The notes under the pieces are model-generated. The model was not told where the DNA came from. It ran no database searches and saw only the letters and a program-made list of their open reading frames with translations. This document shows, one piece after another, positions 1-64,000 of a DNA stretch of 64,000 nt (position 1 is the stretch's first letter; every line of letters starts with the position of its first letter). The position numbers and the translations under genes were made by a program. Source of the stretch: Alphaproteobacteria bacterium (GTDB lineage Bacteria > Pseudomonadota > Alphaproteobacteria > Bin95); assembly GCA_963665325.3 (NCBI GenBank), contig OZ224045.1, forward strand, positions 1,664,001 to 1,728,000, written 5' to 3'.

Positions 1-233
1 ACGATCATCAGGCCCTCGTCCGAATACAGGACGGCGCCGTCCTCCAGTGCCGCATCGCGGGGCAGGGCAAGGGCCACATCCCTTCCCCTGTCCGTTACCA
101 GGCGCATTCTGCGCCGCGGTGCGTCGACGCGCGCGATCCGCACGGTCTCCAGCGCACCCCTCGCCTCTGACGCATGAGCCCGGTCGTGCCACGGTTGCTC
201 GACGGTGCGGCCGAGCACGGCAGAGAGCACCAT
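1..233 (-). CDS. ureE: UreE-like urease accessory (Ni chaperone) protein, N-terminal part; runs off the window
   Basis: Not in the ORF track. Manual translation from ATG 233 (GGAGG upstream): MVLSAVLGRTVEQPWHDRAHASEARGALETVRIARVDAPRRRMRLVTDRGRDVALALPRDAALEDGAVLYSDEGLMIV. The RRRMRLVTDRGRDVALALPR..LEDGAVL segment matches the UreE N-terminal pattern. Confidence 0.7.
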   Translation of the reverse strand, partial: MVLSAVLGRTVEQPWHDRAHASEARGALETVRIARVDAPRRRMRLVTDRGRDVALALPRDAALEDGAVLYSDEGLMI

Positions 234-266
234 CGGCCCTCCGCCCGATGTCGCGTCGCCCGGCAC

Positions 267-1781
267 CTACATCGCCGTCCAGTCACCCGATTGTTCGAAC
301 GCATGCGCGGCGCGGTAGATGCTCGTCTCGTCGAAATGCCTGCCTGTCAGCATCATCGAAACCGGCAGCCCGTCGGACATGCCGCAGGGCACCGCCATGG
401 CCGGGTGCCCGGTGACGTCGAAGGGAGCGGTGTTGGCGAGCATCTCGAACGCCCGGGCGAAGGTGCCCTCTCGCGCATCGCCGGGGCCGGGCAACCTGGT
501 TGCCTTCAAGGGCAGGGTCGGCATGAGCAGGAGATCATGCTCGGCCAGCACGGCGTCATAGGCCGCGCGGAGCCGCCGGGCGATGTTCTGGGCCTTCGCG
601 TAGTACCGGCCCCGGTAGGCATTGATGCCGTACTGGCCCGCAAACATTGAAATCTTCAGTGTCTCGGAAAGCTCGTCGGCCCTGGCCCGCCAGCCTGCAT
701 GGGCATCGATCAGTGTCGGGGAGTACAGCCCCTTGTAGTTCATGCCATAGCCGTTCCCCTGCATCATCTGCCACTGCAGTCCTTCCAGCGCGATGGGGGT
801 CCAGACGACGATGCCCTGGCTGTGCATCGGGATCGAAACCTCGGTCACCGTGGCGCCAAGGCTCTCCAGCTTCCCGGCAGCGGCGCGGACCTTCGCATCG
901 ACATCGGCTTCTGAGTTCTCGTGCCCGAAGCCCTCCCTGACAACCGCGATCCTCATGCCCTGCACGCCCGCGCCCAGTGCCTCGGTGTACGGTGCCGTCG
1001 CCGGGTCGTACTGCCGGGGATCCAATCCGTCCGCACCGGCCAGGACCTCGAGGAACAGGGCATTGTCGGCGACGGTCCGGCTCATCGGGCCGGTGTGGTC
1101 GATTGTCAGCTCGATCGGCATCACCCCGGTATAGGGCACAAGACCATGGGTGGGTTTCAGGCCGTACACTCCGCAATATGCGGCGGGCATGCGGATCGAG
1201 CCTCCCTGGTCACCGCCAATCGCTAGGTCGACCTCGTTGGCCACCAGCAGCGCGCCCGAGCCGGATGACGATCCTCCGGCCGAATAGCCGGGCTTGCGCG
1301 GGTTTTCCACCGGCGCCGGACTGGACGTATGGCTGCCGCCCGACAGGCAGAAATACTCGCAGGTCGCCTTGCCGAGGATCGTTCCGCCCGCGTCCAGGAT
1401 ACGCTGGACGATCGTGGCGTCGACATCGGGAACAAAGCCCTCGAGCGTCGAGGCGCCGTTCATCATCGGCACGCCGGCAACCATGACATTGTCCTTGATG
1501 GCCACCGTCTTGCCTGCCAGCTTGCCCGTGGGCGCGCCCTTGATCTCGGATTTCCAGTACCAGGCGTTGTACGGGTTTTCCTCGGGTTTCGGGCGATGGC
1601 CGGGGGTGCGGGGCCAGGTCACCGCCGGGATCTCGTCGGGCATTTCGTCCAGGGCGTCGTAGCGATCGAAAATGCCCTGCATGTTCTCCAGGTAGAAGTC
1701 GACTTCTCCGCTGTCCATCGACATGCCCAGTTTCGCGATGATCCCGGACATCTGCGCGGTGGTAGGCCTCTTGATCGCCAT
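267..1781 (-). CDS. Amidase-signature family amidase (resembles amidases of nitrile-hydratase clusters)
   Basis: 504 aa. IKDN (Lys), GGSSSGS and GGDQGGSIR motifs of the Ser-cisSer-Lys triad. N-terminal MAIKRPT..ENPYNAW extension. Confidence 0.92.
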   Translation of the reverse strand: MAIKRPTTAQMSGIIAKLGMSMDSGEVDFYLENMQGIFDRYDALDEMPDEIPAVTWPRTPGHRPKPEENPYNAWYWKSEIKGAPTGKLAGKTVAIKDNVMVAGVPMMNGASTLEGFVPDVDATIVQRILDAGGTILGKATCEYFCLSGGSHTSSPAPVENPRKPGYSAGGSSSGSGALLVANEVDLAIGGDQGGSIRMPAAYCGVYGLKPTHGLVPYTGVMPIELTIDHTGPMSRTVADNALFLEVLAGADGLDPRQYDPATAPYTEALGAGVQGMRIAVVREGFGHENSEADVDAKVRAAAGKLESLGATVTEVSIPMHSQGIVVWTPIALEGLQWQMMQGNGYGMNYKGLYSPTLIDAHAGWRARADELSETLKISMFAGQYGINAYRGRYYAKAQNIARRLRAAYDAVLAEHDLLLMPTLPLKATRLPGPGDAREGTFARAFEMLANTAPFDVTGHPAMAVPCGMSDGLPVSMMLTGRHFDETSIYRAAHAFEQSGDWTAM

Positions 1782-1855
1782 GGTGGGTGTTCCTTCCGTG
1801 TTGTCGTGACAACGCGTCTCGGCCGGACCGGACGCGGTGTTTGCGCCCGGTGGTT

Positions 1856-3250
1856 TCAGAGCACTGGACGGCGTTCACCCCAGTCGGTCATGCGCTGATA
1901 TGCATCGCAAAGCCGGATCGACGTTGCCTCGCCGAACGGCCGGGCGATGGCCTGGAAGGCAACCGGCAGGCCGGCTTCGGTAAACCCGCAGGGAGTGGCG
2001 ATCGACGGCAGGCCCGTGACATTGGCCGGAGCCGAGAGCCTCACGAAGACCGGGGTTACCGGCTCGATGACGCCATTGCCCCAGTCCACGGTTTCCTGCC
2101 CGACCCTCGTGGCGGGCGACGGCACGGCCGGCGCGACGATCAGGTCGATGTCTTCATAGGCCTTCGCCCACGCCCGTTGCATCAACTGGCGAACGCGCAG
2201 GGCCTGAATATACCGGGTCGCGGGCATCAGCTCGCCCGCCTCCAGGAAGGTACGCACGTCGTCGGTGTAGAGATCCGGGTCATCGCGCAGCATCACCCTG
2301 TGGTATTCGCTGGCTTCCGGCAGGCACAGGGCAAACTCGACCGACATGATCTGGTCGGCATATGGGATCTCGACATCCGAGATCACCGCCCCTTCCGCCG
2401 CGAACAGGTCGATGGCGGCCCGCACGGCGACCTCGACCTCGGCGTCGCACCTGTCGAAATAGTAGTTGGTCGGAACGCCGATACGCAGACCCCTGACGTC
2501 CTGTCCCAGTGCCGCGGTGTAATCCTCGGCCGGGATATCGACGCTACCCGGATCGCGCGGGTCGTATCCCGCCAGCGCATTCAGGCAGACCGCAGCATCG
2601 GCCACCGTCCGCGTGAGAGGCCCGACATGGTCCAGCGACCACGACAGCGAGGTGACTCCGGCCCGGCTGCAGCGCCCGAAGGTCGGCTTGAGCCCCACGG
2701 TCCCGCACACGGCGGCCGGTATGCGGATCGACCCGCCGGTGTCCGATCCCATGGCCATGAACGTGCTGCCGACCGCAACCGACGCGCCCGAGCCGCCCGA
2801 AGACCCCCCGGGGATGCACCCGGTGTTCCATGGATTGCGCGTATTCGGCGTCGAAATGCCGTAGGCGAACTCGTGTGTGTGTGTCTTGCCGAGGATCACG
2901 GCGCCGGCTTCGCGCAACTGCGCGACACTGGCCGAGTCCGTCTGCGCGCTCCAGTTCTCGCGAACCTTCGACGAGGAGGTCGTGGGCACGCCCGCCACGT
3001 CGTAGAGTTCCTTTATGCCGACCGGGATGCCATGCAGTTCGCCGCGCCAGGCGCCGGCGGAAATCTCGGCTTCGGCGGCCCTGGCCTCCGCCATTGCGCT
3101 GTCGGCCAGGATGCAGGAGAAGGCGTTCAGCTTGGGTTCGGTTGCGGTCGCCCGGTCCAGGCACTCCCGTGTGACGTCGACGGGCGAAACCTCACCGGAC
3201 CTGATCTTCGCCGCGACATAGCGCAGGCTCATGTCGGTCAACGCTGTCAT
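1856..3250 (-). CDS. Amidase-signature amidase (GatA/AtzE-like)
   Basis: IKEL, GKTHTHEFAYG, GGSSGGS, GSDTGGSIR. ATG 3250 overlaps the stop of the upstream small ORF (ATGA). Confidence 0.9.
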   Translation of the reverse strand: MTALTDMSLRYVAAKIRSGEVSPVDVTRECLDRATATEPKLNAFSCILADSAMAEARAAEAEISAGAWRGELHGIPVGIKELYDVAGVPTTSSSKVRENWSAQTDSASVAQLREAGAVILGKTHTHEFAYGISTPNTRNPWNTGCIPGGSSGGSGASVAVGSTFMAMGSDTGGSIRIPAAVCGTVGLKPTFGRCSRAGVTSLSWSLDHVGPLTRTVADAAVCLNALAGYDPRDPGSVDIPAEDYTAALGQDVRGLRIGVPTNYYFDRCDAEVEVAVRAAIDLFAAEGAVISDVEIPYADQIMSVEFALCLPEASEYHRVMLRDDPDLYTDDVRTFLEAGELMPATRYIQALRVRQLMQRAWAKAYEDIDLIVAPAVPSPATRVGQETVDWGNGVIEPVTPVFVRLSAPANVTGLPSIATPCGFTEAGLPVAFQAIARPFGEATSIRLCDAYQRMTDWGERRPVL

Positions 3251-3456
3251 GGCAGGTCTCTCCACCGCGGATCAAAGGAATTCGTCGGTGGGGTTTCGCC
3301 GAGATCAACAGCATCGAGCGCATCGAGAAGGCCCAGGATGCCGTCGAGAGCAGGCGTGACGACTGCCCGTCTATCGGAAGTCAGTTCCAGCCGTGCGGCC
3401 CTGCCCAGTACAAGCAACTCAGACGGTTCGATCTGCTTGGGAACGGAGTCACTCAT
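3247..3456 (-). CDS. Small GatC/AtzG-like amidase partner protein (69 aa)
   Basis: AAGGAGG RBS before ATG 3456. MSDSVPKQIEPSELLVLGRAARLELTSDRRAVV..LDAVDLGETPPTNSFDPRW. Translationally coupled to the amidase. Confidence 0.7.
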   Translation of the reverse strand: MSDSVPKQIEPSELLVLGRAARLELTSDRRAVVTPALDGILGLLDALDAVDLGETPPTNSFDPRWRDLP

Positions 3457-4146
3457 CTGGAAGCCTCCTTCGGGTGCGTACCATTCATCCGCGGTACCAT
3501 AACCCAGCTTGGCGGGACTTCCGACTGATCGGGCGCGAGGGTGGCGGGTCCATGCCGTGACGTGCCGCCATATGCCCGACATCGGCTCTGAAAGGACGAT
3601 CATGGAACCGTGACCTGTCGGCCGCGTCGATCGTCGCCGAGCCTGAAGCGCCGTGACGATCGTGCCTTCCGCCCTGCGGGGACCCGTCCGACTGGCCCCG
3701 CCGGTCCGGACAGGGACGGTGTCGCCGCCGGCGAGCGGGCTCACGCGGCGCTCGTCGCCGACGAAATGGGGCGGATCCGGTGCTCCGGCTTGCATCGCAT
3801 TCACGGATCCGGCCGGGATGGCGCAGCGTCGTTTCCCGGAGCACCCCGCTCAGGCGAAGGCCCGGGCCAACCTGGTTCATTCCGACGGAATGTGAGGGTT
3901 CGGCCGGAACTGGACGTGAAAACTATCGTTTTGAATCAATGCGATCTAGGACAGAAAAAGTGACAAGGCGCCAGGCGGCGACAACGGTGTCGTCCGCTCC
4001 CCCGCCGCCGCACAGGCCCTGAAACAGTCCTGGAGATCGTACTGCGCCGCAACAAGCGGCTTGCACGTGTGCGGGTTCAGTGACCAATATTGCGGTGTTG
4101 GCGAAGACCTGTGCTTTGCGTCGGGTCAACGAGGTACTCCTGCAGT

Positions 4147-5031
4147 ATGGATGACGCGATCAAGCTGATCTTTGACGTTGCCGCCTTTGCATCGATCATG
4201 GTGCTCGTCGTTTCAGGGCTTGCGGTCATTGCCAGCTTGATGGGGATCTTCAACCTGGGTCATGGCGAATTCGTCCTGCTCGGCGCCTACACGGTCTTTC
4301 TGTTTCGCGAATGGGGTCTGCCGATCTGGCTGGGCATGATGGTGGCACCTTTCGTGGTCGGCGCGTTCGGCGCAGGTGTCGAGCGCACCGTGATCCGGCG
4401 ACTGTATGCCCAGCCCGTCATTGCGATGCTGGCCACCTATGCGATCGGACTGATCATCCGCGAAATCGTTCGCGGACTGATCGGCGGAAAGTACTACGCG
4501 ATCGAGGAACCGCTGGCCGGCGCGTTCCAGATGGGGGATATCAGCTTTTCGGTGTGGCGGACCGTGATCATCTGCGCGACCGTCGCAACCATGGTGGGTG
4601 CGTGGATGTTCCTGACGCGCAGCCGCGCCGGCCTGCAGATCCGCGGTGCGTTGGAGAACGCGGCGCTGGCGCGGGCGTCCGGTGTCTCGACCGCCCGCCT
4701 TTATGCGCTGACCTTTGCCATGGGTGCAGCGCTAGCCGGTCTGGCCGGAGCGCTGATGGTGCCCCTGTTCTCGCTGTCCGCGGACCTGGGCGTGCGTTTC
4801 CTGGTGCAGGCATTCCTCTCGGTCATGCTGGGCGGCATCGGCACGTTCAGCGGGCCTGTGATCGGTGGCGCGATGATCGGGTCCATGGTGCCCGGATTCC
4901 AGTGGCTGCGCGAGATTCCGGGCGTGGCCGGACAGGTCAGTCCCGTCGTCGCCGAGGTTCTGGTCTTCGTCACCGCCTTGATTATAGTGAAATTCTGGCC
5001 GAACGGCCTCATCAGCGCAGGGAGGAAGTAG
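4147..5031 (+). CDS. Branched-chain/urea-type ABC permease (UrtB/LivH-like)
   Basis: GIFNLGHGEFVLLGAY motif; many TM segments. Confidence 0.88.
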   Translation: MDDAIKLIFDVAAFASIMVLVVSGLAVIASLMGIFNLGHGEFVLLGAYTVFLFREWGLPIWLGMMVAPFVVGAFGAGVERTVIRRLYAQPVIAMLATYAIGLIIREIVRGLIGGKYYAIEEPLAGAFQMGDISFSVWRTVIICATVATMVGAWMFLTRSRAGLQIRGALENAALARASGVSTARLYALTFAMGAALAGLAGALMVPLFSLSADLGVRFLVQAFLSVMLGGIGTFSGPVIGGAMIGSMVPGFQWLREIPGVAGQVSPVVAEVLVFVTALIIVKFWPNGLISAGRK

Positions 5032-5032
5032 A

Positions 5033-6256
5033 GTGGCAATTCACAAGGGCATGACACGTCGCACCTTTCTACGCGGCACCAGCGCGCTCGCGGCAGCAGG
5101 CTGGACCGCCGTCGGAACGTCCTGGGTGCTTTCGCCCGAATGGGCGCATGCGGCGGGCCCGATCAAGATGGGCATCGCCACCGACATCACCGGTGCAATC
5201 GCCCCGGGCGGCAACTCGAACTGGCAGACCGCCCAATTCGCGGCCAAGCAGATCAATGAGGCCGGCGGCATCCTCGGACGGCCGGTCGAACTGATCCTGG
5301 AGGACACCGCGTCCGACCCCGGCACCGCGGTCGGCAATGTCCGCCGCCTGATCCAGCAGGCGCAGGTCGATGTCGTGCTGGGCGGCATCACGTCGGCCAT
5401 GCGCGAGGCGATCAAGAATCCGATCGTGCGACGCGGCAAGACGCTCTACATCTACCCGCAGCTCTACGAGGGTCAGGAGTGCACCCAGCATCTCTACTGC
5501 ACCGGTCCCACGCCGTTCCAGCAGTGTGGCGCGTTGCTGCCCTACCTGATCAAGGAGAAAGGCATGAAGCGGTTCGCCATGCCTTCGGCCAACTACATCT
5601 GGCCACAGCTTCTGAACGAGTGGGCGCGGCGCGTGATCGAGGAGAATGGCGCCGAGGTGGTGATGGAGGAGTACTTCCCCCTCGACCAGCTCGAGTATTC
5701 GGCGACGGTCGCCAAGATCATGTCGGAGGGCGTCGATCACGTCTTCAACACCGTCATCCCGCCGGGACTGCAGGCATTCACCAAGCAGCTGTACGAGGCC
5801 GGGTATCATGACAAGGGCGGAACTCTCAGCTGTGTCTACTACGACGAGAACTCGGTGAACTACGTCGCTCCGCGCGAGCTCGAGGGTGTCTATTCCTGCG
5901 TCGACATGTTCCACACCGTCGATGACCCGTTCACCCACCAGCTCATCGCCGACTACAACAAGATGTGGCCGGATTCGCCGTATCTCTTCACCGCCGGAAC
6001 CGCGGCAACCGGCATGTACCGGGGCATCAAGTTCTACGAAGCGGCCGTGATCGAAACGAACGGCGACCTGTCGCGGGAGGCGACAAGTGCCGCTATCGAC
6101 CACGCCATGATCGAGCAGGGGCCGGGTGGAGGCGCACGGATGGTTCCCGGAACCGGACACTGCGAGATGAACATGTACATCGCGCAGTCCAGGTCCGGTG
6201 TCTGGAACATCATCCAGGCAGACCAGGCGGTCGATCCGAAAGAATGCATCGGTTGA
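5033..6256 (+). CDS. Amide/urea-type ABC substrate-binding protein (AmiC/UrtA-like), Tat-exported
   Basis: TRRTFLRG twin-arginine signal; INEAGGILGRPVEL; YIYPQLYEGQE; ANYIWP motifs. Confidence 0.88.
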   Translation: MAIHKGMTRRTFLRGTSALAAAGWTAVGTSWVLSPEWAHAAGPIKMGIATDITGAIAPGGNSNWQTAQFAAKQINEAGGILGRPVELILEDTASDPGTAVGNVRRLIQQAQVDVVLGGITSAMREAIKNPIVRRGKTLYIYPQLYEGQECTQHLYCTGPTPFQQCGALLPYLIKEKGMKRFAMPSANYIWPQLLNEWARRVIEENGAEVVMEEYFPLDQLEYSATVAKIMSEGVDHVFNTVIPPGLQAFTKQLYEAGYHDKGGTLSCVYYDENSVNYVAPRELEGVYSCVDMFHTVDDPFTHQLIADYNKMWPDSPYLFTAGTAATGMYRGIKFYEAAVIETNGDLSREATSAAIDHAMIEQGPGGGARMVPGTGHCEMNMYIAQSRSGVWNIIQADQAVDPKECIG

Positions 6257-6265
6257 ACCGGAACA

Positions 6266-6294
6266 CGCGGCTGCGGGTCAGTCCCGCAGCCGCG
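6266..6294 (+). terminator. Intercistronic 12-bp hairpin after the binding-protein gene (mRNA stabiliser or attenuator)
   Basis: CGCGGCTGCGGG-tcagt-CCCGCAGCCGCG, perfect stem with no U-tract. Confidence 0.55.
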
Positions 6295-6319
6295 ACTGTC
6301 CTGCCCCGGACCTGACTAG

Positions 6320-7375
6320 ATGGCCCCGCCCGGCACTCCGCCCCGCAAGCAGCGGAAGATCATGCCGATCCTTGAGGTCGGCGTGCTTGTTGCGCTCCTG
6401 CTCGTTCCCCTGGTCACGAGCGACTTCCACACCATTATCGCCTCCCGCATGCTCCTGTTGGCGTTCCTGGCCATTAGCTTCGATCTCTGCTGGGGGTATT
6501 CGGGTATCATGACCTTTGGCCAGGCCTTGTTCTTCGGCATGGCCGGTTATGTGTCGGCCCTGTTGGCCAACAAGGCGGGCTTTGTCCAGATCTGGGGAAT
6601 CGTGCCGGTCTCGATGGCGGTCGGTCTGGTCAGTGCGTTCCTGATCGGCTGGTTCCTGTTGCTCGGCAGGCGTACGCCCACGATCATCTTTGTCGCGCTC
6701 GGCACGCTGACGGCGTCCTACGCGGCAGAACGACTGGTCGCAGGCTGGCAGTGGGTCGGAGCAGCAAACGGCATGTCGGTCTGGGACTTCCTGAAGGTCG
6801 GCCCCTACGAGATCGAGCCGGGCCCAACCTTCTACTACATCATCCTCGGCTTCCTGATCGTCTGTTACGTGGCCAGCCGATGGATCGTGCGCTCGCAGTT
6901 CGGACTGGTGCTGGTGGGCATGCGCCAGAACGAGGAACGGCTCGCCTTCTTCGGGTACAGGGTACAGCGGTTCAAGGCGCTGGTGTTTTCCTTCGCGGGA
7001 ATGGTCACGGGGCTGGCGGGAGGGCTCTACGCCTTCCACGAAGGGTTCATCGGCCCGGGCAACCTTGGCATCGTTCAATCCACCTACGCGGTTCTCTACG
7101 GTCTGTTCGGCGGCGTCGGGACCCTGCTCGGCCCGGTCCTGGGCGTCGGCGCCATCGAGATGATCGCCTTCAACCTGTCCGACATCGATGAGCTGAAACC
7201 CTACTGGCCGGTCGTGCTGGGAGCCATCATGCTCGTCGTCGTTACCTACCGGCCCACCGGGATCATGGGCTTCCTGGTCTCGACCCGCGAGCGCATCGGA
7301 ACCTTCGGCCTGATCAGGGATGCCTGGCGAGACCGGACGAAACCGGACGACAAGGGTTCCGGTGGCCCTGCTTGA
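6320..7375 (+). CDS. ABC permease (UrtC/LivM-like)
   Basis: DLCWGYSGIMTFGQALFFG; RQNEERLAFFGY; GGVGTLLGPVLG. Confidence 0.88.
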   Translation: MAPPGTPPRKQRKIMPILEVGVLVALLLVPLVTSDFHTIIASRMLLLAFLAISFDLCWGYSGIMTFGQALFFGMAGYVSALLANKAGFVQIWGIVPVSMAVGLVSAFLIGWFLLLGRRTPTIIFVALGTLTASYAAERLVAGWQWVGAANGMSVWDFLKVGPYEIEPGPTFYYIILGFLIVCYVASRWIVRSQFGLVLVGMRQNEERLAFFGYRVQRFKALVFSFAGMVTGLAGGLYAFHEGFIGPGNLGIVQSTYAVLYGLFGGVGTLLGPVLGVGAIEMIAFNLSDIDELKPYWPVVLGAIMLVVVTYRPTGIMGFLVSTRERIGTFGLIRDAWRDRTKPDDKGSGGPA

Positions 7376-8096
7376 AGTCAGCGGCGTTGCAAAGACCTTC
7401 GGTGCGCTGAGGGCGCTCGACGGCGTCAGCCTTTCGGTCGTGTCCAACAGCTTTCACGGGCTCATCGGGCCAAACGGGTCCGGAAAGAGCACGCTGCTCA
7501 AGGCCATTGCCGGAGACCACTTTGCCGACAGCGGGCGCATCCGGTTTGACGGTCGCGACATCACGACAATGCGCCCGGCGCGGCGGTCCCGTCTCGGTCT
7601 GAGTCTCAAGTTCCAGATCACCGCCGTGCTGCCGGAGCTCTGCGTCTATGACAACGTCCTGCTGGCCCTCCAGGCCCACCTGTCGATCTGGGGGCTTCTC
7701 AGGTCGAACTCGCGGCGCGCACTGCACGGAGAAATCAGCGAAACGCTCGACAGGTTCCAGCTGCTCGACCGGGCAGACGACCTGGCGGGCGAGTTGAGCC
7801 ATGGGCAGCAACAATGGCTCGAGATCGCCATGGCGTTGATGCAGCGCCCGAAACTCCTGCTGCTCGATGAGCCCACCGGCGGGATGAGCCCGGAGGAACG
7901 CCGGGCCACCGGCGAATTGCTGGCCCCGATCCGCGCGCACTGTGCGATGGTGATCGTCGAGCATGATCTCGACTTCATCAAGGATATCTGTGACCGGCTG
8001 ACCGTCATGGACAATGGCCGGATCCTGGATGACGGCACCGTCGAGGAAATAGAACGCTCGGCAAGGGTTCAGGAGGTCTACACAACCCGTGTCTGA
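7362..8096 (+). CDS. ABC ATP-binding protein (UrtD/LivG-like)
   Basis: Walker A GPNGSGKS, LSHGQQQWLEI, LLLDEP. GTG start overlaps the permease end. Confidence 0.9.
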   Translation: MALLEVSGVAKTFGALRALDGVSLSVVSNSFHGLIGPNGSGKSTLLKAIAGDHFADSGRIRFDGRDITTMRPARRSRLGLSLKFQITAVLPELCVYDNVLLALQAHLSIWGLLRSNSRRALHGEISETLDRFQLLDRADDLAGELSHGQQQWLEIAMALMQRPKLLLLDEPTGGMSPEERRATGELLAPIRAHCAMVIVEHDLDFIKDICDRLTVMDNGRILDDGTVEEIERSARVQEVYTTRV

Positions 8097-8790
8097 CGAG
8101 CCGCTTCTCCGTGTCGACGGGCTTTCCGCAGGCTATGGCCGCAGCCAGGTCCTGTTCAATGTCTCGATGACCGCTCCGCGCACCGGCGCGGTGGCCATCC
8201 TCGGGCGCAACGGCGCGGGGAAGACAACGCTTCTGAACACGCTGGTCGGCGAGATCACGCCGATGGGTGGCAGCATTGCGTTTGATGGCCAGGAGTGCGC
8301 CGGTGAGGGGACCGAACACCGGGTGCGACGGGGGCTCGGCTACGTCCCGCAGGAGCAGGCGATCTTCGGCTCGCTGACCGTTCGCGAGAACCTTGCGCTC
8401 GGCACAATGGCGCAGCCTGAGACAGTCAGCCTTGACATGGCCCTCGAGTTTTTCCCCAAGCTTGCCGAACGGCTAGGTCAGCAGGCCGGCACGCTGTCCG
8501 GCGGCGAACGCAAGATGCTGGCAATCAGCCGGGCGATCCTGGGCCGCCCGAGACTGCTTATGCTCGACGAACCCACCGAGGGTGTGTGGGTCGGGGTGAT
8601 CGAGGAGATCGCAGAGCGCCTGCAGCGCCTCGCGCGCGAGATCAGCCTGGTCATCGTTGAACAGCACGTGGAACTGGCGCTGCGCGTCACTGACCACGCC
8701 TATGTCATGGACCGGGGCACCGTGGCGCTCGACGGGCCCTCGGCAGAAATCCGCAACGACCCGGACCTGGTGCGCTACCTCGCGCCGTAG
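8089..8790 (+). CDS. ABC ATP-binding protein (UrtE/LivF-like)
   Basis: GRNGAGKT, LSGGERKML, MLDEPTEG. Confidence 0.9.
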   Translation: MSDEPLLRVDGLSAGYGRSQVLFNVSMTAPRTGAVAILGRNGAGKTTLLNTLVGEITPMGGSIAFDGQECAGEGTEHRVRRGLGYVPQEQAIFGSLTVRENLALGTMAQPETVSLDMALEFFPKLAERLGQQAGTLSGGERKMLAISRAILGRPRLLMLDEPTEGVWVGVIEEIAERLQRLAREISLVIVEQHVELALRVTDHAYVMDRGTVALDGPSAEIRNDPDLVRYLAP

Positions 8791-8913
8791 GACTGCGACG
8801 CGGCTGCCCGCAAGAACCACGGCCGAAGGGAACTGCACGCCGCTAGCATCCGGAAGGAACCGGTTGCCAGCAAGAAGGACCGATCTGACCTGAGCCGGCA
8901 CTGCGAGGCGGTA

Positions 8914-9768
8914 ATGGAGTGTACGATTGTAGATGTCTTTGCGGAGACGCCGTTGTCAGGCAACCAGCTGGCAGTGATTCGTGGTGCGAGTGATCTGGAC
9001 ACCGCCGCAATGCAGGCCATCGCACTGGAGATGAACTTCTCGGAGTCCTCGTTTGTCGTGAACGAACGGTCCGGGGAGGCGCGGGTGAGAATATTCACTC
9101 CGACCCGTGAGCTTCCGTTTGCCGGGCATCCGACCCTTGGAACGGCCTGGGTGCTGGGCCACGACCGTGATTCCTACAGCCTGCACCTCCGGGCCGGGTG
9201 CGTGCAGGTGACGTTCGAAGCGGGCGGTATTGCCTGGATGAAACCTCCGCCCGTCAAGCAGGGCGAAACTCTGGACGTACGATCGGCCGCCGCGTTGCTT
9301 GGATTGTCGCCGGACGATATCGATACGCGCTACCCTTGCGGGTTTGCCACGGTCGGACCGCGTTTCGCGCTCATCAGCGTCAACGGCCTCGACGTCCTGC
9401 GGCGCGCGAGGGTCCGATCCGACGCGTACACCGATCTCCTGGGAAGCAGCGAGATCGGCGTATTTGCCTTTACCGAGGGCGCCTACAGCGTCGACGCCCA
9501 CTTTGCCGCGCGCATGTACCACCACCGTGGACTGCGGGAAGACCCTGCAACCGGAAGTGCCAATACGGCGTTCGCCGCGCATATTCGCTCGCTAGGCGTG
9601 CGCGGCAACATCGTGGTCGAGCAGGGCTTCGAGATCGGTCGTCCGTCCCGGTTGTACCTGGACATCGCCGAGACCATCCGCGTCGGCGGAAAGGTCCGTC
9701 CGGTGATGACCGGTCGTTTCGACCCTGGCTGCGTCGATGCCGCCACTTCCGCAGGGACCGGACCGTGA
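8914..9768 (+). CDS. PhzF-family isomerase/epimerase
   Basis: VDVFAETPLSGNQLAV, EMNFSES, RIFTPTRELPFAGHPTLG, EDPATGSA, EQGFEIGRPS. Confidence 0.92.
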   Translation: MECTIVDVFAETPLSGNQLAVIRGASDLDTAAMQAIALEMNFSESSFVVNERSGEARVRIFTPTRELPFAGHPTLGTAWVLGHDRDSYSLHLRAGCVQVTFEAGGIAWMKPPPVKQGETLDVRSAAALLGLSPDDIDTRYPCGFATVGPRFALISVNGLDVLRRARVRSDAYTDLLGSSEIGVFAFTEGAYSVDAHFAARMYHHRGLREDPATGSANTAFAAHIRSLGVRGNIVVEQGFEIGRPSRLYLDIAETIRVGGKVRPVMTGRFDPGCVDAATSAGTGP

Positions 9769-9872
9769 GAGGCCTGTCGAGCCGGCAGGTGGCAACCTGT
9801 TGCACTGACCGGGACCATGCCCTGCCACAGGGATACTGATGTGGGTGTCGCCAGGCAGGAAGCTGTACCCGA

Positions 9873-10270
9873 AGCGCGTTCGCGGCGGGAACCACGGTTC
9901 AGCAGCGGACAGTCTGGCTGCCGTGGCGGGGCTATAACGCCCACCGCGGGCCGGACTGCCGGGTGCTGTCGGCAGCGGCGCTGCAGGCCTGCATGGCGAC
10001 CGCAGCGCCCCTGCACCCCGCCTGGAACCGCTGCTCGCCGGCCGTCCGCAAGCTGCATGCCAGGAACGCCGCGGTGCTCGGATTGACGCTGGATCGGCCG
10101 GTCGATGCGGTCGCGTGCTGGACTGCCATGGGACGGGACAGGGCGGGACGGGCATGGCCATTCGCATCGCCGAGGCCCGTGCCATCCCGGTGCTCAATCT
10201 CCGATCGATGGCGCCGCGGGCCGTCTGCGAGCGCCTGGCCGCGATCCACCGCGCCGTCCATCCGTCGTAG
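9873..10270 (+). pseudogene. Truncated, frameshifted SLOG/DprA-like protein
   Basis: Frame 1: SAFAAG..TVWLPWRGYN..LHPAWNRCSPAVRKLHARNAAVLG..PVDAVACWT. After a frameshift near 10135: GGTGMAIRIAEARAIPVLNL. No N-terminus or start codon. Confidence 0.65.
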
Positions 10271-10383
10271 AGGAAGAGAGGAGCGCCTGTCGGGCAAGTG
10301 CCCGGCAGGCCGGAGGGAGTGGTCCCCCGCGCCGATGCCGGGCAGGGCAACGGCAAAGGAGTTCCCGCCATGTTTCGTCGCGA

Positions 10384-10502
10384 GTAAGCGGTGTGAGCGG
10401 AGCACCCGGATTTCAGCTTGACGAGGTCGGAACGCTCCAGGGCAGGAGCTCGTCGATGCGGCTGTTTGGATGGCCGGCGGCGATGGCTTCGAGGGTGGCC
10501 TT
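10384..10502 (-). mobile_element. IS66-family remnant (TnpC C-terminus plus right terminal repeat)
   Basis: Minus strand encodes KATLEAIAAGHPNSRIDELLPW, the typical IS66 TnpC end. GTAAGCG terminus at 10384. Confidence 0.8.
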
Positions 10503-10546
10503 TGGCCCTGGCGAGACCTTCGCGCGTGCGTTCGGAGATGAGGTCG

Positions 10547-11983
10547 CTACGCCATTAGGTCGATGAGATTCGGGCGCGGCCTGCGCCGGGCAGGCAGGCT
10601 GCCGGCGATGTAACGCTCGAGCGCCGCGGCAACGCCGAGCAGTTCGCGATCACCATAGCGTTTGCCGGAGACCTGCAACCCAAACGGCGCGCCGGTTGGG
10701 TCGAGGCCGCAGGGCAACGTCACTGCCGGATGCGCGGTCAAGGTGATGCCGTAAGTGAGGCCCAGCCAGTGGAAATAGCTCCTCAGTTCCTCGCCGCTAA
10801 TGTGTGTCGGGTAGAGCTGTTCGACGGGGAAGGGCGGCACAGCCGCGGTCGGCGACAGGAGGATGTCGAACTCCTCCATGAAGTTGAGGAAATCGCGGTA
10901 GAGCCGGTTCTGCCGGGCCTGCGCGAAGGCCGCATCGGCGAAGGAATAGCCGCGCGCCTGCTCCATGTTGGCGACCAGGTTTGGGCCGAGCAATTCGGGC
11001 CGGTTCTCGTAGTGATCGATGAAGCCCGTGTAGAAGGACATCGCGCGCAGAATCTCGAAGATTTCATTGCTGCCTTCGAGCGGCGGATCGACCTCGACTG
11101 TCTCGCGGAAGCAGCTCTTCAGATCGGCGACGGCCGCATTGAAGGTTTCGCGGATACGCGTATCCACCGGCGCGAAACCGAGATCGGCCGAGACCGCTAC
11201 GCGCAAACTGCCGAGATCGATCTCGGGCGGCGTTGCGAGCGCCGTCGGGTCGACCGGGTATGAGAGCGGGTCCACGGGATCGTAACCGGCGATCGCCGAG
11301 AACATCAGTGCCGTATCCGCGACATCCCGGCCCATCGGTCCTTGCACCGAGATCGGCGTGTAGCCGATGCCGCGCCGCGACATCGGCACGAGACCCGGGC
11401 TCGGCCGGAAGCCGATGACGCCGCAATAGGCTGCAGGCGTCCTGAGCGAGCCGCCGGTGTCGGAGCCGGTGGCCAACGGCGCCATGTCGCAGGCCAATGC
11501 CACTGCCGAGCCGCCGGACGAGCCGCCGCAGATCCGTGTCGGGTCGAACGGATTGCCGGTCGGCCCGAAGACCGGGTTTCTGGTGTTAGCGCCGGCGCCG
11601 AACTCGGGAACGTTGGTCTTGCCTACCGTGATCGCGCCGGCCTTGCGCACTGCCGCCACCAGCCGTTCATCCTCTTCCGGCACATTGTCGGCGAAGATCG
11701 GGCTGCCGAAGGTTGTCCGCACGCCCCCCGAGACCATCGTCTCCTTGATGCCGATCGGCAGTCCGTGGAGCGGTCCGAGAGCTTCTCCGGACAGCACCGC
11801 GCTCTCGGCGGCGCGGGCCTCTTCTTCCGCGCGTTCCCAGCAGAAGGTGACGAAGGCGTTGAGGCGCGGATTCACCGCCTCGATCCGCGACCGGCAGCTT
11901 TGCAGGAGCTCGACGGGGGAGATTTCCCGGGCGCCGATCATCCGCCGGAGCTCGACGGCAGAGAGTTCGCAGAGTTCGTCCAT
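10547..11983 (-). CDS. Amidase-signature amidase
   Basis: IKET, GKTNVPEFGAG, GGSSGGS, GSDTGGSLR. Last gene of the peptide ABC operon. Confidence 0.9.
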   Translation of the reverse strand: MDELCELSAVELRRMIGAREISPVELLQSCRSRIEAVNPRLNAFVTFCWERAEEEARAAESAVLSGEALGPLHGLPIGIKETMVSGGVRTTFGSPIFADNVPEEDERLVAAVRKAGAITVGKTNVPEFGAGANTRNPVFGPTGNPFDPTRICGGSSGGSAVALACDMAPLATGSDTGGSLRTPAAYCGVIGFRPSPGLVPMSRRGIGYTPISVQGPMGRDVADTALMFSAIAGYDPVDPLSYPVDPTALATPPEIDLGSLRVAVSADLGFAPVDTRIRETFNAAVADLKSCFRETVEVDPPLEGSNEIFEILRAMSFYTGFIDHYENRPELLGPNLVANMEQARGYSFADAAFAQARQNRLYRDFLNFMEEFDILLSPTAAVPPFPVEQLYPTHISGEELRSYFHWLGLTYGITLTAHPAVTLPCGLDPTGAPFGLQVSGKRYGDRELLGVAAALERYIAGSLPARRRPRPNLIDLMA

Positions 11984-12966
11984 TATCGGACCTCGCCGGT
12001 TTCCATGGCCGGATCGAACAGGTGGCACTCCACCATCGCGCCGCCGACCTTCATGTTTTTCGGCGCCTTGCCGGCGCACATATCGCGCTTGTGTATGCAG
12101 CGCGGATGGAAGGTGCAGCCGGAGGGCGGGTCGATTGGGTTCGGGAAGGTTGCGCCGAGATGGGCGTCCGGCACGCCAAGCTCGGGCTCGGGTGTAAGCA
12201 CCGAGTTCAGGAGCGCCTGGGTATAGGGATGCCGAGGCTCACCGAACAGCGTCTTGTTGTCGGTCTCCTCGATGATCCGGCCGAGATACATCACGGCAAC
12301 CCGCGTTGCGATGTGCTCGACCACCGCCAGGTTGTGGCTGATCAATACGTATGTCAGGTCGAATTCGCGGCGCAGGTCGAGGAGCAGGTTGAGAATCTGG
12401 CTCTGCACCGAGACGTCGAGCGCCGAGGTCGGCTCGTCGCAGATCACCACTTCGGGCCGCATGACCAGCGCGCGAGCTATTGCGACGCGCTGGCGCTGAC
12501 CGCCGGACAGTTGGTTCGGGTAACTGTCGTAAGCGCGGGACGGCAGGCCGCAGAGGTCCATGATCCGCCTGACCTCGCGCTCCCAGTCGCCCGGTCCGCC
12601 GACGCCGTGGACGCGCAGGGGCAGCGAGATGATCGAAGCGACGGACTTCCGGGGATTGAGAGAGGAATAGGGGTCCTGAAAGATCGGCTGAATGCGGCGC
12701 GCGACCTGCCTGCGGCCGAGGGAAGAGAGCGGCTCGCCATCGACCAGAATATCGCCCGAGGCCGGTGCCAGCAGGCCGAGCATCATCTTGGCGAGCGTGG
12801 ACTTACCGCAGCCGGACTCGCCTACCAGCCCCAGCACCTCGCCCTTGGCGATTTTCACCGAGACACCGTTGACAGCGGTCAGCGGACGCTTCGGGTGGAA
12901 TATGCCCTGGCGGACCCTGAAGACGCAGGTGAGATCGCGAGTTTCGAGGATCGGCTGCACGGTCAC
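11983..12966 (-). CDS. Peptide/nickel ABC ATP-binding protein (DppF/OppF-like)
   Basis: GESGCGKS, LSGGQRQR, HPYT and C-terminal Cys motif. Confidence 0.92.
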   Translation of the reverse strand: MTVQPILETRDLTCVFRVRQGIFHPKRPLTAVNGVSVKIAKGEVLGLVGESGCGKSTLAKMMLGLLAPASGDILVDGEPLSSLGRRQVARRIQPIFQDPYSSLNPRKSVASIISLPLRVHGVGGPGDWEREVRRIMDLCGLPSRAYDSYPNQLSGGQRQRVAIARALVMRPEVVICDEPTSALDVSVQSQILNLLLDLRREFDLTYVLISHNLAVVEHIATRVAVMYLGRIIEETDNKTLFGEPRHPYTQALLNSVLTPEPELGVPDAHLGATFPNPIDPPSGCTFHPRCIHKRDMCAGKAPKNMKVGGAMVECHLFDPAMETGEVR

Positions 12967-13976
12967 TGCCCGGCTTCCCTTCTGTCGAGGTCATCCGGGT
13001 CGAAGACGCAGCGCACCGACCGGCCCGGGCCGATCTCGCGGGACGGCACCGTCTTGCGGCAGCGCTCAATGGCGTGTTCGCACCGGTTTGCGAAGGCACA
13101 GCCTTTGATCTCGCCTATCAGCGACGGGACGATACCGGGAATCGAACCGAGATACTCGCCGGGCTCGGTGCGCCCGGGCACCGGGATGCAGCGCAGGAGG
13201 CCGCGTGTATAGGGGTGGCGGGGGTCGGAGAAGATTTCCTTGCCCGTGCCGGTCTCGACGATCTCGCCCGCGTACATCACCGCCACCCGGTCCGCAATGC
13301 GCGCTACCACGCCGAGATCGTGGGTAATGAGCATGACCGCCATCTGGAACTCGCGCTGGAGTTCCTTCAGGAGGTGCAGAATCTGCGCCTGGATGGTGAC
13401 ATCGAGCGCGGTTGTCGGCTCGTCGCAGATCAGAAGGTCCGGTCCGCACATCAGCGCCATCGCAATCATCACCCTCTGGCGAAGCCCTCCGGAGAGCTGG
13501 TGCGGGTACTGTCCCAACCGGCTGGCCGCCGCGGTGATGCCGACCTTCTCCAGGAGGAACATGGCTCGCTCGCGGGCCTCCCTCCGGCCGACATTGCGGT
13601 GCCGGAGCAGCGCCTCCACGAGCTGGTTGCCGATCGTGTAGGCCGGGTTCAGCGAAGTCATCGGCTCCTGGAAGATCATCGCCATCTTCAGCCCGCGCAC
13701 ATCCGACATCCTGCTCTCGCTGAGCGCGCTCAGGTCCTCGCCGTCAAGCTCCAGACAACCGGCCATCCGGATGGCGCCGGACGGCAACAGGTTCATCAGC
13801 GCTAGCGAGGTCAACGACTTGCCGCAGCCCGACTCGCCCACGATGCAGACCGTCTCGCCCTGATCGACATGGAAGCTAACGTCGCGCACGGGGTGCAGCG
13901 TTCCGGCCATCAGCGGGATGGACACGGACAGATTCTCGACCCGGAGGGTGACAGGGGTATGATCGATCGCAACCAT
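12963..13976 (-). CDS. Peptide ABC ATP-binding protein (DppD/OppD-like)
   Basis: GESGCGKS, FQEPMTSLNP, YPHQLSGG, DEPTTALDVTIQAQIL. Confidence 0.92.
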   Translation of the reverse strand: MVAIDHTPVTLRVENLSVSIPLMAGTLHPVRDVSFHVDQGETVCIVGESGCGKSLTSLALMNLLPSGAIRMAGCLELDGEDLSALSESRMSDVRGLKMAMIFQEPMTSLNPAYTIGNQLVEALLRHRNVGRREARERAMFLLEKVGITAAASRLGQYPHQLSGGLRQRVMIAMALMCGPDLLICDEPTTALDVTIQAQILHLLKELQREFQMAVMLITHDLGVVARIADRVAVMYAGEIVETGTGKEIFSDPRHPYTRGLLRCIPVPGRTEPGEYLGSIPGIVPSLIGEIKGCAFANRCEHAIERCRKTVPSREIGPGRSVRCVFDPDDLDRREAGQ

Positions 13977-13981
13977 CGGCG

Positions 13982-14887
13982 CTACCCGCGACTCTCGGGC
14001 GCGGTAACGTCCCGCGCGCCGTCGCCGAGCATATTGACCGCGAGAAGGAGCAGGAACAGCGCCGCTCCCGGGATCGCGATCAGCCAGGGATCGAACAGGA
14101 TGTAATTCCGTCCTTCCGAGACCATCAGTCCCCAGGACGGCAAGGGCGGCTGCACGCCGAGGCCGAGAAAGCTGAGCGCTGCCTCCAGAAGCACCGCATG
14201 GGCGAATTCCAGCGTTGCAACTACGATCAGCTGGTTCATCACGTTCGGCAGGATCTCGCGACTCAGGATGTACCAGGTCGAGCAGCCTGCTGCCTGCGCC
14301 GCGGCAACATAATCGAGCGCCCGTACCTGAAGCGTGCTGGCCCGCATCACCACCGCGTAGCGGTCCCAGAGGAGGAGGCCGAGGACCAGGACCACGATCT
14401 CAAGCGAGCCGCCGATCAACGCGACGACAGCGAGGCTGACCAGGATCACGGGCAGTGACAGGCGGCAGGTTATGAGGAAGGTGACGAATAGATCGATCCG
14501 CCCGCCGAAATAGCCTGCCGCCACCCCCATGACAGTGCCGATGACGCCTGAGATGATCGCCGCCAGGAAACCGATCGTCAGACTGATCCGGGCGCCGTAG
14601 ATCAGCCGGCTGAGATAGTCGCGGCCATTCTGGTCGGTGCCGAAAAAGTGCATCCAAGAGCCGCCCTCGTACCAGACCGGCGGCAGCAAGCGCTCATCCA
14701 GCACCTGGGCGTAGGGGTCGTAGGGCGCAATCAGCGGTGCGGCGAGAGCCATCAGGACGATCAGCCCGAGGACGATCCCCCCGATGACGATGCCTCGGTG
14801 GCCAAGCACGCGGCGGCGCATCCGCTGCCCCGGCGTCGGTCCGACGATCTCTGCTGGATCGGGCAGCGAGCGCATGACGATGCTCAT
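13982..14887 (-). CDS. Peptide ABC permease (DppC-like)
   Basis: GTDQNGRDYLSRLIYGARISL; EAALSFLGLG. Alternative TTG start at 14896. Confidence 0.9.
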   Translation of the reverse strand: MSIVMRSLPDPAEIVGPTPGQRMRRRVLGHRGIVIGGIVLGLIVLMALAAPLIAPYDPYAQVLDERLLPPVWYEGGSWMHFFGTDQNGRDYLSRLIYGARISLTIGFLAAIISGVIGTVMGVAAGYFGGRIDLFVTFLITCRLSLPVILVSLAVVALIGGSLEIVVLVLGLLLWDRYAVVMRASTLQVRALDYVAAAQAAGCSTWYILSREILPNVMNQLIVVATLEFAHAVLLEAALSFLGLGVQPPLPSWGLMVSEGRNYILFDPWLIAIPGAALFLLLLAVNMLGDGARDVTAPESRG

Positions 14888-14888
14888 G

Positions 14889-15806
14889 TCAGCCAACCCG
14901 GATGCGCGGATCGAGCCAGGCGTTCAGCAGGTCCGCCAGGAAGGTAAGGAAGATGTAGAAGAGCGCGAACAGGAGCAGCACCGCCTGCACAGTCGGGAAG
15001 TCGGAGCGTGAGATCGACTCCCAAGCCAGGTAACCCGCCCCGTGCAGCGCGAACACCGTCTCGATGATGACCGATCCGCCGAGCATGAAGCCGAACTGCA
15101 CGGCGCCGAGGCTGACCACCGGGATGATCGCATTGCGGAGCGCGTGCTTGAAGAGCACCTTCAGGGGCCGGAGCCCCTTGGCCCGCGCAGTGCGGATGTA
15201 GTCGGAATGCAGCACGTCCAGCATGCCTGTGCGCGTCAACCGCATGAACGCAGGCGTCGCGTAGTAGCCGAGCACGATCGTCGGCAGGATGAAGTTCTGC
15301 CATCCGTCCGAGCCCGAAGCGGGTAGGATCGGCCAGGTGAAGGCGAAGAGGACGATCAGCATCAGCGCGAACCAGAAGCTGGGCATCGCCTGACCAACCA
15401 CCGCAAGAAACAGCGCCGTTCGGTCGACTGCGCTGTTCGGGTACATCGCCGCCAGCACACCCAGCGGAATGGACAGGACGATGGCGAAGGAGATGGCGCA
15501 CACGCCCAATGTCATTGTCGTCGGCAGGCGTTCGGCGATGAGATCGGAGACGGGCAGACGGAAATAGATCGACTTGCCGAAGTCTCCTTGCACCGCATTA
15601 CCCAGCCAAGAAATATATTGCAGCCAGATCGGCCGGTCGAAACCGTAAGCCTTACGGATTGCCTCGATATCGGTGTCGGTCGCGTTCTCGCCGGCGAGCG
15701 CGGTCGCCGGGTCGCCCGTCATGTACAGGAGGCTGAACACCAAGGCCGAGACCACCAGCGAGACCAGGAGTGCCAGCAGAATGCGCTTGAACGTGTAGAG
15801 AAGCAT
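14889..15806 (-). CDS. Peptide ABC permease (DppB-like)
   Basis: DYIRTARAKGL, KHALRNA, IIETVF. Confidence 0.92.
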   Translation of the reverse strand: MLLYTFKRILLALLVSLVVSALVFSLLYMTGDPATALAGENATDTDIEAIRKAYGFDRPIWLQYISWLGNAVQGDFGKSIYFRLPVSDLIAERLPTTMTLGVCAISFAIVLSIPLGVLAAMYPNSAVDRTALFLAVVGQAMPSFWFALMLIVLFAFTWPILPASGSDGWQNFILPTIVLGYYATPAFMRLTRTGMLDVLHSDYIRTARAKGLRPLKVLFKHALRNAIIPVVSLGAVQFGFMLGGSVIIETVFALHGAGYLAWESISRSDFPTVQAVLLLFALFYIFLTFLADLLNAWLDPRIRVG

Positions 15807-15825
15807 CGGAACCGGCTGCCCGAAA

Positions 15826-15857
15826 GGACGGACCGCCGCCGGAGCGGCGGCCCGTTC
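15826..15857 (-). terminator. Intercistronic hairpin after the peptide-binding protein gene
   Basis: GGACGGaCCGCCGC-cgga-GCGGCGGcCCGTTC imperfect stem between the SBP stop and the permease start. Confidence 0.45.
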
Positions 15858-15860
15858 AGC

Positions 15861-17402
15861 CTATTGCCAGGACGCGGTGAAGAACCGCGGGATTTCATCC
15901 GCCGTCGGCGTCCAGTTCAGGTCCTTCGTCATGGCGTAGTTGGTCGGCCAGGTGAAAAGCGGTACCCAGTAGACTCGGTCGGCGATCTTTCCGAGAGCCT
16001 TGGTATAAGCGGCCTGACGGACTTCCCGGTTCATCGTCGAGCCGCCTTCCTTCAGCCATGCCTGCACCTCAGCGTCCTGATAAGTGTCGTCCGCGCCGCC
16101 GCCGAAAAAGTAGGTCGTGATCGCGTCGACATCCGGCACCGAGCCCGACCCCCAGGTCATGAACGCGAAGGGCACCTTGCCGCCGCGGATCGCATCGCGC
16201 GTCGCGGCGTATTTGCCGTAGCGAAGGTCGGTCTTGATGCCGACCGCGGAAAGGTAGCCGATCATCGGCTCCAGATAGTTGCGGTCGCGATAGGCGTAAA
16301 TCGGCGTCGAGAAGCCGTCCGGGTAACCCGCCTCGGCCAACAGCGCCTTGGCCTTCTCGACGTCGTAATCGTAGCGGGCGACATCCTGGGTGCAGCCGAA
16401 CTGTTCAGGATAGCATGCCGAGTGCACCACAACGGACCCGCCCTGCACGATGTTGTCGGCGATCGCCTGGCGGTCGATGGCGTGCGCGACGGCCTTGCGG
16501 ACGCGGACATCCTGGAAGGGGTTTTCGCCCGACCGGCCGGCTGCATCGAATGTGATGTAGCCGATCCGCATGGTCGATGCTGCCTTCACCTGAAGGTCGC
16601 CCATGCTCTCCAGACGATTGGCTTGGTCGGCCGGCACCTTGAATATCCAGTCGAGCTTGCCCGAGGCGAGCTCGATGATCTGGGTGTTTACGTCTGGAAT
16701 AGTGCGCTGGACGATCTTTCCGATCTGCGGCTGGCCCTTCGGGCTCCCTGCGAAATAATCGGGGAATTTCTCGAAGACGATGCGTTTGCCGGGCTCGACC
16801 TCCGTCACCATGTAGGGGCCGGTGCCCACAGGCTTCAGGCCCATGCCCTCTGGCCCGACCTCGGCATAGTAGTCCTTCGGGTAGATGGGAATATCGCCGG
16901 CGATGTACAGCAGTGCGAGCGGCGTCGTTTCCTTGGCGTGGACGCGCACGCTCATCGGGCCGGTCTTCTCGACGCTGGCGATCCAGTCGATCTGCTGGGA
17001 AATCAGTTTGGTGGAGCCCGGCTGCAACAGGAACTCGACGGTCGCCACCACATCCTCCGCCGTCAGGTCGGTGCCGTTGTGGAATTTCACACCCTCGCGC
17101 AGGACGAAATCGAACGTCTTGTCATCGACTACCTCGTAGCTTTCGGCGAGCAGCGGTTCGAATGCGCCGGACTTCGGGTCGCGCCAGATCAGCGTGTCCC
17201 AGACCAGACGGTTGACGATGATGCCCTCGCGCGCGTTCTGGAAGTAATAATCCAGCGTCGGTTGCTCGCGGCCCCAGGCGATATTCAGCGTATCGTCCGC
17301 CTTGCCGGCCATGGCCGGCCCGTGAATCCACACCGTTGCCGCGACCGCAATCGTCATCAGCAAGCGGGTCAGTCCTCCCTTTCGGGCCGAGATCCTCTTC
17401 AT
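15861..17402 (-). CDS. Peptide ABC substrate-binding protein (SBP family 5)
   Basis: Signal peptide; LREGVKFHNG, PVGTGPY, DVRVRKAVAHAIDR. Confidence 0.92.
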   Translation of the reverse strand: MKRISARKGGLTRLLMTIAVAATVWIHGPAMAGKADDTLNIAWGREQPTLDYYFQNAREGIIVNRLVWDTLIWRDPKSGAFEPLLAESYEVVDDKTFDFVLREGVKFHNGTDLTAEDVVATVEFLLQPGSTKLISQQIDWIASVEKTGPMSVRVHAKETTPLALLYIAGDIPIYPKDYYAEVGPEGMGLKPVGTGPYMVTEVEPGKRIVFEKFPDYFAGSPKGQPQIGKIVQRTIPDVNTQIIELASGKLDWIFKVPADQANRLESMGDLQVKAASTMRIGYITFDAAGRSGENPFQDVRVRKAVAHAIDRQAIADNIVQGGSVVVHSACYPEQFGCTQDVARYDYDVEKAKALLAEAGYPDGFSTPIYAYRDRNYLEPMIGYLSAVGIKTDLRYGKYAATRDAIRGGKVPFAFMTWGSGSVPDVDAITTYFFGGGADDTYQDAEVQAWLKEGGSTMNREVRQAAYTKALGKIADRVYWVPLFTWPTNYAMTKDLNWTPTADEIPRFFTASWQ

Positions 17403-17653
17403 GCGTTTTCTCCCCTGTTTCCCGATTGGCCACGACGCCAACGCTTCTCGCCCCGCGGAGCCAATCTACTGCCCGCCTCGACTGGGCGCGAATGCCCGTG
17501 CCGCAACATTGCCGCCGTTCGAGGCTGCCCGATGGAAGCCTCCGCAGGATCATCTGCCGAACGTATTAGTGCATACTCGGCCTCCGGTCCATTTCGCCAA
17601 TCGTTTCCGGGCCCAGTCGGGCTGGAGTGGGTCCCTGGGGCCGGACAGTTTCA

Positions 17654-18046
17654 TGCGGCGGCGTAAGAATGTGCCATGGGCTTGGCGGTAGCTTGTCCCC
17701 ATAGTCCATGGGAGGGCCCCGCGCGCGGGGCGGCGCGCCCTCCACCTGGCTGGCGTCGGCCCGCGCGTGGGAGGGACCTGTGGTCTATGGGGGCAAGCGG
17801 GTTATTCGGAGGGGGCCCTCGTCGCGACCGGCTCTGCTTGAGCCTGCAGCTTTCGCCGTTCATCTCCAGGATGTGGAAATGGTGGGTGATACGGTCGAGC
17901 AGCGCGCCGGTGAGGCGCTCGCTGGCGAAGAGCGAGGTCCGTTCCTGGAAGGGCAGGTTCGAGGTGACGATGGTGGCGCTGTTTTCGTAGCGGCGGCTGA
18001 AGATGTCGAACAGCAGCTCGCTTCCGGTCTGCGAGAGGGGCACGTA
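17654..18046 (-). mobile_element. istB: IS21-family remnant: istB 3' part plus one subterminal repeat
   Basis: GYVPLSQTGSELLFDIFSRRYE..IVTSNLPF..LTGALLDRITHH..MNGES.RL is the IstB C-terminus; Walker A is absent. Repeat TGGCACATTCTTACGCCGCCGCA at 17676-17654. Confidence 0.85.
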
Positions 18047-18208
18047 GCCCTTCTCGTAAAACGGCATGGTTGCCTTCTCCTTGCGGCACCGGCGGTCCGC
18101 GCGACCTGGTTCGCGAACCCGGCTTCATTCCAAGGCCCATGCGCTTGCAGCGCGAGGAGGCGCGCATATGCTTGGCCGGATCCCCGAACGCCAGGAGCCC
18201 GGACCCCC

Positions 18209-19327
18209 ATGACCGTCCCGGACACCGAAGAGTTGCTCGACGGCATCAACCGCTGGGTCGCCATCGAGAGCAAGACGGACGACCGCGACGGCATCGCCCG
18301 GATGATGGCGGTGGCGGAGGCGGATTTCCGCGTGGCCGGGCTGGTCACGGAGACGATCCCCGGCCGTGCCGGCTTCGGGGATCTCTTGGCGGCGCGCGCA
18401 CCCTGGGGCGGCGACGGGCAGGGCATCCTGGTGCTCTGCCATCTCGACACGGTCCACCCGGCCGGGACGCTGGCCGCCAACCCGTTGCGCACCGAGGGCG
18501 ACCGGGCCTACGGACCCGGCATCTACGACATGAAGGGCGGCGTGTGGATCGCGCTGTCTGCGATCCGCTCCCTCGCCGAAGCGGGAGAGAAGACGCCGCT
18601 GCCGGTCCGCTTCCTGGTGGTGTCCGAAGAAGAGGTCGGCTCTCCCACTTCGCAACCCCACATCGTTGCGGCGGCGGAGCGGGCGAAATACGTGCTGGTG
18701 ACGGAGCCCGCACGCGACGGCGGATGCTGCGTGACCGGCCGCAAGGGCGCGGCGCGGATGAAGATTGCGGCGCGCGGAAAGCCCGCCCATTCCGGCGTGT
18801 CGCACCGGGACGGAGAAAGCGCGGTGCTGGAGATCGCCCGGCAGATCGTCGATCTGGAGGCGATGACGGATTACGAGACCGGCGTGACCGTCAATGTCGG
18901 CCTGCTCTCCGGCGGCACGGGCGTCAATGTCGTGCCGGAATACTGCACGGCGGAGCTGGATATCCGCATGACCCGGCCGGAGGACGGCGCGGCCGCGGTG
19001 GCGAGGGTGCAGGGGATCAAGCCCTACAACCCCGCGGTCGAGCTGACCGTCAGCGGGGGGATGAACCGGCCCCCTTACCGGAAATCGAACGCCATCGCCT
19101 CGCTCTACGAACATGCGCGCGAACTGGCCTCCGAGATCGGCTTCGAGCTGGGCGAGACCTTCACCGGCGGCGGCAGCGACGGCAATTTCACCGCGCCGGT
19201 CGCGCCGACTCTGGACGGTCTTGGGGTAGACGGGGCCGGCGCGCACACGCTGGAGGAGCATCTCTACGTCTCCTCGCTGGTTCCCCGCACGATGCTGCTG
19301 AGGCGGCTCTTCCAGACATTGAGCTAG
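18209..19327 (+). CDS. M20-family metallopeptidase (carboxypeptidase G2-like)
   Basis: HLDTV, GPGIYDMKGG, SEEEVGS, EP, GGGSDGNF, GAHTLEE metal-binding motifs. Confidence 0.92.
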   Translation: MTVPDTEELLDGINRWVAIESKTDDRDGIARMMAVAEADFRVAGLVTETIPGRAGFGDLLAARAPWGGDGQGILVLCHLDTVHPAGTLAANPLRTEGDRAYGPGIYDMKGGVWIALSAIRSLAEAGEKTPLPVRFLVVSEEEVGSPTSQPHIVAAAERAKYVLVTEPARDGGCCVTGRKGAARMKIAARGKPAHSGVSHRDGESAVLEIARQIVDLEAMTDYETGVTVNVGLLSGGTGVNVVPEYCTAELDIRMTRPEDGAAAVARVQGIKPYNPAVELTVSGGMNRPPYRKSNAIASLYEHARELASEIGFELGETFTGGGSDGNFTAPVAPTLDGLGVDGAGAHTLEEHLYVSSLVPRTMLLRRLFQTLS

Positions 19328-20374
19328 AGCGTGATGATTTCATACGGAAGCGTATCCGGCGTTTTGGATGTAGTTGGCACATTCTTGGGGTGAGAAGCGG
19401 TCGAGGAGGGTGCCGATACGCTGCCATGTGGTTTCGGTGGTTCGTTCGGCGGCGTCTCGCAACAGATGTTTGAGTTTGGCGAAGACCTGCTCGATCGGGT
19501 TCAGGTCGGGACTGTATGGCGGCAGGAACAGCAAGTGGGCGCCGGCATTTCGGATGGCCTTTCTGACGGTTGCGTTTTTGTGGCTGGCAAGATTGTCCAT
19601 AACGACCACATCGCTTGGGGTCAGCGTGGGGACGAGGAAGTGTTCGACATAGGTTTGGAAGGCCTTGGCGTTGACCGGTCCGTCGAGGACGCAAGGCGCG
19701 TCGATCCGGTCGACGCGCAGTGCGGCAATGAAGGTCATGGTGCGCCAGTGGCCGTGCGGCGCGCGCCCGATCAGGCGTTTGCCCTTCGGCGCCCAGCCGC
19801 GCAGCGGAGCCATGTTGGTTTTGGCCCAGGTCTCGTCGATGAAGACCAGCCGGCGCGGATCAACCCGTTTCTGGTGGCGCTTCCAGCGCGTCCGTCGGCG
19901 CGCGACGTCCGGGCGGCATTGCTCGCTGGCCAGCGCGGTTTTTTTTGAACGAGTAGCCCGCCCGATGCACCGCCGACCAGACCGTGCGGTAATCCACCCG
20001 GAGGCCGCGCGCGGCCAACTCGCTCACCAGACCACGCAGGGTGAACGGGGTTTCGATCCGCTCCAGAAGCCAGTCCTCATACGCCCCGACGATCTTGCGC
20101 GGACGCCGCCCGCCGATCTTCGCCGGCGCGCAACTGCCGGTCGCCCGCAGACGCTGCGACCACTTCACGATACTCGACGGCGCCACAGCGAGCGCCGACG
20201 CCACCTGACGGACGCTCTGTCCCTCGGCCAACCGGACCATCGCACGTTCGCGCAAGTCCATCGAAATTGCACGGCTCATCGACCAAGCCTCCCCTGTCGC
20301 AAAAACAACAGTGAATCAGCTCAAGCCTGAAACTGGAATCCCCTTGCGATTCTCAATTAAATCATCACGCTCTA
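19325..20374 (-). mobile_element. IS630-family insertion sequence, apparently complete
   Basis: Perfect 16-bp inverted ends TAGAGCGTGATGATTT (19325-19340 and 20359-20374, counting the duplicated TA); CTAG at both junctions. Confidence 0.93.
19340..20279 (-). CDS. IS630 transposase split into two frames at an A8 run (19946-19939)
   Basis: HTH part MSRAISMDLRER..FKK. The shifted frame gives RLVFIDETW..MDNLASHK..LPPYSPDLNPIEQVF (DDE). Confidence 0.88.
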
Positions 20375-20579
20375 GTATCCCGGAATCGCAGTGCGTTGCA
20401 CTGCAAAACAGCCGTCCGGGCGCCTCCATCCTGTCATGCTGTCTAACGTCAGCGCCTGTGGGACAGGCTGAGGAATTTTCATAAGGGAGGATTTCTGGCT
20501 CATCGCAGTGACCGAAGGGAACGAAGATGAGACTCCCGGCCGTTGCGGCCGCCGCTACTATTGGGCGGCGGGGCGGCCC

Positions 20580-20881
20580 GGTTCGAAGAGGTACGTCAGC
20601 CGGTCGAATTTGCCCGCTTGCGCATGAACCGGCCTGCTGCGAATACCCCGGCCAGGATGACGAAGCCGGCGGCGTTCGAGGACGCGGAGAATCGTATTCG
20701 GGAGAGCGTGAACGCGCTGGGCTACGAGGTACTGGGGCCTGGATCGAGCACCTTGACGACGGGGCTCTGCGGGTCGAACGGGCCGGGCAGCGGCGGTTCC
20801 GTGTGGCGGCCCCCGCCTTCGCGAGGGCAGGCTTTGCCGAAGACGATCATGAGCACACTCGGCCCGGTGACCTACAGGCGG
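20580..20881 (+). pseudogene. Degenerate transposase 5' fragment, possibly ISKra4/ISLre2-like
   Basis: Joined across frameshifts: FEDAENRIRESVNALGYEVLG/AWIEHLDDGALRVERAGQRRFRV/PKTIMSTLGPVTYRR. Family assignment is by eye and weak. Confidence 0.4.
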
Positions 20882-21135
20882 GGGATATCCGCGGGCCAGT
20901 GGTCGGAAGAGTGCTGGATCATTTGGGCATTGAGACGGCCTGCCGCGAGGCAGCGAATGCCTCCGGATCGGAGTCCGGGGCCGGGCGCGGGACGGCGGCG
21001 GCGATGGAGGAGACGGGCGCCGGCCGTGCGGCGCGCGGTTTCAACGCCGGTCGGCGCCGCTAGCTGTCGAACCTGCCTGACTTCGAGGGTGAAAGACCGT
21101 CCGCTCGACAACAGGCGGATCGGTCCTGCCTGCCG

Positions 21136-22308
21136 TTATCGTCTCAATGTCATGCCTTCTGTCGCCTCTCCCGCCATGACCCGCGCCATCGCGGCCCCAA
21201 CCCGCTCCGCTGCCTTTTCAATGTCGCGATCCGCGAGATGGGCGTAACGCAGCGTCATCTGCACGTTGGAGTGCCCGAGCAGGCGGGAGACGACCGGCAC
21301 CGGCACGCCGTTCATCACGGCATGGCTTGCCATCGTGTGACGCAGGTCGTGAAGGCGGACGTCCTCGATTCCGGCCTCGCGGCGCACGCGATACCACAGT
21401 TTGAGATCGTGGCAGCGCGGCCGGGCGGGGTCGTGCGGCGAGGGAAACACGAACGGGCCGGCCCTGCGCGGCTGCCGGTCGAGGATCGCGCGGGCGCCGC
21501 TGCCGATCGGCACCGTCCTCGGCCCCGTCTTGCTGTCCTTGAGGGCCAGCATGCCGTCGTGAACCTCGGACCAGCGCAGGCCCATGATCTCGCCTTTGCG
21601 GCAGCCGGTGAGCAGCAGCAGGCGGACGATGTCGGCCTGCTGCCGGTCGCCGTTGCGGGTCTGCGCGTCGAGGACCCGGTGGAGACGGGTGAGTTCCTCC
21701 GTGGACAGGAAGCGCGTGAGCTTCCGCTGCCGGTTGAACGCGATGCCTTCGGCGGGATTGCGTTCGATATGGCCGCAGGCGGCGGCGAAGTTCAGGATCT
21801 GCCGCAGGCGCTCAAGGATATGATTGGCATTGCCAGGGGCCGTGCGGCTGTGTCGCTCGAACCAGCGCCGGATGCCTGCATCGTTTATGCGGTCCAGCGG
21901 TTTCTCCCCGAAGATCGGCAGAAGATGGCCCGCCATCTGATAACGGACCGTCCGCTGCGTCGAAGGCTTGTAGGCGTCGAAATGCGCTTCCTTCCACGGA
22001 CCGGCGACGAAGTCCCGAAACAGCGGGGCCGCAGGCGCCGCCGCCTTCCCCTCAAGTTCCGGGCTCGCCCGGCGGACGTGGCATTCCCGGCGGGCTTTTT
22101 CCAGGCTCTTCACGCCGACCGGACCGAGCGAGACGCGTTTCGTGCGCCTGCCCGCGTCCAGCAACAGCACATAGCTGCGCCCGCCGGAGGGACGGACCCG
22201 AATGCCGAGGCCGGAAGCGCGGCTGTCCCAGACGGTGTATTCGCGCTCGCGGGGACGGAGGCGGACGATGGCCGCGTCGGTCAGTTTCATCCTCTCCCTC
22301 GCCGGCAT
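21136..22308 (-). CDS. Tyrosine recombinase/integrase with N-terminal arm-binding domain
   Basis: WDSRASGLGIRVRPSGGRSY arm domain. Catalytic TGCR, DSKTG, HDLRH, LGH, TLRY. Confidence 0.93.
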   Translation of the reverse strand: MPARERMKLTDAAIVRLRPREREYTVWDSRASGLGIRVRPSGGRSYVLLLDAGRRTKRVSLGPVGVKSLEKARRECHVRRASPELEGKAAAPAAPLFRDFVAGPWKEAHFDAYKPSTQRTVRYQMAGHLLPIFGEKPLDRINDAGIRRWFERHSRTAPGNANHILERLRQILNFAAACGHIERNPAEGIAFNRQRKLTRFLSTEELTRLHRVLDAQTRNGDRQQADIVRLLLLTGCRKGEIMGLRWSEVHDGMLALKDSKTGPRTVPIGSGARAILDRQPRRAGPFVFPSPHDPARPRCHDLKLWYRVRREAGIEDVRLHDLRHTMASHAVMNGVPVPVVSRLLGHSNVQMTLRYAHLADRDIEKAAERVGAAMARVMAGEATEGMTLRR

Positions 22309-22311
22309 GGG

Positions 22312-23433
22312 TCAGCCCTCGAGAGCGGCGCCGACCGTCTCGGCGGCGTCGCGTACCATGGCGTCGGCAAGGTGGATGTATTTCAGGGTCGTCTCCGGCT
22401 TGCGGTGACCGAGCAGCCGGCCGATCGCCAGCACGGTCTCGCCCTGCCTGAGGGCCAGACTGGCCACGGTGTGGCGCAGGTCGTGCAGATGTGCGTCTCC
22501 GAGGTCCGCCTCGGCGCGGACCCTGAACCAGAAATGATCCAGCCAGTCGATGCTCCGGTGCCGGTCGCCCCGCAAGGACGGGAACACCCAGCGCCCGTTT
22601 CTCCCGATGCCGTCGAGAACGCCGCGCGCCGGTCCGGACAACCAGACGGTTCTCGGACCGGTCTTGCTGTCGCGGAGATGTAAATGACCGTCCCGGTAGT
22701 CGGACCATTGCAGGGTCAGTATCTCGCTCTTGCGGCATCCGGTGAGCAAAAGCAGGCGGATGAGCGCGACCTGCCCGGGCCATCGGGCTTCGTGCGCGGC
22801 GAGCCTGGCGGACAGGCGGCGGATTTCATCGTCGGACAGGAACCGTTCGCGGCCCTTGCGGCGGTAGCGCCTGATGCCCCGGCAGGGATTGGAGCCTTCC
22901 GGGCGCAGACCCATCCGCTCCGCTTCTCTCATGATGACGGACAGCACCGGCATGGACCGGTCGGCGGCGGCGGGCGTGGCCCGCAGGCGGGCGAACCAGT
23001 TCCGCACCTCCTGCCGGTTGATGTCGGCAATCGGACGCCTGGCGAAATGCGGCAGGATCTGGTTGTGCAGATAGCCGCGATTGACTGCGAGCGTTCCCGG
23101 CTTCCAGACCCCCTCGTGACGCCGGAACGCGGCTTCGGCGACGGCCCCGAACGGCATCTCGCCGGGCGGGGCAGGTTCGTCCTCGCCGCGCCGGATGGCG
23201 ATGAGCATCTCGCCTGCCAGAAACCGCGCCTCGGACACGCTCAGGCTGCCGGCGTTGCCGACGATCTTCCAGACGCGCTCTCCATGATGCTGGCACTGGA
23301 TGAAGAACTGCTTGCGGCCCGAGGGCGACACGCGGACGCCAAAGCCTCTCAGCTTGCCGTCGCGGATGTCGCGGACCGTCTTGCGGGGTTTGAGCGCCCT
23401 GACGCGGGCGTCGGTAAGGGTGGCTCTGGGCAA
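22312..23433 (-). CDS. Second, paralogous tyrosine recombinase with arm-binding domain
   Basis: RDGKLRGFGVRVSPSGRKQF; TGCR, DSKTG, HDLRH, LGH, TLKY. TTG start after GGGAGAAG; 3 bp from the next gene. Confidence 0.92.
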   Translation of the reverse strand: MPRATLTDARVRALKPRKTVRDIRDGKLRGFGVRVSPSGRKQFFIQCQHHGERVWKIVGNAGSLSVSEARFLAGEMLIAIRRGEDEPAPPGEMPFGAVAEAAFRRHEGVWKPGTLAVNRGYLHNQILPHFARRPIADINRQEVRNWFARLRATPAAADRSMPVLSVIMREAERMGLRPEGSNPCRGIRRYRRKGRERFLSDDEIRRLSARLAAHEARWPGQVALIRLLLLTGCRKSEILTLQWSDYRDGHLHLRDSKTGPRTVWLSGPARGVLDGIGRNGRWVFPSLRGDRHRSIDWLDHFWFRVRAEADLGDAHLHDLRHTVASLALRQGETVLAIGRLLGHRKPETTLKYIHLADAMVRDAAETVGAALEG

Positions 23434-23534
23434 ATGACTTCTCCCGGCTCCGGTTGCAGTCGGGGAACAGGCACTTGCGAACCCGTGTCCCGACCGCTAC
23501 ATTTCGGGAGAAAAAACGACGCTATATCCGATAG

Positions 23535-26500
23535 TTAGCACCCACCGGTGCGTGTGACGGTGTGGGCGGTCGTGGTTGCAGTGCTGTCGGGAACGTCGGT
23601 CCAGTCGCCGTAACCGCCCGTGGTCTTGTAGCTGTATTGCCAGCTGGTGATGGTGCTGTTGCCGGGGTCGGTCCAGCTCAGCGAGACCTGCCCGTCGCCC
23701 GCGGTCGCGGCGAAGCCTGTCGGCTTGGCCGGCACGGCGAGCGGGGTTGCGGTTTTCTCGTCGGATGCCGCACCGTTTCCGCTGACGTTTACGGCGCGGA
23801 CCTTGAAGGTGTGAGCGGTGCCGTTGGTGAGCCCGGTGACGATGTGGGCGGTCGTGGTTGCAGTGCTGTCGGGAACGTCGGTCCAGTCACCGTAACCGCC
23901 CGTGGTCTTGTAGCTGTATTGCCAGCCGGAGATGGTGCTGTTGCCGGGGTCGGTCCAGCTCAGCGAGACCTGTCCGTCGCCCGCTGCGGCGGCGAAGCCC
24001 GTGGGCTTGGCCGGTACGGCGAGCGGGGTTGCGGTTTTCTCGTCGGATGCCGCACCGTTTCCGCTGACGTTTACGGCGCGGACCTTGAAGGTGTGGGCGG
24101 TTCCGTTGGTGAGCCCGGTGACGATGTGGGCGGTCGTGGTTGCAGTGCTGTCGGGAACGTCGGTCCAGTCGCCATAGCCGCCCGTGGTCTTGTAGCTGTA
24201 TTGCCAGCCGGCGATGGTCGCGTTCGACGGGTCGTCCCATGCCAAGACAACCAGTGCCTCTCCGGGCGTCGCCGTGAAACCGGCCGGTTTGGCCGGAGGG
24301 GGCAATATCGGCGTCACCGTCACCTCGTCCGATGCCTCGCTGTTGCCTCCGCCGTTTACAGCGCGAATCGTGAGCGTATGGGCGACGCCGTTGGTGAGCC
24401 CGGTGACGGGATAACCGGTTGTCGTTGCGGTGCTGTCGGGAATGTCGGCCCAGTCGCCATAGCCGCCTGTTGTTTTGTAGGCGTATTGCCATTTGGAAAT
24501 GGTTGCGTTCGACGGATCGTCCCATGTCAACGCCGCCCGGCCATCGCCCGCTGTCGCCGAAAGGCCCGTAGGCTTGGCCGGAGGCGGCGGCTGTGGCGTC
24601 GCGGTCCGCTCGTCCGATTCGTAGCCATTGGTGCCGTTAACCGCACGAATCTTGAAAACATAAGTCGTGCCGTTATCGAGGCTCATTACAGCGTATCGGG
24701 CGGTCTTCGCGCCGCTGCCGGGAATGCTCCTCCAATGGTCCATATAATCGCTGCCCGGCGTCTTGTAGTTGTATTGCCAGTCCTCGATGCTGGCATCGTC
24801 TGGGTCGTTCCATGTCAGCACGACTTGGCCGTTGCCGGCCTCGGCCCCGAAGCCCGTTGGCTTGGCCGGAGCCGCAAATTGAGGCGTAGCGAACGCCTCG
24901 TCGGACTGCAGCCCGGCGCCGCTTCCGTTGACTGCGTGAATCCTGAAAGTATAGGCCGTGCCGTTGGTCAGGCCGGTTACGGTGTAGCGGACCGTCGTGG
25001 CGCCGCTACCGGGGATGTCCGTCCAGGCGCCGTAATCCCCGGTCGTCTTCAGGCTGTATTGCCAGCCGGCGATGCTGCTGTTGCCGGGGTCGGTCCAGAG
25101 CAGCCTTGCCTGCGTGTTGCCTGCTACGATCCGGAAGCCGGCAGGCTTCGCCGGGACCGGTATGGGTGTGGCGGCGACGCCTTCGGACTCCGCTCCATCG
25201 CCGCTGCCGTTGACAGCCCTGATCCTGAATACATGCTCCACTTCGTTCGTGAGGCCCGTAACGGTATGTTCCGTGGTTTGGGCGCCGCTGCCGGAAATAT
25301 CGATCCAGTCGCCATAGTCGCCTGCGGTTTTCCAAGAATACTGCCACCCGGCGATCGAGGCGTTCATCGGGTCGTTCCATTCGAGGACGACCTGCGCATC
25401 CCTCGCGGTGACGGCAAAGCCCGCCGGCTTCGCCGGAACCGAAAGCGGCGTCGCGGAAGCCTCGTCGGACTCCGGGCCGTCGCCGACATCGTTCACCGCC
25501 CGTATCCTGATCGTATAGGTCGTTCCGTTGATTAGGCTACCGACCGTATGGCTGGTGGTAGTTGCGCCGCTGCCGGGAATATCGGTCCAATCTCCGTAAT
25601 CTCCGGAGGTCTTGTAGGTGTATTGCCACTTCAGGATCGAGGCGTCGGAAGGGTCCGTCCACGACAGGGTAATCTGTCCATCGCCCGTCAGCACGGCGAG
25701 GCCCGTCGGCTTGTCCGGAGTCCTTGCCGTCGGAGTAGTCGAAACTTCATCAGATTCCGCGCCACCGCCGACATTGTTGACGGCGCGAATCTTGAATGTG
25801 TAAAGGGTGTCGTTTGCAAGCGTGGAAACGACATGGCGCACCGTGGTCGCGCCGCTTTCCGCGATGTCGGTCCAGTCGCCGTAACCGGCTGTCGTCTTGT
25901 AGGCGTATTGCCATTTTTCGATCGTATCGTCGTCCGGGTTGTCCCAGGTCAGCGTGGCCTTGCGGTTCCCGGGCTCGACCGAGAATCCTGTCGGTTTTTC
26001 GGGAGCAGAAACCATCGGTATGGTCGATACTTCATCTGAAATAGGGCTGAATCCAAAGGAATTATATGATCTTACCTGAAACGTGTATTCGGTGCTGTTT
26101 TCGAGACTGTCGACGATATGGGTTGTCGTGTAGGCACTGGAACCTGGTATGGGGTCCCAGCTTCCGTATGAGCCACCCGATTCTTTCTGTCTGTAGTCCC
26201 AGATCTGTATGCTGATATAATCTGCCTCGTCCCATGTCAGAGTAGCTGTTCCGTTGCCGGGGGCGACTTGCAACCCTGTCGGTTTGTTCGGAGAAAAGCC
26301 GTAAGATTCGCCAGTTTTCTCTGAAGATTGAATGCCATTACCGGTATCATTAACCGCTCGAATCGCCAAATCATAGAACTTGTTATTTGCGAGTCCGGTA
26401 ACGGTATGGCGTCTTGTGTTCGGACCACTCCCTTCCATATCCATCCATTCACCGTAGGAGATGTCCGTATTCAGTTTGTATCTATATTGCCACTTGGTAA

Positions 26501-26738
26501 TCGTCGCATCGTCCGGGCCCGTCCAACGCAAGCCGATCTCCTTGTAGCCATCGACTACCGTGAATCCAGTCGGCTTCGCCGGGGCCGTCTGCGCGCCGAC
26601 TCCGCCTGGCATGACCACCGCGGCGCAGGCCAGCAGGGCCGCTACAGAAGCGCACCGCCAGCACTGCGAAATCGCGGCCAGGCGCGGCAATCCGAGGCCG
26701 CCCGGCGTCGAAAACAAAAGCTGCCCCCCTCTCTGCAC
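23535..26738 (-). CDS. Secreted fibronectin type III repeat protein (10 full and 1 partial FN3), C-terminally truncated
   Basis: Signal peptide ending ..GVGA-QT. Eleven PxKPxG..W..WQY.YK..W.DIP..GLTNG..F.IRAVN units. The last unit breaks off at HTVT-RTGGC*. Confidence 0.88.
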   Translation of the reverse strand: MQRGGQLLFSTPGGLGLPRLAAISQCWRCASVAALLACAAVVMPGGVGAQTAPAKPTGFTVVDGYKEIGLRWTGPDDATITKWQYRYKLNTDISYGEWMDMEGSGPNTRRHTVTGLANNKFYDLAIRAVNDTGNGIQSSEKTGESYGFSPNKPTGLQVAPGNGTATLTWDEADYISIQIWDYRQKESGGSYGSWDPIPGSSAYTTTHIVDSLENSTEYTFQVRSYNSFGFSPISDEVSTIPMVSAPEKPTGFSVEPGNRKATLTWDNPDDDTIEKWQYAYKTTAGYGDWTDIAESGATTVRHVVSTLANDTLYTFKIRAVNNVGGGAESDEVSTTPTARTPDKPTGLAVLTGDGQITLSWTDPSDASILKWQYTYKTSGDYGDWTDIPGSGATTTSHTVGSLINGTTYTIRIRAVNDVGDGPESDEASATPLSVPAKPAGFAVTARDAQVVLEWNDPMNASIAGWQYSWKTAGDYGDWIDISGSGAQTTEHTVTGLTNEVEHVFRIRAVNGSGDGAESEGVAATPIPVPAKPAGFRIVAGNTQARLLWTDPGNSSIAGWQYSLKTTGDYGAWTDIPGSGATTVRYTVTGLTNGTAYTFRIHAVNGSGAGLQSDEAFATPQFAAPAKPTGFGAEAGNGQVVLTWNDPDDASIEDWQYNYKTPGSDYMDHWRSIPGSGAKTARYAVMSLDNGTTYVFKIRAVNGTNGYESDERTATPQPPPPAKPTGLSATAGDGRAALTWDDPSNATISKWQYAYKTTGGYGDWADIPDSTATTTGYPVTGLTNGVAHTLTIRAVNGGGNSEASDEVTVTPILPPPAKPAGFTATPGEALVVLAWDDPSNATIAGWQYSYKTTGGYGDWTDVPDSTATTTAHIVTGLTNGTAHTFKVRAVNVSGNGAASDEKTATPLAVPAKPTGFAAAAGDGQVSLSWTDPGNSTISGWQYSYKTTGGYGDWTDVPDSTATTTAHIVTGLTNGTAHTFKVRAVNVSGNGAASDEKTATPLAVPAKPTGFAATAGDGQVSLSWTDPGNSTITSWQYSYKTTGGYGDWTDVPDSTATTTAHTVTRTGGC
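23555..24210. repeat. Near-identical 282-bp tandem repeat (about 2.3 copies) encoding FN3 units 9-11
   Basis: TGTGGGCGGTCGTGGTTGCAGTGCTGTCGGGAACGTCGGTCCAGTC recurs at 23561, 23843 and 24125. Confidence 0.9.
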
Positions 26739-26988
26739 GCCGAAGCTGAGCGGCTACGGAGTACCTGTGTTCGCAATCACCGATTCGGAAGTGAACCGGC
26801 TCGCTCCCCAAGGTCGTCGGTGTTCATGTCCTTCCTGCCGATGCAGTTCCCGAATGATCACATCCCGCAAATCGATCCGGTAACGCGGACGCGCTATCGT
26901 CTGCACGTCCCGCCGAACTTCCGTAATGCTGTGCATTTGAAGTTCCAAATGCATTTTTCAAAAAACCAAATGCAAAACAGGAATAATG

Positions 26989-27547
26989 TGTATTAGCTGG
27001 GACTTAATCTGGCAGATTGGTAATAACTGGCGGGTTTCTGACCACGGGGCGGGGCATGCCCTGGTCCGTGGTCGCCCGAAAAGGAACCTGAGGATGATTA
27101 AGGACCAGAAGATCATTCGAGCGAAGGTGGGCCTGCTGGAGCTGGCCAAGCAGCTCGGCAATGTCAGCCAGGCCTGCAAGATGATGGGCTACAGCCGGGA
27201 CAGCTTCTACCGCTTCAAGGAGCTCTACGACAAAGGCGGGGAAGCGGCCCTGATGGAGATCAGCCGCTCGAAGCCGATCCTGAGGAACCGGGTGGCGCCG
27301 GAGATCGAGAAGGCGGTGGTGGCGCTGGCGATCGACCAGCCGGCCTGGGGCCAGGTGCGGGTGTCGAACGCGCTGCGCTCGTGCGGCCTGTCGGTCTCGC
27401 CGGCCGGGGTTCGCTGCGTGTGGCAGCGCCACGACCTGGAGAACATGAACAAGCGTCTGAAGGCGCTGGAGGCCAAGGCCGCACAGGATGGCCTCGTGTT
27501 CACCGAAGACCAGATCGCGGCGCTCGAGAAGGCCAAGGCCGACAAGG
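26989..27547 (+). mobile_element. IS481-family remnant (left end plus transposase N-terminus from ATG 27094)
   Basis: TGT-starting end TGTATTAGCTGGGACTTAATCTGGCA; [40 protein letters not shown]. Truncated before the DDE domain. Confidence 0.88.
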
Positions 27548-27554
27548 GGGCATC

Positions 27555-27630
27555 ACTGGCGCAATTCTGCGCCGCCGCGACCCGACCAACCGGGCGCTTC
27601 CTGTGGAGCATTATTCCGCCGCCGTTAACA
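27555..27630 (+). mobile_element. Orphan IS21-family right end
   Basis: Two direct repeats, TGGCGCAATTCTGCGCCGCCG and TGGAGCATTATTCCGCCGCCG, ending in TTAACA (terminal CA). Similar to the repeat at 17654-17676. Confidence 0.65.
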
Positions 27631-27744
27631 CCCGTATCTATCGCCCACGCGACCGGGAGCGGCCCCCTGCCTGTTGAGAGGCACAATCCACCGCCGGCGC
27701 GCATTCCCCTGCAGTTTGAATTGCGGCCCGACGGCGCGCCAGTA

Positions 27745-29283
27745 TCAGGTTCGCGAGCGACGCTCCAGCGGCGGGTTGCGCGGCTCGGGGAATCCTTCGC
27801 GGATCTTGTCGGCCAGTTCGTCCCGGACGGAGCGGTAGCCGGGGTCGTCCCAGAGGTTCACCCATTGCCGCGGGTCTTCCCGGACATCGTACAACTCGCC
27901 CTCGCCGCCATGGTAATAGTTGGTCGGCGCGTAAGTCGTGCAAAGGAACCCCGAGCGGTCGTAAATCGATCGCAGGCGTATCTCCAGGCCGGATTTCTCC
28001 GCATCCCACTGGCAAATCGCGTGCTCCCGCTCCGGTGCCGGTGCAAGCGGAAGGGCCGCGCCCTCCATCCACGACGCCCGGTCCAGCCCGGCAATCCCTG
28101 CAAATGTAGGCGCGAGGTCCACATGACCCACCGGATCGTCGATGCGCGTCCCCGCCACGTCGAGCCCGGCGCTTGCGGCCGGCAGCCAGATCAGCGGCAG
28201 CCGCATCAGGGCATCGACATGGAACGGCCCCTTGAACATCAGCCCGAAATCGCCCTGAGTGGTGCCATGATCGGTGGTGAAGAAGACGTCGGTCTCCGCG
28301 AGCCACCCGCGCGCCTCCAGCCAATCGAGAATTCGTCCCAGCGCCTCGTCGATCAACTCGTTCTGGACGTGCACCATCGCGTCGATTTCCCGAACATTGT
28401 CCGCTGTCATCGTCGACGGCACGAAATCGTCCGGGGTTTCCTCGGCGATGTCCGCCTTGCCGAGATAGAAGTCGAGCCAGTGCCTGGGCTTTTGCGACAG
28501 CAGTTCAACCGCTTTCTTGTGCGAGCCCGGATGGCCGGGCGGCAGGTCGAGATCGCGCCAGGGAACTCGGCCGAGCTCGGAGTGGGGTGGATCGAAGGGG
28601 TGATGCGGATCGGGGAAGCTTACCCAGAGGAACCAGTCGTCGCCGGCGCCGAGCGTCGCGAGCCAGTCGGTCGCCCGGTCCGCCACCCATTCGGTGTGGT
28701 AGAGTTCGCGCGGACAACCGTTGAAATGGACTTGGATCGCGTCGGTCTCCCCGCCTCGCAGATTATTGGGGCCGTTCCTGGGCCCCACCGGTGGGTAGAA
28801 CATCTCAACTTGCTCGCGATGGTTGTCCGCCATCCAGCTGCTGTAATGCGTCACGCAGCGATAGGAGTGTGCGCTGTGGACCGCGAGCGAGAGATGGTCG
28901 AAACCGCGATAGGGGCCGTGATTGTCAGCGGTCGCGGCGGTTGCCTCGAAGGCGGTGGAATCCACCATCGGCTGCCAGTGCGCCTTGCCTACCAACGCCG
29001 TTCGGTAGCCGGCCTGCCGTTTCAGCATGGCGGCGATACTTGGGTCGGCTTCGGGTAGCGAGTAGCCGTTGCGGAAGACGCCATGGGTGTTGACGTGCTG
29101 GCCGGTGACGATAGTGGAACGCGCAGGCATGCAGGTGACGTTCTGGGCGTAGGCGCGCTCATACAGCACGCCTTCCGCCGCCAGCCGATCCGCGACGGGG
29201 GTCCTCGCGATCCGCCCGCCATAGCAGCCGAGCCCGTCGAAGCGCTGCTCGTCGGTCGTCACGAAGAGTATGTTGCGTCCCAC
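27745..29283 (-). CDS. Cys-type (formylglycine-dependent) sulfatase
   Basis: [17 protein letters not shown] (CxPxR), [27 protein letters not shown] start after GGAGAGG. Confidence 0.92.
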
Positions 29284-29314
29284 TGGATAATCCTCTCCGG
29301 GCGCACGGCCCCGC

Positions 29315-30148
29315 TCAGCGGTCGGAGCCTTGGGTTGCACCCTGCACGAAGTGCCGCTGGACGAAGTAGCTGATCGCGAACATGGGCAGCAGGATGAAGG
29401 TTCCTGTCGCCGCCATCAGCTCCCAGCGGTCGCCTTCCTCGGTATAGAACGTACTCAGCGTCACCGGCAGGGTGACCGCCTCTTTCCTGGTCAGGATGAG
29501 CGCGTAGAGAAAATCGTTCCACGAGAAGATGAAGCAGAAGATCCCGGCAACGAACACGCCCGGGATGGTGACCGGGAGCACGATGTCCCGGATGACGCGC
29601 AGTCGTGTCGCTCCGTCCGTCATTGCCGCTTCCTCCATCTCGACCGGGATGGTGTCGATGAACCCCTTCAGCATCCAGATCGCGAAGGGCAGCACGATCG
29701 ACAGATTGATCCAGACCATGCCGGTCCAGGTATCGAGCAGATGGAGCTGCCGGAACATGAGAAAGAACGGCAGCACCACGACGATGGGCGGGACGAACTG
29801 AGTGGCCAGCACACCGAGAAACAGCGTCTTCTTGAACCTCATCGCGAAGCGGGAGAAGCTGTAGGCGGCAGCCAGCGCGACGGGAACGCCGATCAGAACC
29901 GTGAAGCCCGAGATCGCGATCGAGTTCAGCAGCCGATCGCCGACATAGAAGGGCCGTTCGAATATGGTGCGGAAATTGTCGAGCGTCGGCTCGAACCAGA
30001 GCGACATCGTATAAACTTCCGAGAGCGGCTTGATCGAGGTGAGGAAAATCCAGGCGATCGGTCCCAGCAGCACCGCCAGCAGGACCGCGATCGCAATCCC
30101 ACGCAGGCAGAAGAGAATATGTCCGCGACGCCGCGGGGAGACCGCCAT
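29315..30148 (-). CDS. Carbohydrate ABC permease (MalG-like)
   Basis: EMEEAAMTDGA EAA loop; FSWNDFLYAL. Confidence 0.9.
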   Translation of the reverse strand: MAVSPRRRGHILFCLRGIAIAVLLAVLLGPIAWIFLTSIKPLSEVYTMSLWFEPTLDNFRTIFERPFYVGDRLLNSIAISGFTVLIGVPVALAAAYSFSRFAMRFKKTLFLGVLATQFVPPIVVVLPFFLMFRQLHLLDTWTGMVWINLSIVLPFAIWMLKGFIDTIPVEMEEAAMTDGATRLRVIRDIVLPVTIPGVFVAGIFCFIFSWNDFLYALILTRKEAVTLPVTLSTFYTEEGDRWELMAATGTFILLPMFAISYFVQRHFVQGATQGSDR

Positions 30149-31029
30149 CACCCCGCCTCCCCCTTCGGGAACAGCAGACGGAAATAGACCGCGGACACGC
30201 CGACCAGCAGCAGCGCGAGCACGAAGGCGATCGCGGATGCATAACCCATGTCGTAGGCGGTGAACCCCATGCGGAAGGCGTAGTAGGTCATCGTGCTGGT
30301 CGACTCGCCGGGGCCGCCGCCGGTCAGAAGATAGACATAGTCGAACATCTTGAAGGAGAAGACCGTCTTGAGGACGAACGCGATGGCGAGCACCGGCATG
30401 AGCTGCGGCAGGACGACCGTCCAGAACGATGTCCAGGCCGACGCCCCATCGACCCGCGCCGCCTCGAGCGTATCGCGCGGGATCGACAGCAGCCCGCCGA
30501 TCAGCATCAGCGACAGGAACGGCCCCCAGTGCCACATGTCGGTGAGAATCAGCCAGGTCATCGCCCAGCCAGAACTTCCCAGCCAGTCTACATGGGCGAG
30601 GAACGGGAACAGCGCATCCAGGACCGCATCGAAGATCCCGAACTCGGGGTTGAGGAAGAAGCGGAACGAGGTGCCCTGGAGCGCGGGCGACATGGCGAAC
30701 GGCAGCACGAGCACGGTGCGGGCAACCGAATAGGTGCGCCCGCGGCGCGCAAGCAGGAGCGCGATCAGCAGCCCGAAAACGACGGCGCCGCCCGCCGACC
30801 CTGCGACGAAGGTAATGGTGACGCCGAGCGAGTTGAGAAAGGATGGGTCGTCGGCGAAGGCGCGCCAGAAATTGTCCAGGAAGACGAAATCGGTCGGCAC
30901 ACGGGACCGGCTCAGGCGCCAGTCCATGAAGCTGATGATGCCGGCATAGCCGAGCGGGTAGATGACGGTTGCCGTGACCAGGAGAAAGGCCGGCATCATC
31001 AACAGGTATTTCAGGTGTCGGTCACGCAT
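30148..31029 (-). CDS. Carbohydrate ABC permease (MalF-like)
   Basis: LEAARVDGAS; LTGGGPG; GYASA. Confidence 0.9.
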   Translation of the reverse strand: MRDRHLKYLLMMPAFLLVTATVIYPLGYAGIISFMDWRLSRSRVPTDFVFLDNFWRAFADDPSFLNSLGVTITFVAGSAGGAVVFGLLIALLLARRGRTYSVARTVLVLPFAMSPALQGTSFRFFLNPEFGIFDAVLDALFPFLAHVDWLGSSGWAMTWLILTDMWHWGPFLSLMLIGGLLSIPRDTLEAARVDGASAWTSFWTVVLPQLMPVLAIAFVLKTVFSFKMFDYVYLLTGGGPGESTSTMTYYAFRMGFTAYDMGYASAIAFVLALLLVGVSAVYFRLLFPKGEAG

Positions 31030-31069
31030 CGCGATGCGCCCGGCTCACACCTCCATCGGTCGTCGCATC

Positions 31070-32392
31070 TCAGCCGCGATCGACCAGCTTCTGCGCCTGC
31101 TCGGCGGCCGCGTCGAGCGCTTCCTTGGGATCGGCACCGTTGCTGACCGCATCCGAGATGGCGTTGGCCAGAACCTGCATGACCTCCGGCCAGACGGCCA
31201 GTTGCGGGAAGATCCGCGAACTCTCGAGGCTGCCCGCAGCGGCCATCTGCAGCCCTTGGTTCGCCGCGTTGACCTCCTCGTCCATCATGTTCTTCTTGTG
31301 CAGCGCGACGATGACGTTGCGCTTTTCCTTCTCGATGACGTTGCGCTTCTCCAGATCCGGGTTGCTGACCCATTTCAGGAACTCCCAGGCGGCTTCCTGC
31401 TTGCTGGAGTTGACGTTAATCGCTGTCGGCATCGACATCGCGAACGTCGTCGACTTGTCGCCTTTGAACGCAGGCAAAGGTGCGAAACCCACCTGCTCCG
31501 GCGTGAGCTTGGTGTTCTTGCCAAGGATGCGGGAGCCGTAATGCCACCACCAGCCCATGAAGAACGCGCTCTGCCCGGCACCCATGGACAGCGAGCCGTC
31601 ATACTGCTCGAAGGACTTGGCGCCTTCGGAGTTCACCTGCAGGTCGTTCTCCAGCGCGACATAGTATTTGAGCGCCTCGACCGCTTCCGGCGAGTTGAAG
31701 GTCACCTTGCCGTCCTTGAACAGGTCGCCGCCGTTGCTCCACAGTATGTTCATCCACACCGCGACGTTCTGGGCGGCCTTCGGCGAGTAGTACATGCCGA
31801 TGCCGATGCCTTCCTTGTCCTTGATGACCTTCGCCACCTCGGCGAGTTCATCCCATGTCTTCGGCACCGGAAGCCCGTGCTTCTCCAGCAAATCCTTGCG
31901 GTAGAACATGAGCTGGGCATGGCCGCGCAGCGGCAGGCCGTAGATCATGCCGTCATAGGTGACCCCGAGCTGGTGTGCGGGGTAGTAGCGGTCGAGCGTG
32001 ACCTCGTCCGCCCCCATCATCTCGTCGATGGGCGCGAACAGATCCTTCAGCCCCGGCCCCCAGTCGTCCTTGTAGTTGATGAGGTCTGGGTCGGCATCGC
32101 CCGCGACCTTGATCGCGAGGATCTTCTCCAGAAGGTTGCGGAAGGGAATGAATTCGAACTCGACCTCTATCCCGGTCAGGTCGGTGAACTCCTGGACCCT
32201 CGCTTCGTGGCCTTCGTATTGGCCGGCCACCGGGGCGAGATAGGTCAGCTTTGTCCCGGCATAGGGCTTGCCCGGCTTGAGGCCATAGGGCAGCGCGTCA
32301 GCGGCGTTCGCAAGGGTCACGCCGCAGACCAGTCCGGCCGCAACCGCGCCGGTCACAAGTGTGCCGATCAGCGTCCTTCGAGTTGTCTGCAT
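31070..32392 (-). CDS. Carbohydrate-type ABC substrate-binding protein
   Basis: TRRTL signal peptide; IYGLP..MFYRKDLL..PKTWDEL; EAAWEFLKW. GGAGG RBS. Confidence 0.9.
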   Translation of the reverse strand: MQTTRRTLIGTLVTGAVAAGLVCGVTLANAADALPYGLKPGKPYAGTKLTYLAPVAGQYEGHEARVQEFTDLTGIEVEFEFIPFRNLLEKILAIKVAGDADPDLINYKDDWGPGLKDLFAPIDEMMGADEVTLDRYYPAHQLGVTYDGMIYGLPLRGHAQLMFYRKDLLEKHGLPVPKTWDELAEVAKVIKDKEGIGIGMYYSPKAAQNVAVWMNILWSNGGDLFKDGKVTFNSPEAVEALKYYVALENDLQVNSEGAKSFEQYDGSLSMGAGQSAFFMGWWWHYGSRILGKNTKLTPEQVGFAPLPAFKGDKSTTFAMSMPTAINVNSSKQEAAWEFLKWVSNPDLEKRNVIEKEKRNVIVALHKKNMMDEEVNAANQGLQMAAAGSLESSRIFPQLAVWPEVMQVLANAISDAVSNGADPKEALDAAAEQAQKLVDRG

Positions 32393-32546
32393 GGTTTCCT
32401 CCGACAGATGTTGTTCCGACAACCGGACGGGGTTTCCAGACCCAACTCTACCCGGCTCATAAAGGCGATCCTCTATTGGAAAGCCTTCGGCCCGGATGCC
32501 GCTTGGGTCTAAGTTGCACAATTGAACTCAAGGCCGCTAGCTTTTT

Positions 32547-32562
32547 TTGCATGCGTATGCAA
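32547..32562. promoter_or_regulatory. LacI-family operator in the divergent promoter
   Basis: TTGCATGCGTATGCAA, near-perfect palindrome with central CG. It lies just downstream of a candidate TTGCAC-N18-TAGCTT promoter (32514-32543). Confidence 0.75.
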
Positions 32563-32639
32563 TTTTCTTTGCGCTCGGGGCTTGCCCGGCACTGTCGCGG
32601 CGGCTACCGAACGGTCGCGGCAGGGAACCGGAGGGCGGG

Positions 32640-33719
32640 ATGGCGACGATCTCGTTGCGCAGTCTGACCAAGCGATGGGGGGATGTCGTCGCGGTCGACA
32701 ACCAGTCCCTGGAGATCGCGGACACCGAGTTCCTGGTTCTGCTGGGACCGTCCGGATGCGGCAAGACCACGACGATGCGGATGATCGCCGGGCTAGAGGA
32801 TCCGACCCAGGGCGAGGTGTGGATCGGTGACCGCATGGTCAATGAGGCTCTGCCGAAGGACCGGGACATCGCCATGGTGTTCCAGAATTACGGCCTCTAC
32901 CCGCACATGACCGTGTTCGGGAACATCGCCTATCCCCTGAAGGTCCGGCGCACACCGGGGGCGGAGATCCGTGAGCGCGTCGGCGCGGCGGCAGAGAAGG
33001 TGCAGCTCGGCAACCTGCTCCAGCGCAAACCCCGCGAGCTCTCGGGCGGTCAGCGCCAGCGTGTCGCGCTCGCCAGGGCCATCGTGCGCCGCCCGCAGGC
33101 CTTTCTGATGGACGAGCCCCTGTCGAATCTGGACGCCAAGCTTCGGGTCACCATGCGGGCCGAGTTGAAACATCTCAGCCACGAACTCCAGATCACCACG
33201 GTCTATGTCACCCACGACCAGATCGAGGCGATGACGCTTGCCGACCGTGTTGCGATCATGAACGAGGGGCGAATCCAGCAGCTCGGGCCGCCGGACGAGA
33301 TATACAACGAACCGAGGAACCTCTTCGTCGCCGGGTTCATCGGCTCGCCGGCGATGAACCTGCTTGAGGGCGAGGTCGCCGATAACCGGTTCCGGGTCAG
33401 CGGCACGGCGGTCGCGCCCGTCGCCGGGCCTCCGCGTGGCGGTCTCGTGCTCGGCGTGCGGCCCGAGGATCTGAAACTGACAGCGGCGGGCGAAGGCGAT
33501 TTCGATGCGCCGGTTTACGCCTCCGAGCTTACCGGCGAGAGTGTGCTGGTGACGCTGGAGGTAGGCGGGAACCGGATCGCCGCCAAGGCGGACCGCCAAG
33601 TACGGCACAGTATCGGTGAATGTGTCGGCATCGAGGTCGACGCCTCGCGAATCTATCTGTTCGATTCCGCCAGCGGCGAACGTGTGCCGTCGGCGCCGCG
33701 CGACCCGCAAGGAGACTAG
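32640..33719 (+). CDS. Sugar ABC ATP-binding protein (MalK/UgpC-like)
   Basis: GPSGCGKT, MVFQNYGLYPHM, LSGGQRQR, DEPLSNLDAKLR, TOBE-like tail. Confidence 0.93.
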   Translation: MATISLRSLTKRWGDVVAVDNQSLEIADTEFLVLLGPSGCGKTTTMRMIAGLEDPTQGEVWIGDRMVNEALPKDRDIAMVFQNYGLYPHMTVFGNIAYPLKVRRTPGAEIRERVGAAAEKVQLGNLLQRKPRELSGGQRQRVALARAIVRRPQAFLMDEPLSNLDAKLRVTMRAELKHLSHELQITTVYVTHDQIEAMTLADRVAIMNEGRIQQLGPPDEIYNEPRNLFVAGFIGSPAMNLLEGEVADNRFRVSGTAVAPVAGPPRGGLVLGVRPEDLKLTAAGEGDFDAPVYASELTGESVLVTLEVGGNRIAAKADRQVRHSIGECVGIEVDASRIYLFDSASGERVPSAPRDPQGD

Positions 33720-33722
33720 CTG

Positions 33723-34745
33723 GTGACTTCCTGGACCCAGAACGCGATGGAAAGCAGGCTCGTTCGCTACGACGATCTCGTCCCCTGCGAGGCCGCCTTC
33801 CTCGATTCCCGCACCCCCGGCTCCGACAAGAAGGAGAATTTCTGCATCATCGGTCCGGGCGTTGCCGAGAACCCCGGGCAGTATGTGCACATCGCCGAGC
33901 CGCACGGCTTCAACATCGGCGGCGCGCGCCAGCCCGGCGGCTGCGTCAACTCCCAGCATTCCCACACAACCGCGGAGGTCTTCGTCGTCCATAGCGGACA
34001 TTGGCGTATCCTGTTCGGTCCCGACAGGGAGGACGGCCATCTCGACGCCGGGCCGGGGGACGTTGTGTCCATCCCGGTGCACATGTTCCGAGGCTTCGAA
34101 AAGCTCGACGAGGGGCTGGGGTTTCTCTGGGTCGTGCTCGGCAGTGACGATCCCGGTCAGGTCGCCTGGGCGCCCGAGGTATTTGCGCGCGCCGAACGGA
34201 CGGGGCTTCGCCTGCTCAAGGGCGGCGAGCTGATCGAGGTCGCCGAAGGCGAGAGCCTCCCGCCCGGCGCCGAACCCGAGGAGCCGCCTTCGCCGGCCCA
34301 GTTGGCCGCCTGGGCGACGCCGCCGATGGCGGAGATGAAAAGGGGCCTCTGCCGCGGTTGCAACATGGCTGCCAATCCCGCCTCCCGTCTCGCGGGCGAG
34401 GGCATCGAGGAATGCGGGGTCCTCAATCTGGTCGATACCGCCGACGGGTTCCCGGCAGGCCCGATCGGGGGCGGGTGGCCGCATGGGTTCGCCCTGCGCC
34501 AACTGCGGATGACGAGTGGCGCGCGCATTCCCCTGCATACCCGCTTCGAGCCCGAGGTGGTCTTCGTACATGACGGCGAGCTCAGCGTTTCCTGGCCGGA
34601 AGGCGAGGTGGTCATGCGACGGGGCGACACGATGTCGGTACCGGTGGGCATTCCCCGCAGCTTCCGAAACAGCGGGCCGGAACGCGCCGTCGCCTATGTC
34701 GTGCGCGGCAGCGACAATCCGGGCGCGCCTCGGTTCGAACAATAG
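33723..34745 (+). CDS. Bicupin-domain protein
   Basis: QHSHTTAEVF..GDVVSIP..FRGF (cupin 1); LHTRFEPEVVF..GDTMSVP..RSFRN (cupin 2). Confidence 0.8.
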   Translation: MTSWTQNAMESRLVRYDDLVPCEAAFLDSRTPGSDKKENFCIIGPGVAENPGQYVHIAEPHGFNIGGARQPGGCVNSQHSHTTAEVFVVHSGHWRILFGPDREDGHLDAGPGDVVSIPVHMFRGFEKLDEGLGFLWVVLGSDDPGQVAWAPEVFARAERTGLRLLKGGELIEVAEGESLPPGAEPEEPPSPAQLAAWATPPMAEMKRGLCRGCNMAANPASRLAGEGIEECGVLNLVDTADGFPAGPIGGGWPHGFALRQLRMTSGARIPLHTRFEPEVVFVHDGELSVSWPEGEVVMRRGDTMSVPVGIPRSFRNSGPERAVAYVVRGSDNPGAPRFEQ

Positions 34746-34777
34746 CCGGCTGCGCGCTGCCTGGGCGGAGGACGGGG

Positions 34778-35890
34778 ATGTCCGCTGGCGAAGACGGGAC
34801 ACCCCGCCCGGAAGGCGGGCCTGCGGCGACCGCTCGGCATGCGGTGACTGCGGAGGAAGTCGCGCGCCGGGCCGGTGTCTCCCAGTCGGCCGTCTCGAGG
34901 GCCTTTACACCGGGCGCAAGCGTCGCGCCCAAGACGCGCGAGAAGGTTCTCGCGGCGGCGCGGGAGCTGGGCTACCGCCCGAACGCAATGGCGCGGTCGT
35001 TGATTACTAACCGCTCGCGCATCATCGGCGTCGTGATGGCCTATCTCGACAACATGATCTATCCCGACGTTCTCGAGAAACTGGCCGCCAGCCTGCAGCA
35101 GCGCGGATACCAGATGCTGCTGTTCACCGGGTTCAAGGACCGCCATTCCGACCCGATCTTCGAGCAGGTCATGCAGTACCGGGTCGACGGGCTCCTGCTC
35201 GCATCCACGACGCTCTCCTCGGACCTGTCCGACGAATGCACCGCGGCCGGCGTGCCGGTGGTCATGTTCAACCGCATGACCGAGCACCCGCTATGCTCCA
35301 GCGTGACCAGTGACAACCGCAAGGGCGGACGACAGATCGCCGAGTTCCTGGTCGCCGGCGGTCACCGCCGCTTCGCCTATATCGCGGGCGCGGCGACCTC
35401 CTCGACCAACCGGGACCGCGAGGCCGGTTTTCGCGAGGGGTTGCTGCAGCACGGAATTGCGCAGATCGGCTATGCCGAGGGCAATCTCGAACTGGCGGAT
35501 ACCCGGGCCGCCGCGCGCGGCCTGTTCGCAGCAGACGAGCCGCCCGATGCGGTTTTCGTCGGCAGCGATCACATGGCGCTCGCCGTCATGGAGGTCGCCA
35601 GGCACGAGTTTGGGCTGCGTGTCCCGGAGGACGTGTCCATTGTCGGCTACGACGATGTCGGGGCAGCGGACTGGCCGAGCTTTTCGCTCACCTCGTTCAC
35701 GCTGCCGGTGGCGCCGATGATCGACGCGGCGGTCGAGCTGATGATGGAGCAGATCGAGAGTTCGTCGATCCTCTCCCACCACCGGGTGGTGCCGGGCCGC
35801 CTGGCGGTGCGAGGCAGTGCGCGTCTGCCGGGGGAGCCGGTCCGCGACCGGGACGGAACGCTCATATGGGCGCCCGCCGGGATCGAGTGA
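34778..35890 (+). CDS. LacI-family transcriptional regulator
   Basis: VTAEEVARRAGVSQSAVSRAF HTH, LGYRPN hinge, VPEDVSIVGYDD. Confidence 0.93.
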   Translation: MSAGEDGTPRPEGGPAATARHAVTAEEVARRAGVSQSAVSRAFTPGASVAPKTREKVLAAARELGYRPNAMARSLITNRSRIIGVVMAYLDNMIYPDVLEKLAASLQQRGYQMLLFTGFKDRHSDPIFEQVMQYRVDGLLLASTTLSSDLSDECTAAGVPVVMFNRMTEHPLCSSVTSDNRKGGRQIAEFLVAGGHRRFAYIAGAATSSTNRDREAGFREGLLQHGIAQIGYAEGNLELADTRAAARGLFAADEPPDAVFVGSDHMALAVMEVARHEFGLRVPEDVSIVGYDDVGAADWPSFSLTSFTLPVAPMIDAAVELMMEQIESSSILSHHRVVPGRLAVRGSARLPGEPVRDRDGTLIWAPAGIE

Positions 35891-35922
35891 CCTAACGGGA
35901 CAAGTCGGACAAGGGAAGCAGC

Positions 35923-37062
35923 ATGTTCAACACCGACCATATTCAGACGACTCATGTCGGCAGCCTTCCGAGGCGCGACGACGTTGCCGCCGGGCTGTTC
36001 GCGCGCGAGCGCGGCGAGGACTTCGATCCGGCCGCATTTCGAGCCTGCCTGGACGATGCGGTGGATGCCATCGTTGCGCGGCAGCGCGTCGTCGGTATTG
36101 ATTTGCCCTCCGACGGCGAGCTCGGCAAGATCTCCTACGCCACCTATATCAAGGACCGCCTGACCGGCTTCGACGGGGACAGCCCGCGACGGCCGCCCGC
36201 GGACCTCGCCGATTTCCCCGACTATCTGAAGAAGCTCGCGGCGAGCGGCGGCACGCCGACCTACCGGAGTCCCCGGTGTGTCGGGCCGATCGCGGTGAAG
36301 GACCTGGGCCCTCTGGACGAAGACATCGCCAGGTTCCGCAGCGCGCTCGAAAAGACGGGCTTCTCGGGCGGTTTCATGAATTCTGCCTCGCCCGGCGTCA
36401 TCGCCCAGTTCCAGCCGTCCGATTTCCACCCGGATCACGAATCCTATGTACGGGATCTCGGCGCCGCGATGCGTACCGAATACGAGGCGATCGCGGCGGC
36501 AGGCCTGACGCTTCAGATCGACGCGCCGGATCTCGCCCTCGGCCGGCATGTCCTGTTTGCGCAATTGGACGATGAAGCGTTCCTGAGGATCGCGGAAATG
36601 CATGTCGAGGTGATCAATGAGGCGCTGACCGACGTTCCGCGCGAGCAGGTCCGGCTGCATATCTGCTGGGGAAATTACGAGGGACCCCATACCCACGACA
36701 TCGCGATGGAGAAGGTGCTTCCCGTGCTCCTCAAGGTGAAGGCGGGAGGCCTGCTGTTCGAGACCGCGAACCCCCGCCACGGCCATGAATGGCGGGCCTG
36801 GCGGGACGCCGACCTGCCCGACGATCTGGTGCTCATCCCCGGTGTGATCGACAGCACCACCAACTATGTCGAGCACCCGCGCAACGTCGCTGACCGTATC
36901 CTGCGCTTCGCCGACATCGTCGGGCGGGAGCGGGTGATCGCCGGAACCGATTGCGGGTTCTCGACGTTTGCGGGATACGGCGTGGTGGACCAGGAAATCG
37001 TTTTCGCAAAACTCCGGGCACTAGCCGAGGGCGCGGCGATCGCAAGCGAAGAGTTGTTCTGA
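35923..37062 (+). CDS. Cobalamin-independent methionine synthase II family (single-barrel MetE / epoxyalkane:CoM transferase-like)
   Basis: TTHVGSLPR, DGE, Zn ligands HICWGN and DCGF, PGVID. Confidence 0.9.
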   Translation: MFNTDHIQTTHVGSLPRRDDVAAGLFARERGEDFDPAAFRACLDDAVDAIVARQRVVGIDLPSDGELGKISYATYIKDRLTGFDGDSPRRPPADLADFPDYLKKLAASGGTPTYRSPRCVGPIAVKDLGPLDEDIARFRSALEKTGFSGGFMNSASPGVIAQFQPSDFHPDHESYVRDLGAAMRTEYEAIAAAGLTLQIDAPDLALGRHVLFAQLDDEAFLRIAEMHVEVINEALTDVPREQVRLHICWGNYEGPHTHDIAMEKVLPVLLKVKAGGLLFETANPRHGHEWRAWRDADLPDDLVLIPGVIDSTTNYVEHPRNVADRILRFADIVGRERVIAGTDCGFSTFAGYGVVDQEIVFAKLRALAEGAAIASEELF

Positions 37063-37188
37063 CCGCGCCGATGGTCGCTTCGGCGTGCGGACCGCCGATC
37101 CGATAACAGATATTTTTCCGCCGGCGCCGCCCAGCACGTTCGATCCGGCGATGGAAGTCGGCCAATCGAGCCCAGGAATGGATTTACG

Positions 37189-38292
37189 TCACGCCTTCTC
37201 GCACACCAGGTAAATGTGGACATAGTCCATGGCGTGGCCCTTGGGGCTTTGCCGGACCCGGTCTTCGTAACTGTCGTAGAACTGGTCGACGATCGCCTGC
37301 TTTTCCGCCGCCGGTCGGGCCGGCGAAAGGCCGGCCACGAAGGTGTGCTCGCTCCACGACCGCAGGGTCGGGATATAGTCGACGGCAAACCTGCCGGCAT
37401 CGCCGCGGTCGGCGAAATCCCGTTCATAGGGGCAGCGAACGACCCGGGTCTCGACATGCTTCAGCCGCAGCCCGGCCCGGAACACAGGATTTCGTTCGTC
37501 TGTCAGCGGCGCGCAGAACTGATCGACGGTGCGGTAGCACTGGGCGAAATTGGTGTTGCGATATTCGTCGAGCGTTATCGTTCCCTCGTCCGCCAGCTCG
37601 CGCCACAATTCGCTGAAGGTATCGAACATGCTGACGCCGCCGGTATTGCCCAGATAGCGGCCTTCCTCGTCGATCCCGAAGTTGAACAGCGTCAGGTGAC
37701 CGCCGGGCACGAGTTCCCGCGCCCGCAGGAGCAACATGTCTTCCCAGTCCCGCGCGCCCTGCGCTTCGTAGGCCTCGCGCACCGTGCCGGACGCGCCGAC
37801 CATATGGACGTGATCGGGAATTTCGCAGGGTTTCTCGCTGATATAGTGCGAGGCCGTGGCCGAGAATCCGAGATGCAGGCTATCGGGCGGGAACATGCTC
37901 TTGTGAAAGGAGGTGCCGCTGGCGAAGACATAGAGATCCGGAATATCGAGCAACGCGCTTTCCAGATCGGTCAGGCCGTGGACGTTCTGGAACAGCTGGC
38001 TGAAATCGTTGCGCGGAAGGTCTGTATAGACCAACTGGATCGGGTGGCCGGGCGCGCGCCGACGCAAGGCGCTCAGGACCTTGCCGATCATTTCCATCGA
38101 GGTGCCGCCGTCGGCGCAGCCCATGTCCGCCACCGTGATCGGTCGGCCGTCCTCCGGGACAGGCACCGCGTTTGCAGCCTCCAGGACCATCGGCGTCGCA
38201 TTGTCGATGACATCCTTCGCGCCGGCGGTGGACCTGGAATAGTAGCCGGCGCCCTTCATGGCGACGTCGCGGATGCTGGAGGTGCTGGTCAT
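37189..38292 (-). CDS. SABATH-family SAM-dependent (carboxyl or N) methyltransferase
   Basis: MKGAGYYS, ADMGCADG, TDLPRNDFS, GTSFH..FPPDSLHLGFSATASH, LLRARELVPGG. Confidence 0.85.
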   Translation of the reverse strand: MTSTSSIRDVAMKGAGYYSRSTAGAKDVIDNATPMVLEAANAVPVPEDGRPITVADMGCADGGTSMEMIGKVLSALRRRAPGHPIQLVYTDLPRNDFSQLFQNVHGLTDLESALLDIPDLYVFASGTSFHKSMFPPDSLHLGFSATASHYISEKPCEIPDHVHMVGASGTVREAYEAQGARDWEDMLLLRARELVPGGHLTLFNFGIDEEGRYLGNTGGVSMFDTFSELWRELADEGTITLDEYRNTNFAQCYRTVDQFCAPLTDERNPVFRAGLRLKHVETRVVRCPYERDFADRGDAGRFAVDYIPTLRSWSEHTFVAGLSPARPAAEKQAIVDQFYDSYEDRVRQSPKGHAMDYVHIYLVCEKA

Positions 38293-38544
38293 TCGCAATT
38301 GCCCGATCGTCGGAATAGCCGTTGGATGAACCGTTGAATGGCGGGTCAGGCTGCCAGCCCGCGCACTTTCTCGACGATGACGAGATCAACCCCGATTGGC
38401 AACGCCGCGGCCCGGGCCCGCGCCTGCGAACACTGCGCGCGGGAAGGCCGAAAATGCGTCACAATACGCAATATGGCGCCGGTCCGTCGCATTGGCCTAG
38501 TCGGTGCCCGCTCACCAGTCGCCGGACGCCCCTGGCAGGACAAC

Positions 38545-40578
38545 ATGCAAGATTCGATACCCACTTTCCGTGTCGGTGTAGATGTCGGGGGAACCTTTAC
38601 GGATGCCGTTGCCTATGACGACGAAACCCGGTCGGTTCGCTACGCCAAGGTACCCTCGACACCCGGAGATCCGGCCGAGGCGGTAATAGCCGCCCTCGAC
38701 GCCCTCGACATCGGAAGCTCCGATATCGACCGGTTCGTGCATGGCATCACCATCGGCACCAACGCGATCCTCGAAGGCAAGGGCGCGGAGGTCTGGATGC
38801 TGGTCACGCGCGGATTCCGGGACGTGCTTGAGATTGCGCGAACCAATCGCGCCACCCTTTACGACATCACGACCCTGAAGCCGCCGCCCATCGTTCCGCG
38901 CAAACGCACCGTCGAAATCGATGAGAGGATCATGTTCGACGGCTCGGTGCTGGCGCCGCTGGATGAGGACCGGGTCCAGGACGCGATCGACCGCTTGTCC
39001 CTGGGGCCGGACGCTGCCGTGGTCGTGTGCTTCCTACACAGCTACGCCTTTCCCGATCACGAGCGCTGGGTTGCTGCGCTGCTCCGGGAAACGCATCGGC
39101 ATGTATTCGTGTGCACATCTTCCGACGTGCTGCCGCAGTTCCGCGAATATGAGCGTTTCAATACAGCCGCGCTGAACGCCTATATCGGCCCGTTGATGAA
39201 CCGTTATCTGACAGACCTCGAAGACCGCCTGCGGGACCGAGGCTATGGCCGCAACGTCTTCATCATGACGTCGAACGGCGGGGTCTCTACTGCCGGGCGG
39301 GCGCGGCGGTTGCCGATAGCCACGGTCCTTTCCGGTCCTGCCGGCGGCGTGGCAGCAACCCTGCATCTCGGGTCCCGAAGCGGAGTTCGCAATCTGATCA
39401 CCTGTGACATGGGCGGGACCAGTACCGATGTCTGCCTGATCTCGGACCTGCAGGTGCCCGTGACTAATGAGCAGACGATCGGGCCCTATGCAAATCGCAC
39501 GCCCCAGATCGAAATCAACGCAGTCGGAGCCGGCGGCGGCAGCATAGCCTGGCTCGATGCCGGAGATATCCTGATGGTGGGGCCCCAAAGCGCCGGCGCG
39601 GTACCGGGTCCTGCCTGCTACGGACAGGGTGGAACCGATGCGACCGTGACGGACGCCAATCTGGTGCTGAACCGTCTGAAGTCCGGGTCCCGGCTGGCCG
39701 GCCACATCGCGCTCGACCGCGACCGCGCGCTTGCTGCGATGGCGCCGGTGATGGCAAAGCTCGGTCTGGAGGCGGATGCACTGGCCGAGGGAATCGTCCG
39801 CATTGCGGTCGCCCGCATGGTCAGCGCGATCAAGCAGATCTCCATCGCCAAGGGTTTCGATCCGCGCGATTTCGTTCTCTGCTCCTATGGCGGCGCGGGG
39901 CCCATGCATGCGGCGATCATTGCCGACGAAATGGATATCTCGCGTGTTGTCCTGCCACGCGGTCCCGGCAATTTCGCCGCACTCGGCTCGCTCATCTCGG
40001 ATATCCGCCAGGACCATGTGCTGACAAGAACGCTGCAACCCGCCCGCGTCGGCTTTGCCGAAGTGGACCGTGTGTTCCGGGGCATGGAAGATGAAGGCCG
40101 GGCGCAATTGCAGGCCGAAGGCGTCGCGGCGGAAAACATCGTCGTCAGACGGTCGCTCGGCATGCGCTATCTGGGCCAGTCCTGGGAACTCGACGTGGAT
40201 ATCCCGGACGATGTGCAGAGCGCGGAGGCAATCGACGCAGCCTTCCATGCCGTACACGACCGGCGCTTCGGCCACCGCAGCGCCGGCGCAACCGAGATCG
40301 TTACCTTCCGGATCGCCGCAATCGGCCGCGTTGCGCCTCTTGCATTGCCGACACTGACCGGCGGCGGCGATCCAGCTGCTGCTATCGTCGAACGTCGCAG
40401 CGTCTATTTCGACGGCGCCTTTCGGGATACGCCGGTCTTCGACCGGGACCGCATACCGCCTGAGGCGGCGATCGAAGGTCCTGCGATCATCGAGGAAGCG
40501 GGCGCGACGACTGTGTTGCCGCCGGCCTGGCGCGGATACGCGAACGTGCATGGCGATCTCATGCTCGAACGGAGATAG
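38545..40578 (+). CDS. Hydantoinase/oxoprolinase subunit A (HyuA-like)
   Basis: GVDVGGTFTD, REYERF, SGPAGG, DMGGTSTD, GAGGGS, TVTDAN. Confidence 0.93.
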   Translation: MQDSIPTFRVGVDVGGTFTDAVAYDDETRSVRYAKVPSTPGDPAEAVIAALDALDIGSSDIDRFVHGITIGTNAILEGKGAEVWMLVTRGFRDVLEIARTNRATLYDITTLKPPPIVPRKRTVEIDERIMFDGSVLAPLDEDRVQDAIDRLSLGPDAAVVVCFLHSYAFPDHERWVAALLRETHRHVFVCTSSDVLPQFREYERFNTAALNAYIGPLMNRYLTDLEDRLRDRGYGRNVFIMTSNGGVSTAGRARRLPIATVLSGPAGGVAATLHLGSRSGVRNLITCDMGGTSTDVCLISDLQVPVTNEQTIGPYANRTPQIEINAVGAGGGSIAWLDAGDILMVGPQSAGAVPGPACYGQGGTDATVTDANLVLNRLKSGSRLAGHIALDRDRALAAMAPVMAKLGLEADALAEGIVRIAVARMVSAIKQISIAKGFDPRDFVLCSYGGAGPMHAAIIADEMDISRVVLPRGPGNFAALGSLISDIRQDHVLTRTLQPARVGFAEVDRVFRGMEDEGRAQLQAEGVAAENIVVRRSLGMRYLGQSWELDVDIPDDVQSAEAIDAAFHAVHDRRFGHRSAGATEIVTFRIAAIGRVAPLALPTLTGGGDPAAAIVERRSVYFDGAFRDTPVFDRDRIPPEAAIEGPAIIEEAGATTVLPPAWRGYANVHGDLMLERR

Positions 40579-40581
40579 AAG

Positions 40582-42636
40582 ATGGCAGCATCGGGCGTCG
40601 ATCCAATTACCCTGGAAGTCGTGACCGAAGGGCTGATCGCGATCGTGAGGGAAATGCGGGCGACCATCATCCGGGCGTCCTATTCGTCCGTGATCCATGA
40701 GTTCGACGACTTCTCCTGTGCGCTCTTCGATGCGGACGGCCAAATGGTGGCGCAGTCGTGGGACCATCCGGGCCATGTCCTGCCTTTGCCATGGGGTGTG
40801 GGCTGTGCGCTCGAGGACTTTCGGGACGACCTGAAGCCCGGCGATGCGGTGCTGTTGAACGATCCCTATCGCGGCGGCACCCATCTCAACGATGTCACAC
40901 TGCTCTTTCCGGTGTTCGATGACAGCGGAGCCCTGATGGTCTTTCCGGCGGTCCGGGCCCACTGGGTCGATGTCGGCGGCATGGTGCCGGGCAGCTATTC
41001 GGGTCTTTCGACCAATATCTACCAGGAAGGCGTGCGGATTCCGCCGATCAAGATCGTCGAGGAAGGGCGGGTCAATCGCGCCGCGATGACGCTGCTGATG
41101 GCGAACATGCGGGTACCGGAGGAACGTGAAGGCGACCTCAATGCCTCTTTCGGAGCGTGCAGGATCGCCGAACAGCGCATCCGGCGGCTTTACGCCAAGT
41201 ATGGCGGCGACTGTGTGAAAGATTGCATCGGGACCCATCTCGACCGCACCGAACGACGCCTGCGTGAGCGGATTGCCGAACTGCCGGACGGTGACTACTG
41301 CTATGAGGACTATCTGGAATACTTCAATGAGGGCCGCCTCGACCCGGTGTTGATGCGTCTCAGGCTGACGGTATCGGGCGACCGGATGATCGCGGATTTC
41401 GCGGGCACCAACCCGCAGGTTCCGGGGGTGGTGAACTCGTCCCTCGCGGTTACCGGCGCCGGCGTTTTCGTGGCGATAAAGGCGACGCTCGACCCTGGCG
41501 GGGCGGTCAACCAGGGCGCCTTCAGGCCTATCGAGCTGCGCGCGCCGGAGGCGTCCATCGCCGATGTTCGCCACGACGCGCCGGCGGGCGCTCACGGCGA
41601 GGTTCGCAAACGCGCCGTCTCGGTCACGCTGGGCGCCCTGTCGCAGATCGTCCCGGACCGGGTCTCGGGGGATCTCTGCGGCACCTCGTTTCCCAATGCC
41701 ATCGGCGGGTTCAACAAGAGGCGAGACCGGCAATATGTCTATTACGAGGCCCCGGCCGGCGGGAACGGGGGATTCCTGCAGCATGACGGCCCGAGCGCCA
41801 TGGTTAACGTCGACTTCGGCAACCTGCCCTCGGTGCAGACCGCCGAGTCCATCGAAAACGAGATGCCGCTGCTGGTAGAGCGTTGCGAGCTGCGCACCGA
41901 TTCCGGAGGGCCGGGCGCCAGCCGCGGCGGGCTCGGCATGCGCCGCGAGGTGCGCCTGCTGGATGACGAGGGCAGTTACTCGGTGCTCAGCGACCGGGCC
42001 GTGATTCCTCCCTTCGGCGTCCTCGGTGGCGGCAGCGCGGCACCCTACATCGTCTCGGTGGTCCGCGACGGCGTGGAAACCGGTTTCTCTACACCGGGCA
42101 AGGTAACGGGCCATGCGATTCGCCGCGATGACACCGTGGTCATGCGTTCGGCCGGGGGCGGCGGTTACGGTGACCCACTGACCCGCAATCCGGTTTCGGT
42201 TCGCCGGGACGTCTCCGAGGGCCTCGTCAGCCGGACCTGTGCAGCCGATGTTTACGGGGTCGTGCTCGACGATGACGGGGAGGTCGACACCGCGGCAAGC
42301 GATGCCGCGCGAGAGGCGCTCGCGGCGGCCCGCTACCGGGCCCGGGTTGTGGCCGACGATGCCCACGATCCCTATGTCGGTATCAGGGGACGGCGCCGGA
42401 CGGTTCGGTTGTCGCCGGCGATGGCGGCCCGGATCGGGGTCGCCAACGACGATCTGACCGAGCTGATGGGCGCCAACCCGGCGCCGCTTCGCGCCTGGGT
42501 CGCGGTCGATGCCGACCATGTCGAGGACACCGTCATGCTCGATCCGTTCGGCCGCAAGGCGCTCGGCGTCGATCATGGCGACACGGTGGTCCTGAGGGCT
42601 GTGCCCACGCCCGAGGTCCCCGGAGGGCTTGCCTGA
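40582..42636 (+). CDS. Hydantoinase/oxoprolinase subunit B (HyuB-like) with C-terminal extension
   Basis: DFSCALFD, NDPYRGGTHLND, HWVDVGG, YQEG, DSGGPG..RGG, GGGGYGDP. Confidence 0.92.
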   Translation: MAASGVDPITLEVVTEGLIAIVREMRATIIRASYSSVIHEFDDFSCALFDADGQMVAQSWDHPGHVLPLPWGVGCALEDFRDDLKPGDAVLLNDPYRGGTHLNDVTLLFPVFDDSGALMVFPAVRAHWVDVGGMVPGSYSGLSTNIYQEGVRIPPIKIVEEGRVNRAAMTLLMANMRVPEEREGDLNASFGACRIAEQRIRRLYAKYGGDCVKDCIGTHLDRTERRLRERIAELPDGDYCYEDYLEYFNEGRLDPVLMRLRLTVSGDRMIADFAGTNPQVPGVVNSSLAVTGAGVFVAIKATLDPGGAVNQGAFRPIELRAPEASIADVRHDAPAGAHGEVRKRAVSVTLGALSQIVPDRVSGDLCGTSFPNAIGGFNKRRDRQYVYYEAPAGGNGGFLQHDGPSAMVNVDFGNLPSVQTAESIENEMPLLVERCELRTDSGGPGASRGGLGMRREVRLLDDEGSYSVLSDRAVIPPFGVLGGGSAAPYIVSVVRDGVETGFSTPGKVTGHAIRRDDTVVMRSAGGGGYGDPLTRNPVSVRRDVSEGLVSRTCAADVYGVVLDDDGEVDTAASDAAREALAAARYRARVVADDAHDPYVGIRGRRRTVRLSPAMAARIGVANDDLTELMGANPAPLRAWVAVDADHVEDTVMLDPFGRKALGVDHGDTVVLRAVPTPEVPGGLA

Positions 42637-42821
42637 TACCGGCGGTCGTCGATCGGAACCGATGGCGGCCGGGACGGCGCGGCCGGGCTGCGGGACCTCC
42701 GGCGAGATGTCATGAGCACCCACCCGCGCGGGGCGTGGGCCCTGTCGCGCAAGTAACGGGGCCTTGTGGCCTTGGCGGCGGTGTTGTGATTTGAGGTCGG
42801 TCTGGGGAATGGAGGCCGGAG

Positions 42822-42975
42822 AATCACTGGTGTGCATGTAGCGCCCGTTCATGAGCTTGGCCCGAACCACGATCGGCTTCTGTCACTGATGGCGCGGTTC
42901 GCCGCGACCTCGTTCGAGAGATTGGGCATTGTTGCGTGGTTCTTCCCCGTCCGCACCGGCACACAAAATGGGGAC
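42822..42975 (+). ncRNA. Candidate IS110 bridge RNA
   Basis: Two parallel loops, GTTCATGAGC-TTGG..GATCGGCT-TC and GTTCGAGAGA-TTGG..GTGGTTCT-TC. The second matches the predicted circle junction ACTCGAGAGAATCAC. Confidence 0.65.
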
Positions 42976-42979
42976 CAGC

Positions 42980-44356
42980 ATGGCGCGCAAGACCGGGAAG
43001 AGGCAGCGGTTGAGGGTTGTGAACCCGGATTGCGCCGGGATCGACATCGGTAAGGACCGTCACTTCGTGGCCGTCGATCCGGCGCGCACTTCGGACCCGG
43101 TCCGGGCGTTCGGCGGCTTCACCTGCGATCTGCGGGCGATGGCGGACTGGCTTTCGTCGTGCGGCGTGACGAAGGTGGCGATGGAGTCGACCTCGGTTTA
43201 CTGGATCCCGGTCTACGAGGTGCTGGAACGCGCCGGCTTCGAGGTGCTCCTGGTGCCCCCGCGGATGACGAAGCAGATTGCCGGTCGCAAGAGCGACGTG
43301 CTCGATTGCCAGTGGATCTGGCAGCTTCTGTCCTACGGGTTGCTGCGGGGCGCCTTCCGTCCTGGCGATGCGGTCTGCCCGCTTCGCTCCTATGTGCGCC
43401 AGATGAAGCGCCTGACTGAAGACCGCTCGCGCTGCGTGCAGCACATGCAGAAGGCGCTGACCGAGATGAATGTCCGGCTGGACTCGGCGATCGCCGACAT
43501 CACGGGGCAGACCGGCATGAAGATCCTGCGGGCGATCGTCGACGGCGAACGCGACCCGCAGCGCCTGGCATCGTTCCGGCACCGGCGGATCAAGGCCAGC
43601 GCGGACACAATCGCCGCGAGCCTGGAAGGCACCTGGCGCGAGGAGCATCTCTTCGCCCTGGAGCAGGCCGTGCAGCGCTATGACTTCCTCGACCGGCAGA
43701 TCGAGGACTGCGAGGCGCGGATCGCGGAGCAGATCGACGATCTGACGCCACCGGACGGGCCGGGCGGCGGTGACGCATCCCACGAAACACTCCGCGCGGT
43801 CGGCCCCATGACCGACAAGGCGTTGACCGTGGCCCTGACCGCCATGATGGGCACCGACCTGACCGCGATCCCGACCATCGGTCCCGGAACCGCTCTGACG
43901 ATCGCTTCCGAGATCGGCCCGGACTTCTCCGCCTTCCCTTCCGCCCAACACTTCTGCTCCTGGCTGGGGGTGGCGCCGGGCACCAGGATCAGCGGCGGCA
44001 AGCCTTTGCCGGGCCGGACGCACAAGGTGGTCAACCCGGTCGGACAGGCCCTGCGCATGGCAGCCATGTCGGCACGAAGGAGCCAGACCTTCATCGGCGC
44101 CAAACATCGCGCCCGGCTCGCCCGAAAGGACACTCCCGTCGCGATAACCGCGACCGCCCGCGAACTGGCTTGCCTGATCTATCTGATAGTGACGCGGGGT
44201 GAGCAATATGTCGAAAAAGGCATGCAAGCCTACGAAAAACGGCGCATCGACCGTTCCCTCGCCAACCTGCGGCGCAAGGCTCGAACCCTCGGCTACCAAC
44301 TGATCCACCCCGCCCAGGACATGCAAGCGCCCGATGGTGATAGGGCCATGGCGTGA
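42980..44356 (+). CDS. IS110 DEDD recombinase/transposase
   Basis: AGIDIGK, AMESTSVYW, RKSDVLDC (DEDD); C-terminal IPTIG..FCSWLGVAP..SGGK. Confidence 0.93.
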   Translation: MARKTGKRQRLRVVNPDCAGIDIGKDRHFVAVDPARTSDPVRAFGGFTCDLRAMADWLSSCGVTKVAMESTSVYWIPVYEVLERAGFEVLLVPPRMTKQIAGRKSDVLDCQWIWQLLSYGLLRGAFRPGDAVCPLRSYVRQMKRLTEDRSRCVQHMQKALTEMNVRLDSAIADITGQTGMKILRAIVDGERDPQRLASFRHRRIKASADTIAASLEGTWREEHLFALEQAVQRYDFLDRQIEDCEARIAEQIDDLTPPDGPGGGDASHETLRAVGPMTDKALTVALTAMMGTDLTAIPTIGPGTALTIASEIGPDFSAFPSAQHFCSWLGVAPGTRISGGKPLPGRTHKVVNPVGQALRMAAMSARRSQTFIGAKHRARLARKDTPVAITATARELACLIYLIVTRGEQYVEKGMQAYEKRRIDRSLANLRRKARTLGYQLIHPAQDMQAPDGDRAMA

Positions 44357-44374
44357 GCGTTAGTTACTCGAGAG

Positions 44375-44755
44375 AGATGTCATGTTCTGTCATGATCGGC
44401 ATGCGCAGGGCACATGTGCTGCGGTGTGTTTCGGCATAAGGCAGCCCTCCCCGCGCTCGTCGCCCGGGCCTCGCGGCTCTTGCGTCTGTCTGCATCCGGC
44501 CCATCGTGCCCTCATTCCGTTTCGTTCCCTTTCGTTCCAATCTTCCTTCCGCCGGCGCCGCTGCGGTGGAACCCCAATTCGCGCGTATCGCATGTGCGCG
44601 GGCGCGCATGTCGGCGCCGGCGCGGTTCGCGCGCCTGATTGCGCCTGCGCGCGAAGCAAACGCAAGGCGCACGTCTCCCGTGGGTTTCAAGAGGTTTTTT
44701 TCGCGCCGGCGCCGACGCAGAAGGCATGGCGGCCTCCGGATGCCGCCTCCTTCCC
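44375..44755. other. Structured non-coding element (candidate ncRNA or MITE-like repeat)
   Basis: Perfect 15-bp inverted pair 44610-44624/44702-44716; nested 9-bp pair 44626-44634/44647-44655; hairpin 44728-44747; repeated TGTCATG. No credible ORF. Confidence 0.5.
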
Positions 44756-44759
44756 TATC

Positions 44760-44786
44760 ATTCTAGCATGGAAATTTCTGGGTCAA
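44760..44786 (-). promoter_or_regulatory. Candidate sigma70 promoter pointing into the structured non-coding element
   Basis: TTGACC-N15-TAGAAT with extended -10 TGc, in an AT-rich patch. The spacer is short. Confidence 0.5.
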
Positions 44787-44871
44787 GCAGTTTTGGGAAA
44801 TATTACCGGATTTTCTTGAACCATGCCCCGGTTCCGATCCACGACCGCTGGCATGACCTCTCCGTGCGGCG

Positions 44872-45636
44872 TCAGAGCGTTGCGCGCGACAGGCCGCCAT
44901 CGACAGCCAGCGTCGTGCCGGTGATGTAACGGCCGCGCGGGGAGGTCAGGAACGCCACGGCGGCGGCAACCTCTTCGGCGTCGCCCAGGCGGCCGAGAGG
45001 AATATCGCGGATCAGCTCGTTCATCTCGTCCGCCGACTGTTCGGCGACCAGGCGTAGTCTGGGCGTGTCGATCAGGCCCGGCGCGAGGGTGTTAATCGTG
45101 ATTTCCGGCGCGAGTTCGCGCGACAGGGTCTTGGCCAGACCGATAACGCCGGCCCAGGTGGCGACGGAGAGTCCGAAACCGGCTATCGGCTGAATCGCCG
45201 ACAATGCCGTTATGTTCACGATGCTGCCGGCGCCGCGTGCCTTCATGTGTGGAACGGCCGCCCGGATGCACCGGACCACGCTCATCAGGTTGCGGTCCAC
45301 GGCACGGCGCCAGGCATCGTCATCGAGTTCCGTGAAGAATCCCAGCGGCGGCGCGCCGTCGTTGTTGACCAGGATGTCCAGGCCGCCGAAATGCGCGACC
45401 GCCTCGCCGACGATCCGCTCGCAGTCTTCGGCCCGGCGGATGTCGCCCTGTATGGCGAGAAGCTCGCCGCCCGTGGTCCGCGCTATGTCTTCGTAGGCGG
45501 CGCCGAGCGCCGGTTCGCGCCGGGCTGAAATCGCGACCCGCGCTCCTTCATCGGCAAGTGTCCTGGCGATCGCGAACCCGATGCCCTGGCTCGCTCCGTT
45601 GACGATGGCGACCTTGCCTTCGAGCCCGAGGTCCAC
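44872..45636 (-). CDS. SDR-family oxidoreductase
   Basis: NGASQGIG, DILVNN, PGLIDT, GRYITG. The canonical YxxxK is not evident. Confidence 0.88.
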   Translation of the reverse strand: MDLGLEGKVAIVNGASQGIGFAIARTLADEGARVAISARREPALGAAYEDIARTTGGELLAIQGDIRRAEDCERIVGEAVAHFGGLDILVNNDGAPPLGFFTELDDDAWRRAVDRNLMSVVRCIRAAVPHMKARGAGSIVNITALSAIQPIAGFGLSVATWAGVIGLAKTLSRELAPEITINTLAPGLIDTPRLRLVAEQSADEMNELIRDIPLGRLGDAEEVAAAVAFLTSPRGRYITGTTLAVDGGLSRATL

Positions 45637-45637
45637 G

Positions 45638-46495
45638 TCAATGTCCGAACATGGCGAGGAAATTTTCGGCGTTGCGGTAATTCACCTTTTCCATCACCTC
45701 GTCGGAAAAGCCCAACCCGCGCCAGTCGGCGATCAGGCGTTCATAGCTCAGCAACGGGTAGTCCGCACCGAACATGACCCGGTCCTTGAGGCGCCGGGGA
45801 ATCTCGTACTTCAGGTCTTCGGAATAGTAGCGGGGCGACCAGCCATGCAATTCGTACCAGACATTGGCCATGTGGATGAGGACGGCGATCATTTCCGTTT
45901 GCCACGGCCAGGCTGGACGGCCCGCGAGAATTTTCAGGTCCGGATACCGGGCCGCCACATGGTCCAGATGGCGGGGATGGCAGTGATCGAGCAAAATCCC
46001 GTTGCCGCCGGGAAAGCCGGAACCCAGACCGGTCGTGCCAACGAACACGAGCGCCGGGACGTTGGCTTCGATACACAGGCCATAGAAGGGATCGTAGGCA
46101 GGATCGCTCGCCGGCACGCCGCCGGAACCTGAGACCGCCAGACCCACGAAACCGTTGCCGTCGGCAATGCAGCGCTCGAATTCGCGCCGCGCTTCCGCTC
46201 CGCTCTCGGGCTGGAAATGGAACCAGTTGCCGATAATCGCGTCCGAAAACCGCCGCTGCGTATCGAAGGCATAGTCGTGTAGCTCGCGAGCCTCCGGGAC
46301 GGGCACAAACTTGGTGAAGCCGAAATCGAGCACGACCCGGACCCCGGCCTGCCGGAAGTCTTCGGCCATTTCCTCTTCGGTCGCGTAACCCGGCTCGGAG
46401 CGCCAGGTGTGTCCCTGTTTTGCCAGCTCGGCCTCGGTCTGCAGGACATAGCCGCGCCGCGTCTTCCAGTGGGAATGCATGTCGATGTAGCGCAT
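45638..46495 (-). CDS. Amidohydrolase_2 family protein
   Basis: IDMHSH metal motif, AWPW, GWSPRY, VMFGADYP, NAENFL. Confidence 0.88.
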   Translation of the reverse strand: MRYIDMHSHWKTRRGYVLQTEAELAKQGHTWRSEPGYATEEEMAEDFRQAGVRVVLDFGFTKFVPVPEARELHDYAFDTQRRFSDAIIGNWFHFQPESGAEARREFERCIADGNGFVGLAVSGSGGVPASDPAYDPFYGLCIEANVPALVFVGTTGLGSGFPGGNGILLDHCHPRHLDHVAARYPDLKILAGRPAWPWQTEMIAVLIHMANVWYELHGWSPRYYSEDLKYEIPRRLKDRVMFGADYPLLSYERLIADWRGLGFSDEVMEKVNYRNAENFLAMFGH

Positions 46496-46530
46496 CGGGA
46501 TGTCCTCGATTCGGGGCGGCGGCGGCGATT

Positions 46531-48174
46531 TCAGCGCTCGCCGTCCGCCAGGCGGCTGCGGGCCATGTCGGCAAGCGGCTGCTTCTGCACCTTGCCGGTC
46601 GGCGTTCTCGGGAGGTCGTCGTAGATCTGCAGGTATTCCGGCAGCTTGTAGGTCGCGATCTTGCCTCTCAGGAATTCGATCAACGCCTCGAATGTTACGG
46701 TCTCGCCGGTCCGCGGCACGATGCAGGCGCAGACGCGCTCTCCAAGCCGGGGATCGGGAACGCCGACAATCGCAGCGTCGAGGATGCCCGGATGCTGGTA
46801 GAGCACTTCCTCGATCTCCCGGGGATAGATGTTCGCGCCGCCCCGTATGAGCATTTCCTTCGTGCGCCCCACGATCTGCAGATTGCCCATGGCGTCGAAG
46901 CAGCCCTGGTCGCCCGTGTGAAACCAGCCATCGGCGGTAAAGCTTTCGCCATTGGCCGCGGGATTGTTGTAGTAGCCGACGGTGACCGACGGGCCCGCGG
47001 TCAGGATCTCTCCGACGCCGCCGGCCGGAACATCCGAACCGTCCTCACCCACCACCCGGATGTCCATCTCCGGCACCGGCCGGCCCACGGTGCCGCAAAC
47101 CTCGGCCGGATCGTCGGTCAACAGGGTATGAGCCTGGGTGCCGCATTCGAGCATGCCGTACATTTCAAGCAAATGGCCGGGCATGCGGGCTTCCACTTCC
47201 CGGATAACCTCTATGGGACAGGAGGCGCCGCCCGTCATGACCACCTGCAGGCTGGCGAGGTCGTAGCTTTCGAAATCCGGCGCATTCAGCATTGCGACCA
47301 GATGGGCCGGCGCGCAGCAGAAATGCGTTACCCGCTCGCCGGCGATCAGCGCCAGCGCCTCGTCGGCCCTGAAGATATCCTGAAGAATGACGCGGCAACC
47401 GGCGTCGATTGCCTGCAGAACATTGAACAGGCCCCAGTTCAAACCGACCGGGAGAAATACCAGCAGCACGCTATCGGCCCCGATGCGCTGGCCGCGGTTC
47501 AGGAATTTCAGGGCGCAGTTGGTCGTGTTGTGAGTATGGAGCACCGCTTTCGGATTTCCCGTGGTGCCGGAGGTGAAGGCCGTCCGCGCCAATTGGTCGG
47601 CGGCGGGTCGGCGGGCGCCCAGAGCGCCTGCCGGCAATTCCGGATCGTCGTCGGCTTGGAGGAAGGCGCGAAGGTCGAAATATCCCTCCGGCACACCGTC
47701 GCCGACCACCATGACATGTTCCAGATGCGGCAGCTTCGCGCGGAGCGGTTCGATCATGGGGAGATAGTCGAAGTCCCGGTGGCGATTCGGAACGACCAGC
47801 GCCGACGCCTCGGTAAAGCCCAGGATGAATTCGACCTCGCGACTGCGGAAGTCGCTGTGGTACTGGCAGAAGGGTATGCCCGCCAGCATCGCGGCATTCA
47901 CGGCGATGGCGAACTCGTTCCAGTTGGGCAACTGGACCGCAATCACATCGTCGGATGTGAGCCCCATCGCCACGAGCCGGGCGGCCAGCCGCTGCACCTG
48001 CCGGAGATAGGTGCGATAGTCGAGCCTGCCGCACCTGTCCTGCAGCGCAAGCCGTTCGGGCGCGCCGCCGGCCGCAGCTTCCAGCCAGTCATTGCTGGTC
48101 GTCTCCCTCCAGTATCCGGCTTCGCGGTACTCCGCCATGCGGGAGGCCGGAATGTACGGCTCGTCAATGCGCAC
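46531..48174 (-). CDS. Acyl-CoA ligase (cyclohexanecarboxylate-CoA ligase-like)
   Basis: FTSGTTGNPK, YGMLE, TGD, GRTKE, YKLPE, TPTGK. Confidence 0.9.
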   Translation of the reverse strand: MRIDEPYIPASRMAEYREAGYWRETTSNDWLEAAAGGAPERLALQDRCGRLDYRTYLRQVQRLAARLVAMGLTSDDVIAVQLPNWNEFAIAVNAAMLAGIPFCQYHSDFRSREVEFILGFTEASALVVPNRHRDFDYLPMIEPLRAKLPHLEHVMVVGDGVPEGYFDLRAFLQADDDPELPAGALGARRPAADQLARTAFTSGTTGNPKAVLHTHNTTNCALKFLNRGQRIGADSVLLVFLPVGLNWGLFNVLQAIDAGCRVILQDIFRADEALALIAGERVTHFCCAPAHLVAMLNAPDFESYDLASLQVVMTGGASCPIEVIREVEARMPGHLLEMYGMLECGTQAHTLLTDDPAEVCGTVGRPVPEMDIRVVGEDGSDVPAGGVGEILTAGPSVTVGYYNNPAANGESFTADGWFHTGDQGCFDAMGNLQIVGRTKEMLIRGGANIYPREIEEVLYQHPGILDAAIVGVPDPRLGERVCACIVPRTGETVTFEALIEFLRGKIATYKLPEYLQIYDDLPRTPTGKVQKQPLADMARSRLADGER

Positions 48175-48180
48175 CGGATC

Positions 48181-49827
48181 TCACCTCGCTGCGGCAGCCG
48201 GGGTTTGCCCCGCGCGCCTGCCGGCGACTTCGGCGGCGAGACGGTGGCGCTGCAACTTGCCTGTCGGCGTGAAGGGCAGCGCTTCGAATATCTCGAGAGC
48301 TTCGGGCAGCTTGTATGTCGCGACCTTGCCGTCCAGCAGCGCGGTCATTTCTTCCAGTGTCACGGTGTGCCCCCGGCGCGGCACGACGCACAGACAGTTG
48401 CGCTCGCCGAGCCTGGGGTCGGGCATGCCGATTACCGCGGCATGCAGGACCTTGGGGCTGGCATAGAGAATCTCCTCGATTTCGCGGGGATGGAATTTCT
48501 TGCCGCCGCGATTGACGAGCTCCTTGCTGCGGCCCGAGATAACGAGGTTGCCGTTGCTGTCCACATGGCCGATATCGCCTGTCCGGAACCAGCCATCGGC
48601 AGTGAAGGCGGCGGCATTGGCGGCCTGGTTGTTGTGGTAGCCGAGATGGATCGACGGTCCGCGGCCCGCAATTTCCCCCGTTTCGCCGGGCGCAACATCC
48701 CGGTCGGCATCGTCGAGGATACGCAGGCCGAGGCCGGTGGCCAGCCGGCCGACCGTGCCGCTGACGGCTTCGGGATCGTCGTCCGGGCGCGTGTAGCTGT
48801 GAAAGCCTGACTCCAGCATGCCGTAAAGCTCAATGAAATCGCCAGGCATCCTGGCCCGGTATTCCCGAATTGTATCCACCGGACACGAAGCTCCGCCGCT
48901 CACCACCTGCCGCAGGGAGGAGAGGTCGGTCCGGTCCAGCTCCGGGGCATTGAGGAGTTCGATGATCGCGGCCGGGGCCGTGGGAATGTTCGTTACCCCT
49001 TCCGACTCGATGAGTGCCAGGGCCCCGGCTGCGGAAAACCGGTCCAGCAGCACGGCGCGGGCGCCCGCGATCACGGTCTGCAACAATGCGAGATAGCCCC
49101 AGTTCAGGCCGAGCGGCAGGTAGAGCAGCAACACGTCCTCCGCGCCGACCCCGAGGTCGAGGTTCTGAATACGCGCTGCCGACAATGTCGTCTCATGGCT
49201 GTGGATCACCGCTTTCGGATTGCCGGTGGTGCCGGAGGTAAAGGCCATCCGGAAAATCTCGTCGGGCTCCATGGTTTCCGGCACGAGGCCTGCCGCAGAC
49301 GCGCGCCCTGCGATTGCATCCGCAAGCGAAACCGTGTCAGCCCCGACCGCCGCGTCGGTGCAGGCGACAAGGCGGAGCATGGGGAGAGACGGGCGCAGTT
49401 CGCGGATCATCTGCACATGGTCGAAGCCGCGAAAGCGGCCCGGGCAAATGAAGGCCGCGCTTTGAGAGAATTCGAGTATGAAGGCGAGTTCCCGCGCGCG
49501 AAAATCGGTGCTCACCTGGACGGCAACGGCGCCGAGGCGTTCGACGGCGAAGAAGGCGCAGGCGAAATCTATCCAGTTGGGAAGCTGGATGGTGACGACA
49601 TCCCGGCGCGCGATTCCGCGGGCCTGCAGAATTGCGGCCACGGCGTCGATGCGCTCGGCCAGTTCCCGGTATGTGACGCGCTGGCGACCGTCACACAGCG
49701 CCTCGCGTTCCGGATGCTGGCGGGCCCGGCGGGTCAGGATGTCGTGGAAGGTTTCGCCTTGCCAGAACCCGGCATCGCGGTAGGTCCGTACCATCTCGCC
49801 GGTCAGACGTGTTTCGAAGGCGACCAT
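48181..49827 (-). CDS. Acyl-CoA ligase, paralogue of the adjacent ligase
   Basis: FTSGTTGNPK, LPLGLNWG, YGMLE, RTGD, YKLPE. Start uncertain (49827 or 49848). Confidence 0.9.
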   Translation of the reverse strand: MVAFETRLTGEMVRTYRDAGFWQGETFHDILTRRARQHPEREALCDGRQRVTYRELAERIDAVAAILQARGIARRDVVTIQLPNWIDFACAFFAVERLGAVAVQVSTDFRARELAFILEFSQSAAFICPGRFRGFDHVQMIRELRPSLPMLRLVACTDAAVGADTVSLADAIAGRASAAGLVPETMEPDEIFRMAFTSGTTGNPKAVIHSHETTLSAARIQNLDLGVGAEDVLLLYLPLGLNWGYLALLQTVIAGARAVLLDRFSAAGALALIESEGVTNIPTAPAAIIELLNAPELDRTDLSSLRQVVSGGASCPVDTIREYRARMPGDFIELYGMLESGFHSYTRPDDDPEAVSGTVGRLATGLGLRILDDADRDVAPGETGEIAGRGPSIHLGYHNNQAANAAAFTADGWFRTGDIGHVDSNGNLVISGRSKELVNRGGKKFHPREIEEILYASPKVLHAAVIGMPDPRLGERNCLCVVPRRGHTVTLEEMTALLDGKVATYKLPEALEIFEALPFTPTGKLQRHRLAAEVAGRRAGQTPAAAAR

Positions 49828-50020
49828 CTGCACCCTGGGGCAATTCATGCGCAGGTCCGCCAGCTTGGACGAAGTGCCTCCGGCCCACAAGGCGAACGGC
49901 TGGCGTTAGCGCCCGAATATGGACAGTTGCTTTTGTCTCGTGCCGGGCACAACAATGGCGTGATCGGAAAGCCTTGGCGCCCTGGGCCGGGGCACCGGAC
50001 ATACTGAACGGGAGAGGACT

Positions 50021-51241
50021 ATGCACCGAAAGAAGCTTCTGCAAATTTCGACGGTCCTGGCATTGGCGATGGGCTTGGGCGGTGCGGCACAGGCGGCCGA
50101 TCCGATCAAGATCGGCTATGTCGGCGGTATCTCTGGCCCATGCGGCGGGCTTACTCATTCGGCCGTCAAGGCGATGAAGATCGCGCTGGAGGAAATCAAC
50201 GCGGCCGGCGGCGCGGCAGGCCGCCAGATCGAGGTGGTCTGGCGCGATTCCAAGACCAAGCCGGACGAAGGCGCCAAGCAGACGCGCGACCTTATCCTTA
50301 CCGAAAAGGTCGATGTCCTGACCGGGGTCTGCTCAAGCTCGGTGTTCATGGCAATCAACCCGATATCGAAGCAATACGGCGTCCCGCTGGTAAGCGCGAT
50401 CAGCGGCACCCACAAGGCCACCGTCGATTTCGGCCATCCGTTCGTCTTCCAGACCCAGCCCCATACCCTCATGGAGGGCAAGGCGCTTGCGGAATATGCG
50501 GCGCGTCAGGACTGGAACAACATCGTCACCATGGGCCTCGATTACGAATGGGGGCGGACCACAGTCAAGGTTTTCACCGAGGAACTGGCGAAGCTCAAGC
50601 CCGAGGTGAAAATCTCGACGCAGCTCTGGCCGCGTTTCGGCGAAACCAACCTGACCTCCTACATCACCGCGGCATTGGCCGAAGAGCCCGACGCGATCAT
50701 GGGAGTCCTGTTCGGCAGCGGCACCAACAGCCTGATCAAGCAGGGCAGGTCTTACGGGCTGCTGGAACGGACCGAACTGCTGACCTTCCTCAGCACCGAA
50801 AGCTACATGGCTCTCGGCAAGGATATCCCGGACGGCGTGCATGGTTGGGCCCGCGGGCCGTTCTACGCGTTGGACAGCGACAGGGCGAAAGCCTTTATCG
50901 CGAAGTACCGCAAGGCACATGGCGGCGAGTATCCGAACGACTGGGGCATGCTTGCCTACGATGCGATGCACATCATCGCCGGCGGCATCGACGCGGCGGG
51001 CGGAGCCGAGCCGGAGAAATTCCGCCAGGCGCTCGGCTCGACGACGTTCGACACCATGCGCGGACCGCTGAAGATGCGGATGATCGACAACACCTTCAAC
51101 GCGCCGAGCTATCTGGGCGTGACGATGATGTCCGATGCCTATCCGTTTCCGACCATGTCGAACGTGACCGTGATTCCGGGCGACATCACCCTGCCGTCGG
51201 AAGATACGGTAAAGGCGCTGCGAGCGGCGGCGGCCAAGTAA
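50021..51241 (+). CDS. Liv-type ABC substrate-binding protein
   Basis: Signal peptide; EINAAGG..GRQIE; DYEWG. Confidence 0.9.
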   Translation: MHRKKLLQISTVLALAMGLGGAAQAADPIKIGYVGGISGPCGGLTHSAVKAMKIALEEINAAGGAAGRQIEVVWRDSKTKPDEGAKQTRDLILTEKVDVLTGVCSSSVFMAINPISKQYGVPLVSAISGTHKATVDFGHPFVFQTQPHTLMEGKALAEYAARQDWNNIVTMGLDYEWGRTTVKVFTEELAKLKPEVKISTQLWPRFGETNLTSYITAALAEEPDAIMGVLFGSGTNSLIKQGRSYGLLERTELLTFLSTESYMALGKDIPDGVHGWARGPFYALDSDRAKAFIAKYRKAHGGEYPNDWGMLAYDAMHIIAGGIDAAGGAEPEKFRQALGSTTFDTMRGPLKMRMIDNTFNAPSYLGVTMMSDAYPFPTMSNVTVIPGDITLPSEDTVKALRAAAAK

Positions 51242-51328
51242 CGGGCGGGCGGTCGCGGACCGCTCTTCAGGAGTCCTCCCCCGCAATTGCGGGGCGAGGG
51301 CGTCCCGCGCCGTCACGGAAATCGAGCG

Positions 51329-52192
51329 ATGCTACTCGTGCAAATCCTGCAGGGCGTCATGGAGGGGATATTCCTCTTCCTGATTGCATCCGGCCTGACC
51401 CTGATTTTCGGCGTATCGCGGATCGTCAATTTCGCCCACGGCTCGTTCTACATGGTCGGCGCCTTCCTGACCTACCAGATATATCCATGGATTGCCGAGG
51501 GCACGGCCCTCGGTTTTTTTGTGACTATCGTGATCTGCGGGTTGCTGGTGGCCGCGCTGGGCTTGCTGTTCGAGGTTTTTCTGCTGCGCCGCGTCTATCA
51601 CGCCGAGGAACTGATGCAGCTGGTGCTTACCCTGGCTGCGGTGTTGATAATCCGCGACGTCACCAAGTTCATTTGGGGTCTCGATGACGTATCGGTCTCG
51701 CTGCCGGACGCCCTGTCCGGGGCGGCGGTGATCGGCGGCACCTATCTGCCGACCTATCAACTGGTCATGGTGGGCGTGGGCATGGTGGTGCTGGCGGCGG
51801 TGTGGAGTTTCCTCAAATTCACCCATGCCGGGATCATTCTGCGGGCCGCGACCGACGACCGTGGCATGGTCGCGCTACTCGGCACCAACCAGGCCCATGT
51901 CTTTACCTCGGTTTTCGCCATCGGCTGTTTCCTGGCCGGGATCGCCGGCGGTTTCGCCGCCGCCTTCGAGAGCATCAACTATCTGCTCGACACGCGGGTC
52001 ATTGTGCTTGCTTTTATCGTGGTCGTGATCGGCGGGCTCGGTAACTTTTACGGCGCCCTCTATGCCGCGCTTGCGGTCGGTATCCTGAAGGCGCTCGGCC
52101 TCTTGTTCGCGCCGCGATTGTCGATGGTGATCATTTTCCTGCTTATGGCGGCGGTGCTGCTCATCCGGTCCCTGCGCAGAACGACGGAGTGA
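51329..52192 (+). CDS. Liv-type ABC permease (LivH-like)
   Basis: GLTLIFGVSRIVNFAHGSFYMVGA. Confidence 0.9.
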   Translation: MLLVQILQGVMEGIFLFLIASGLTLIFGVSRIVNFAHGSFYMVGAFLTYQIYPWIAEGTALGFFVTIVICGLLVAALGLLFEVFLLRRVYHAEELMQLVLTLAAVLIIRDVTKFIWGLDDVSVSLPDALSGAAVIGGTYLPTYQLVMVGVGMVVLAAVWSFLKFTHAGIILRAATDDRGMVALLGTNQAHVFTSVFAIGCFLAGIAGGFAAAFESINYLLDTRVIVLAFIVVVIGGLGNFYGALYAALAVGILKALGLLFAPRLSMVIIFLLMAAVLLIRSLRRTTE

Positions 52193-53181
52193 TCATGGCG
52201 CGAGACGAAGGGACCCCCACTGAATCCGGATCGGCGCTGCAAGGCCGGGACGCCTATTCGATCAACTGGCGCCTGGTCGCGGCCGTGGTCCTGTTGCAGG
52301 CCATCCTGCTGGTGGTTTCGCCGCCCCTGCTGGTCTTTGCGCTGATCGAGGTGATGATTTTCGCCCTCTACGCCAGCGCTCTCAACCTGCTGCTGAGTTT
52401 CAGCGGCATGGTGTCCTTCGGACATGCCGTGTATTTCGGCCTCGGCGCCTACGGTCTGGCTCTGTCCATCACTCATTTCGATTTCCCGATCGCGCTCGGC
52501 ATCGTCGCCGGACCGCTGGTCGCCGCATTCTTCGGTCTGATCTATGGAATCCTCTGCGTCCAGCTGACGGCAATCTATGCGGCGATGCTTACGCTGGCAT
52601 GCGCCGAGGTGACGTACGCGGTCGTCTTTCAATGGTTCGACGTGACCGGCGGCGATTCGGGCATCTCCGGCCATGTCCCGACCATGCTCGGGCTCGCGCC
52701 CTATCAGTTCGGCCTTGTGGTCCTGTGCGTGGTTACAGTGGCGATCCTGATGCTGTGGCGCGTCGTATATTCCCCGCTCGGCCTCACCATACGGGCCGTC
52801 GGCCAGAACCCGGCCCGCGCCGCCGCCCTCGGGCACGGGCGAAAATCGATACAGTTGATCGCCTTTGTCATCTCAGCATTTTTCTCCGGTGTTGCCGGCA
52901 CACTGTTCGGAATTTTCCACGGCAATGTCTTTCCGGACTATGTCGGTGTCCTGTTCACCGTCGACGGCCTGTTGATGGTGGTGCTCGGGGGCCTCTACAG
53001 CTTCGGCGCCGGCATTTACGGGGCCATCATCTACAAGCTTCTCGACAACCTTGCGGCCCATTACTTCCAGTACTGGCAGCTTGTTGTCGGGGTCATCATC
53101 GTTGTCGTCGTGCTCGTTTCCCCGAGCGGCATTGCCGGTCTGGTCCGGCGCATCGTCGACCGGTTCGAACGGCGGCCGTGA
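52189..53181 (+). CDS. Liv-type ABC permease (LivM-like)
   Basis: GMVSFGHAVYFGLGAY; TGGDSG; SPLGLTIRA. Confidence 0.9.
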   Translation: MIMARDEGTPTESGSALQGRDAYSINWRLVAAVVLLQAILLVVSPPLLVFALIEVMIFALYASALNLLLSFSGMVSFGHAVYFGLGAYGLALSITHFDFPIALGIVAGPLVAAFFGLIYGILCVQLTAIYAAMLTLACAEVTYAVVFQWFDVTGGDSGISGHVPTMLGLAPYQFGLVVLCVVTVAILMLWRVVYSPLGLTIRAVGQNPARAAALGHGRKSIQLIAFVISAFFSGVAGTLFGIFHGNVFPDYVGVLFTVDGLLMVVLGGLYSFGAGIYGAIIYKLLDNLAAHYFQYWQLVVGVIIVVVVLVSPSGIAGLVRRIVDRFERRP

Positions 53182-53942
53182 CCGTGAACGCTATATCGCA
53201 GCCGGCCCTCAAGGTGCGTGGCCTGCACAAGGAATTCGGCCGGTTCGTCGCCCTGGACAGTGTCGATCTCACTGTCGCCGATGGAGAGATCCGCGCCATT
53301 ATCGGTCCCAACGGCGCCGGCAAGACCACATTGATCAATGTACTCAGCGGCCAGATAGTCGCGGATCGCGGCAGTGTCGAAATCGCCGGCCGCAGGCTCA
53401 GCCGCCAGCATCCACACCAGGTGGCGAAACTCGGTGTGGGCCGCACTTACCAGATATCGAGCACCCTGCGGCGCATGACTGTTTTCGATAACATGCTCTG
53501 CGCGCACAATGCCGTGTCGGGCAACTGGTTCAGCCTGCGGGCCGGCCGATTGCGGGCGATGGAAGACGCGGTGCTTGCCGATCTGAAGACCATTGAGCTC
53601 GACGGACTCGCCAACCAGGTGGTTGACGATATTTCGCACGGCGACCGCAAGCGGCTGGAGTTCGGCATGGTGCTGGCAACCCGGCCGAAAGTGTTGCTGC
53701 TCGACGAACCGACCGCCGGGATGGGACTGCGCGAGCGCCATGAACTGATCGATCTGGTGCTGGCGGTCACGCGCGAACGGCGGCTGACGCTGGTGTTCGT
53801 CGAACACGATATCGACGTTGTCTTCAAGGCGGCGGAGTCGATCACGGTGATGGCGCTCGGAGGCGTCTTCGCAGAAGGGAAGCCGGACGAGATCGCCGCC
53901 AATTCGGCGGTTCAGGACATTTACCTCGGCGGGAACGCCTGA
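53178..53942 (+). CDS. Liv-type ABC ATP-binding protein (LivG-like)
   Basis: GPNGAGKT, ISHGDRKRLE, DEPTAG, VEHD. Confidence 0.9.
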   Translation: MTVNAISQPALKVRGLHKEFGRFVALDSVDLTVADGEIRAIIGPNGAGKTTLINVLSGQIVADRGSVEIAGRRLSRQHPHQVAKLGVGRTYQISSTLRRMTVFDNMLCAHNAVSGNWFSLRAGRLRAMEDAVLADLKTIELDGLANQVVDDISHGDRKRLEFGMVLATRPKVLLLDEPTAGMGLRERHELIDLVLAVTRERRLTLVFVEHDIDVVFKAAESITVMALGGVFAEGKPDEIAANSAVQDIYLGGNA

Positions 53943-54649
53943 TGTTGACCCTCGAAGGCGTGACCGCGGCTTACGGGCAGAGCCAGGCGCTCCACGGTAT
54001 CGACCTCGAGGTGAGCGAAGGCGAAGTCGTGTGCATGGTGGGCCGCAATGGCGCCGGCAAGACCAGCACGATGCGCTGCATCGTACATGACCTGATTCGG
54101 GTAATCGGCGGATCCGTTCGTTTCAAGGGCGACGATATCGCCGGCCTCCAACCGCATCTGATCGCCCGCAAGGGCATTGGCTATGTCCCGGAGGATCGCC
54201 GGGTCTTCGCCAGCCTGACGGTGGCAGAAAACCTGAAAGTGCCGCGTTCGCATACCGCAAACGGCGGTTACTGGAACATCGAGCGGGTGACGGAACTGTT
54301 TCCGCAACTCGGGGAATTCCACTCCCGGCTTGCCGGAAACCTCAGCGGCGGCCAGCAGCAGATGCTGAGCATCGCGCGCTCCCTGCTGACCAACCCGCAG
54401 CTGCTCCTCCTCGACGAACCGCATGAAGGCCTGGCGCCGATCGTTGCGCGAGATGTGATCGCGGCGGTCAATACGCTTAAGTCATTGGGCGTATCGATGC
54501 TGATATCGGAGCAGCAACTGCACCTGGTGCACGAAACCGCCGACCGTATCTACATTATCGACCGCGGCCGCATGGTGTTTACCGGCACCATGGAAGAGTT
54601 CGAGCGCGACCCCGAAATCGCCCGGCGCTATCTCATGGTGGTGCAGTAG
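53942..54649 (+). CDS. Liv-type ABC ATP-binding protein (LivF-like)
   Basis: GRNGAGKT, LSGGQQQML, LDEP.EGLAP. Confidence 0.9.
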   Translation: MLTLEGVTAAYGQSQALHGIDLEVSEGEVVCMVGRNGAGKTSTMRCIVHDLIRVIGGSVRFKGDDIAGLQPHLIARKGIGYVPEDRRVFASLTVAENLKVPRSHTANGGYWNIERVTELFPQLGEFHSRLAGNLSGGQQQMLSIARSLLTNPQLLLLDEPHEGLAPIVARDVIAAVNTLKSLGVSMLISEQQLHLVHETADRIYIIDRGRMVFTGTMEEFERDPEIARRYLMVVQ

Positions 54650-54717
54650 AGAGCGTCCCCGATCCGTTCGATGAACGACTTGCACCAACGGATGCGTCCA
54701 CGGATGCTCCAGAGGGT

Positions 54718-55392
54718 TCAATCCAGAGTGGTTCGGTCGACTTCAGCAGTGGAGTTGGAACGCGCGTCGGGCCCGAAAAATGCGTCGTGCCATATCCGGG
54801 TCACGATCCTCGCGGCGTCATCGACGGAGACCGGGTGCTCGTTCAGCTGTTCCTCCTGCGAGAACCAGACATAGGCGCATTGCTCCACCATTGCAGCCAT
54901 GGCTTCGGCAACGAGACGGGCCGGAACGCCGTCTATCGTTTCAACACCGAACTTCGCCTTGAGGGCGCCGGCAAACCGATCGACATGGCGGTCCCGCATC
55001 GCCCACCAGACGCTGCGAAATCGCTTGTCAACCGTGGACGCCTCGATCAGGGCGCGCATCACGTCCCGATTTTCGCTGTAAAGCGAAAGATAGCCGCGGT
55101 TGGCTTCGAGCAAGGCCCCCCTGGGGTCGGTCGCCAGTTGTTTGTTCGGCGCCCGGCTCGCTTCGAACAAGGCCTCGTGAATGCCCTCGATCAAGGCCCT
55201 GAACAGGTCCTCCTTGTTGCGGAAATACCGGTAGAGAGCGCCGAGCGATACCCCGGCCTCGTCGGCAACGTCGATCATCTTGAGGGTGACATACCCGTTG
55301 CGGGCCAGCACTTTTCGGCCACTGGCCAAGAGGCGGCTGCGTGTACGCCGGCCTTTGGGTGTCGTCGGGAATTGGATCGTCTGCTCAGCCAT
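54718..55392 (-). CDS. TetR/AcrR-family regulator
   Basis: GRRTRSRLL..GY..DVADEAGVSLGALYRYFRNKEDL HTH. Start uncertain. Confidence 0.9.
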   Translation of the reverse strand: MAEQTIQFPTTPKGRRTRSRLLASGRKVLARNGYVTLKMIDVADEAGVSLGALYRYFRNKEDLFRALIEGIHEALFEASRAPNKQLATDPRGALLEANRGYLSLYSENRDVMRALIEASTVDKRFRSVWWAMRDRHVDRFAGALKAKFGVETIDGVPARLVAEAMAAMVEQCAYVWFSQEEQLNEHPVSVDDAARIVTRIWHDAFFGPDARSNSTAEVDRTTLD

Positions 55393-55547
55393 TCCGTCGA
55401 TCTCCACCCGCTTCGGGCACCACCGAGTCACGCTCTCGATCGATCGCCGACCAACCTCCGGATGGTGCCGCGGCCGCTCCCGGGTGGTCCCTTGAAACCT
55501 GCTTTCGATCATGCCCAGACAGGTGGAAAAAGCAACACGGTCATTAA

Positions 55548-55567
55548 AAAAAGCGATATCGTTTCTT
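55548..55567. promoter_or_regulatory. Candidate TetR operator
   Basis: AAAAAGCGAT|ATCGTTTCTT, 20-bp palindrome with 2 mismatches, between the divergent tetR and CoA-ligase genes. Confidence 0.6.
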
Positions 55568-55655
55568 GAATTCGGGCCGAAGCGGCTTTACCTTGGACAC
55601 CGGCGGCGATGGCTCCGGATATGCGGTCGGACCGCGCTGACGACGGGAGCGGCAG

Positions 55656-57329
55656 ATGAGCGAGTTTCGTCCCGGAGATCCGGAAGGTTCGCAATCCTCG
55701 CGAGCAGCGTTTCCGGATACCGGCGACGCCAGGCGCGCCGAACGCGAACACCATTACCGTGCTATGGGGTGGTGGCCGGACGACTGCTTGCTCGACCGCT
55801 ATGCATCTACTGTTCAGCGCCTCGAAAGCCGCCTCGCTGTCACCGATGCGACCGGTCGGAAGCTTAGCCACGGCATGCTGTGGTGCGAGGCCGGGCGCCT
55901 CGCCGAGAAGCTGGAAGAGGGCGGCGTCGGTCGCGGCGACATCGTGATCCTTCTTCTGCCGAACGTCGTAGATACACAGATCGCGTTCGTCGCATTGCTG
56001 CGTCTCGGCGCCATACCCGCAAGTTTGCCGACCCGCACCGATACCGAGACCGTTGCCTACGCTGCCCGACTGACGGGGGCACGGGCGCTGGTTTCACTGG
56101 AGCGACACGGCACCGCGCAGCTGGGAGACATCGCCCGGGAAGCCGCTTCGACCTGCGGGCATGGCCTGGGCGTTTTCCTGTTCGACGAGTCCGGCGGGAC
56201 GTGGAGGATGGCGCCGACAGGTCAAAGAACGTCCCTGCCGGCAAGCGCGGCCGATCTCGCGCACATCATGTTCACGTCGAGCACGACCGGCCGGCCCAAA
56301 GCCGTCATGCACAGCGACAACACCCTCACGGCGCTAAATATCGGGTTCGCGGAGCGCTTCTCGCTCGGCCCGGACACGCCGATCTTTCTCGCCTCTCCCC
56401 TCGGACACAGCATAGGCGCCGTCCACGGTACCCGATTGTCGCTACACACCGGCGCGCCGCTCGTTCTGCAGGATATCTGGAATCCCGAGCGGGCGCTCGA
56501 AACGATCGAGGCGTTCGGTTGCGCCTTCACCGTTGCGGCGACGCCGTTTCTGAAGGATCTGGTCGACGCAAGCTGGCCGCGCCCGACGCCGAAGCTGGCG
56601 CCGCTGCGCTCATTTCTGTGCGGTGGCGCCCAGGTGCCCCCGTCACTGATGGAGGCCGCGCAGGCTGGGTTTCCCAACACGTTTGTTACGGTCCTCTGGG
56701 GCATGACCGAGGGTGGGCTCGTCACTTGCGTGCGCGAAAGCCCTCGCGAAAAACTTATGAACACCGCCGGTTTCGGCTTGCCGGGCCTCGAGCTGCGTTG
56801 CCTCTCCACCGCGGGTGACATTTTGCCCGCGGGTGAGGAGGGAGAGCTGGTCATGCGGGGACCGGGCGTCTTCACGGGCTATTTCGGCCAGCAGGACCTC
56901 TACGAATCCGAGATTGCGGACGACGGGTTCTTTCGCACCGGCGATCTCGCGCGGATCGACGCGGACGGATATGTGCACATCACCGGCAGGCTGAAGGACC
57001 TGATCATTCGCGGCGGCGTCAACATCTCGCCGGCGCCGATCGAGAATGCGCTCGCGGACCATCCGGGCGTAAACGCCGTGGCTGTTATCGGCCATCCCGA
57101 CGAGCGGTTGGGCGAACGCATCTGCGCCGTGGTGCTGCCCGACGGCGAGGCCCCGAGCCTCGAAGACCTCATCGCCCACGCGCAGGCACGGCGCTTGCCG
57201 AAACATCACTGCCCCGAGGTGCTGCGCATCGTCGACAGCATGCCGATGACGCCGGCAGGAAAGATCCGCAAGGCCGACCTCCGCGCTGTCGCGGCTGGCG
57301 ACGGCGCCGGATCGGGAGAACCAGCATGA
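55656..57329 (+). CDS. Acyl-CoA ligase (cyclohexanecarboxylate-CoA ligase-like)
   Basis: FTSSTTGRPK, ASPLGH, ATPFL, WGMTE, RTGD, TPAGKIRK. Confidence 0.9.
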   Translation: MSEFRPGDPEGSQSSRAAFPDTGDARRAEREHHYRAMGWWPDDCLLDRYASTVQRLESRLAVTDATGRKLSHGMLWCEAGRLAEKLEEGGVGRGDIVILLLPNVVDTQIAFVALLRLGAIPASLPTRTDTETVAYAARLTGARALVSLERHGTAQLGDIAREAASTCGHGLGVFLFDESGGTWRMAPTGQRTSLPASAADLAHIMFTSSTTGRPKAVMHSDNTLTALNIGFAERFSLGPDTPIFLASPLGHSIGAVHGTRLSLHTGAPLVLQDIWNPERALETIEAFGCAFTVAATPFLKDLVDASWPRPTPKLAPLRSFLCGGAQVPPSLMEAAQAGFPNTFVTVLWGMTEGGLVTCVRESPREKLMNTAGFGLPGLELRCLSTAGDILPAGEEGELVMRGPGVFTGYFGQQDLYESEIADDGFFRTGDLARIDADGYVHITGRLKDLIIRGGVNISPAPIENALADHPGVNAVAVIGHPDERLGERICAVVLPDGEAPSLEDLIAHAQARRLPKHHCPEVLRIVDSMPMTPAGKIRKADLRAVAAGDGAGSGEPA

Positions 57330-58117
57330 GGGTCCGGCTCGCCGATATAGACGTCGGCTACACGCGCATGGGCGAGGGGCCGCCGGCGGTCATGGTCCAC
57401 GGCCTTGCGGAGGACCGGAGCAGCTGGGCGGATGTCCAGCGCCGGCTGAGCGACTTCACGACCTACGCATACGACCTTCGCGGCCATGGCGAGACCGACC
57501 TGGGCGAGGCCGAGGGCACGCTGGAACAGCTGGGCGGAGACCTCATCGCCTTCCTCGAGGCACTGACGGGTCCCGCCGACTGCATCGGCTACTCGCTCGG
57601 GGGCACGGTGGTGCTCTGGGTGGCGGCCAGGCGGCCCGACCTGGTGACCAGGGCTACGGTCGCCGGTACCTCGACCGTTGTCGGACGGCGCGCTGCGGGG
57701 TTCTTCCATGACCGCATCGAGACGCTCCAGAGCGATTTCCCTACCTTTGCCGGCCTGCTCAAGGAGGATACGCGCCAACAGCTCGCCGTCGCCGGCGACC
57801 AACTTGAAGAAGTTGCAGCCCGACGCCTCAAGGCGGTCGGCACCGGGGGTGGCTACATAAACGCCGCCCGCGCGATGGCGAAACTCAACGAGGAGCCGCT
57901 CACCCAAATGCTGCTAGGCATAACCTGCCCGGTCCATGTGATCGGCGGCGAGGCCGACGCGTTCTGTCCGCGCAAGGCGGCGGACATCATGATGGCCGCT
58001 CTGCGCCGCGGCACCTATCGCGAGGTCGCGCGGGCCGGGCATCTGATGAGCGTCGACCGGCCCGACGCCTATGCACAGGCCATTCGCAACGCACTCGAGA
58101 GCAGCGCCCGATGGTGA
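57326..58117 (+). CDS. Alpha/beta hydrolase (enol-lactonase-like)
   Basis: HGL, DLRGHG, GYSLGG nucleophile elbow, GEAD, AGH. Confidence 0.88.
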   Translation: MRVRLADIDVGYTRMGEGPPAVMVHGLAEDRSSWADVQRRLSDFTTYAYDLRGHGETDLGEAEGTLEQLGGDLIAFLEALTGPADCIGYSLGGTVVLWVAARRPDLVTRATVAGTSTVVGRRAAGFFHDRIETLQSDFPTFAGLLKEDTRQQLAVAGDQLEEVAARRLKAVGTGGGYINAARAMAKLNEEPLTQMLLGITCPVHVIGGEADAFCPRKAADIMMAALRRGTYREVARAGHLMSVDRPDAYAQAIRNALESSARW

Positions 58118-59115
58118 AGCGGTTCGGAATTTCCAGGGGAGTCAGCCCGCGCGAGACGTTCGGCCGAGTCGGGGAGATTGCGAAGAAGGCCGAGGAACTC
58201 GGCTTCGAAGCGCTCTGGTTCATCGATCACCAGCTCGGCATGAAAGACGTCTATGCGGCGATGAACGTTTCGGCGATGGCGACCGGGTCGATCGGGATCG
58301 GTTGCGCGGTCACCAACCTCCGAACGCGTCATCCCACGGTCACCGCCAACGCCACGACAGCGCTCGACGAGCTCTCGGACGGGCGGGCTCTATTGGGCCT
58401 CGGCGCGGGTTGGGTCGCCGTCCATTCCATCGGAGAGAAGCCGAACAGGATCGCCGAACTTCGGGAGGGCATCGAGCTGTTTCGCAGGCTGTTCGCGGGC
58501 GACGAGGTCGATTTTTCCGGCGCCAGGGGGCGGCTCGCCATGGCGCGCCGGAAGATCCCGATCTATCTCGCCGTCTCGCAGCCCCGCATGCTCGAACTTG
58601 CGGGCGAAATTTGCGACGGCGCCATCCTGATGGGAGCGGCGGACCCGGACTTTTGCAACTGGCAGATCGAACATATCTACCGGGGTCTTCGAAAGGCCGG
58701 GCGCAGGCGTGAGGATATCGTCATCGATCTCGTCGTCACGATGAGCATCGACGAGGATACCGAACAAGCCATCGGCGACGTCCGCGCATGGGCGACCAGC
58801 CAGGCCGCGACCTTCGCGGCCTGGAAGGCGATGCCGCCGGGTTGGGAACGCTTTCGACCTGAATTCAAGGCCGCCGAGGATGCCTACCACTTCGAAGAGC
58901 ACCTGTCGCTGCGCGCCGCCCATAAGGAGATCGTAAGCGAGGAGTTCGTGCGCTCGGTAACGATTTCCGGCAATCGGGATCATTGCCTCGACCGGCTGCT
59001 CGAACTCTCGGCCGTCGACATCGACCGCATCAGCTTCGCCCTGCTCTCCAGAGGCCGTCTGCGCCGGCTGGAAGAACTCGGCAAGCATGTGATCCCCCGG
59101 CTCAAGGCGAATTAA
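58111..59115 (+). CDS. Luciferase-like (LLM) oxidoreductase, Mer-like
   Basis: AEELGFEALW.IDH, VTN..TRHP, LDELSDGRALLGLGAG, PIYLA..PRML.LAGE. Confidence 0.88.
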   Translation: MVKRFGISRGVSPRETFGRVGEIAKKAEELGFEALWFIDHQLGMKDVYAAMNVSAMATGSIGIGCAVTNLRTRHPTVTANATTALDELSDGRALLGLGAGWVAVHSIGEKPNRIAELREGIELFRRLFAGDEVDFSGARGRLAMARRKIPIYLAVSQPRMLELAGEICDGAILMGAADPDFCNWQIEHIYRGLRKAGRRREDIVIDLVVTMSIDEDTEQAIGDVRAWATSQAATFAAWKAMPPGWERFRPEFKAAEDAYHFEEHLSLRAAHKEIVSEEFVRSVTISGNRDHCLDRLLELSAVDIDRISFALLSRGRLRRLEELGKHVIPRLKAN

Positions 59116-59130
59116 GCGGAGGCGAACGAG

Positions 59131-59910
59131 GTGCCGGCGCGAAACGAACAGGACGGAGAGCGCCCGGTGGCGCTCGTCACCGCAGCGGCCGGCGCCGGTA
59201 TCGGCGCCGCAATTGCGCGCCGGCTCGCCGCCGACGGCTACGACGTGGTGATCACCGACGCCCATGAACGCCGTTGCGGCGAGTTCGCCAGGCAACTGGC
59301 CGAGGAACACGGCAGGGAGTTCCTGTCGATGCCGCTCGATGTGACCGATTTCGGCGCGGTGGATGCCGTCACCCGCGCCGTCGCGGACCAGCGCGGCCGG
59401 ATTGACGCCCTCGTCAACAATGCAGGGTGGAGCAGGATCGAGCCGGTTGCCGAGATGATGCCCGACACCTGGCTGCGCTGCCTGGATGTCGACCTGAACG
59501 GCACGTTTTACACCATGCGTTGCGTGCTCCCGCACATGATTGCGCGAGGTTCGGGGGCCATCGTCAACATCTCGTCGATTGCGGCCTGGGAAACGACGAC
59601 CGAGCATGGCGCCGCCTATTCCGCGGCCAAGGCGGGGGTCCTGGCCCTCACGCGGGTCGCCGCCGCCGAGAACGGCCGGCATGGAATCCGCGTGAATGCT
59701 GTGGCACCCGGGCTGATCTACAACGACTTCCTGCGCCGGATCTACCCCGACGAGTTCTTCGACGGCTACGGGGAAACCCGATCTCTGGTCGGCCGCATCG
59801 GACAACCCCGGGACATAGCCGATCTAGTTGCCTTCCTGATCGACGAGCGAGCGGGATACATCACGGGAGAGGTGTACGGGATCAGCGGAGGCGTGGCTCC
59901 GAATGCCTGA
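59131..59910 (+). CDS. SDR-family oxidoreductase
   Basis: TAAAGAGIG, NNAG, YSAAK, IRVNAVAPG. Confidence 0.9.
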   Translation: MPARNEQDGERPVALVTAAAGAGIGAAIARRLAADGYDVVITDAHERRCGEFARQLAEEHGREFLSMPLDVTDFGAVDAVTRAVADQRGRIDALVNNAGWSRIEPVAEMMPDTWLRCLDVDLNGTFYTMRCVLPHMIARGSGAIVNISSIAAWETTTEHGAAYSAAKAGVLALTRVAAAENGRHGIRVNAVAPGLIYNDFLRRIYPDEFFDGYGETRSLVGRIGQPRDIADLVAFLIDERAGYITGEVYGISGGVAPNA

Positions 59911-61318
59911 TCGAAGCAACGAAAGCCCGATCACCTGGCCGATCGCTTCCCTGGTCGAGGCCTACCGGCGGGGCCGGTTGTCGCCGGTCGAGGTGGCGAA
60001 TGAGGCGCTCGCGCGGATCGATCGGCTGAATCCGTCGCTTCATGCCTATCTCGTCCGCTTCGACGATCTTGCGCGCCGCCAGGCGCGCGAAGCCGAGGCC
60101 GCCTACCAGGCCGATCGGGCGCTGCCGCTGAGCGGCGTACCGATCTCGATCAAGGACACCTACCCGCTTGCCGGGGCCGTGACGACCTTCGGTTCGGTCG
60201 TGCACCGCGATAACATCGCACGGCGGGACAGCGGGCTCGTTCGCAGGCTGAGAGCTGCGGGCGCCGTGTTCACCGGCAAGACCAACACCGCCGAATTCGG
60301 CCAGTCGGCGACGTGCGACAACCGTCTCGGCCCGGAGGCCGGCAACCCGTGGGATACCACGCGCACGCCGGGCGGTTCGAGCGGGGGCGCGGCGGTTTCG
60401 GTCGCGGCGGGGCTTGCCAGCATTGCGCTGGCCTCCGACGGCGGTGGGTCGATCCGCATTCCGGCATCGTTCACCGGATTGTTCGGCTTCAAACCCACCC
60501 ATGGCCTTTGCCCCGACGAAGGCGGCTTGCAGGCAATGTCGGATTTCGTTTGCCCGGGGCCCCTGGCGCGGAGCGCCTCCGATGCGCGTACGTTCCTGAG
60601 TGCGCTTCTCGGGCGACGGTTAAGCCGCGCCAGCGCGGGAGGAGGGTTGCGCATTGCCTGGTGCCCGCGCCCCGAGGGACGCCCTGTCGATCCGGGCGTC
60701 GCGGCGACCGTCCAGGCCGCCGTCGCGAGTCTCGAGGCGTTGGGCCACAAGGTCGTCGAGACCGCATTGCCCTTCGAAGGATGGAACGAGGCGTTCGGGC
60801 CGCTTGTCCTCGCCGAGGAACATCGCGAGCGCGGCGACCTGCTCCAACGGTTCCCGGATGCGCTTAGCGACTATGTACGCAGGTCACTGACGGCGGCGCG
60901 GACGCTCACCGCTGACGACATTGCGGCCGGCCGTACGGCGCACCGCAATTATCGCGCCCATATTGCCACGCTGTTCGAGGCCTGGGACGCGATCGCGACA
61001 CCGGCTACAGCTGTCACCGCCTTTCCCTCCGGCAAGCGGCCGAAGCGGATCGCCGGTTGCGAGGTCGACCGGCTTTGGGGCGCATTTCCCTTCGCGGTGC
61101 CGTTCAATGTCTCCGGCAATCCCGCCATATCTCTACCGTGCGGGCTCGCCGGCGGACTGCCCGTGGGTCTGCAGCTCGTCATGCCGTTGAACGACGATGA
61201 GAGACTCCTCGATCTTGCTGAAGACGTGGAAGAGACCGTCGCATTCGACCGGGGCCCGATGGACGATCCGGCGCCGCGGCTGGCGGCCGCGGCAGCTTCG
61301 CTCGAGCCGCACCAATGA
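59903..61318 (+). CDS. Amidase-signature amidase
   Basis: IKDT, GKTNTAEFG, GGSSGGA, SDGGGSIR. Confidence 0.9.
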   Translation: MPDRSNESPITWPIASLVEAYRRGRLSPVEVANEALARIDRLNPSLHAYLVRFDDLARRQAREAEAAYQADRALPLSGVPISIKDTYPLAGAVTTFGSVVHRDNIARRDSGLVRRLRAAGAVFTGKTNTAEFGQSATCDNRLGPEAGNPWDTTRTPGGSSGGAAVSVAAGLASIALASDGGGSIRIPASFTGLFGFKPTHGLCPDEGGLQAMSDFVCPGPLARSASDARTFLSALLGRRLSRASAGGGLRIAWCPRPEGRPVDPGVAATVQAAVASLEALGHKVVETALPFEGWNEAFGPLVLAEEHRERGDLLQRFPDALSDYVRRSLTAARTLTADDIAAGRTAHRNYRAHIATLFEAWDAIATPATAVTAFPSGKRPKRIAGCEVDRLWGAFPFAVPFNVSGNPAISLPCGLAGGLPVGLQLVMPLNDDERLLDLAEDVEETVAFDRGPMDDPAPRLAAAAASLEPHQ

Positions 61319-61473
61319 CGAACGGGAGGGATCCGATGAAATGATATCGCCGAAGTCATGATGCCGCGTCTCCGGACAACGGGTTCGGACCGGTCGCCAT
61401 GGTGGCGCGGCTCTCGAGGAAGTCGTCCAACAAGCGAGTATCTAGCCAGATTCTGGTTCATCGGGAGGAGAAG

Positions 61474-62694
61474 ATGAGAACTTCCAAGGCGTTTCTATCG
61501 ACGACCGGCGCCGCCGCCGCGGTCGCGGCCAGTGTCGCGTTTGGGCCCATGCCCGCCGCGGCGGAGACCATTCGCATCGGCGACATCAACTCTTACACGA
61601 GGCTGCCGGCCCACACGGTTCCCTACCGGCAGGGCGCAATACTTGCGATTGAGGAATTCAACGGCTCGGGCGGCGTACTCGGGCGCCAGCTCGAGTTCGT
61701 ATCGCACGACGATCAGGGAAAACCGGGCGAGGCGGTCAAGGTTGCCGAGCGGCTCTTCGCCCGCGACAAGGTGGCCCTGATCTCGGGCTCCCTGTTCAGC
61801 CATGTCGGGTTGGCGCTCACGGCCTACGCCAAGAAGAGCAAGCGATTGTACATCGCGGCTGAGCCGCTGGCCGACGCCCTGGTCTGGGCCCAGGGCAACC
61901 GCTACACCTTCCGGCTGCGCCCTTCCACGTACATGCAGGCGGCCATGCTTGCTGCCGAGGTCGCGAAGGTCGAGAAAGCCAAGCGCTGGGCAACCATCGC
62001 GCCCAACTACGCCTACGGCAAGGATGCCGTCGCAGCGTTCCAGAGGGTGTTGACGCAGCTGCGACCGGATGTGGAGTTCGTCGGTTCGCAATGGCCGGCG
62101 CTCTTCAAGATTGACGCCGGTGCCGAGGTCGAGGCGCTCAAGCGCCTGGAGCCGGACGCGATCTACAATGTCACCTTCGGGGGCGATCTCGCCAAGTTCG
62201 CGCGCGAGGGCAAGTTGCGCGGCCTCTTCGAGGGGCGGCTGATGGTCGGATTGCTGACCGGCGAGCCCGAATACATCGATCCCCTCAAGGACGAAGCGCC
62301 GGAGGGTTGGCTGGTTACCGGTTACCCCTGGTACGACATCGAGACTCCGGAGCACAAGGCGTTCGTGGCCGCGTACCAAAAGCGTTGGGACGACTATCCG
62401 CGGATTGGCTCGGTCGTCGGCTACAACACGATGCTGGCCATCAAGGCAATGCTCGAACGGGCGGGCTCGACCGACACGGAGAAAATGGTTGATGCCATGG
62501 AAGGGCTGAACTTCGAAGCCCCGACAGGACCGATCACGTTTCGGGCGATCGACCATCAAGCGACAATGGGAGCCTATGTCGGCTGGACCAAGCTGCGCGA
62601 CGGCAAGGGCGTCATGGTCGACTGGAAGTACCTCGACGGCGCGGACTACCTGCCGTCGGATGATGAAGTCCGGAAACTGCGCGGCGGACAATGA
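61474..62694 (+). CDS. Liv-type ABC substrate-binding protein
   Basis: GGAGGAG RBS; signal peptide; GGVLGRQLE; FRLRPSTYMQ; APNYAYG. Confidence 0.9.
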   Translation: MRTSKAFLSTTGAAAAVAASVAFGPMPAAAETIRIGDINSYTRLPAHTVPYRQGAILAIEEFNGSGGVLGRQLEFVSHDDQGKPGEAVKVAERLFARDKVALISGSLFSHVGLALTAYAKKSKRLYIAAEPLADALVWAQGNRYTFRLRPSTYMQAAMLAAEVAKVEKAKRWATIAPNYAYGKDAVAAFQRVLTQLRPDVEFVGSQWPALFKIDAGAEVEALKRLEPDAIYNVTFGGDLAKFAREGKLRGLFEGRLMVGLLTGEPEYIDPLKDEAPEGWLVTGYPWYDIETPEHKAFVAAYQKRWDDYPRIGSVVGYNTMLAIKAMLERAGSTDTEKMVDAMEGLNFEAPTGPITFRAIDHQATMGAYVGWTKLRDGKGVMVDWKYLDGADYLPSDDEVRKLRGGQ

Positions 62695-62777
62695 ACCGGC
62701 GCACGATCGGGGGCCGGCCAGCCGGCCCCTGACGCCGGTGTCGGTAAACAAGGCGGTCTGAGCGAGAGAACCGGAGC

Positions 62778-64000
62778 GTGGCGGATTTCATTGTCAGCTT
62801 ACTGACGGGGTTGTCCAGCGCCGCCGCTATGTTCCTGGTCGCTTCGGGGTTGTCGATCATCTTCGGGGTGACCCGGATCGTGAACTTCGCCCACGGTTCG
62901 TTCTACATGCTGGGCGCCTATATTGGATACACGCTGGTCCAGGCGATCGGCTCCACGGCGATCGGCTTTTGGGCTGCCGTCCTGATTGCCGCCGTCGCCG
63001 TCGGCCTGATCGGCGTTGCCATGGAGATCCTGCTGCTTCGCCGGATCTACAGGGCGCCGGAACTCTTTCAGTTGATCGCGACTTTCGGGGTCATCCTGGT
63101 TATCCAGGACGTGGCGCTGTGGGTCTGGGGATCGGAGGATCTCGTCGGTCCGCAGGCTCCCGGTCTCAAAGGCGCGGCAAACATCCTCGGCAAGCCGATT
63201 CCCGAATACGACCTGGCCCTGATCGCGATATCGCCATTGGTGCTGATCGGCTTGTGGGCGCTGTTCAAACTGACCCGCTGGGGCACGCTGGTGCGGGCCG
63301 CAACGCAAGACCGGCAGATGGTGGCGGCGCTGGGAGTCAATCAGCGCTGGCTGTTCACCGGCGTCCTGTTTCTCGGCTCCGCTCTCGCCGGGCTGGGCGG
63401 GGCCGTTCAGATCCCCAAGGGCGGCGCCGACCTGCTGATGGACTTCAATATCCTTGCCGCCGCATTCGTCGTGGTCGTGGTGGGCGGCATGGGCAGCATT
63501 TTCGGAGCCTTCTGGGCCGCGGTGCTGTTCGGCATCCTCCAGACCTTCGGCATCCAGATACTGCCGAACTCCACGCTGGTGCTGATGTTCCTGGTCATGG
63601 CGGTGGTCCTGATCTTCCGGCCGTGGGGGCTGCTCGGCATGCCGGAGACATTGGGTCAGGCGCCCCCTGGCCCACCGGAGCAGCCGTTGCGTCCGGCCTT
63701 GCCGCGGATACGTGTATTGGCAGGCACGGCAACCGCGTTGCTCCTCGCGCTCCCGATCGTACACCTCGTCTTCCCCGAGGTGGTCGGCACTTTCACCCTG
63801 GTCCTGGTGATCGAGATCATGGTGTTTGTGCTGTTCGCCGCGGCGCTGCATTTCATCATGGGACCGGGCGGGATGGTCAGCTTCGGCCACGCCGCATATT
63901 TCGGCGGCGGCGCGTATGCGGCCGCGCTCCTGGTTAAGTTTGCAGACGCGCCGTTCGAGCTCGCGTTCTGGGCCGCGCCGGTCGGCGCAGCGCTGCTTGC
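62778..64000 (+). CDS. Fused LivH-LivM ABC permease, partial (runs off the window)
   Basis: Not in the ORF track. Manual translation: VADFIVSLLTG..IFGVTRIVNFAHGSFYMLGAY; near the end RPWGLLG reads in frame into a second permease motif, GMVSFGHAAYFG. Confidence 0.85.
   Translation, partial: MADFIVSLLTGLSSAAAMFLVASGLSIIFGVTRIVNFAHGSFYMLGAYIGYTLVQAIGSTAIGFWAAVLIAAVAVGLIGVAMEILLLRRIYRAPELFQLIATFGVILVIQDVALWVWGSEDLVGPQAPGLKGAANILGKPIPEYDLALIAISPLVLIGLWALFKLTRWGTLVRAATQDRQMVAALGVNQRWLFTGVLFLGSALAGLGGAVQIPKGGADLLMDFNILAAAFVVVVVGGMGSIFGAFWAAVLFGILQTFGIQILPNSTLVLMFLVMAVVLIFRPWGLLGMPETLGQAPPGPPEQPLRPALPRIRVLAGTATALLLALPIVHLVFPEVVGTFTLVLVIEIMVFVLFAAALHFIMGPGGMVSFGHAAYFGGGAYAAALLVKFADAPFELAFWAAPVGAALL

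Follow-up and report, generated by a model that had tools for sequence, protein, structure and literature searches.

The closest published precedent for the elements described here is the group MTnPi1, MTnPi2 and MTnPi3 of Prevotella intermedia, a member of the Bacteroidetes (PMC4755523; PMC5704250). In the accessible portions of these papers, MTnPi circles are demonstrated, a need for both integrase genes is suggested (PMC4755523), and an MTnPi1 copy without the second integrase shows no excision (PMC4755523, section 3.2.3). MTnPi1-3 are mobilisable integrative elements and, like the present family, have a tandem pair of tyrosine integrases, occur in several copies per genome and are of low specificity. 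Their att site is likewise short and degenerate, with four fixed bases plus N5 (TTAC-N5-AA, also TTAC/TTGC). In contrast, it has a second fixed half-site (AA), which is absent from the ACACC-N5 repeat of the present family, and the motifs differ. The MTnPi integrases are described as having "no significant homology" to each other, whereas the two integrases within a pair are 36-43% identical across the present family. The comparison is drawn from the published descriptions of MTnPi1-3.

A literature search, which covered mostly papers outside subscription, returned no description of a paired-integrase ACACC-N5 family, and the accessible portions of PMC5587801, PMC5357655, PMC9229058, PMC12824646 and PMC8547460 contain nothing on it. 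Islands of this kind are widespread and apparently undescribed. An earlier note on this DNA had proposed an undescribed system; no description was found, but the note had missed the tandem tyrosine-integrase mobilisable elements of Prevotella (PMC4755523, accessible portion).

Layout of the window copy

The window, a stretch of 64,000 nucleotides from an alphaproteobacterial contig, contains two integrase genes on the minus strand, intA (22312..23433, 373 aa, TTG start) and intB (21136..22308, 390 aa), separated by 3 bp. The two proteins are paralogous, with 39% identity over 379 aa, and the Pfam domains Arm-DNA-bind_3 (PF13356, which we take to be the former DUF4102), Phage_int_M and Phage_integrase exceed the cut-off in both. 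The catalytic residues, read off the pairwise alignment, are R234, K257, H317, R320, H343 and Y352 in IntA and R237, K260, H320, R323, H346 and Y355 in IntB. The earlier note had described two arm-type paralogues 3 bp apart with a complete R-K-H-R-H-Y set, and this description holds.

Upstream of intA is a conserved left-end leader (23434..23534, minus strand), which contains ACTATC(T/G)GA and the inverted pair TTCTCCCG/CGGGAGAA, both candidate arm-type sites. It is followed by the first motif on the element side, the palindrome GCACC-loop(3-5)-GGTGC-TAA (23535..23551, minus strand), and by the left junction core (attL; 23554..23563, minus strand), which comprises ACACC and the N5 GTCAC and reads on into a gene for an FN3-repeat surface protein. 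This gene is broken mid-repeat at the core (ACACCGTCAC), as the earlier note had observed. Its 5' half is at 23564..26738 (minus strand); the 3' half is found beyond the window, at a distance of 60.2 kb (G000:C1, from 1627332 downward). A single ORF of 2036-2794 aa spans both halves in six relatives, in five of which the neighbours past the 3' half also match.

The DNA past intB (20377..21135, no strand) is decayed, non-coding and repeat-derived; it is not conserved as an element end, although 20976-21082 is 86% like the post-intB DNA of one sister copy. It is followed by an IS630 copy (19321..20376, minus strand), an independent insertion with five further copies at 98%. The segment 20543-20881, which had been called a transposase fragment, has no Pfam match; parts of it match elsewhere in the genome at 81-97%, and it is a decayed repeat. 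Searches for a right end of the window copy, with the exact repeat out to 300 kb, right-end profiles, a generic pattern out to 120 kb and the FN3 continuation, found none. The left end and both genes are intact and the right end is missing, so this copy is probably immobile, but it could still act in trans. The 60-kb interval carries a peptidase gene for which 13 of 16 relatives have orthologues at 89-95%, and is therefore not simply cargo. It is closed by an IS21-like copy without target duplication and lacks a TrwC-type relaxase. An assignment of the whole 60 kb as cargo was withdrawn, given the core-like peptidase gene and the IS21-like copy at its end.

Ends, cargo and distribution of the family

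The intA-intB pair is the left-end recombination module of cargo-carrying integrative elements (genomic islands), many of which are probably mobilisable. The source genome contains 11 pairs, and 22 left ends are present in one relative (G005). Integrated copies are bounded by a 10-bp direct repeat that consists of ACACC and five variable bases (N5), while the empty site holds one such 10-mer. ACACC is found within one mismatch at 68 of 72 left ends, with 47 different N5 among the 68 and no fixed bases beyond N5. All 15 genome matches of the palindrome lie directly upstream of an intA copy, and the stems are GCACC/GGTGC in 62 of 68 cases, GCATC/GATGC in five and mixed in one. The word ACTATCTGA of the left-end leader recurs in inverted form some 45 nt inward of the right end in 5 of 13 elements, and an alignment of 14 right ends shows no variation in its CTTG and TA columns. 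A search for shared segments within 60 kb downstream failed, since right ends are short and divergent. The invariant CTTG and TA columns prompt the guess of an outward promoter at the right end, for which a consensus scan of one element made no call. Beyond the right ends host ORFs resume in frame, presumably isochorismatase-like, catalase-like and DUF3179-like genes.

Left and right ends were paired on the same contig in 33 cases, after 4 of 37 rows were dropped as nested or ambiguous. They span 8.2-72.3 kb, which contradicts the view of the window copy as minimal and without cargo. The N5 are identical in 25 of these pairs, differ at one base in six and at two in two. Since the repeat itself served to find eight own-genome pairs, the unbiased set comprises the 24 end pairs of four relatives (G005, G011, G013 and G016) found blind to N5; here N5 is exact in 17, differs by one base in five and by two in two, with chance identity of about 0.2% per pair. 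Empty alleles of seven mismatched pairs place the host N5 at the left junction in three and at the right in three, with one ambiguous site that seems one base short. In this small sample, the foreign N5 is therefore on the right in three and on the left in three. One foreign N5 (GAGCA) is shared with a sister element whose right end is nearly identical. Such patterns could be blurred by gene conversion or by point mutations that arose later. A recurring N5 in another genome (G317) does not count as independent, because the flanks are the same repeat.

No gene besides the two integrases is common to all elements. A TrwC-type relaxase is present in 7 of 14 elements examined and absent from four small ones; some elements also carry nested conjugation genes. 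With integrative mobilisable elements they share an integrase of their own and att ends. The 33 small ORFs close to the ends of three small elements include no member of an excisionase family; two weak DddA-like matches below the cut-off were treated as noise. The flanks place insertions in many unrelated genes and repeats, and some uncultured Alphaproteobacteria have 11-22 sites per genome at which host genes are broken. The sharp common end and varied flanks bear out the claim of a mobile, multicopy two-integrase system. The earlier note had set its model against a pair confined to the edge of prophages or ICEs; the pair does lie at the edge of larger elements, but these are islands or integrative mobilisable elements rather than prophages or classical ICEs.

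Cultured Proteobacteria, among them Shewanella oneidensis MR-1, have distant pairs (34-42% identity) with ACACC-N5 ends on their plasmids. In a prospective test, ACACC preceded intA by 147-280 nt in all nine pairs, and an exact copy of the 10-mer lay downstream in six; for the three without an exact repeat, one whole plasmid and only 20 kb of the other two were searched. The empty site is visible in five Shewanella plasmids. The smallest element, at 6.8 kb, is on a Shewanella baltica plasmid, and the MR-1 megaplasmid carries an intact-looking 11-kb member (NC_004349.1, repeats at 32329 and 43331) with the integrase genes SO_RS22330 and SO_RS22335, whose circle would read right end-ACACCCCACG-left end. 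Annotated cargo on these plasmids comprises restriction-modification, anti-phage, toxin-antitoxin and surface genes. The exact left-end motif occurs in 2 of 401 genomes of the class, an undercount because distant members have other palindromes. In a metagenome scan, 19 of 118 motif matches sit ahead of an IntA-like gene, and a phage search gave a single match at 32%. No circle junction or empty-site joint was among the joints listed when contigs of four runs were compared with an intact element, a search in which rare forms drop out, and no RNA run with the element was among the public-run matches listed.

Mechanism and rival explanations

IntA and IntB form separate clades. All six catalytic residues are retained in 46 of 46 first genes and 45 of 46 second genes, median dN/dS is 0.22 and 0.26 for the two genes, and 14 of 106 integrase ORFs in the examined set lack a tandem partner. 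IntA and IntB distances correlate over 41 pairs (Mantel r 0.93), a value that overstates co-evolution because kin share history. This co-conservation supports a joint function; the two may act as the hetero-oligomer that the earlier note proposed. Both integrases are probably needed, whether they bind unlike half-sites as a mixed complex in the manner of XerCD or divide the work between them.

The sequence evidence is best explained, with good though not full confidence, by a family of integrative elements with the pair as left-end module and N5-guided, mismatch-tolerant integration of a circle. The N5 matches between ends and the two-sided foreign N5 fit homology-guided strand exchange that tolerates mismatches. 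Both ends would join into a circle with the junction right end-ACACC-N5-left-end palindrome. On the host side, the integrases would read ACAC(C) but no second conserved half-site, and both strands would be exchanged over a 6-7 bp overlap that covers N5. Identical N5 would be strongly favoured and one or two mismatches accepted; a mismatch heteroduplex would segregate on replication and leave donor bases at either junction. The donor N5 would thus part-write the target of each lineage, and the target would drift over time. A more specific version is tentative: an obligate mixed, arm-dependent IntA/IntB assembly that takes one 4-5 bp half-site from the host and the remaining specificity from five circle-borne bases beside a structure-conserved palindrome. 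If it is true, a swap of these five bases would direct as much as 70 kb of cargo to a 10-mer of choice, mismatch tolerance would cause target drift between lineages, and the family would be a pan-proteobacterial class midway between site-specific integration and transposition.

The same elements and ends could also be served by two enzymes with separate jobs, one that integrates and one that excises in place of an excisionase or resolves dimers, with no mixed complex. The lack of an excisionase family in the small ORFs, the full catalytic set and arm domain in both proteins, as in stand-alone enzymes, and fixed differences between the clades at just 15 columns are in line with this. However, the att sites are asymmetric, with one conserved host half-site, which suits two specificities within one synapse, and gene order and tight coupling are retained from Alpha- to Gammaproteobacteria; separate jobs are rather unlikely. 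Lower still is the probability of a strand-biased copy-out route like that of SE or Tn554, in which one strand is circularised, the donor copy stays and a footprint of the prior target persists at one fixed end. The many copies per genome, as in G005, would agree with it, as would the two tyrosine recombinases at the left end, which SEs also have (PMC10214605, accessible portion), and a short palindrome that could fold in single-stranded DNA and starts directly inward of the left end in 6 of 10 distant members, where the background is about 7%. But SE footprints, as far as the accessible source describes them, are one-sided with the donor spacer preferentially at attR, while here three are on the right, three on the left and one is ambiguous, and neither between nor after the integrases is there a tfp- or srap-like gene.

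The 10-bp repeat might instead be a target-site duplication made at insertion, for which any ACACC suffices. The diversity of N5 at left ends and the 25 identical pairs of 33 are compatible with this, but a duplication is strained by non-host bases at one junction in six sites with empty alleles, which it cannot place. The N5 of a sister element at a junction and the lack of a DDE enzyme in the core also count against it, which makes it quite improbable. The least probable is the IS-like element of 2.7 kb (20882-23555) of the earlier note. The end at 23554 is indeed sharp, and nothing recognisable follows intB in the window copy. Yet similarity among the copies stops at the end of intB (about 21170) and not at 20882; at the opposite end it extends to 23552-23563. 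The proposed end motifs are not conserved: ATATCCG has 837 genome occurrences, and its copy at 23524 falls inside the left-end word ACTATC[T/G]GA and has no partner at 20885, and the 12-bp inverted pair, which the window copy has at 20926/21140, does not follow intB in any of the 13 other elements checked. None of the 39 delimited elements (33 same-contig pairs and six on plasmids) is below 6.8 kb. The absent post-intB end, the element sizes and the unconserved motifs refute the model for the window copy; the pair belongs to islands of 7-72 kb.

Comparison with known systems

IntSXT/P4-type integrases share the domain set, the position at the island edge and the direct-repeat ends (PMC8138268, accessible portion), and the DUF4102 arm, core-binding and catalytic domains of that subgroup are present in both IntA and IntB. 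In contrast, they are described as single enzymes at conserved genes (tRNA, prfC), whereas the present family has an obligate-looking pair and scattered sites in arbitrary genes and repeats. The overlap resembles that of CTnDOT IntDOT, in which bases on one side are fixed and five "coupling" bases vary, and the proposed heteroduplex intermediates would resemble those of IntDOT and Tn916 Int (PMC2817482, PMC5812530, in their accessible portions). However, those elements use one integrase plus excisionases, and their coupling bases need no homology, whereas N5 is identical in 17 of 24 blind pairs. SE, GInts and Tn554 are cargo elements with spacer footprints whose left end encodes at least two tyrosine recombinases, but according to the available text they need extra genes (tfp/srap, ginC/D, tnpC; PMC10214605; PMC3414803). 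The operon order of SE and GInts is intA-tfp-intB-srap (or ginA-D), while intA and intB adjoin here. The specificity of the phage mv4 integrase lies in identity of a 7-bp overlap and is hence reprogrammable (bioRxiv 10.1101/2023.11.06.565760, accessible part); unlike the present pair, it is a single enzyme with two 7-bp core sites, one natural tRNA target and strict identity.

As the earlier note had argued, the pair is neither RIT nor XerCD. XerCD is a mixed complex of tyrosine recombinases without an arm domain that acts at the dif site; here both proteins have the arm domain, and their NCBIfam XerC/XerD scores are far below the cut-off. RIT elements also encode several active tyrosine recombinases, but have three overlapping recombinase genes, a size of about 3.5 kb and terminal inverted repeats, none of which is found here (PMC3414803, accessible portion). 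Why certain mobile elements depend on two or even three tyrosine recombinases is a question raised in the accessible texts for RITs (PMC3414803) and MTnPi (PMC4755523). Tools that assume one integrase and a tRNA site would overlook paired-integrase islands. The family represents a two-gene case with exactly mapped ends and natural records of mismatches, and the intact-looking 11-kb member of S. oneidensis MR-1 makes the question directly testable.

Integrase pair and element ends

The window contains two tandem tyrosine integrase genes on the minus strand, intA (22312-23433) and intB (21136-22308), which lie 3 bp apart and encode proteins with 39% identity. Both have Arm-DNA-bind_3, Phage_int_M, and Phage_integrase domains and the complete R-K-H-R-H-Y set, and both score far under the cut-off of the XerC/XerD models. 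An earlier note had described a 2.7-kb, IS-like two-integrase element at 20882..23555. The module, with complete catalytic sets and arm domains, was correctly recognized, but the unit was misjudged. The FN3 gene breaks off at the junction ACACCGTCAC (23554-23563), and the boundary proposed on the 20882 side does not hold. The suggested end motifs fail as well: ATATCCG has 837 genomic occurrences, and 13/13 other elements lack the 12-bp inverted pair.

The genome contains 17 tandem integrase pairs by tblastn, 11 of which belong to the window pair's family, while 6 form a separate clade without the family end motif. In the family copies, shared sequence starts abruptly 117-130 nt upstream of intA, and none follows intB. 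The left end is arranged as host-ACACC-N5-(0-4 nt)-GCACC-loop-GGTGC-TAA, where N5 denotes five variable bases, and all 15 matches to the palindrome in the genome lie upstream of an intA copy. A second ACACC-N5 is found 11-72 kb downstream, after which the interrupted host sequence continues. The repeat is 10 bp long, as the preceding base and the following bases are unconserved, and no second motif was found on the host side beyond N5. Profiles built from ends where host sequence resumes identified 13 right ends in the same genome and 38 in five relatives, compared with 57 left ends. When left and right ends were paired within one contig and strand, 37 rows resulted, of which 4 were removed as nested or ambiguous. 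The 33 retained pairs span 8.2-72.3 kb, and their N5 is identical in 25, one base off in 6, and two off in 2. Eight own-genome pairs were located via their repeat, which makes them circular as evidence; N5 played no part in finding the 24 pairs from relatives (identical 17, one off 5, two off 2). The cargo varies, only the integrases are common to all elements, and 7/14 have a TrwC-type relaxase.

About 100 nt inside the aligned right ends, CTTG and TA columns are invariant with sigma-70-like outward spacing. This putative promoter, which a consensus promoter scan did not call, would point at intA-intB in a circle. One sub-lineage targets short repeated host elements (G000:C1:777142-817135 in the source genome; G016:C1:117035 and 3949830 in a relative), and its N5 TCTCG is reused in four genomes. 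At several loci of another relative, G005, the same site in copies of IS-like host repeats was hit repeatedly (N5 GCGCC and ACGGC, four times each). A second family of tandem arm-type pairs, which forms its own clade and lacks the ACACC/palindrome end, occurs in the source genome at C1:615383-620006, C3:6897-9247, C3:1061891-1064269, C4:37549-39933, and C5:271-2621. One of its pairs is inserted within a first-family intA gene, beside conjugation genes.

Fate of the window copy

In the window, the left end of an element is left stranded, with both genes intact. The FN3 gene that it interrupts continues in the same orientation at a distance of 60.2 kb, and six relatives have a single ORF spanning both halves. 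The 3' half adjoins an IS21-like end and starts at least about 145 bp beyond the expected point; no target duplication was found there. The right end was not found by exact repeat within 300 kb, by right-end profiles, by a generic pattern within 120 kb, or through the FN3 continuation. The 60.2-kb interval includes a peptidase gene with orthologues (89-95%) in 13/16 relatives, so later rearrangement has blurred the element's original size.

The IS21-like element adjoining the 3' half (G000:C1:1627330-1634270) is interrupted by a 4.4-kb transposon with more than 20 identical copies. The peptidase gene (18045-19300) lies 2 kb from the integrase pair, and its orthologue at G005:C2:637109 contains a family member. 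An istB fragment (17654-18067), about 95% like other IS21-type copies, is fused to the peptidase ORF.

Integration and the two enzymes

Empty alleles were read for seven of the eight N5-mismatched pairs. In three, the host N5 is that of the left junction (8 of 10, 7 of 7, and 6 of 9 alleles), and the other N5 never occurs. In three others it is that of the right junction (7/7, 3/3, and 3 exact paralogues among 13), with the left N5 absent; one pair is ambiguous. From this, the element is read as supplying its own ACACC-N5, which rules out plain target duplication. Foreign bases are found on either side, whereas donor bases of SE elements are biased to attR (PMC10214605). Two-strand exchange over a heteroduplex overlap, followed by replication, would leave foreign bases on either side. 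Tn916 and CTnDOT are reported to form heteroduplexes (PMC5812530, PMC2817482). In contrast to those elements, near-identity is usual here, which resembles the mv4 integrase, the specificity of which is determined by the overlap (bioRxiv 2023.11.06.565760). The motif's fifth base changes in step at both ends (ACACA, ACACG), which suggests that the overlap begins within the pentamer, with putative cut positions.

First and second integrase genes form separate clades, with catalytic residues conserved in 46/46 and 45/46 (one truncated), respectively. Across 41 pairs, both genes are under purifying selection, and IntA and IntB distances correlate with an r of 0.93, a figure inflated by kinship. 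No excisionase families were found among 33 small ORFs. IntA and IntB likely act jointly, either within one mixed complex or with the roles divided between them.

Distribution and known systems

Matches occur in 15/16 congeneric genomes, in one genome from another family (11 left ends), at 19 metagenome loci, and in 30 plasmid records with IntA relatives at <60% identity. All nine plasmid records examined have an adjacent integrase pair and upstream ACACC, and six have the exact 10-mer downstream. Elements with the exact 10-mer on both sides are from S. oneidensis MR-1 (11.0 kb), S. baltica BA175 (6.8 kb), Aurantiacibacter (52.8 kb), Polymorphobacter (47.9 kb), Novosphingobium sp. P6W (10.3 kb, L385:19855-30204), and Sphingorhabdus (11.9 kb). 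The MR-1 and BA175 elements have both ends in common and different cargo, and five of five other S. baltica plasmids examined have the empty site with a single 10-mer. Shewanella and Vibrio genes fall in the IntA and IntB clades (support 0.997 each), and neither of two sphingomonad second genes tested joins the IntB clade. A perfect stem of at least 4 bp just inside the left end is present in 6/10 members with unrelated sequences, against a background of about 7% and 4/37 host-side controls.

At the S. baltica empty site (L380-L384), an 8-bp-stem palindrome follows the target. Because ATGGTTGTTTGT is common to the target and the left end of the element itself, the target may be the remnant of an earlier left end. 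The P6W cargo is annotated as DRT3 antiviral reverse transcriptases and a HEPN/nucleotidyltransferase gene.

RIT, SE/GInt, Tn554, and XerCD were rejected as the identity of these elements. The literature covered, which is incomplete, does not describe integrase pairs that combine DUF4102 arms with ACACC-N5 ends. The closest precedent is MTnPi1-3 of Prevotella, which comprise multicopy elements with tandem tyrosine integrases, att TTAC-N5-AA, and demonstrated circles (PMC4755523; PMC5704250); a copy without the second integrase gene showed no excision (PMC4755523). The ACACC-N5 elements resemble MTnPi1-3 in how they work, but lack their att and within-pair homology features as described there, and are therefore not classed with them. 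They are real and widespread, a variant of tandem-integrase integrative elements that is apparently undescribed, to which this analysis adds the two-sided mismatch evidence and an experimentally testable member in MR-1.

Follow-up and report, generated by a model that had tools for sequence, protein, structure and literature searches.

Does the long left end of an IS110-family insertion sequence, found in an alphaproteobacterial genome, encode an RNA that directs the insertion of the element, and can the guides, the core and the ends of the element be read from the DNA? Bridge recombinases are under development as programmable DNA-insertion tools, and their mechanism is known almost wholly from IS621 and its close relatives. 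An earlier note on this locus had proposed a bridge RNA with four guides and a GAG core. The locus lies in a 64,000-nucleotide stretch of DNA, which is called the window here. The insertion sequence occupies 42717-44374 of the window and is 1658 bp long, with the right-hand core AG counted in. We consider it likely, with good confidence, that this element encodes a bridge RNA of about 150-180 nt within its 263-nt left end, and that this RNA would direct the insertion site of a DEDD/serine recombinase. The earlier observation is confirmed in part and its interpretation is supported in part, with the family and two of its four guides correct.

The element, its ends and its insertion target

The element comprises the 263-nt left end, the transposase gene and a right end of 18 nt (44357-44374). 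The coordinates of all features are collected in Table 1. The gene product matches the Pfam families DEDD_Tnp_IS110 (PF01548, 8.7e-22) and Transposase_20 (PF02371, 5.3e-14), and both the N-terminal DEDD RuvC-like domain and the C-terminal Tnp domain are present. It also matches the NCBIfam model NF033542, named 'IS110 family RNA-guided transposase', with 282 bits against a cut-off of 140. The element belongs to the IS110 family, as the earlier note had said. The sole relative of the transposase with a solved structure is the IS621 transposase (8wt6), which is distant (E 1.4e-5). In a low-scoring alignment to 8wt6_A, GID is aligned with GID, AMEST with CIEAT, and the Ser of RISGG with the Ser of YES-G, and the last two acidic residues are outside the aligned stretches.

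The ends of the element were placed with the help of a second copy in the same genome, which is 99% identical and spans window positions 42708-44415. On the left side, the alignment of the two genomic copies shows identity from TGTCATGAGCACCCACCC onward and different flanks upstream of it. On the right side, the two copies are identical through ACTCGAGAGA and then continue as TGTCATGATC[G/C]GCATGCG, which is similar but non-identical; here the window copy has one AG more and one TGTCATG box more than the second copy. The left end is at 42717 (CACCCACCC...), 102 nt upstream of 42819. This placement is based on the second-copy alignments and on 13 head-to-tail junctions in homologues, at which the right end is joined directly to the same left-end start. 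The earlier note had put the left end at 42819, with a circle junction of ACTCGA-GAG-AATCAC. That placement does not hold, since the second copy shares 42708-42818 too, and the string AGAATCAC, read as a donor match, falls with it; this string overlaps a hypervariable 7-mer. For genome annotation, this means that guide-like matches within a single copy cannot fix the ends of IS110 elements, for which either another copy or an empty site is required.

Table 1. Positions of the element, its RNA features and its target site in the window
Feature	Position	Strand	Basis
Left target half: TGTCATG box 1 (42708-42714), ending ...TCATG, and core AG (42715-42716)	42703..42716	+	Flank of the two copies diverges upstream of TGTCATG; same as left target guide TCATGAG
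Insertion sequence, IS110 family	42717..44374	+	Second copy 99% identical, junction alignments, empty sites
GC-rich left terminus (CACCCACCCGCGCGGGGCGTGGGCC...), right donor side	42717..42751	+	Start C..CCACC..CGCG kept in homologues; 20-nt solo remnant at another TGTCATG site
Subterminal inverted repeat, left copy AGTAAC	42752..42757	+	Complementary to GTTACT 44363-44368; covaries
Predicted bridge RNA core fold, outer helix GTCTGGG (42800-06) / CCCCGTC (42945-51)	42800..42951	+	RNAalifold and covariation; RNA contig over 42763-42943
Predicted target-binding arm: helix GGCC 42814-17 / GGCC 42859-62 around both target guides, and hairpin 42828-34 / 42842-47	42814..42862	+	Helices 1 and 2
Proposed right target guide GAGAATC, hypervariable 7-mer; last C would pair with core G	42819..42825	+	Permutation test, column scan
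Left target guide TCATG-AG, and one base (C) that is the same as the first base of the element	42849..42856	+	Homologue covariation
Predicted donor-binding arm: long-range helix GAACCAC 42864-70 / GTGGTTC 42936-42	42864..42942	+	Helix 3 compensatory changes
Left donor guide TCGAG-AG	42914..42920	+	Same as right end 44368-44374; covaries in homologues
IS110-family RNA-guided transposase gene, 458 aa	42980..44356	+	Pfam, NCBIfam, distant match to 8wt6
Subterminal inverted repeat, right copy GTTACT	44363..44368	+	Homologue register
Right end: left donor ACTCGAG and core AG	44366..44374	+	Junction alignment, homologues
Extra AG (44375-76, not in second copy), then right target half: A and TGTCATG boxes 2 and 3 (44378-84, 44388-94)	44375..44394	+	Junction alignment

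The insertion site lies between two TGTCATG boxes, as TGTCATG-AG-ATGTCATG, in a dispersed repeat with a period of 10 bp. The places in the genome that resemble the flanks of the element are empty sites with two to four TGTCATG boxes spaced by exactly 10 bp. The 5.58-Mb genome has 83 such arrays (49 double, 32 triple and 2 quadruple), and the pattern TGTCATGNNNTGTCATG has 169 matches in it against 0 for the reversed control. Sites with the exact sequence TGTCATGAG followed directly by ATGTCATG are found unoccupied at three places, occupied at two, and once with a remnant. The TGTCATG array is the insertion target of the element. The earlier note had predicted a target near GTTCAT-GAG-CCGATC; the observed site reads TGTCATG-AG-ATGTCATG, and no site in the genome reads GTTCATGAGCCGATC. 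Because the genome has only two copies of the element, yet at least three perfect empty sites, current activity of the element is unproven. A search of Rfam gave no match to the TGTCATG repeat in the window copy.

The spacers of the TGTCATG arrays in this genome are mostly TTT, AAA or AAG (for example L003 1520-1590, L005 1510-1560 and L004 1640-1700). The arrays often have ..CCTCC.. before them, and ATCCGCATGCG and C/U-rich stretches such as CCTCCATCGCGTTTCGTTCC after them. The repeat itself may serve as an array of operators or a promoter, or may be a small mobile element. One site in the same genome (L004 1500-1535; C1, ~97145-97199) carries TGTCATGAG and ~20 nt from the start of the left end (CACCCACCCCCGCGAGGCC), to which the repeat unit is joined straight away with its downstream part. 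The solo remnant looks like the deletion scar of an earlier copy.

Two kinds of junctions were noted among the homologues. Tandem copies joined as right end-AG-left end account for the 13 head-to-tail junctions (L023, L024, L029, L030, L032 and others). In L059, L035 and L041 the left flank is the DNA that encodes the target guide of another copy (CACCCG and the guide). The own RNA region of L059 and of L035 resumes on the far side, as expected from nested self-insertion; for L041 no right junction is recorded.

Fold and expression of the left-end RNA

Homologous loci were collected from species genomes (74 loci, 61-98% protein identity) and from metagenomes (80 loci, 44-84%), the collections listing 80 of 507 and 80 of 552 confirmed relatives. 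A profile of the left-end RNA matched 114 of 156 loci and gave 62 distinct versions. Three short segments were taken from 125 RNA matches and were then sought at the junctions. After collapsing, there were 53 families, with 41 distinct target guides, 18 donor guides and 47 versions of the hypervariable 7-mer.

The fold was predicted with RNAalifold from 21 versions of the RNA, and pairs were counted on 32 versions. Over the five inner helices (26 pairs in 32 sequences), 98.3% of the cells are paired and 12 pairs have double changes; none of 500 shuffles reaches any of these measures, and slid controls give 30-45%. Every cell of helix 1 is paired and three of its four pairs have compensatory changes. 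Helix 3 has compensatory changes in four of seven pairs, one of which is AU in 17 sequences, GC in 11 and CG in one. Invariant G-U pairs fit the + strand as the transcribed, folding strand. The pair counts show that the predicted fold of the left-end RNA is a three-way junction, made up of an outer helix and two arms, one for the target and one for the donor. In the multiloop of the donor arm, the left donor guide would be accompanied by two hairpins (42873-76/42886-89 and 42891-95/42904-09). The left end carries a structured, conserved RNA, and in this the covarying helices agree with the bridge RNA of the earlier note. No Rfam family was found for 42400-44700 at E values up to 1.

Parts of the window are represented in public RNA runs, and RNA contigs over the left end were found in two size-fractionated metatranscriptome runs of one study. 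One covers 42763-42943 at a depth of 137.6 and has sequencing adapter immediately 5' of 42763; another covers 42707-42924 at a depth of 63.9. Contigs over the ORF have a depth of ~20-30 in the same two runs. These contigs represent relatives that are 90-99% identical, carry neither strand nor true ends and may include DNA carry-over; their depths hint that the left-end RNA is abundant. In runs X16 and X17, the left end was uncovered and just low-depth ORF contigs were seen. Neither a sigma-70-type promoter nor a terminator was found in 42600-43050, and no circle junction was seen among the RNA contigs.

A different part of the element also stands out in the RNA data. A stretch of 68 nt in the 3' part of the transposase ORF (44176-44243) forms a short contig of its own, with adapters on both sides, in runs X15 and X18. 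Its depth of ~400 is far above that of the remainder of the element. Either a stable fragment or a small RNA could account for it.

Guides, core and guide order

The four strings that the earlier note had read as guides are indeed present: GTTCATGAGC at 42847-42856, GATCGGCT at 42871-42878, GTTCGAGAGA at 42912-42921 and GTGGTTCT at 42936-42943. Covariation between guides and DNA in the homologues (53 families) bears out both left guides and goes against both of the claimed right guides. In the window, TCATGAG (42849-55), the left target guide, has the same sequence as the left flank and core at 42710-16. The corresponding 7-mer follows CACCCG(T) in the RNA of the homologues, and its match in the flank is found 60-170 nt upstream of the hypervariable 7-mer, with the conserved left-end start straight after the match. 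Similarly, GTTCGAGAG in the left donor guide matches the right end, and the donor-guide 7-mer follows GACCTCG(T) and occurs in versions such as TCGGGAG, TTGAGAG, ATGAAAG, AGAATAG and others.

Of the 46 families whose flank is long enough, 34 have the exact target-guide 7-mer in the left flank, and guides of other families gave matches in 6 of 1885 trials (0.3%). The exact donor-guide 7-mer is present just downstream of the stop codon in 31 of 36 families, and non-cognate trials gave 22 matches in 1207. The junctions used in the flank and per-cell analyses were found by searching with the guides, which makes counts of guide matches at those junctions partly circular and the strong per-cell scores of the two left guides circular. 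Independent checks on the guides are the non-cognate control, the comparison of the two copies in the same genome, and the 13 tandem junctions.

Both guides end in AG in all 53 families. Before this AG, a G stands in 24 of the 53 target guides and in 47 of the 53 donor guides. Because AG alone is invariant across the families, the shared core is AG, and GAG is a trait of the window copy; the 3-nt GAG core of the earlier note is one base too long. The base that comes after the target guide (42856) agrees with the element's first base (42717) in 38 of 45 pairs of RNA and left end, and the agreement is seen as C/C, A/A, T/T and G/G. The base after that agrees in 15 of 45. The match at the first base may reflect a handshake-like contact.

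The AG core is repeated at some right junctions. Tracts of (AG)n of variable length, with 1 to at least 15 extra units, are found between the right end and the flank in 17 of 91 homologue right junctions. They are seen at 44375-44376 of the window and in L063, L065, L066, L069, L070, L013, L016 and L071. The length of the tract varies among copies of one element, the window copy having one AG more than its sister copy. This suggests that the register slips on the repeated core in the course of recombination: such slippage would be made possible by the second AG of the donor (GAGAG), and (AG)n tracts could then grow at right junctions.

A candidate for the right target guide is the hypervariable 7-mer that follows GAGGCCG, which has 47 versions among the 53 families and ends with C in all 53. 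Over 73 unique pairs of 7-mer and right flank, contiguous pairing has a mean of 1.37 against 0.64 +/- 0.11, and 3.07 of 6 positions are paired against 2.44 +/- 0.12, values that 0 of 2000 permutations reach in either case. In a scan of all RNA columns against the right flank, the best score (z 5.8) falls on the predicted register of the 7-mer. Exact 5-mers in this register are seen in L008, L142 and L134. Across the homologues, right-flank positions 1-4 pair with the 7-mer in only ~50-60% of cases. Per-cell covariation with the right flanks gave no cell above z 4, and the signal appears only on summing five to six positions. In the window copies, the 7-mer predicts G+ATTCTC and the actual flank is G+ATGTCA, with which three pairs (G+AT) and one wobble after the mismatch fit. 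We therefore propose GAGAATC (42819-25) as a putative right target guide, on a signal that is modest across the homologues and weak for the window copy.

Other partners of the 7-mer were tried and rejected. Its pairing with 42936-43 is not conserved in homologues, and no covariation links it to the left target guide, as families that share one of the two differ in the other. Matches of 6-mers from the 7-mer elsewhere in the loci show just a mild excess near the right junction.

Because the 7-mer that covaries with the right flank lies 5' of the left target guide, the two target guides would be in the opposite order to those of IS621. An alternative is that the IS621 order is kept, with the conserved GATCGGCU at 42871-78 as a right target guide that reads only the core and C or CCG, and with the 7-mer as a fast-evolving loop whose correlation with the flank is indirect. 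This is unlikely. The CU of GGCU is complementary to the core AG, some right flanks do start with C or CCG (CCGATTG in L014, CCGGGCG in L016 and in L074), and the pairing signal of the 7-mer is modest. However, 42871-78 scarcely varies among families with unrelated right flanks and scores z 2.2-3.2 in the same unbiased scan in which the 7-mer scores 5.8. In the fold it is part of the donor arm, outside the target arm and the covarying helix at the base of that arm. The local hairpin that the IS621 order requires after the left target guide is 81% paired, a value that 244 of 500 shuffles equal, and has no covariation support. The right flank of the window copy (ATGTCA) does not fit 42871-78 either. 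The same near-constancy, scan position and place in the donor arm tell against the right target guide GATCGGCT that the earlier note had put at these positions, and the proposed reading of the 7-mer as the right target guide is kept.

On the donor side, no right donor guide was found when 7-nt and 5-nt complementary windows were compared with AG and the left-end start, or in antidiagonal permutation scans in both senses. No column or register was consistent in these scans, and the per-cell matches to the left-end start were scattered, as expected from clade effects. The earlier note had assigned this role to GTGGTTCT. Its GTGGTTC (42936-42) is a conserved, covarying strand of the helix with GAACCAC, and the complementarity of GTGGTTCT with AGAATCAC, present in the window sequence, is not kept in homologues. 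A subterminal inverted repeat is found instead near both ends. Its register is the same in most of 38 families, with a distance of 5-7 nt to the right end and of 33-38 nt to the left end, and its sequence varies (AGTAAC, AGTAAAA, GGAACA, CAAACA, AAGAAACT). The repeat is 6 bp long in the window and 5-10 bp in the 38 families.

It is very improbable that the left-end RNA is a mere leader that regulates the transposase, with guide matches that arise from a resemblance of ends and targets. The RNA does stop ~30 nt upstream of the start codon, and small RNAs have been proposed, in the part of the ISPpu9 literature covered here, to modulate the expression of the ISPpu9 recombinase. Against a mere leader, 41 distinct target guides follow 41 different left flanks with a non-cognate match rate of 0.3%, guide and flank are ~130 nt apart and have no other similarity, and the protein matches an NCBI model that is named RNA-guided. 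Scarcely credible at all is the full model of the earlier note, an element from the GAG at 42819 to the GAG at 44372-74 with GTGGTTCT and GATCGGCT as right donor and right target guides: its strings exist and are complementary in the window, and GATCGGCT after the left target guide recalls the IS621 layout as far as that is described in the text used here, but 42708-42818 is also common to the second copy, tandem junctions of homologues begin at the C..CCACC end, GTGGTTC pairs with GAACCAC through compensatory changes, AGAATCAC shares positions with the 7-mer (47 versions among the 53 families) and GTGGTTC is constant, and the occupied and empty genomic sites read TGTCATGAG joined to ATGTCATG, none of them GTTCATGAGCCGATC.

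A bridge RNA that directs insertion would work as follows. TCATGAG, which is the 3' strand of the target-arm loop, carries the left flank and AG in sequence and would be able to base-pair to the bottom strand. Its counterpart in the donor arm, TCGAGAG, carries the sequence of the right end and the same AG core. By analogy with the biochemistry of IS621, the element would be excised to a circle with the junction ACTCGAG-AG-CACCCAC, that is, ACTCGAGAG (located at 44366-44374) joined to CACCCACC. Circle and target would then form a synapse on one RNA, and strands would be exchanged at the AG core.

Comparison with known bridge RNA systems

IS621 of E. coli is the closest point of reference, and it is compared here through the portions of two papers (Durrant et al. 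2024, PMC11208160; Hiraizumi et al. 2024, PMC11208158). Both systems have DEDD RuvC-like and Tnp domains, a short right end and, upstream of the gene, a long left end that encodes the RNA. In both, a single RNA has target-binding and donor-binding parts, the left guides are in the sense of left flank and core and of right end and core, target and donor have a common 2-nt core, and insertion occurs into a repeated intergenic sequence. The differences are several. The protein similarity is low (E 1.4e-5 to 8wt6). The core is AG here, in 53 of 53 families, and CT in IS621. The RNA is predicted to form a three-way junction with a long-range helix here, and IS621 has two successive simple internal loops. 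The top-strand target guide would lie 5' of the bottom-strand guide here, whereas the 5' side of IS621 reads the bottom strand, and the proposed top-strand guide would read just one base of the core. Finally, the donor arm here would be a multiloop, and a right donor guide was not recognised in the scans.

Some of these traits have precedents. The text of Durrant et al. (PMC11208160) that was drawn on reports that cores were reprogrammed and that CT boundaries were only 'prioritized', so a non-CT core is not new in itself. It also describes the bridge RNAs of IS110 elements as structurally diverse, with multiloop donor binding in many IS1111 orthologues. According to the portion used of Siddiquee et al. 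2024 (PMC11187229), the target-strand regions of the IS1111-type seekRNA are reversed in order relative to the IS110 type. The present element resembles these IS1111-type elements in its proposed target-guide order, reversed relative to IS621, and in the presence of subterminal inverted repeats. It differs from them, as they are described there, in that its RNA is upstream, in the left end, and its right end has 18 nt, whereas the IS1111 RNA is in a long right end, downstream. The inverted repeat here is short and asymmetric (5-7 nt from the right end and 33-38 from the left), and its 6 bp (5-10 bp in homologues) compare with the 7-17 bp quoted for IS1111 in Durrant et al. (PMC11208160). ISPpu9 and ISPpu10 of Pseudomonas putida (PMC12288879; bioRxiv 10.64898/2026.03.19.712850) are likewise of the IS110 family and insert into copies of a repeated intergenic sequence. 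Compared by description in the parts of these sources that were used, the target there is the REP palindrome, and here it is the TGTCATG array with its 10-bp period.

A left-end-encoded RNA with reversed target guides was not described in the text of the literature searched, and the available text of three further preprints (10.1101/2024.06.21.599552, 10.1101/2025.10.25.684509 and 10.64898/2026.08.14.744561) does not describe the present RNA layout. A structure of this sort may already be on record in Durrant et al., in Fig. 6d and the supplementary tables. We suggest tentatively, and with clear reservations, that the element and its ~50 sampled relatives could be an undescribed class of bridge RNA. 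Such a class would be encoded in the left end, with reversed target guides, a three-way junction with a donor multiloop, an AG core of which only the G is read by the top-strand guide, and a match at the base after the target guide (38 of 45). It would recognise the left-end donor possibly through the asymmetric inverted repeat and protein contacts and not through an RNA guide.

The value of this lineage is that two left guides can be read from sequence, that its core is AG, and that its loop order and fold are unlike those of IS621. If the layout is confirmed, guide layout would be variable among left-end-encoded systems, the range of accessible core sequences would widen, and there would be a natural case for donor recognition with no obvious right donor guide. 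We rate the system as one of the known IS110 bridge-RNA kind in a variant architecture, and not as a new kind.
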